From IMG/VR virus record IMGVR_UViG_2606217104_000008: a stretch of DNA of 9,412 nucleotides; one strand, 5' to 3'. The stretch comes from a virus. Taxonomy: Duplodnaviria; Heunggongvirae; Uroviricota; Caudoviricetes. A program made the position numbers and the translations under genes. This document shows positions 1 through 9,412 of this stretch, piece by piece. The notes under the pieces were generated by a model. The model did not search any database, had not been told where the DNA came from, and saw only the letters and a list, made by a program, of their open reading frames with translations. Position 1 is the stretch's first letter. Each line of letters starts with the position of its first letter.

Positions 1-343
1 ACACCGTGACCTGAAACTCCAGGGTTGCACGGTAACAGCGGTTTTCCGGAATATAGTCCTGCATTTCACTGACGGATCCCGGGGCCAGCAGCATTATGGC
101 TTCACGGGCGTCCTGACGTATCTGACGCGCCTGCGTCACAGTCCCGGCATAAACGTCTATCTGCACCGACACTGAGGACTCCGCCTGCCCGCCCATCACG
201 TCCGCAGACACCGATGAAATCAGGCTGAAAACCACCCACGGAAGCGCCACCGACGGCCTGCCATCCAGCAGGGGGACCACATACGGGTACACCTGCCCGC
301 CGGCAAGATGTGCCAGATGAGGATACAAATCCGCCTCCGTCAT
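1..343 (-). CDS. Phage tail completion / tail-terminator-like protein (DUF3168-like), N-terminal part only; the 3' end lies beyond the left edge of the window
   Basis: Reverse-complement of 1-343 translates from ATG (343..341) as MTEADLYPHLAHLAGGQVYPYVVPLLDGRPSVALPWVVFSLISSVSADVMGGQAESSVSVQIDVYAGT... with no stop before the edge. The start overlaps the stop of the upstream gene as ATGA. Position after the gp10-family gene fits the HK97-type head-to-tail order. Family call is from memory of DUF3168 composition. Confidence 0.5.
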   Translation of the reverse strand, partial: MTEADLYPHLAHLAGGQVYPYVVPLLDGRPSVALPWVVFSLISSVSADVMGGQAESSVSVQIDVYAGTVTQARQIRQDAREAIMLLAPGSVSEMQDYIPENRCYRATLEFQVTV

Positions 344-786
344 CGTCTCAGTACCTCATCAATGGCCCGGTTCATCCGCGCAATCGCCACCTGTGCCGCC
401 TGTTCACTGCGCACATCAAATGCCGGGCGCACAAACGGGTGCGGTGGCATATTCACGGTCCCCATTTCCACAAACCGCCAGTAGAAAGCATTGCGCGGGT
501 TATCCGCCTTCATGGTGTTATCGCTGTTACCGGTGTCCGGATTAACACCCCGGATATGCACACCGGATTCCATCCCGCCATCGCGGGAGCGCCGGGAAAG
601 GACCACCACATTGCGGCGCAGTTTTCCCCTGCGTACCGGTGCCCGTGACACCACTTCTTCTTTCAGCACATTCGCACCCGCACGGGTTGCCTCACGCAGC
701 ACCCGGTTATTTTCTGCACCACTCAGAAGCTGCAAATCGCGGCTGATGTCCTCCAGCCCCGAAAAATCCAGCAGGGTTTCGATCAT
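340..786 (-). CDS. HK97 gp10-family phage head-tail (neck) protein
   Basis: 148-aa ORF. The motif PHPFVRPAFD and overall pattern are typical of the HK97 gp10 family. ATGA overlaps with both flanking genes (783-786 and 340-343). Confidence 0.65.
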   Translation of the reverse strand: MIETLLDFSGLEDISRDLQLLSGAENNRVLREATRAGANVLKEEVVSRAPVRRGKLRRNVVVLSRRSRDGGMESGVHIRGVNPDTGNSDNTMKADNPRNAFYWRFVEMGTVNMPPHPFVRPAFDVRSEQAAQVAIARMNRAIDEVLRR

Positions 787-1133
787 TTTTCACCTCCCAG
801 CCGACAGAGAATTTCCAGACGTCCGCCGGTCGCATCCGGCACGGGCAGCCCGACAACGTTCAGGATCCGGTCACGCCAGGGACCACTCAGCACATGAAGT
901 CGTGACGCTGCCGTGATTTCCCGACCGGACTGACCGCGCACCCAGATGCGGATTTCCGCCTGCGCCATTTCCGCACCGGACTGCATCCGCTCCCGGCTGC
1001 TCCTGCCACGGATATCCGCATGAATTTTCCCGCATGACACCCATTCTTCCGTCATTTCTCCGGCAGCATTACGGGTTAACACCGGGTTCAGAACACTTAT
1101 CATCTGTGTCAGACGACCTGCAGATATTGCCAT
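783..1133 (-). CDS. Phage head closure / head-tail adaptor protein (gp7-like, Phage_H_T_join family)
   Basis: 116-aa ORF with the ...EIRIWVR... pattern typical of head-tail joining proteins. Strong Shine-Dalgarno AGGAGGGAGGA lies immediately upstream of the ATG at 1133. Confidence 0.65.
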   Translation of the reverse strand: MAISAGRLTQMISVLNPVLTRNAAGEMTEEWVSCGKIHADIRGRSSRERMQSGAEMAQAEIRIWVRGQSGREITAASRLHVLSGPWRDRILNVVGLPVPDATGGRLEILCRLGGEK

Positions 1134-1143
1134 TCCTCCCTCC

Positions 1144-1470
1144 TCATAACACCGTCGGACAACGCAAATCGTAAATCAGCACGGACACAGAAAACGGCAG
1201 TTCCCCCTGCACGAGGTCTTCCCGCTCAGCAAGATCCGGATTCCGGTACAGCATCCCGGTCAGTCGCATGGCAGCCCCCTTCATCCGGGTTAATGCCTCG
1301 CCCGGGATCAGCTCACCGTCCTCACGAATCACTTTATCCCGGCTGCCCTGAATGTAGGCCAGCAGCACGGCGGTAGCCTGACGAACCTTGTCCATCAGCA
1401 TGTCATCATCCGCGTCATGGTCAACACGCAGATGTGCCTTGATCTCTTCCAGTGTCAGTAATGCCGTCAT
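1144..1470 (-). CDS. Phage head-tail connector protein (gp6-like, Phage_connect_1 family)
   Basis: 108-aa ORF. N-terminus TLEEIKAHLRVDHDADDDMLMDKV matches the acidic LEE.K..LR.D.DDDD signature of gp6-type connectors. The ATG at 1470 overlaps the TGA of the upstream gene (ATGA). Confidence 0.7.
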   Translation of the reverse strand: MTALLTLEEIKAHLRVDHDADDDMLMDKVRQATAVLLAYIQGSRDKVIREDGELIPGEALTRMKGAAMRLTGMLYRNPDLAEREDLVQGELPFSVSVLIYDLRCPTVL

Positions 1471-2528
1471 TTTCCGCCTCCTGCATCCCGTCCACGTTTT
1501 GCAGCCAGGGTCCAGCCTGATGAATGAGCTTCTCCGGGTTTATCACCGGTCATACTGTTGCAGTGCCACAGCGAGCCCCCCCACGTCACCGTATCGCCGG
1601 GGTGGTAGGTTTCACCGGCTCTGAACACACCGCGGTAGAGCATCACCGGCAGGGAAAATGTTTTTTCCGTACACTGGCCACTGCTCTGCCGGATCACCAC
1701 AGAGAACAACCGCTCACCCGTCATACTGACGTCAATATCCGCCACCCCGTCAACCAGGCATTCCCATCCCCGCATCCCGTGCGTTTTTTCATACGCCCGC
1801 CAGAGTCCTCCAAGGTGTGTGGCATACGTGCCCCGGGGAAAGGATTTTTGATCGTCAATGGCGGGGAGCACTTCCAGTGCCGTGGCATCACGCCCGTCCT
1901 GCGGAGCCGGCAGGGCATTCACCGCCTCCAGAACCGCCTTCCGCAGAACATCGGGATCGTAGTCACGACCATCACGCGGAACGGGAATATGGCTTACAGC
2001 CTCTTTCACCATCTGCTCAAGCATCGGACGCACATCATCGGGGGTGATACTTTTGCCGTCCGCCGGTACCGGAATTCTCCCGACCGCATCATTCACCGCC
2101 TGCTTCAGTACTTCCGGATCGTAATCACGACCATCGCGGGGAGCTGGAATATGGCCCACTGCCTCCGCCACCATCTGCTCAAGCATCGGACGCACATCAT
2201 CCGGGGTGAGACTTTTGCCGTCCGCCGGTACCGGAATATTCGCAACCGCATCATTCACCGCCTGCTGCAGTACATCCGGATCATAATCACGACCATCACG
2301 CGGTACCGAAATGGCCCCCACAGCGTCATCCACCATCGCCTGCAGAACCGGACGCACCTCATCCACCGTCACATGCTTCTGTAATACCGCCGACAGGGAA
2401 GTCAGTTTCTCTTCAAACGCTTGTGCCTGCGAGGCCATCTTCCCCTCAAATGTGCGCTGTAAATCCGCCAGCACCGTGGAGAATTCTTCACCCAGCGCAC
2501 GGATAATGGACAGTTCACGCTCTGTCAT
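1467..2528 (-). CDS. Repeat-containing phage structural protein of unknown function: coiled-coil-like N-terminus, three tandem ~54-aa repeats, aromatic CBM5/12-like C-terminal motif; possibly a head decoration or fibre protein
   Basis: 353-aa ORF, ATGA-coupled to portal upstream (2525-2528) and connector downstream (1467-1470). Repeats such as DVRPMLEQMVAEAVGHIPAPRDGRDYDPEVLKQAVNDAVGRIPVPADGKSITPD occur three times. C-terminus YHPGDTVTWGGSLWHCNSMTGDKPGEAHSSGWTL resembles the Y..GD.V.Y.G..Y.C...GW pattern of chitin-binding-type modules. The antisense plus-strand ORF (1524-2384) is His/Arg-rich junk. Confidence 0.6.
   Translation of the reverse strand: MTERELSIIRALGEEFSTVLADLQRTFEGKMASQAQAFEEKLTSLSAVLQKHVTVDEVRPVLQAMVDDAVGAISVPRDGRDYDPDVLQQAVNDAVANIPVPADGKSLTPDDVRPMLEQMVAEAVGHIPAPRDGRDYDPEVLKQAVNDAVGRIPVPADGKSITPDDVRPMLEQMVKEAVSHIPVPRDGRDYDPDVLRKAVLEAVNALPAPQDGRDATALEVLPAIDDQKSFPRGTYATHLGGLWRAYEKTHGMRGWECLVDGVADIDVSMTGERLFSVVIRQSSGQCTEKTFSLPVMLYRGVFRAGETYHPGDTVTWGGSLWHCNSMTGDKPGEAHSSGWTLAAKRGRDAGGGK
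1918..2366 (-). repeat. Intragenic tandem DNA repeat, about 3 x 162 bp (each with an internal ~81-bp sub-period), encoding the protein repeats of the 353-aa gene
   Basis: Near-identical segments recur with a 162-bp period, e.g. tccggatcgtaatcacgaccatcgcgggg at about 2113 and tccggatcataatcacgaccatcacgcgg at about 2275, and ccatctgctcaagcatcggacgcacatcatc at 2010 and 2171. Confidence 0.8.
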
Positions 2529-3889
2529 TTTCGCAGTATCCCCCTGAACATCGCCTTCACCGCATCACGCTCTGTTTCGCTTATGGCCTTATTACCGTCA
2601 GATGCGCCCTCCTGGCGTGTGCCTGACGACGTTTTCCCGGAAGACGCGAACGGATCCTCACGGGCATCACGACGGGACAGCGCCTCCAGACTGTAGTTCT
2701 GCTGCTGAAGATACAGTGCATCACCGCCGGCAAGGGGCGGCAGGTTCTCACGTTTACGGGCCTCATTGGGCGTGAGAAGCGTATTTTTCACCGATTCACC
2801 CAGCGTTTTCATGCGACGTTCGCTGTCCATTCTCAGCAGCGTGGTGACGTCAAACTCCGTACTCTCGTTTTCCCCCGTTTCCAGCGCCTCATCCAGTAAC
2901 AGTTCAATGGACTCAATCAGCGTCTGCAGGCACTGGGAATAATACTGCTGCTCCAGCGCCTCCACGTTGTCACTGGAAGGCGGGTGGCCAACGCCAATCT
3001 TGTAGGCCGGGACACGGAACACCGAACAGACAATTTCAGCGGTCATCTTCAGTTGTTCCACCGTCTGCGCATCCACCGGTGAAAACGTCGTGGGGTTGTA
3101 TTTTGCCCCGTTGCTCAGAATGGCCGTTTTCCCCGCATTTTCGCCGGTATACCCGCTGTCCCAGTTGCTCTTCAGTTTTTTCGCATTTTCTTCCGTTATA
3201 CTGCCGGGGATCTCAATCACCCCGGACGGCCTGCCGCCATTTCTGAAAAAAGACGTCGAATTTTCCTGAATATGATGCCCCTGCGTGGCCGCCAGCCCGG
3301 CGGCATACACCGGCGGCAACCCTATAAGCGGATGAAAAAAACAGTTAAACCGGTCGTGGATCACTTCCCGGGCAGGCACCGTCACCGCCTCCGTGATCCC
3401 GCAGTTCCGGTCCGGCGTGATGCGGTAGAACACCTCGCCGTCATCCGCCACCAGAGGTTCAACCCGGCTCCAGTCCAGAATACGCAGTTCTTTGATCTGC
3501 CCCCGGGAGTTACGGATTTTCAGCACCACCGTATTGCCGTGACGCAGTTTGGCGTTCAGCCACAGTTCAAAAAACTGGATACGATTCTGCTGTGCATTGG
3601 GACGACGACAGAGACGGGCAATATCCCCCTGCCGTTTTTCACGGCGGATCCCCTGTGTATCCGTCTGCATCAGGCGCAGCCGCATTTTGGCGATATCCTG
3701 GGATATCAGCGAAATGCAAGAAAACACCGCATGAAAGGAGAGGACACTTTCCGGATCGGCTTTCACCCCCTGCTGCCAGGCGCCGGCAAAGGGCTCAGCC
3801 ACCGCCTGAAACAGGCTGGTCCAGCCCACCTCTTTTACATCACGTCCTGATTTCTGGTTTTTTCGGGTTCGCCGCAAAAGGTTCCACAT
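2525..3889 (-). CDS. Phage portal protein, HK97 family
   Basis: 454-aa ORF with portal-typical segments (SFHAVFSCISLISQDIAKMRLRL, FFRNGGRPSGVIEIPG, NGAKY, ALYLQQQNYSLEAL). ATG at 3889 is the first ATG after an in-frame TGA, with GGAG 8 nt upstream. Confidence 0.85.
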   Translation of the reverse strand: MWNLLRRTRKNQKSGRDVKEVGWTSLFQAVAEPFAGAWQQGVKADPESVLSFHAVFSCISLISQDIAKMRLRLMQTDTQGIRREKRQGDIARLCRRPNAQQNRIQFFELWLNAKLRHGNTVVLKIRNSRGQIKELRILDWSRVEPLVADDGEVFYRITPDRNCGITEAVTVPAREVIHDRFNCFFHPLIGLPPVYAAGLAATQGHHIQENSTSFFRNGGRPSGVIEIPGSITEENAKKLKSNWDSGYTGENAGKTAILSNGAKYNPTTFSPVDAQTVEQLKMTAEIVCSVFRVPAYKIGVGHPPSSDNVEALEQQYYSQCLQTLIESIELLLDEALETGENESTEFDVTTLLRMDSERRMKTLGESVKNTLLTPNEARKRENLPPLAGGDALYLQQQNYSLEALSRRDAREDPFASSGKTSSGTRQEGASDGNKAISETERDAVKAMFRGILRK

Positions 3890-4056
3890 TCGCCATGCTC
3901 CGCATCACGTTTCTTTTTCTGACCTGCCGGACGTCGCGCTGTGATGTACTCCGCCTTCCCCAGGCGAACCAGCACCTCCGCACACGGCTGTGCCACATCA
4001 CGGATATCCCCGGCCCGGGCATCATGCGTGCCCTGCAGATACTGGATTTTTGCCAT
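3835..4056 (-). CDS. Hypothetical small protein (73 aa) between the capsid and portal genes; overlaps the first 55 nt of portal in another frame
   Basis: ORF MAKIQYLQGTHDARAGDIRDVAQPCAEVLVRLGKAEYITARRP... fills the gap left between the capsid stop (4101) and portal start (3889). Codon third-position GC is about 67% with host-preferred codons. No good Shine-Dalgarno within 5-10 nt of the ATG, so it may be spurious. Confidence 0.3.
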   Translation of the reverse strand: MAKIQYLQGTHDARAGDIRDVAQPCAEVLVRLGKAEYITARRPAGQKKKRDAEHGECGTFCGEPEKTRNQDVM

Positions 4057-4100
4057 CTGTTACTGCGGGAAGCTCGCGCCTCCCGCCCTCCTCATCAGAC

Positions 4101-6038
4101 TCAGCCACCGGACGCAGTTCCGTAGTTCACACCGGTGATCACCGCCACTGCCGCAGTACGGCGACGACGCCAGTTGATCCAGCGCTCCGCACGGATGGCC
4201 ACGCTGCCGGTCTGAAACATGGAGACCAGTTCCACCGGTGACGGTGTGCTGCTGTCGCTGGTCGGTTCAGACTGCATTTCCAGTGACGCTTCACGGGACA
4301 TATCCACTGCCACACCGCCGTCATCCGCCAGATAAATATCCGGGGCATTCACCAGCACCAGCTGGTCACCCACGTACTGGGAGACAATCACCGGCAGCCC
4401 CTGGAAGGTCCCGCCCAGCAAGGTCATGTCCGGATATTCCTTCTGACCCAGCGCATTTTTACGCATGGACAGTGCCAGGGCATTGGTGCTGGACATCAGC
4501 CAGACCGCACCGGTGGGCTGCAGGTTTGCTGCCACAAACTGGCCAAACGCCGCCTCTGCATCCGCATCCGGGTTACCGGTTGATGCCGTGCCCTTCACAT
4601 CATGGGTGATGGACGCCGGGGAGACATCTGCCACTGCGGCTTTTTTCGGGTCCACAAAGTCTGTGTCCAGACGCGCCACCACCGCTTCTGCCAGCGCATT
4701 ACGGACCAGCGCATCAGCTGCCGGACTGGAAAAACGGATCAGCTCTTCCGTCAGTACCGCAATGGCCGACACCTTCGCATGACTGAAGGTGATGGACTCA
4801 AAATCAAACTTCGTCAGGGGTCTGGCCTTACCCTCCCCCACCCAGCCGGCAGCACCGCCGGACACCTGGGCATGCACGCGGATATTGAACGGCACCTGAC
4901 GAAGTGCAGGGATCCCGCCCTGACCAAATCGCCCGATAATGGTCTGCGGACGCAGGTAATCAATAAAGTCCTGTGCGTATTCCTGATATTCAGACAGGCT
5001 GCCTGCCCACTGCGGATCCGTGGTGGTCCCTGCCCCCACCGCCGATTTCAGGACATGATGCAGACGGCTGTCATCCGGATACTGACGACGGGCCACTTCC
5101 AGGGCTTCAGAGCGGACACCTTTAGCCGCGGCCAGTGATTTGGCAAAGCGGGCGAAACCAATCCCCTTCTCCAGTTTCTGCTCAACACGGATCACCGGCG
5201 CTGAAGCCACCGTGGCCACATTCCCGTTACCGGCCTGTTTCACCGGCTGTGCCGTGGCGGCCTTACTGGTTTCCAGTTCACGCAGACGCTTCAGGTGCGC
5301 ATCCACCTGACGGATTTCCGCTGCGGTGTTGTCGTAGTGCTCTTCCTCTTCCACATCCAGTGTGCGGCCTTCCTCTGCGGCTTTGTTCATGATCTCCTCA
5401 AGGGAGGCTGCCAGCGCCGCACGCTTGTTTTCAAAACTTTTAATCTGTTCACCAGTATTCATTGCTGACTTTTCCTTATGAAAAGAGGTTATTGACTGTG
5501 CCGAAGCGCCGGCAGAAGATGCGATTTTCACCACCGGTTTCCGGTTGCCGGACGCGGCAGAAAACGGGCGGTCGTAAGATTTAATGGTCCGGATGGTGCA
5601 TTCCGCATTCGCGGGCACGGTGACGGCAGACACCTCCATCAGTTCCCAGCGCAGAAAATGCAGTCCGCCTCCGTCCAGAAAGGTGTATTCATGGGGACGG
5701 AAGCCCACGGACAGCCCCCTGACCAGCCCGGTCTTAATGGCCGCCCAGACCTCATCCAGCCGGGCAGCCAGTTGCGACGGCATATCCGGTACGGGCTTCA
5801 CCAGTGTTGCCGTGATTTCCAGCCCTTCGCTGACCCGGCGCACCGTACACTGCCCCACCGGGCGGGAATGGTCATGCTGCCAGAGAAACGGGATCGCACT
5901 GCCAAACTCCGCGCCCTCCGGCTCCAGGATGTCACCATCCCGATCCGGAGAAGGCGTTGACGCAATCCCGGTGATCACCCGTTCATCCTCACTGAAGGAT
6001 TTCACCGTCAGCAGGGAACAGGCCCGTTTAAGAGTCAC
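4101..6038 (-). CDS. Prohead protease - scaffold (delta) domain - major capsid protein fusion (HK97-fold capsid with N-terminal HK97-family prohead protease)
   Basis: 645-aa ORF. N-terminus (ITGIASTPSPDRDGDILEPEGAEF...LWQHDHSRPVG) matches the HK97 prohead protease (S78/U35) pattern. The middle is charged and coiled-coil-like (EEEEHYDNTAAEIRQVDAHLKRLRELE). The C-terminal ~340 aa look like an HK97-type major capsid protein (...LVLVNAPDIYLADDGGVAVDMSREASLEM...). Start is GTG at 6038 with AGGAGG 5 nt upstream. Confidence 0.85.
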   Translation of the reverse strand: MTLKRACSLLTVKSFSEDERVITGIASTPSPDRDGDILEPEGAEFGSAIPFLWQHDHSRPVGQCTVRRVSEGLEITATLVKPVPDMPSQLAARLDEVWAAIKTGLVRGLSVGFRPHEYTFLDGGGLHFLRWELMEVSAVTVPANAECTIRTIKSYDRPFSAASGNRKPVVKIASSAGASAQSITSFHKEKSAMNTGEQIKSFENKRAALAASLEEIMNKAAEEGRTLDVEEEEHYDNTAAEIRQVDAHLKRLRELETSKAATAQPVKQAGNGNVATVASAPVIRVEQKLEKGIGFARFAKSLAAAKGVRSEALEVARRQYPDDSRLHHVLKSAVGAGTTTDPQWAGSLSEYQEYAQDFIDYLRPQTIIGRFGQGGIPALRQVPFNIRVHAQVSGGAAGWVGEGKARPLTKFDFESITFSHAKVSAIAVLTEELIRFSSPAADALVRNALAEAVVARLDTDFVDPKKAAVADVSPASITHDVKGTASTGNPDADAEAAFGQFVAANLQPTGAVWLMSSTNALALSMRKNALGQKEYPDMTLLGGTFQGLPVIVSQYVGDQLVLVNAPDIYLADDGGVAVDMSREASLEMQSEPTSDSSTPSPVELVSMFQTGSVAIRAERWINWRRRRTAAVAVITGVNYGTASGG

Positions 6039-6050
6039 ATCAGCCTCCTG

Positions 6051-6076
6051 AAAATAAAAAAACCGCCGCAGCGGTT
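6051..6076 (-). terminator. Putative intrinsic terminator or attenuator hairpin between the terminase large subunit and the capsid gene
   Basis: On the minus strand the sequence reads AACCGC-TGCG-GCGGTT (6-bp stem, 4-nt loop) followed directly by TTTTTATTTT, then the AGGAGG ribosome-binding site of the capsid gene. The stem is short, so strength is uncertain. Confidence 0.4.
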
Positions 6077-6101
6077 CGTGATGGTTACAGTGTGAACAGG
6101 G

Positions 6102-7763
6102 TTATATGAAAAAAACCTCATATTCTTTCTTTTTCGGTTCCGGGTTAAGGGACATCAGGGAGACCGCATTGAACAGCGCCATCAGCGGGTCAATTTTTCC
6201 CCGTCCACTGGCCTGTTTGGTGATAAGAATGGCGTTACCTTTAGGCTCCACCCGGGCATTGCCAACGCACCAGGCCATCAGTGGCTGATCACCATGCACC
6301 AGCACCCCTTCAGCCAGTTTGCGCTCGGTGGTTTTGATGGCCCCGCCCAGCTTCCAGCCCTGGCTTATCCCCACCACACTCTCATCGGGGATCCCGGCTT
6401 CCGCCAGTGAATCCAGAATCTGCCCCACACCTGACGGGTCAATACCGATATGATCCAGTAACTCAGCCTCATGAATACGACGCACATACTCCGCCACTTC
6501 CGCCGTGTCATCCCCGACCCGACGGACAATCGTCATGTCTCCACAGGCCACAAAATCCTGAAACCGGGATGCCTCACTCTTCCGTCTGACCACCGCGGTT
6601 TCATGCACCCAGGCATGGCCCCAGCCCAGCCATTCGCGGGTTTCCCTGTCACGGCCAGTCACGTACATTCCCAGCAGATCATCCAGGCCCCCGCCGTCAA
6701 TCCCCACCGTCACCACATCAGCGCGCTGCAGGATATCGTCCAGGCTGACGCGCCTGCCCTGCTGCTCCCAGAAATCCGCGCCCGCCCAGCGGTCAGAACG
6801 CAGGGCAAGACCGATTTCCACATTGGCGTGTTTTGACATGAAGCCACGGAATGTCTCTTCACCGGCTTCCCGGGCTTTACGATACTCCCGGTACAGAAAG
6901 GCCTCATCCACCGAATAACCGAGATTCGGGTTAACCATGGCGAGGTTTTCCATCAGCAGGTGAGCCCCGCTTTCCACCATTTCAGGAGGGTGTTCAAATA
7001 TCACCGGCAGAAAGTGCGGATCATGAATTTTGCCGTCACGGACATCCCGGGCGTACTGCAGTTTCTGTCTGAACACCCCGGCAGGCGGTTCATTCGACTG
7101 GGTGGTTGTGTACACCACAAACCCTTCCGGACGTGAAGCCAGCCCGCCGATGGCTTCACGTAGCATGTCTTCCGCTTTGTACTGCTTGCCAAACAGCCAC
7201 AGTTCATCAATCAGTGTCCCCACGGACTTGATACCGGACACCGTATTCGGATCGGCTGCCACCACCTTCAGGGTGGTGTCCGTCACCCGATGGGTGATGG
7301 TCCGGATATGTGTCTGCACCTGACAGAGGTCATCCAGATCATCGTCCCGTCGTACCATATCCCTGGCAGGGTTGAAGGCGTTAGCCGCCACCTCCACGGT
7401 CGGGGCCAGAATGGTGTAGCCCGCCGCCTGCCGCCAGTTCAGTAACAGCGCCGTCATCATGATCCCCGCGGCCAGCGTGGACTTACTGTTTTTCTTGGGG
7501 ATAAGGATAAACACTTCCTTGATATGGCGAACACCGGTCTGCGCATCGTAGGAGCCAAACAGGGCCGCCACCAGGTCAAACACCCACGGTGCACAGGACT
7601 CCCCGAATGTCGGGCTACCCGGTGCATCCACAATTCGCAGTTGTTTAAAAATCGCCAGTGCATGTGCAGCCTGGTCCGGATAAATCGGAGCCGGAATAAT
7701 CGACAGCCCCTTTTTCAGGCGCTCTGCCCAGTCCGGACATGCCGTGCTCCATACAGGTATCAT
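6102..7763 (-). CDS. Phage terminase large subunit (Terminase_1-type ATPase/nuclease)
   Basis: 553-aa ORF with a Walker-A-like segment (ILIPKKNSKSTLAAG), typical terminase size, and placement directly after the small subunit with an ATGA overlap (7760-7763). Confidence 0.9.
   Translation of the reverse strand: MIPVWSTACPDWAERLKKGLSIIPAPIYPDQAAHALAIFKQLRIVDAPGSPTFGESCAPWVFDLVAALFGSYDAQTGVRHIKEVFILIPKKNSKSTLAAGIMMTALLLNWRQAAGYTILAPTVEVAANAFNPARDMVRRDDDLDDLCQVQTHIRTITHRVTDTTLKVVAADPNTVSGIKSVGTLIDELWLFGKQYKAEDMLREAIGGLASRPEGFVVYTTTQSNEPPAGVFRQKLQYARDVRDGKIHDPHFLPVIFEHPPEMVESGAHLLMENLAMVNPNLGYSVDEAFLYREYRKAREAGEETFRGFMSKHANVEIGLALRSDRWAGADFWEQQGRRVSLDDILQRADVVTVGIDGGGLDDLLGMYVTGRDRETREWLGWGHAWVHETAVVRRKSEASRFQDFVACGDMTIVRRVGDDTAEVAEYVRRIHEAELLDHIGIDPSGVGQILDSLAEAGIPDESVVGISQGWKLGGAIKTTERKLAEGVLVHGDQPLMAWCVGNARVEPKGNAILITKQASGRGKIDPLMALFNAVSLMSLNPEPKKKEYEVFFI

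Positions 7764-9412: not shown

Follow-up and report, generated by a model that had tools for sequence, protein, structure and literature searches.

The window, i.e., the whole 9,412-nt stretch of viral DNA that was analyzed, carries an open reading frame (ORF) of 353 aa between a gene for an HK97-family portal and a gene for a head-tail connector. This ORF, referred to here as X, lies on the minus strand, an orientation on which the earlier note was silent. Its position between these two genes had been claimed in that note, as had tight ATGA coupling to both neighbors, and both observations were borne out. The features of the locus are as follows.

1144..1470, minus strand: head-tail connector gene (Ad1, gp6-like; PF05135, phrog_40), the invariable downstream neighbor of X
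1467..1470, minus strand: ATGA overlap in the sequence between the X stop codon (TGA) and the connector start codon (ATG)
1467..2528, minus strand: X, a putative portal-coupled fiber-like protein (PHROG 1289) of 353 aa, from the ORF listing and a full-length phrog_1289 match
2525..2528, minus strand: ATGA overlap in the sequence between the portal stop codon (TGA) and the X start codon (ATG)
2525..3889, minus strand: portal gene, 454 aa, HK97 family (PF04860, E 6.5e-81; TIGR01537, E 2e-106), the invariable upstream partner of X
2540..2544, minus strand: run of five G (G5, in AGGGGG), 11 nt upstream of the X ATG; probable Shine-Dalgarno sequence and site of the G5/G6 polymorphism (DNA alignment, counts)

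As a separate head-module gene that is translationally coupled to its neighbors, X is likely to be made together with the head proteins, as had been suggested. The module has the order TerS-TerL-(protease-capsid fusion)-portal-X-connector and occurs in temperate siphophages and prophages of proteobacteria; its protease is fused to the capsid protein, and it has no separate scaffold gene. Relatives of X make up 5,575 clusters at 50% identity (representative search, E<1e-3). X is a separate ORF, never fused, in 41 of 41 species-level genomes from Enterobacterales, Pseudomonas, Burkholderiales, and Alphaproteobacteria, where the distance from the portal stop to the X start ranges from a 14-nt overlap to a 5-nt gap. 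It is likewise separate, and never missing, in all 38 IMG/VR loci picked by a portal-only search (portal identity, 58 to 69%), and the same portal-then-X arrangement recurs in three distant metagenomic loci. The expectation that the slot between portal and connector is usually empty thus did not hold up: X was present there in every relative examined (approximately 80 diverged loci of this module type). Among complete Escherichia coli genomes, the X ORF was matched in 1,247 of 5,426, at a median of 4 places per genome, and X is carried by Stx1-, Stx2c-, and some Stx2a-converting siphophages.

Split and fused forms of the portal-X junction

The X family is already represented in PHROGs 1289 and 2271, under the name "portal protein." The profile phrog_1289 matches X over its full length (residues 1 to 353; E 3.6e-181), phrog_2271 matches with its positions 630 to 859, in its C-terminal half, and distant members match as well. 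The name arose because a one-G insertion fuses X to the portal in approximately 30% of the E. coli relatives, phages YYZ-2008 and 2851 among them. The portal profiles PF04860 and TIGR01537 do not match the 353-aa X at all, both matching only the upstream 454-aa ORF (residues 45 to 388). Searches of Pfam, of NCBIfam, and, directly by sequence, of the PDB assigned X to no significant family, a sub-threshold CBM_5_12 match being the only hit, and no MuF domain was matched in Pfam, NCBIfam, or the PHROGs, gene position being all that the two have in common. Neither the PDB sequence search nor Foldseek found a solved structure containing X, and a literature search found no virion proteomics, cryo-EM study, or description of X or its module.

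A DNA alignment of the window, YYZ-2008, and E. coli C325 located the polymorphism in the G run, where one extra G (G6 instead of G5) joins portal and X in frame; the split form in the window is therefore a single G away from the continuous 861-aa ORF of YYZ-2008. The many relatives whose 859- to 861-aa "portal protein" has the X sequence as its C-terminal half, in frame, had gone unmentioned previously. Because of this one-G fusion in relatives, the split form has been called a frameshifted portal by PGAP, which labels the near-identical C325 locus "phage portal protein, frameshifted"; several Stx phage records have "portal protein (pseudogene)." For a further label, "gp6-like head-tail connector protein, partial," on Klebsiella, Enterobacter, and Salmonella homologs of X, the sequences give no reason.

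The PGAP annotation amounts to reading X as what is left of the 3' end of a portal gene after a frameshift, and hence as a pseudogene of a prophage in decay. Beyond the labels themselves, the single G separating the split form from the YYZ-2008 ORF speaks for this reading, which the distribution of the two states nevertheless makes extremely improbable. Outside the E. coli clade, the split form is the only one (approximately 80 diverged loci), and it accounts for 95 stretches (70%) across the whole IMG/VR collection, with G6 in 41; the states were also tallied in 82 loci, and the X ORF was intact in 53 of 56 split loci, with low dN/dS. Clustering of the flanks placed the split form on more than 30 haplotypes and G6 mostly in one clade plus a few small ones, and isolated phages, namely, BP-4795, FSL SP-016, and Lys8385Vzw, have the split form. 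Distant relatives carry AAGGAG or GAAGGA 8 to 12 nt before the X start, at the place equivalent to the G run, and fused G6 alleles keep the ribosome-binding site and ATG of X. On this comparative evidence, X is shown to be an independent, conserved gene rather than a broken portal, with translation predicted from its own start, which overlaps the portal stop behind the Shine-Dalgarno-like AGGGGG run. By the same comparison, the split form is the ancestral one and is under purifying selection (dN/dS, ~0.17).

It is also very improbable that the run acts as a programmed switch, in which −1 slippage of the ribosome at G GGG AUA, or heritable G5/G6 phase variation, would set the ratio of short portal to portal-X. 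Both states do occur on closely related backgrounds (the flanks of one G5 locus, L037, are identical to those of the main G6 cluster), a −1 slip at the run would yield exactly the G6 protein sequence, and AUA, the codon that follows, is seldom used in E. coli. However, a run of five G's is short to serve in phase variation, the G6 alleles are for the most part clonal, AUA is replaced by AUU in some G5 alleles, and distant relatives lack a homopolymer run and overlap the portal differently, X being read in either the −1 or the +1 frame relative to it. Programmed frameshifting as the main explanation was rejected, since the portal frame contains no in-frame slippery heptamer of the type X XXY YYZ and overlaps and frames vary; recurrent phase variation was set aside on the flank clustering. 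Judging from the flanks, switching between G5 and G6 is a real but infrequent event.

Architecture of the X protein

Four parts can be distinguished within X.

2379..2528, minus strand: N-terminal helix, aa 1 to 50; putative coiled coil and anchor
1878..2363, minus strand: three tandem 54-aa (162-nt) repeat units forming the stalk, aa 56 to 217 (Tandem Repeats Finder and protein comparison)
1470..1916, minus strand: conserved C-terminal domain, aa 205 to 353, all-beta from approximately residue 235 (model, alignment)
1500..1643, minus strand: CBM5/12-like module, aa 296 to 343

Modeling of the single sequence with AlphaFold2 was uninformative (mean pLDDT, 41). With an alignment, AlphaFold2 predicted one helix over residues 3 to 50 (pLDDT, ~80), in agreement with the coiled-coil-like N terminus proposed earlier, followed by six repeat helices and a beta domain. 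At the DNA level, Tandem Repeats Finder reported a period of 162 nt over 1933 to 2364 (2.7 copies; 83% matches; score, 580). The three 54-aa units (aa 56 to 109, 110 to 163, and 164 to 217) described in the earlier note are indeed present, but with pairwise identities of 74%, 69%, and 59% they are merely similar, not near identical. Each unit consists, as had been noticed, of two 27-aa halves, both made of a helix and an "IPxPxDGxD" loop, which have only the motif D.V..L...V..AV..IP.P.DG.D in common. The predicted proneness of the repeats to copy-number variation was confirmed among the E. coli relatives of X, whose stalks contain 1 to 7 units. Elsewhere, the stalk is swapped for PEPxLPDI repeats or for collagen-like G-X-Y runs (P0303 and P0375); among 149 diverse representatives of the family, 39 have at least six G-X-Y triplets and 9 have the tail-fiber motif GFxGT..WLxSL. 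A test for a collagen-like trimeric fiber (PF01391) found zero G-X-Y runs in X of the window, in contrast to P0303 and P0375. It is the collagen-like stalk replacement in such relatives, and only this, that suggests that X may be a trimeric fiber.

Toward the C terminus, the model reached a pLDDT of ~90 (residues 260 to 340). The alignment of the C-terminal domain contains 19 invariant and 34 nearly invariant columns, its identity to distant relatives (50 to 71%) matches or surpasses that of the portal (44 to 70%), and its dN/dS is 0.15 to 0.18 (split loci, 0.175; fused loci, 0.155). The first beta subdomain (approximately residues 205 to 295) matched only its own PHROGs, and Foldseek found nothing in the PDB for the X model at E<1e-3; viral structure matches were to collagen-repeat and tail-fiber-like proteins. 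Over the last approximately 50 residues, the model has a small three-stranded beta fold, as in chitin-binding domains. This part of the resemblance to CBM5/12 modules proposed in the earlier note was upheld; at the sequence level, PF02839 (CBM_5_12) scored 18.7 bits on X of the window, below the gathering cutoff of 26.2, and 20.3 bits on the YYZ-2008 protein, and many homologs have precomputed PF02839 matches, some of them faint. Moreover, in the alignment with the chitin-binding protein 8yfp, the W-x-P tryptophan ("wAP") of the latter falls on an insert state of the X family profile and thus has no counterpart, the position being taken by Lys330 (nearly invariant) and Pro331 (invariant). Other aromatic residues (Y298, Y308, W316, W321, and W339) are conserved, as is a basic tail, KRGRD, at the C terminus. 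Of the suggestion that X is a fiber protein with a glycan-binding tip, then, the fiber-like build was retained, while a host-specific tip appears doubtful on sequence grounds. Given a C-terminal domain conserved like the portal and a gene that is always present, a core component of the portal vertex fits better than a host-specific receptor tip.

Candidate roles of X at the portal vertex

Tentatively, we favor the reading that X is a segmented fiber, probably trimeric, held by its helix at the portal vertex or neck and binding a conserved polymer with its C-terminal beta domain. The N-terminal helix of approximately 50 residues would serve as the anchor, the helix-loop repeat stalk would change in length by unequal recombination, and the beta domain would act as the nucleus of folding or trimerization. 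Binding would take place through the CBM5/12-like module, and the best candidate for the polymer is a glycan backbone, for example, peptidoglycan or an envelope sugar that is conserved. The nearest working comparison would be with a fibritin-type neck whisker or head fiber made in step with the portal. T4 fibritin, whose gene wac adjoins neck genes 13 and 14, resembles X in being a segmented alpha-helical fiber whose helical segments are separated by loops, in having a C-terminal domain that is small and conserved and a stalk length that varies among relatives, and in being encoded beside neck genes, as X is. It differs in that no sequence or fold match was found, in that X occurs in siphophage-type modules with a putative neck attachment, and in its 30-aa foldon, in place of which X has a beta domain of approximately 140 aa with the CBM5/12-like module. 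The phi29 head fiber gp8.5 is, like X, a head-module protein with a stalk of repeated helix-turn units and a candidate accessory adhesion fiber, but it shows no detectable homology to X. Similar C-terminal modules occur in collagen-like and tail-fiber proteins from phages and contractile injection systems (Anabaena Cis13, phage 7-7-1 tail fibers, and PHROG 5073), which are further linked to X by the G-X-Y runs of some of its members; these matches are weak and limited to the last approximately 50 residues, and the X gene belongs to the head rather than the tail module.

Several observations count against an external fiber. Accessory head fibers are usually dispensable and patchy in distribution, as gp8.5 is, whereas X is invariably present. 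Compared with the CBM5/12 modules of ChiA1, ChiB, ChiC, and the Vibrio cholerae chitin deacetylase, that of X falls short of the Pfam cutoff, lacks the W-x-P tryptophan, and is embedded in a larger beta domain without a structural match. In addition, X is fused in frame to the portal C terminus in 2851 (a phage that is reportedly viable), YYZ-2008, and the distant protein P0249, the latter being the only informative domain fusion found among the long family members scanned. To our knowledge, the C terminus of every solved portal faces the capsid interior, and a portal-X fusion would therefore place X inside. Free X could still arise in fused alleles, given their retained ribosome-binding site and ATG.

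The fusions, which occur in approximately 30% of the E. coli relatives and also in one distant lineage, are also what gives some weight to a less probable reading, namely, that X is an internal, portal-associated head protein sitting on the portal crown, comparable to SPP1 gp7, Mu gpF, or the P22 portal barrel, which may exit with the DNA and bind periplasmic peptidoglycan. MuF/gp7-type minor head proteins are encoded at the same position, directly after the portal, are sometimes fused to it, and, like X, are presumably of low, portal-matched abundance; the translational coupling of X, its constant presence, its basic KRGRD tail, and the portal-like conservation of its C-terminal domain agree with such a role, this conservation being in keeping with a domain that binds a phage partner or something shared by all hosts, such as peptidoglycan or DNA. 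On the other hand, X has no PF04233 match or other MuF family similarity, and collagen-like stalks, the GFxGT..WLxSL motif, and CBM5/12-like tips are typical of external phage fibers. To traverse a siphophage tail, a beta domain folded as a trimer would first need to unfold, and with the start signals of X retained in fused alleles, tethered X is not proven to be the functional form. The P22 C-terminal barrel does parallel the G6 alleles as a long, partly helical portal extension; X, however, has a gene of its own in nearly all relatives, has no 12-helix barrel motif, and ends in a beta domain. We consider it unlikely that X is packaged on the crown and expelled ahead of or with the DNA, its thin stalk (coiled-coil or collagen-like) and CBM5/12-like domain engaging peptidoglycan and a single G switching it between free and tethered states; residence on the crown would account for the tolerance of portal-X fusions. 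Still more doubtful is a nonvirion assembly factor, i.e., a helper in portal incorporation or scaffolding that is released or degraded at head maturation. The highly helical, elongated, scaffold-like N-terminal half of the model, the coupling to the portal, and a module that lacks a scaffold gene and has its protease fused to the capsid protein are in line with this role, which leaves the CBM5/12-like domain, the collagen-like and tail-fiber-type modules, and the free variation in stalk length unexplained.

The head module carrying X is very common, and X, invariable there, is routinely mislabeled as a portal protein or a frameshifted pseudogene. With X flagged in this way, intact prophages may be wrongly scored as portal defective, which has consequences for judging the ability of individual Stx prophages to form particles. 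The 162-nt repeats, for their part, break short-read assemblies and change in copy number, which matters for typing and prophage assembly. For HK97-type portals, the X family would constitute a new partner, and an obligate one, combining a stalk of variable length with a conserved CBM5/12-like domain. Should X indeed be packaged on the crown and expelled, it would represent a previously unrecognized class of ejection or pilot proteins of HK97-type siphophages; locating X and its ligand would extend the set of portal-vertex components in a major phage lineage.

The head module and its portal-proximal ORF

All of the genes of interest lie on the minus strand and together form a lambdoid, HK97-type head module, in which a 353-aa ORF (here called X) is found between the portal gene and the gene for the Ad1 head-tail connector.

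Features of the window (coordinates, strand, description)
8612-8977, minus, HNH endonuclease gene
7760-8323, minus, small terminase
6102-7763, minus, large terminase
4101-6038, minus, fusion of prohead protease and major capsid protein, 645 aa
3835-4056, minus, 73-aa ORF
2525-3889, minus, portal, 454 aa
2540-2544, G5/G6 run, 11 nt upstream of the X ATG (DNA alignment)
1467-2528, minus, X, 353 aa
1144-1470, minus, Ad1 head-tail connector
783-1133, minus, head closure protein
340-786, minus, gp10-like protein

The 645-aa ORF joins an S78 prohead protease (aa 48 to 152) through a ~200-aa linker to a major capsid protein of HK97 fold (aa 386 to 635), and capsid comes before portal, the reverse of the usual HK97 order. 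The 73-aa ORF, overlapping the portal start by ~55 nt, belongs to phrog_829, a PHROG of unknown function; the corresponding position in E. coli C325 (a genome with a near-identical locus), YYZ-2008, BP-4795, and Lys8385Vzw bears the annotation "hypothetical protein." The HNH gene lies immediately upstream of the small terminase gene, the layout of HNH-assisted cos cleavage, as with HK97 gp74; the small terminase gene itself contains two copies of a 27-nt unit (7827-7880, 85% match). At the DNA level, X is 90 to 96% identical to many Stx1a-, Stx2c-, and Stx2a-converting siphophages (e.g., YYZ-2008, 2851, and BP-4795), and it was matched in 1,247 of 5,426 complete E. coli genomes, at a median of four places per genome.

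Split and fused forms of portal and X

X is a member of PHROG 1289, which PHROGs names "portal protein" (phrog_1289), and the final 230 positions of the 859-position portal family phrog_2271 correspond to X. Portal and X form a single ORF in YYZ-2008 (861 aa) and phage 2851 (859 aa); the split version in C325 carries the PGAP label "phage portal protein, frameshifted." DNA alignment revealed that the sole difference between the two forms is five versus six Gs in the run TTCAGGGGG(G)ATACTG. The five-G, split form accounted for 56 and the six-G, fused form for 26 of 82 loci; exact scans of all IMG/VR gave 95 and 41, respectively. Distant relatives have a normal Shine-Dalgarno sequence (AAGGAG or GAAGGA) 8 to 12 nt ahead of the X start, and since E. 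coli has an AGGGGG run at this position, the fusion is a one-base insertion within the probable ribosome-binding site of X.

A family search among 1.84 billion representatives yielded 5,575 clusters of X relatives at an E value of <1e-3 (605 at <1e-30), almost all of them stand-alone proteins of ~200 to 600 aa, and a portal fusion was seen in only 1 of the 149 best non-E. coli representatives. In the 41 species-level genomes with both genes (Enterobacterales, Pseudomonas, Burkholderiales, and Alphaproteobacteria), X forms an ORF of its own, overlapping the portal stop by as much as 14 nt or following it by as much as 5 nt, and the connector comes next; three metagenomic loci have the same arrangement. 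So do all 38 IMG/VR loci found with the portal alone (58 to 69% identity), a count that leaves aside four further loci ending within 700 nt after the portal. Since X was present in all portal-bearing loci examined, it is never absent from this portal lineage.

The split form also occurs in the isolated phages BP-4795, FSL SP-016, and Lys8385Vzw. Among split loci, 53 of 56 retain an intact X ORF, and among fused loci 25 of 26 do; dN/dS values for the C-terminal domain are 0.175 and 0.155, respectively. The flanking haplotypes with five Gs fall into more than 30 clusters, whereas six Gs occur mostly in one clade and a few small ones; one five-G locus has flanks identical to those of the six-G clade. 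On the basis of the stand-alone clusters, genome arrangement, Shine-Dalgarno sequences, intact and constrained ORFs, and haplotype spread, the split form is indicated as the ancestral, functional state. We conclude that X is an independent gene and that the fused allele arose later and is, at the least, tolerated. The label "frameshifted portal" is an annotation artefact.

The single fusion among these 149 representatives, P0249 (1,237 aa, from a distant lineage), is independent and carries at least 13 PEPEPLPDI-type repeats and an internal "M LSQRDQ" resembling a former X start. In three loci, namely, L086 (phage vB_EcoS_phi330), L117 (Proteus mirabilis), and L102, portal and/or X is spread over several ORFs, which may reflect true decay or homopolymer sequencing errors; in L086, indels make the flanks differ at ~240 of 590 positions.

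Architecture of the X family

The ORF, its two ATGA overlaps, and its repeats, as described in the earlier note, are all real. Tandem Repeats Finder reported a period of 162 nt (2.7 copies, 83% matches, score of 580), corresponding to three 54-aa units at aa 56 to 217 (59 to 74% identity among units), each consisting of two helix-loop halves with the common motif D.V..L...V..AV..IP.P.DG.D. An AlphaFold2 model based on a 57-sequence alignment contains a helix at residues 3 to 50 (pLDDT of ~80), six repeat helices with low-confidence linking loops, and an all-beta C-terminal domain (pLDDT of ~90 at residues 260 to 340).

A CBM5/12-like end had also been proposed. While a direct search against Pfam CBM5/12 gave 18.7 bits, below the cutoff of 26.2, the profile of the C-terminal domain matched chitin-binding modules of chitin deacetylases and chitinases (E value of ~5e-5), bearing out the resemblance: the module has a CBM5/12 fold. 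The Trp of W-x-P in the aligned chitin-binding module (8yfp) falls in an insert relative to the X family profile, with K330/P331 at that point, and chitin-type binding is therefore not to be assumed. Besides chitinases, the nearest solved chains were the tail-fibre homologue Cis13 of an Anabaena injection system and tail fibres of phage 7-7-1, and the viral structure matches were collagen-repeat and tail-fibre-like proteins. The structures and literature searched included none describing X itself or a characterised counterpart.

All family members comprise an N-terminal helix, which differs by lineage (17 to 50% identity to the window protein), a stalk that varies greatly in both length and type, and a C-terminal domain of ~140 aa. 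The latter is 50 to 71% identical to that of the window protein, compared with 44 to 70% for the portal and 28 to 69% for the connector, and is thus at least as conserved as the portal and more so than the connector. As the earlier note had anticipated, repeat number varies: E. coli relatives carry one to seven 54-aa units. Stalks of other lineages have PEPxLPDI repeats or collagen-like G-X-Y runs (at least six triplets in 39 of 149 representatives), and 9 of the 149 contain GFxGT..WLxSL, a motif typical of phage tail fibres. This anatomy suggests a trimeric fibre, the trimer being indicated by the collagen-like variants only. The window protein is itself not a collagen protein; neither is it a MuF family member, nor is it a portal protein, the profile defining portal proteins giving no match.

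Most NCBI entries for X homologues are "partial," and X is cut off by the contig end in four IMG/VR loci (L303, L308, L314, and L322); short-read assemblies apparently break at the 162-nt repeats. Homologues from Klebsiella, Enterobacter, and Salmonella (P0294, P0362, P0354, and others) carry the name "phage gp6-like head-tail connector protein, partial" but lack any connector region, a second mis-naming of the family.

Possible location and role of X

X is a separately initiated, portal-coupled, invariable head-module gene; its stalk is prone to recombination, and its C-terminal beta domain, of CBM5/12-like fold, evolves slowly. Our preferred reading, held at somewhat less than even confidence, is that X would be a segmented fibre whose N-terminal helix anchors it to the portal vertex or to the neck and whose C-terminal domain would nucleate folding and bind a conserved polymer. 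The closest analogue would be T4 fibritin, the gene for which adjoins neck genes. The earlier interpretation is supported in part: the separate gene and the fibre-like build stand, as do the CBM5/12-like end and the varying repeat number. We do not favour a head decoration bearing a host-specific glycan tip, since host-adapted head fibres are dispensable, whereas X is always retained, with a tip as conserved as the portal.

These same two properties resist the fibre reading, as do the in-frame fusions to the portal C-terminus (in 2851, YYZ-2008, and a distant lineage), a terminus that points toward the capsid interior in solved portals. They support the main rival reading, which we consider rather unlikely: X would sit inside the capsid on the portal crown, where SPP1 gp7 or MuF is placed, with peptidoglycan, DNA, or a phage partner as a possible conserved ligand. 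The fused alleles keep the ribosome-binding site and ATG of X and may still make free X, so that they are not decisive on location. That X is a nonvirion assembly factor is improbable. Programmed frameshifting at the portal-X junction was unsupported, there being no in-frame slippery heptamer, and the overlaps of relatives differ, with X in the -1 or +1 frame; that the G run acts as a switch or frameshift is very improbable. Set against the intact ORFs and dN/dS values, a pseudogene is hardly credible.

In O157 Sakai, several lambdoid prophages were scored "D" (defective) for portal function (PMC2669165, Table 1), and some of these scores may reflect the split arrangement rather than a real defect. 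The analysis adds the single-G relation of split portal and X to "long portals" and the mis-annotation resulting from it. It further shows that proteobacterial relatives invariably have the gene and that its C-terminal domain is highly conserved. X can be described as a fibre-like phage protein in obligate partnership with an HK97-type portal.

Follow-up and report, generated by a model that had tools for sequence, protein, structure and literature searches.

The locus raises two questions: whether a phage head module with its portal gene behind a joint gene for protease and capsid is a local oddity or a regular arrangement, and whether that joint gene makes one protein or two. The analysed DNA (the window, 9,412 nt) has all head-module genes on the minus strand, in the order TerS, TerL, a 645-aa fusion protein, a 73-aa ORF, portal, a 353-aa ORF (ORF353) and the connectors (Table 1). 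Together they form the head module of a long-tailed lambdoid prophage of the Pankowvirus, or Stx-converting-phage, type. Its parts are of the HK97 family, but the portal gene is placed after the protease and capsid genes.

Table 1. Features of the head module in the window (TerS and TerL, small and large terminase subunits; SD, Shine-Dalgarno-like site)
Feature	Position	Strand	Evidence or remark
HNH endonuclease gene, upstream of the terminase genes	8612..8977	-	phrog_589 5e-43; same annotation in relatives
TerS, 187 aa	7760..8323	-	PF03592 1.2e-8; phrog_641 7e-68
TerL, 553 aa	6102..7763	-	PF03354 1.5e-11; PF20441 5e-10; phrog_9 5e-147
Terminator-like hairpin and T-run between TerL and capsid gene, followed by AGGAGG and GTG start	6060..6077	-	consensus match
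Protease / delta-scaffold-like / HK97-type capsid fusion ORF, 645 aa, 69.2 kDa, GTG start	4101..6038	-	Pfam S78 and Phage_capsid; phrog_617; TIGR01554
Prohead protease domain, about aa 1-160	5559..6038	-	hhalign vs HK97 gp4; invariant residues
Protease residues H55, S110, E135	5874-5876; 5709-5711; 5634-5636	-	invariant in 82/82 homologues
Internal SD-like AAGGA, 10 nt upstream of internal ATG	5473..5477	-	
Internal ATG (Met193), putative start of a 453-aa, 48.4-kDa scaffold-capsid product	5460..5462	-	
Helical delta/scaffold-like domain, about aa 193-385	4884..5462	-	predicted helices; profile vs 9gyi; TIGR01554
HK97-fold capsid shell domain, aa 386-645	4104..4883	-	PF05065; profile vs solved capsid proteins
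73-aa ORF between capsid and portal genes	3835..4056	-	phrog_829 8e-39
Portal, 454 aa; alternative start GTG 3829	2525..3889	-	PF04860; TIGR01537
G5 tract (AGGGGG), likely SD of ORF353	2540..2544	-	11 nt before ORF353 ATG
ORF353, 353 aa, portal-coupled	1467..2528	-	phrog_1289; phrog_2271; tandem repeat
Head-tail adaptor Ad1 (gp6-like)	1144..1470	-	PF05135; phrog_40
Head closure protein Hc1	783..1133	-	PF05521; phrog_25
HK97 gp10-like neck/tail completion protein	340..786	-	PF04883; phrog_5

Gene order and protein assignments

The canonical order, as the HK97 and D3 records confirm, puts the portal before the protease and the capsid. The window lacks this synteny (TerL, portal, protease, capsid), and the preliminary description was right to call its order non-canonical, all three ORFs lying on the minus strand where it had placed them. 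HK97 (gp1 TerS, gp2 TerL, gp3 portal, gp4 protease, gp5 capsid, then Ad1, Hc1 and gp10) has the same order of downstream connectors, and the families portal_HK97, S78 protease and HK97-family capsid with an N-terminal delta-like domain are common to both. Unlike HK97, the window has the portal after the capsid gene, the protease fused in frame to the capsid gene, and two extra genes, the 73-aa ORF between capsid and portal and ORF353 after the portal, which the preliminary description had not mentioned. Terminator-like sites are not enriched across the window overall, and the hairpin upstream of the capsid gene is a consensus match only.

The 645-aa ORF is tripartite, with an S78 protease, a helical delta/scaffold-like domain and an HK97-fold shell domain; over its full length it matches phrog_617, "major head protein" (2e-261). 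The Peptidase_S78 match (PF04586, aa 48–152, 2.2e-8) scores 34.8 bits, above the cutoff of 21, while the stricter equivalog TIGR01543 gives 46.3, under its cutoff of 59. The alignment of the protease domain with HK97 gp4 by hhalign has a probability of 95.7% and an E-value of 9e-9. It maps H55, S110 and E135 to H65, S114 and E141 of gp4, of which H65 and S114 are the catalytic residues. The catalytic His and Ser are conserved, and H55 and S110 are the predicted catalytic residues of the fused serine protease. The evidence for the putative self-cleavage of the 645-aa protein is this invariant pair aligned to gp4. The top seven Foldseek matches of the domain in the PDB are herpesvirus assemblins (probability 0.51–1.00), at weak E-values of 1e-3 to 7e-2 and with domain pLDDT of 70–82.

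A delta, or scaffold-like, domain precedes the shell domain. TIGR01554 (81.3 bits, cutoff 27.5, aa 204–584) is aligned from its position 3, which falls at aa 204; helices are predicted in the structure model at aa 195–222 and 229–261 (pLDDT about 71–76); and positions 7–78 of the capsid profile match residues 4–73 of the solved head protein 9gyi. The shell domain matches Phage_capsid (PF05065, aa 386–635, 6.9e-15) with 55.6 bits, above the cutoff of 24.2, and the profile of 64 homologues matches the solved major capsid proteins 9d9w (5.4e-18) and 8gta (1.3e-6). The AlphaFold model of the 645-aa protein is poor (mean pLDDT 44), and hence the evidence for the fold of the capsid part comes from sequence profiles. 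The similarity of the family profile to HK97 gp5 itself, whose covalent chain-mail crosslinks join K169 and N356, is not significant. The Pfam and PHROG matches identify the protein as a capsid with a protease, as proposed, and the contrary outcome, that it might itself be the portal, did not occur.

The 454-aa protein is indeed the portal: both PF04860 (6.5e-81, 272 bits against 39) and TIGR01537, portal_HK97 (355.9 bits, cutoff 112), are well above threshold, and here too the feared contrary result did not appear. Its start is ambiguous between two positions. The 73-aa ORF has no match in Pfam or NCBIfam and is hypothetical in the annotation of relatives; the gap between the capsid and portal genes holds a small same-strand ORF in 79 of 83 related loci.

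A probable internal start in the fusion gene

The fusion ORF is preceded by a strong SD, AGGAGG. Inside it, Met193 aligns exactly with the start methionine of the separate capsid genes in the Burkholderia and Moraxella phages, and 53 of the 58 fused loci have an ATG no more than four codons away from it. An SD core 4-mer lies 4–11 nt upstream of the internal ATG in 43 of these 53 homologues (81%), compared to 6.8% of 723 other in-frame ATGs and a local background (±90 nt) of 4.3%, although the loci are phylogenetically related, and the binomial p-value for this enrichment therefore overstates their independence. No two of the 53 upstream strings are alike, and the SD occupies codon phases 0, 1 and 2 in 19, 4 and 20 loci, respectively. 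The gene shows one feature of nested genes, a conserved in-frame internal start codon with a putative ribosome-binding site. In an all-fused enterobacterial clade of 15 tips, with amino acid divergence up to 48%, the aligned ATG is retained in all 15; AGGA or GAGGT precedes it in 13, and only AGG in the other two.

On the capsid tree the state, fused or split, has flipped at least 14 times, a change that would come easily to a capsid protein translated from its own start throughout. The same TAAGGA element holds the stop codon of the protease in the split Burkholderia gene. Since the conserved Met193 is aligned with separate capsid starts and carries an SD, the fusion gene probably makes two products, a 69-kDa protease-tethered and a 48-kDa scaffold-capsid protein. 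Our literature search found no report of precursor sizes or start sites for this capsid-fusion family.

Two-start translation of the ORF, followed by co-assembly and processing, is the most likely mechanism, and we hold it with reasonable, though not high, confidence. Initiation at the GTG at 6038 would yield the full-length form, with the protease covalently tethered to a capsid subunit, while the internal SD and ATG would yield the shorter form, the source of most subunits. Both would co-assemble on the portal, and the tethered protease would thereby be carried into the procapsid, where it would trim off the N-terminal protease and scaffold regions and so produce the mature shell protein.

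The logic would be that of lambda C/Nu3 and herpesvirus UL26/UL26.5, the protease structures of UL26 being also the top fold matches. In these systems a long ORF contains the protease, and an in-frame internal start produces an abundant assembly protein without it. The likely common features are a putative assemblin-type protease placed first, the internal start, and the delivery of the protease tethered to an assembly subunit. Unlike these systems, the nested product here would be the capsid protein, delta domain included, instead of an independent scaffold, and the internal initiation is predicted.

The preliminary description had a single polypeptide, presumably self-cleaved. On such a single-product reading, only the full-length protein is made, every subunit carries a protease and a scaffold that self-cleavage takes off, and the internal ATG and SD would be vestiges from a time when the capsid gene stood alone. 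We consider this unlikely, though it deserves to be weighed. The ORF is uninterrupted with its strong 5' SD, annotators treat it as one protein, and frequent flipping between the states makes it plausible that some SDs, in some lineages, are recent relics. The internal SD of the window itself (AAGGA, spacing 10) is only moderate, and a 1:1 stoichiometry of protease to capsid may be physically possible; both count against two starts. However, a relic would be expected to decay, whereas the SD is positionally enriched over its local background within an otherwise variable linker, occurs in different codon phases and encodes different amino acids, and in the uniformly fused clade the ATG persists in all 15 loci, with AGGA or GAGGT before it in 13. 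The fusion described earlier stands, but the idea of a sole product is probably incomplete, the conserved ATG and SD pointing to a second one.

The portal gene and ORF353

The start codon of ORF353 overlaps the portal stop codon (ATGA). The encoded protein has a helical N-terminus, 54-aa tandem repeats (nt 1933–2364) and a CBM5/12-like C-terminus (about nt 1485–1649); of 64 homologues, 28 have CBM_5_12 and 15 have collagen repeats. ORF353 is a predicted fibre-like gene, separate from the portal gene and translationally coupled to it.

The G tract at the end of the portal gene exists in two alleles, of which G6 fuses the portal to ORF353; the IMG/VR contigs have G5 in 61 cases and G6 in 42. In phage 2851 the allele is G6, with an 859-aa fused portal and four repeat units, as opposed to G5, the split pair and three units in the window. 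In many E. coli phages ORF353 is joined to the portal through this tract, which accounts for the annotation as a "frameshifted portal".

There is only a slim chance that the pair is in fact one portal gene, either broken by a frameshift, as in the pseudogene call by PGAP, which flags the pair as a frameshifted portal, or joined by programmed -1 frameshifting on the G-run. The G6 alleles do encode a single protein of 778–859 aa, and by sequence inspection a -1 P-site slip on G_GGG before the rare AUA codon would produce precisely what G6 encodes. On the other hand, in 72 of 73 loci from other species the homologues form two ORFs, the second of which starts across the stop codon of the portal; the relative frame varies (-1 in 40 loci, +1 in 32); other Enterobacteriaceae have AGAGGA, not a slippery run, at this position; and the pair is split in the induced phage Lys8385Vzw. 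Moreover, the distance of the G-run from the ORF353 ATG is that of an SD.

Distribution of the module

The head block is an ordinary module of long-tailed Shiga-toxin-type E. coli prophages; it has been annotated before and is not new, as the preliminary description had guessed. Its guess that enterobacterial prophages share the order also proved right: Stx-converting phages and E. coli genomes carry the same block. Phage 2851 (Pankowvirus pv2851) and the related Stx1a-, Stx2a- and Stx2c-converting siphoviruses, such as 1717, Lys8385Vzw and WGPS6, match the window in gene order and gene sizes, with about 96% nucleotide identity over 9.1 kb, and 25 phage records are 95–97% identical across 97% of the window. 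The same genes in the same order at such identity place the module with Pankowvirus and the Stx siphoviruses. The order is identical in the RefSeq phage 2851 and in the induced siphovirus Lys8385Vzw (PMC7946995). The capsid/protease protein of the Stx-converting siphoviruses is 97–99% identical to that of the window, while the last 280 nt or so of the window are absent from most of those compared. The block was matched in 2680 of 5426 complete E. coli genomes.

The label "major head protein/prohead protease" is already attached to the 645-aa protein in some databases. The 90%-identity cluster of this protein counts 9916 members, and the same architecture occurs in Salmonella, Klebsiella, Enterobacter, Serratia and others. 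Protease-capsid fusions as such are a curated class, NCBIfam NF045541 ("prohead protease/major capsid protein fusion protein") and PHROG 4523 ("major head and protease protein"). The window protein scores 54.1 bits against the NF045541 cutoff of 525, and hence belongs to a different fusion lineage.

Burkholderia phage vB_FUBS1 and Moraxella phage Mcat5 have the window-like order TerL, protease, capsid, small ORF, portal at 37–43% protein identity; unlike the window, they have separate protease and capsid genes and no ORF353 homologue. Over 82 loci, the two genes are fused in 58 and separate in 24, with the portal after the capsid in both states. The existence of such split relatives is all that would favour an artefact, that is, a sequencing or assembly frameshift merging two genes or a rearrangement specific to the window, and this has practically no chance of being true, the comparisons having already refuted it: the 645-aa architecture is found unchanged throughout the large cluster and in several genera, there are 58 independent fused loci, the order is constant, and virion-forming phages carry it (PMC7946995).

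All 83 related loci that have both genes, from the Enterobacterales to the Rhizobiales and Sphingomonadales, carry the portal gene downstream of the capsid gene, and the order is also seen in phages of Pseudomonas, Rhizobium, Burkholderia and Moraxella. The placement of the portal after the capsid is constant in a large clade of proteobacterial phages and is not a local rearrangement.

Head gene order in the window and in its relatives

According to ORF calling and profile searches, all long ORFs of the window are on the minus strand, and the coordinates, identities and order of the head genes are those of the preliminary description, in which a single protease–scaffold–capsid fusion follows the large terminase and precedes the portal. 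Neither of the outcomes named there as refuting this order, the 645-aa protein not being a capsid or the 454-aa protein not being a portal, was seen in the profile searches. The canonical HK97-type order with which it was compared (TerS, TerL, portal, protease, capsid, Ad1, Hc1, the last two being head-tail connector genes) is indeed found in the HK97 and D3 GenBank records. In these two phages the portal precedes the protease and capsid genes, whereas in the window the portal block follows the capsid gene.

Features of the window, from its high-coordinate end in the direction of transcription
Feature	Position	Strand	Evidence or remark
Terminal segment	9130-9412		last ~280 nt
HNH endonuclease	8612-8977	-	profile search
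ORF opposite the HNH gene	8591-9082	+	phrog_1487
TerS	7760-8323	-	profile search
TerL	6102-7763	-	PF03354 and PF20441
Terminator-like site	6060-6077	-	GC hairpin and T-run
645-aa ORF	4101-6038	-	Peptidase_S78 (aa 48-152); Phage_capsid (aa 386-635); phrog_617 'major head protein' end to end
Start codon of the full-length 645-aa ORF	6036-6038	-	GTG
AAGGA upstream of the internal ATG	5473-5477	-	
Internal ATG (Met193)	5460-5462	-	
73-aa ORF	3835-4056	-	phrog_829, a family without known function; between capsid and portal genes
Portal (454 aa)	2525-3889	-	PF04860, 6.5e-81; TIGR01537, 356 bits (cutoff 112)
G5 tract	2540-2544	-	
Portal stop overlapping the next ATG	2525-2528		ATGA
ORF353 (353-aa ORF 3' of the portal gene)	1467-2528	-	profile search
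Repeats in ORF353	1933-2364		162-nt unit, 2.7 copies
Ad1, Hc1 and gp10-like connector genes		-	after ORF353 in gene order; profile searches

Across 97% of the 9.4-kb window, 25 deposited Stx1a-, Stx2a- and Stx2c-converting phages show 95–97% identity. Matches to the window occur in 2680 of 5426 complete E. coli genomes, and in 544 of these they span at least 80% of it. The terminal segment is missing from most 96%-identical relatives, hence at this edge the source of the window is unlike the listed Stx phages. RefSeq phage 2851 (Pankowvirus pv2851) has the gene order of the window, and its 645-aa protein is annotated as 'major capsid protein; phage head maturation protease'. Labels of this protein in other records are 'major head protein/prohead protease', 'capsid and scaffold' and 'HK97 family phage major capsid protein/HK97 family phage prohead protease', and its 90%-identity cluster comprises 9916 sequences. 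The window protein scores below the cutoff of the NCBI curated model 'prohead protease/major capsid protein fusion protein', and thus represents a separate lineage of fusions. The head module forms real virions in relatives: Lys8385Vzw, whose module is ~96% identical to that of the window, was induced and observed as a long-tailed siphovirus (PMC7946995), and Pankowvirus phi330 has an icosahedral head of ~55 nm (PMC12502783). Virion protein mapping for Pankowviruses was not found in the literature searched.

Homologues of the fusion protein were identified by tblastn in phages of Pseudomonas, Rhizobium, Burkholderia, Ralstonia and Moraxella, and the annotated regions of four such phages share the order TerS, TerL, protease/capsid, small ORF(s), portal. 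Scanning a single genome for each bacterial species added 80 loci with 42–81% identity, from the Enterobacterales, Pseudomonadales, Rhizobiales, Sphingomonadales and Burkholderiales among others. The portal lies downstream of the capsid gene in all 83 loci having both genes, hence this layout is a stable character of the clade. Pseudomonas phage vB_PaS_IME307, with the portal after the capsid fusion, belongs to the same genus, Detrevirus, as D3 with its canonical portal-first layout, and therefore whole head modules are exchanged as cassettes.

The arrangement is atypical relative to HK97, yet it is common, conserved and already annotated in relatives, that is, already known, as the preliminary description had suspected; an explicit description of the portal-after-capsid gene order was not found in the literature searched. 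Since this is a common, already annotated prophage module, the order and the fusion as reported matter little. Of modest practical use are a model of protease delivery and the tracing of two annotation artefacts, both treated below. Only the inferred nested start within the fusion gene and the G-tract toggle between portal and fibre exceed the existing annotation.

The gap between the capsid and portal genes contains a small same-strand ORF in 79 of 83 related loci. The 73-aa ORF and its positional equivalents have no Pfam or NCBIfam match, and the small ORFs of this gap have no detectable homology outside the Enterobacterales. Rhizobium phage RHph_X2_26 has an SGNH-hydrolase gene (its positions 6032-7246) as an insertion in this gap, where other relatives have just a small ORF. 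Where the portal starts is ambiguous. The ATG at 3889 overlaps the 73-aa ORF by 55 nt; conservation in distant relatives begins at residue 22, adjoining a GTG at 3829, 6 nt past the stop of the 73-aa ORF, and a later start is annotated in one phage record.

A promoter and terminator scan of the window yielded sites no more numerous than expected by chance. The only one on the coding strand is the hairpin between TerL and the capsid gene, directly before a strong AGGAGG Shine-Dalgarno (SD) motif; T-rich stretches occur at the matching position in relatives. The hairpin may adjust how much capsid is expressed relative to terminase, or make the transcript more stable. At the position of the plus-strand ORF opposite the HNH gene, relatives have an annotated YlcI/YnfO or DUF3950 protein, the correspondence being by position only.

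Domain structure of the 645-aa protein

In a profile alignment, the N-terminal protease domain matches HK97 gp4 with probability 95.7% (E 9e-9), H55 and S110 falling on gp4 H65 and S114, the catalytic residues of gp4. None of the 82 homologous protease domains deviates at H55, S110 or E135. An AlphaFold2 model of the entire protein, built from an alignment of 26 sequences with 73–98% identity, has mean pLDDT 44; its usable parts are the protease domain (pLDDT 70–82) and one helical hairpin, while the capsid part is uninterpretable. In a fold search against the PDB, the best seven matches of the modelled protease domain were all herpesvirus assemblin proteases, with weak E-values.

The long helical hairpin is predicted at residues 195–261. 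TIGR01554, the 385-position model of HK97-family capsids with the delta domain included, passes its cutoff (81 bits, cutoff 27.5), and its position 3 aligns at residue 204. A profile of 64 homologues matches solved major capsid proteins (9d9w, 5e-18; 9gyi, 7e-13; 8gta, 1e-6). The best 9gyi stretch pairs profile positions 7–78 with chain residues 4–73, and this ties the helical region to the N-terminal part of a head protein with a solved structure. The capsid profile has no significant match to HK97 gp5 taken alone (hhalign, probability 1.3%); the capsid assignment is based on TIGR01554, Pfam and PDB profile matches. A protease / delta-scaffold / shell structure of the 645-aa protein is thus supported.

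Fused and split genes and the putative internal start

The protease and capsid form one ORF in 58 of 82 loci and two genes in the remaining 24. In the alignment of fused and split proteins, Met193 is exactly at the initiator methionine of the separate capsid genes, and it is kept in other fused genes. The AAGGA upstream of the internal ATG has counterparts at the same place in fused genes of Pseudomonas and Rhizobium (GGAGG and AAGGAG), and in a split Burkholderia gene the equivalent TAAGGA element contains the protease stop codon. An ATG within four codons of the Met193 position is present in 53 of the 58 fused ORFs, and 43 of these (81%) have an SD core 4–11 nt upstream of it. The SD rate is 6.8% at 723 other in-frame ATGs of the same ORFs, and at shifted positions within ±90 nt it averages 4.3% with a maximum of 23%. 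All 53 upstream strings are distinct, and the SD falls in codon phases 0, 1 and 2 in 19, 4 and 20 loci, respectively; hence what is conserved in this variable linker is the nucleotide motif rather than the amino acids.

From these sequence patterns, the fusion gene probably yields two products. A 69.2-kDa protease–scaffold–capsid form and a 48.4-kDa scaffold–capsid form (computed masses) would be made from one gene and would co-assemble, the tethered protease would thereby enter the procapsid, and proteolysis would strip everything N-terminal of the shell domain. By analogy, this would follow the logic of lambda C/Nu3 and herpesvirus UL26/UL26.5, which is well established. Internal initiation in a protease–capsid fusion was not found described in the literature searched, nor was a paper showing the post-translation steps of the mechanism for this fusion family.

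Alternatively, the full-length protein would be the sole product and the internal SD a relic; we consider this unlikely, if far from negligible. In favour of two products is an enterobacterial clade in which all genes are fused (15 tips, up to 48% amino acid divergence): an ATG is at the aligned position in 15 of 15, with AGGA or GAGGT before it in 13 and just AGG in two. On the capsid tree (64 tips), genes have gone between the fused and split states at least 14 times. Such frequent change is expected under the two-product reading, since the capsid would be made from its own start in both states and the only effect of a single indel would be to attach the protease covalently, or not, to a minority of capsid subunits.

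GTG opens the full-length ORF in both the window and phage 2851, which are the two E. coli-type sequences checked. Down-tuning of the full-length form by a weak GTG start is rejected as a general feature, as ATG is the start codon in 56 of 57 fused relatives from other genera.

The portal–ORF353 junction

ORF353 has no likeness to portals. Its N-terminus is helical and its middle variable, and its C-terminus is CBM5/12-like, as seen in 28 of 64 homologues (best E-value 4.8e-9). The middle is formed by 54-aa tandem repeats in E. coli, whose alleles of 299, 353, 407, 461 and 515 aa differ in repeat copy number; collagen triple-helix repeats take their place in 15 of the 64 homologues. Judging by sequence, ORF353 would be a fibre-like protein; its AlphaFold2 model (pLDDT 39) is unusable. 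Many database homologues are marked 'partial', consistent with assemblies breaking at the 162-nt repeat.

PGAP merges the 454-aa ORF and ORF353 into one portal flagged 'frameshifted', and single-ORF portals of 778 aa (one phage record) and 859 aa (phage 2851) exist. The G-tract is the sole difference: the window has G5, followed by the portal stop overlapping the ATG of ORF353, and the fused alleles have G6. Among IMG/VR contigs, 61 have G5 and 42 have G6, with mostly intact ORFs. The alleles cluster on the flank tree, yet have switched at least four times, and both occur on two flank haplotypes identical over 607 nt, reflecting either recurrent slippage or homopolymer sequencing errors.

In other species the portal and the ORF353 homologue are separate in 72 of 73 loci, the second gene being in the relative frame -1 in 40 loci and +1 in 32, and mostly starting a few nucleotides from the portal stop. 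Other Enterobacteriaceae have AGAGGA at the site of AGGGGG in the window. Hence the split state is ancestral and translationally coupled, and most simply the G-run serves as the SD for ORF353. A programmed -1 frameshift at this run is unlikely, as relatives do not conserve the run and normally have two ORFs. Judging by the one PGAP record inspected, the 'frameshifted' pseudogene flag is an artefact that arises when the fused G6 allele serves as the reference. The ORF353 family is labelled 'portal protein' in the records of an Stx2a phage, IME307, RHph_X2_26 and Lys8385Vzw, which indicates an artefact derived from fused alleles. Such mislabelling may be common, given that 2680 of 5426 complete E. 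coli genomes contain a match to the module.

Virion-forming phages carry either allele, split in Lys8385Vzw and fused in phage 2851, which suggests that ORF353 acts at the portal. Our overall reading, a nested two-product fusion gene with the capsid always made from its own internal start, together with a G5/G6 tract as a toggle that leaves the fibre a free protein or makes it a C-terminal portal extension, is tentative, and we hold it with slightly less than even confidence. If true, the nested start would explain the at least 14 fused/split flips in the clade, and the toggle would mean that the fibre-like protein works attached to the portal. This gives a testable model, in which Stx-type siphoviruses would deliver the maturation protease tethered to a minority of capsid subunits via nested translation.

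Follow-up and report, generated by a model that had tools for sequence, protein, structure and literature searches.

The question raised by this locus is what occupies the space between its capsid and portal genes: a small protein gene, a regulatory RNA, or both. The window, meaning the whole 9,412-nt stretch of DNA that was analysed, encodes a fused prohead protease and major capsid protein followed by a portal protein, with a gap of 211 nt (4100-3890) between the two genes (Table 1). The first-pass annotation had described an ORF, 4056-3835, that fills this gap of about 210 nt and enters the portal gene by 55 nt in a different frame. These coordinates were confirmed, the overlap being 3889-3835. 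Between the capsid stop at 4101 and the ORF ATG at 4056 lie 44 nt. Counterparts of the capsid gene in relatives are annotated as major capsid protein or prohead protease, and the portal N-terminus, MWN..., is kept in relatives. In the window and in all relatives examined, the small gene is the next gene after the major capsid gene. Its length is within chance for the 9.4-kb window, which contains 80 ORFs with a minimum length of 40 aa; the site of the gap is itself crossed on both strands by ORFs of 61-177 aa.

Table 1. Coordinates of the features in and around the capsid-portal gap.
Feature	Position	Strand	Basis
Prohead protease fused to HK97-type major capsid protein, 645 aa	4101..6038	-	Pfam Peptidase_S78 2.2e-8 + Phage_capsid 6.9e-15
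Shine-Dalgarno-like GAGGAGG, 30 nt upstream of the ATG, directly 5' of the hairpin	4087..4093	-	sequence
GC-rich hairpin, 22 nt: 9-bp stem, 4086-4078 with 4073-4065; GCGA loop, 4077-4074	4065..4086	-	folding + conservation
Spacer AGTAACAG, 8 nt, hairpin base to ATG, without SD-like sequence	4057..4064	-	sequence
Small ORF	3835..4056	-	ATG start, 73 aa (ORF list)
ORF codons 1-40, conserved folded domain, β-β-α-β	3937..4056	-	AF2 pLDDT ~77-84
ORF codons 41-55, basic disordered tail ARRPAGQKKKRDAEHG	3892..3936	-	pLDDT <50
ORF codons 56-73 + stop, overlapping portal codons 1-18	3835..3891	-	junction alignment
Portal gene, 454 aa	2525..3889	-	Pfam Phage_portal 6.5e-81

The ORF is almost certainly a real coding gene of the phage head module. 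Its coding-like codon usage, claimed earlier, was upheld when codons were scored against the codon frequencies of neighbouring phage genes. The ORF scored 0.447 bits/codon, the highest of the six frames; on the same scale 0.29 ± 0.26 is typical of in-frame windows of real genes and -0.21 ± 0.23 of out-of-frame windows. Conservation and the balance of synonymous and nonsynonymous change, which had been proposed as the check on the ORF, also spoke for a genuine protein gene. Among genera, dN/dS for codons 1-39 was 0.13, versus 1.26 and 1.40 in the other two frames, and identity at third codon positions was 0.48, versus 0.70 at first and 0.77 at second positions. Within E. coli copies, pN/pS was 0.185 for codons 1-40 and 0.46 for codons 41-55. 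Judged by these substitution patterns, only the first 40 residues are under selection. Three plus-strand ORFs (3592-4125, 3941-4138 and 3990-4241) were considered as the real gene and rejected, since selection acts on the minus-strand frame and the plus-strand codon scores are lower.

Orthologues in the same slot were found by tblastn in Pantoea, Kosakonia, Phytobacter, Atlantibacter, Citrobacter, Enterobacter, Buttiauxella and Erwinia (35-57% identity), and forms of 55-56 aa occur in many more genera. The ORF is intact in 79/80 E. coli-type copies and in 79/79 further scorable viral loci. Some E. coli copies are frameshifted, the listed variants mostly hitting the tail. Protein length and tail sequence are labile (51-73 aa), and frameshifted tails are tolerated in many copies. 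The frameshifted copies belong to a prophage population with many defective copies. GenBank and RefSeq records already list the gene as a "hypothetical protein", with matching coordinates relative to the portal gene, and the CDS is annotated in 1244/5426 complete E. coli genomes.

The overlap with the portal gene is not conserved among relatives. Relatives encode proteins of 55-58 aa that end on the portal ATG (TGATG/TAATG). This junction is present in 80/80 other viral loci, and the overlap is missing from all 80. In the junction alignment the E. coli lineage has GAA at 3891-3889 in place of the TGA or TAA of relatives, giving GAATG, so the ORF frame runs 18 codons further. Dual coding should appear as purifying selection in both frames of the overlap; it was found in the portal frame only, pN/pS for codons 56-73 being 1.30 in the ORF frame versus 0.105 in the portal frame. 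These codons are also disordered in the AF2 model. The 55-nt overlap is very probably a lineage-specific stop loss, and the extension, to judge from the alignments, neutral. The ancestral gene would have ended on the portal ATG, its TGATG coupling portal translation to the small gene. After the change from stop to GAA in this E. coli prophage lineage, ribosomes would enter the portal gene by 18 codons and make the extension as an unselected by-product. The portal gene has its own GGAG at 3901-3898, within the tail codons of the ORF and 8 nt before the portal ATG.

The AF2 model of the protein has β strands at residues 2-6 and 18-21, an α helix at 23-32 and a strand at 35-37, followed by the disordered tail. 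Tails of relatives are rich in Gly, Lys and Arg and carry a net charge of +4 to +5. Using hmmscan, residues 1-63 were matched to positions 1-63 of the 63-position PHROG 829 profile (E = 8.4e-39), which is also matched by the Kosakonia (3.5e-22) and Erwinia (9.6e-9) orthologues. The ORF is therefore a member of PHROG 829, a family without an assigned function. The window protein has no match in Pfam or NCBIfam. Neither it nor the enterobacterial short forms match DUF7210, a Pfam domain of unknown function from small phage proteins (PF23843, gathering score 27 bits), even at E <= 10. DUF7210 is matched by 19/74 family members (best E = 1.1e-6), which are alphaproteobacterial and occupy the same capsid-portal slot, and these alphaproteobacterial relatives align with the short enterobacterial forms by hhalign at E = 2.3e-5 (probability 76%). 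On these profile comparisons the link to DUF7210 would be indirect, running through the alphaproteobacterial homologues. The distant alphaproteobacterial relatives have two domains, the folded domain and a helix-loop-helix domain. A search with the family profile found 1328 clusters at 50% identity. Searching it against PDB sequences gave chance matches only (E > 0.2), and a literature search found nothing on DUF7210, PHROG 829 or the peptide sequence.

The 44 nt upstream of the ORF hold the second element of the locus. The hairpin has an MFE of -22.1 kcal/mol in a 59-nt context (z = -3.17), and GAGGAGG at 4093-4087 is unpaired in the MFE fold. The stem is retained in every E. coli haplotype, with pair 4086/4065 changing from G-C to A-U. 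Among 19 Enterobacterales sequences covariation was evident: 83% of cells were paired, versus 48-58% when the partners were slid, and four stem pairs were changed on both sides. All of a further 44 distinct upstream regions contain the hairpin; a GCGAGG/CCTCGC double change occurs once. The whole gap, folded as 231 nt, gave z = -1.69, which indicates no large structured RNA; only the 22-nt hairpin stands out. The suggestion that the gap holds regulatory RNA, to be sought by structure prediction, finds partial support in the conserved hairpin between the capsid gene and the ORF, but none in the rest of 3890-4100, which is coding and shows no unusual folding. A small protein gene and a regulatory RNA had been offered as alternatives; both are partly true at once. 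An Rfam search of 3600-4300 gave only a chance miRNA match on the other strand, and a terminator/promoter scan called no minus-strand terminator or promoter in the gap.

It had been stated that no strong ribosome-binding site precedes the ORF. This is correct for -15 to -4, where GGAG, GAGG, AGGA or GGGG was found in 0/65 distinct sequences, but the hairpin is immediately preceded by a strong Shine-Dalgarno-like motif, 30 nt from the ATG. In 65/65 distinct upstream regions the 5' arm of the stem is flanked directly by GGAG(G) while the bases further upstream vary, the spacer from hairpin to ATG is 7-9 nt in relatives, and the upstream GGAG(G) serves no other ORF. From this arrangement we predict, with roughly even chances of being right, that the ORF starts by a split ribosome-binding site. 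The ribosome would bind GGAGG 30 nt upstream, and the 22-nt hairpin would loop out the intervening RNA, leaving an effective spacing of 8 nt. Coupling of translation, another earlier suggestion, is unlikely to be of the simple stop-start kind with the capsid gene: the gap is 32-44 nt long, varies in length modulo 3 and contains the hairpin. The distance from capsid stop to ORF ATG is 44, 39, 38, 37, 35, 33 or 32 nt depending on the taxon. Readthrough or frameshifting from the capsid gene into the ORF was also considered and rejected, since the intergenic length varies among taxa with no constant frame relation.

Two readings would strip the ORF or its upstream motif of a role. If the ORF were non-functional, the gap would be a non-coding regulatory RNA, or translation would merely couple ribosomes to the portal gene with the peptide irrelevant. 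ORFs of such length are common by chance in the window, some E. coli copies are frameshifted, and the E. coli protein lacks a Pfam or NCBIfam match, but we consider this scarcely credible. It is contradicted by the dN/dS of 0.13 in this frame only, by conservation of the protein across genera and, by profile, to Alphaproteobacteria, and by a domain that is confidently folded in the model of an alphaproteobacterial homologue (pLDDT 88); the listed frameshifts fall mostly in the tail, among many defective prophage copies. It is possible, if doubtful, that the hairpin serves only as a terminator, attenuator or mRNA 3'-end stabiliser that raises capsid over downstream gene expression, with the upstream GGAGG unused as a Shine-Dalgarno sequence. 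The ORF would then start weakly without a Shine-Dalgarno sequence, or by re-initiation after the capsid stop. In alphaproteobacterial relatives and in lambda a GC hairpin follows the capsid stop and a normal Shine-Dalgarno sequence comes next, which suggests that the primary, ancestral role of the hairpin was probably at the transcript level. In many enterobacterial relatives the stem is followed by ATTTTGC or ACTTTTTCT, a partial terminator-like tract, and at one Sinorhizobium locus GGAGG lies inside the stem. On this evidence the upstream GGAGG could be a relic. Against a hairpin with such a role only, the hairpin of the window does not qualify as an intrinsic terminator, the stem being followed by AGTAACAG without a T-run, and no terminator was called, yet stem and GGAGG are retained with compensatory changes. 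The invariance of GGAG(G) among variable neighbours and the narrow range of spacer lengths also favour the split ribosome-binding site, and the two roles are not mutually exclusive: the same hairpin probably marks or stabilises the 3' end of the capsid message.

For the protein itself a head-assembly role is plausible. Lambda gpFI is a non-structural DNA packaging chaperone whose C-domain binds the head. It links the terminase-DNA complex to the capsid (PMC13595911). In PBSX-like elements the gene for YqbF, a B. subtilis prophage protein, comes after the capsid gene (PMC11526630). In lambda, a UUCG hairpin separates capsid gene E from FI, the gene directly after it. When the model of the alphaproteobacterial homologue was submitted to Foldseek, the lambda gpFI C-domain (2LSM) ranked second (E = 0.064, 52 columns, rmsd 3.5 Å, target TM 0.60), and the GINS B-domain, bL9 N-domains and YqbF (2HJQ) were also matched. 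2LSM is absent among the 50 matches listed for the lower-confidence model of the E. coli protein. Foldseek E-values are weak throughout (0.02-1) because the domain is tiny. Packaging_FI (PF14000) was not matched by any of the 74 family members, while lambda gpFI itself matched at 4.8e-59, and hhalign of the family against lambda gpFI was not significant, its probability staying at or below about 1%. A gpFI-like function, as a packaging or assembly chaperone, is therefore put forward tentatively, its chances somewhat short of even. The protein would act as a non-structural chaperone like gpFI: its folded domain would attach to the capsid protein, and contact with DNA or terminase through the basic tail (in distant relatives, through the helix-loop-helix domain) would help packaging to start. 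Taken as a whole, the best explanation is a PHROG 829 head-module gene that is gpFI-like, has a split ribosome-binding site and carries a neutral overlap; we would give this combination an even chance.

Two other functions were weighed against the chaperone. It is unlikely that the protein serves as a minor component of the virion or in head completion, for example as a cement, plug or DNA-end binder associated with the portal or capsid. Such a role would suit a head-module gene ancestrally coupled to the portal gene by TGATG, a folded domain under strong purifying selection and a basic tail that could touch packaged DNA. Against it, the usual connector set (gp6-like, head completion protein and gp10-like, by Pfam) is already present in the window, the tail is highly labile in length and sequence, the only phage proteins among the 50 PDB matches listed per model are the gpFI C-domain and YqbF, and none of those matches comes from a solved virion structure. 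Improbable in our view is that the protein mimics the L9 N-domain or binds RNA, its target being the bL9 site of the ribosome or an mRNA element such as its own hairpin; the further step, that it could thereby tune translation, for example tail-chaperone frameshifting or the capsid-to-portal ratio, is equally improbable. This reading arises from the Foldseek search with the E. coli model, in which the 50 PDB matches listed are almost only bL9 N-domains (40 columns, rmsd 1.1-1.7 Å, 25-32% identity, target TM 0.6-0.8, E 0.08-1). The gp20 protein of Mycobacterium phage 32HC was described by Mizuno et al. (2019, PMC6375957) as a viral homologue of the bL9 N-domain. It matches both Ribosomal_L9_N (7.4e-6) and DUF7210 (0.0021), bridging the two Pfam families, and shares the pattern ...AG[DE]xxDV...A...V...K.A.Y. 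The tail is basic, and sequence conservation of the GGAGGGCGGGG...CCCCGCC element exceeds what a generic hairpin requires. Sequence comparison does not bear the reading out. Ribosomal_L9_N (PF01281) gave no Pfam match at E <= 10, while the control, residues 1-58 of E. coli L9, matched at 2.3e-23. Using hhalign, probability against an L9 N-domain alignment was 0.06-1.2%, which is not significant; that alignment comprised E. coli L9, checked against the PDB, and two other sequences. The family against 32HC gp20 was likewise not significant. The bL9 motif G-Y-A-R-N-[FY]-L is not kept, by eye and in the hhalign register; it reads PCAEVLV here and P-C-A-E/R-V-L-V in the family, so the Arg-Asn pair of GYARNFL is lost. 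The fold is also common to the GINS B-domain and the gpFI C-domain, which are not RNA binders, and the fixed capsid-portal slot better suits morphogenesis. That the protein is an L9-N-domain-like RNA binder acting on the ribosome, by displacing or mimicking bL9, or on its own hairpin is highly improbable. Were it true, binding to the ribosome would alter frameshifting or ribosome spacing on late mRNA, and binding to the hairpin before its own start would autoregulate the ratio of capsid, small protein and portal, as ribosomal proteins do with their own operons. The DUF7210-related family (>1300 sequence clusters) would then be widespread phage translational modulators hidden in head modules.

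We return to the chaperone as the preferred reading. Roughly one in four complete E. coli genomes carries the gene, in Stx-converting and related prophages, and the family of small, uncharacterised phage proteins to which it belongs is very large. The tentative link to gpFI chaperones, together with the L9-N-like fold, gives a common "hypothetical protein" a testable function. A single structural class may unite DUF7210, the viral "bL9" of 2019 and gpFI-like proteins. Beyond existing records, the analysis adds the anatomy of domain and tail, the origin of the overlap by stop loss, and the RNA element before the ORF. The overlap illustrates how a neutral by-product can look like an overlapping gene, and the upstream element is a caution for gene callers that demand a Shine-Dalgarno sequence at canonical spacing. 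The understanding of phage head assembly is unchanged by these results, which we regard as an ordinary but tidy finding, useful for annotation and no surprise.

Several known systems resemble this locus. The Stx-converting and related E. coli prophages BP-4795, 2851, YYZ-2008, JLK-2012 and Sawaravirus carry the same gene, with no function given. The bL9 N-domain appears, in the model, to have the same fold and order of elements (β1, β2, α, β3), but the ORF protein is without the long connecting helix and the C-domain of bL9. The genomic slot differs from that of 32HC gp20, which follows the major tail gene. Like lambda FI, the small gene comes immediately after the major capsid gene and has a GC hairpin in the intergenic region before it; unlike lambda FI, it precedes the portal gene rather than head-closure genes. 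The small β-β-α-β domain is shared with the gpFI C-domain and YqbF, as seen with the model of the alphaproteobacterial homologue, although similarity in sequence to either is undetectable. In gpFI the C-domain is joined to an N-terminal helical, weakly SAP-like region, and distant relatives of the ORF protein pair their domain with a helix-loop-helix. The order of domains is reversed relative to gpFI, and the enterobacterial form has a 15-residue basic tail in place of a helical second domain.

For the upstream element the closest parallels are in phage T4. The split ribosome-binding sites of T4 were reportedly described by Nivinskas et al. in 1999 and by Malys and Nivinskas in 2009. In T4 genes 38 and 25, hairpins cut the SD-AUG spacing from 22 to 5 nt and from 27 to 11 nt, respectively (PMC3014915). 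At all three genes the Shine-Dalgarno sequence is too distant linearly (30 nt here; 22 and 27 nt in T4), a stable hairpin shortens the spacing (to a predicted 8 nt here; 5 and 11 nt in T4), and the arrangement is kept across the members of a phage group. Unlike those of T4 genes 38 and 25, the hairpin here stands directly after the major capsid gene and is terminator-like in many relatives, and may therefore be dual-purpose. With its SD-hairpin-AUG arrangement, this locus would add a second, independent case of a split ribosome-binding site in phages.

The feature between the capsid and portal genes is real, and the gene had been annotated previously without a function. New here are the domain-plus-tail anatomy of the protein, a stop-loss explanation of the portal overlap, a conserved arrangement of Shine-Dalgarno sequence (SD), hairpin and AUG, and a tentative, model-based structural link to gpFI, DUF7210 and the L9 N-domain. 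The first-pass annotation had placed a coding-like 73-codon ORF in this gap. The sequence agrees exactly with its stated coordinates, with the gap of 211 nt and with a portal overlap of 55 nt in another frame. ORF size alone is unremarkable because 80 ORFs of at least 40 aa occur in the window, several across the same spot. The coding-like codon usage was borne out: the ORF frame scored 0.447 bits/codon, the highest of the six frames, on a scale where real genes score 0.29 +/- 0.26 in frame and -0.21 +/- 0.23 out of frame. Plus-strand ORFs at 3592-4125 (177 aa), 3941-4138 (65 aa) and 3990-4241 (83 aa) lie antisense to the end of the capsid gene, the start of portal and the small gene between them. 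Their codon scores are below that of the minus-strand frame, and they are most likely by-products of coding on the opposite strand. RefSeq and phage records in GenBank already list the ORF as 'hypothetical protein', and its protein matches PHROG 829 (function unknown; E = 8.4e-39). No match to the E. coli protein was found in Pfam or NCBIfam.

Features of the capsid-portal region and neighboring genes
Feature	Position	Strand	Remark
Small terminase	8323-7760	-	
Large terminase	7763-6102	-	
Prohead protease / HK97-type capsid fusion	6038-4101	-	645 aa
Hairpin	4086-4065	-	9-bp stem
ORF (small gene)	4056-3835	-	
Portal	3889-2525	-	
Repeat protein	2528-1467	-	353 aa
gp6-like adaptor, head completion protein, gp10-like protein		-	

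Every gene in the window is on the minus strand. Stx1/Stx2-converting E. coli prophages and their relatives, among them BP-4795, 2851, YYZ-2008, JLK-2012 and the genus Sawaravirus, share 92-98% DNA identity with the window, and DNA of this type is present in 1244/5426 complete E. coli genomes. The 353-aa ORF directly after portal is named 'portal protein' in GenBank, RefSeq and PHROG relatives; no Phage_portal match was found in Pfam. It contains a 162-nt (54-aa) tandem repeat at 1933-2364 (2.7 copies), has one copy more in the NC_049941 version (407 aa), matches CBM_5_12 weakly at its C-terminus, and is probably a mis-named repeat protein of variable copy number. A metagenomic relative (L124) carries a 310-aa gene at 8596-9528 that matches Cys_Met_Meta_PP, a PLP-dependent enzyme family, inserted into this module amid its genes for head-tail connectors. 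In an Enterobacter bugandensis prophage (L014), apparently defective, the portal frame is shortened to 128 aa (3001-3387); the small upstream ORF and its hairpin are intact.

Relative loci were retrieved via the portal protein, independently of the ORF. An ORF occupies the same slot in Pantoea, Kosakonia, Phytobacter, Atlantibacter, Citrobacter, Enterobacter, Entomohabitans, Buttiauxella and Erwinia, with 35-57% identity to the window protein by tblastn. A profile search added 55-56-aa forms from Cronobacter, Klebsiella, Raoultella, Hafnia, Cedecea, Leclercia, Rahnella, Salmonella and others. Among 14 genera-level sequences, identity by codon position was 0.70 (first), 0.77 (second) and 0.48 (third), and dN/dS over codons 1-39 was 0.13 in the ORF frame and 1.26 and 1.40 in the other two. 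The ORF is intact in 79/80 E. coli-type copies (41 distinct), where pN/pS over codons 1-40 was 0.185 (alternative frames: 2.66 and 1.29), and in 79/79 scorable further viral loci (55-58 aa). Purifying selection is confined to the ORF frame, with orthologues across genera, and a frame that makes no functional protein is contradicted by this substitution pattern; the ORF is a real gene. Frameshifted relatives with intact flanking genes were not found for the conserved part, and frameshifted variants in the protein database mostly have the tail alone altered.

Conservation is limited to residues 1-40 (MAKIRYLQxTHDxxxGDxxxVxxxCAxVLVxLGKAEY). The rest of the protein is a Gly/Lys/Arg-rich tail of variable length and sequence, with a net charge of +4 to +5. 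In 80/80 viral loci not of E. coli type, and in most genome loci, the last base of the stop codon is the first base of the portal ATG (TGATG or TAATG), a layout typical of translational coupling. The E. coli lineage has GAATG at this junction (GAA at 3891-3889, portal ATG at 3889-3887), so the frame runs on for 18 codons to TAA at 3837-3835. As these codons have a pN/pS of 1.30 in the ORF frame versus 0.105 in the portal frame, and are disordered in the AlphaFold2 model, the overlap is a lineage-specific stop loss, the extra peptide bearing no sign of selection. Codons 41-55 are under weak constraint (pN/pS 0.46), which probably owes partly to the portal's own GGAG at 3901-3898, located within them.

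From the capsid stop to the ORF start the sequence reads TGA, GUCUGAU, GAGGAGG, the hairpin (GCGGGAGGC GCGA GCUUCCCGC), AGUAACAG and AUG. RNA structure had been suggested for the gap; this held for the 59-nt context of the hairpin (-22.1 kcal/mol, z = -3.17) but not for the gap folded whole (231 nt), which was unremarkable (z = -1.69). No Rfam family matches the gap. E. coli haplotypes retain the hairpin: the pair at 4086/4065 has switched from G-C to A-U, and one G-U pair has become G-C. In 19 Enterobacterales sequences 83% of stem cells are paired, versus 48-58% with slid partners, and 4 stem pairs are changed on both sides. GGAGG-GCGGGG-loop-CCCCGC(C) was present in 44/44 further distinct upstream regions, one with a GCGAGG/CCTCGC double change. 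All of this is evidence that the hairpin is maintained. GGAG(G) adjoins the 5' side of the stem in 65/65 distinct sequences, the stem ends 7-9 nt from the ATG, and an SD-like tetramer at -15..-4 was found in 0/65; the bases from the capsid stop to GGAGG are poorly conserved. In the minimum free energy fold of the E. coli-type leader, the GUCUG that immediately follows the capsid stop (4096-4100) is paired to CAGAU (4056-4060), which takes in two start-codon bases, A and U, and places the SD and hairpin inside the pairing. This pairing is probably not conserved, since other E. coli haplotypes and other genera have a different spacer.

The same SD-hairpin-AUG geometry is found in T4 genes 38 and 25, where the hairpin of a split ribosome-binding site (RBS) brings SD and AUG closer together, to 5 nt instead of 22 and to 11 nt instead of 27 (PMC3014915). 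At the ORF the hairpin would cut the spacing from 30 to 8 nt, from which we infer a split-RBS role. The hairpin predates the split arrangement. In alphaproteobacterial relatives a strong GC hairpin stands just past the capsid stop, with an ordinary SD after it, the lambda E-FI interval has a UUCG hairpin and then GGAGGAG, and many enterobacterial relatives have a terminator-like ATTTTGC after the stem. For these reasons our reading is that the hairpin acts mainly at transcript level behind the capsid gene, as an attenuator or a stabiliser of the 3' end, and that in Enterobacterales it would additionally have come to bridge a split RBS. The window hairpin has no T-run, and no terminator was called there by a terminator scan.

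In 9/9 inspected alphaproteobacterial loci (L015-L042) the hairpin is 10-12 bp, right after the capsid stop and within the first ~60 nt past it, with a canonical SD next. In Sinorhizobium medicae (L034) GGAGGCGGGG is itself the 5' arm of the stem, possibly the ancestor of the enterobacterial GGAGG-GCGGGG arrangement. The lambda hairpin (NC_001416; lambda locus L206 1462-1505, record 7161-7204) is made up of a 7-bp GC stem and a UUCG loop (AUGGCCC-UUCG-GGGCCAU), with UGUUUCUCU next. Placed immediately past E and ahead of the FI SD, it gives lambda the capsid gene-hairpin-small gene layout seen in the window.

AlphaFold2, using a 74-sequence alignment, predicted strands at 2-6, 18-21 and 35-37 and a helix at 23-32 (pLDDT about 80), followed by a disordered tail. 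Among the matches listed by Foldseek against the PDB were almost only bL9 N-terminal domains (40 columns, rmsd 1.1-1.7 A, 25-32% identity), with E-values of just 0.08-1, as expected for so small a domain. Predicted viral structures gave many small uncharacterised phage proteins, one a DUF7210 protein. In alphaproteobacterial prophages whose genes run TerL / protease-capsid / x / portal, as here, slot x holds a protein of 85-130 aa. The N-domain of this protein aligns with the enterobacterial domain (hhalign E = 2.3e-5, probability 76%) and matches Pfam DUF7210 (19/74 family members); the family profile search reached 1328 clusters at 50% identity. A confidently modelled alphaproteobacterial homologue (pLDDT 88) has the same N-domain plus helices 45-65 and 75-87. 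Its PDB matches were the GINS B-domain, the lambda gpFI C-terminal domain 2LSM (rank 2, target TM 0.60), bL9 N-domains and YqbF (2HJQ) of a B. subtilis prophage. Sequence-level tests against bL9 and gpFI were all non-significant. One bridge is Mycobacterium phage 32HC gp20, a published viral homologue of the bL9 N-domain (PMC6375957): it matches both Ribosomal_L9_N (7.4e-6, above cutoff) and DUF7210 (0.0021), which suggests that the two families are related. Unlike the ORF, gp20 (32HC locus L123, 12076-12336) sits after the major tail subunit and not after the capsid gene.

Because of its position, fold and composition, the protein is best read, tentatively, as a packaging or assembly chaperone of the gpFI kind. 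That it is a minor protein of the virion or of head completion seems unlikely. An L9-like RNA or ribosome binder is more doubtful still, as the GYARN motif is lost and the gene context is morphogenetic. Popovic et al. in 2012 reportedly found that the gpFI C-domain binds capsid protein, and are said to have noted structurally similar prophage proteins without sequence similarity to gpFI. FI follows the capsid gene E directly, a position like that of the ORF, and YqbF directly follows the capsid gene in PBSX-like elements (PMC11526630). gpFI, a non-structural chaperone, links the capsid to the terminase-DNA complex, and efficient packaging in vivo requires it (PMC13595911). The N-terminal region of gpFI is helical and weakly SAP-like (E = 0.0018, below the Pfam cutoff), and its C-terminal domain has a Foldseek match to the small beta-beta-alpha-beta N-domain of the ORF family. 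The alphaproteobacterial relatives appear to combine both of the module types of gpFI in reversed order, and the enterobacterial proteins retain the small domain, with a basic tail besides.
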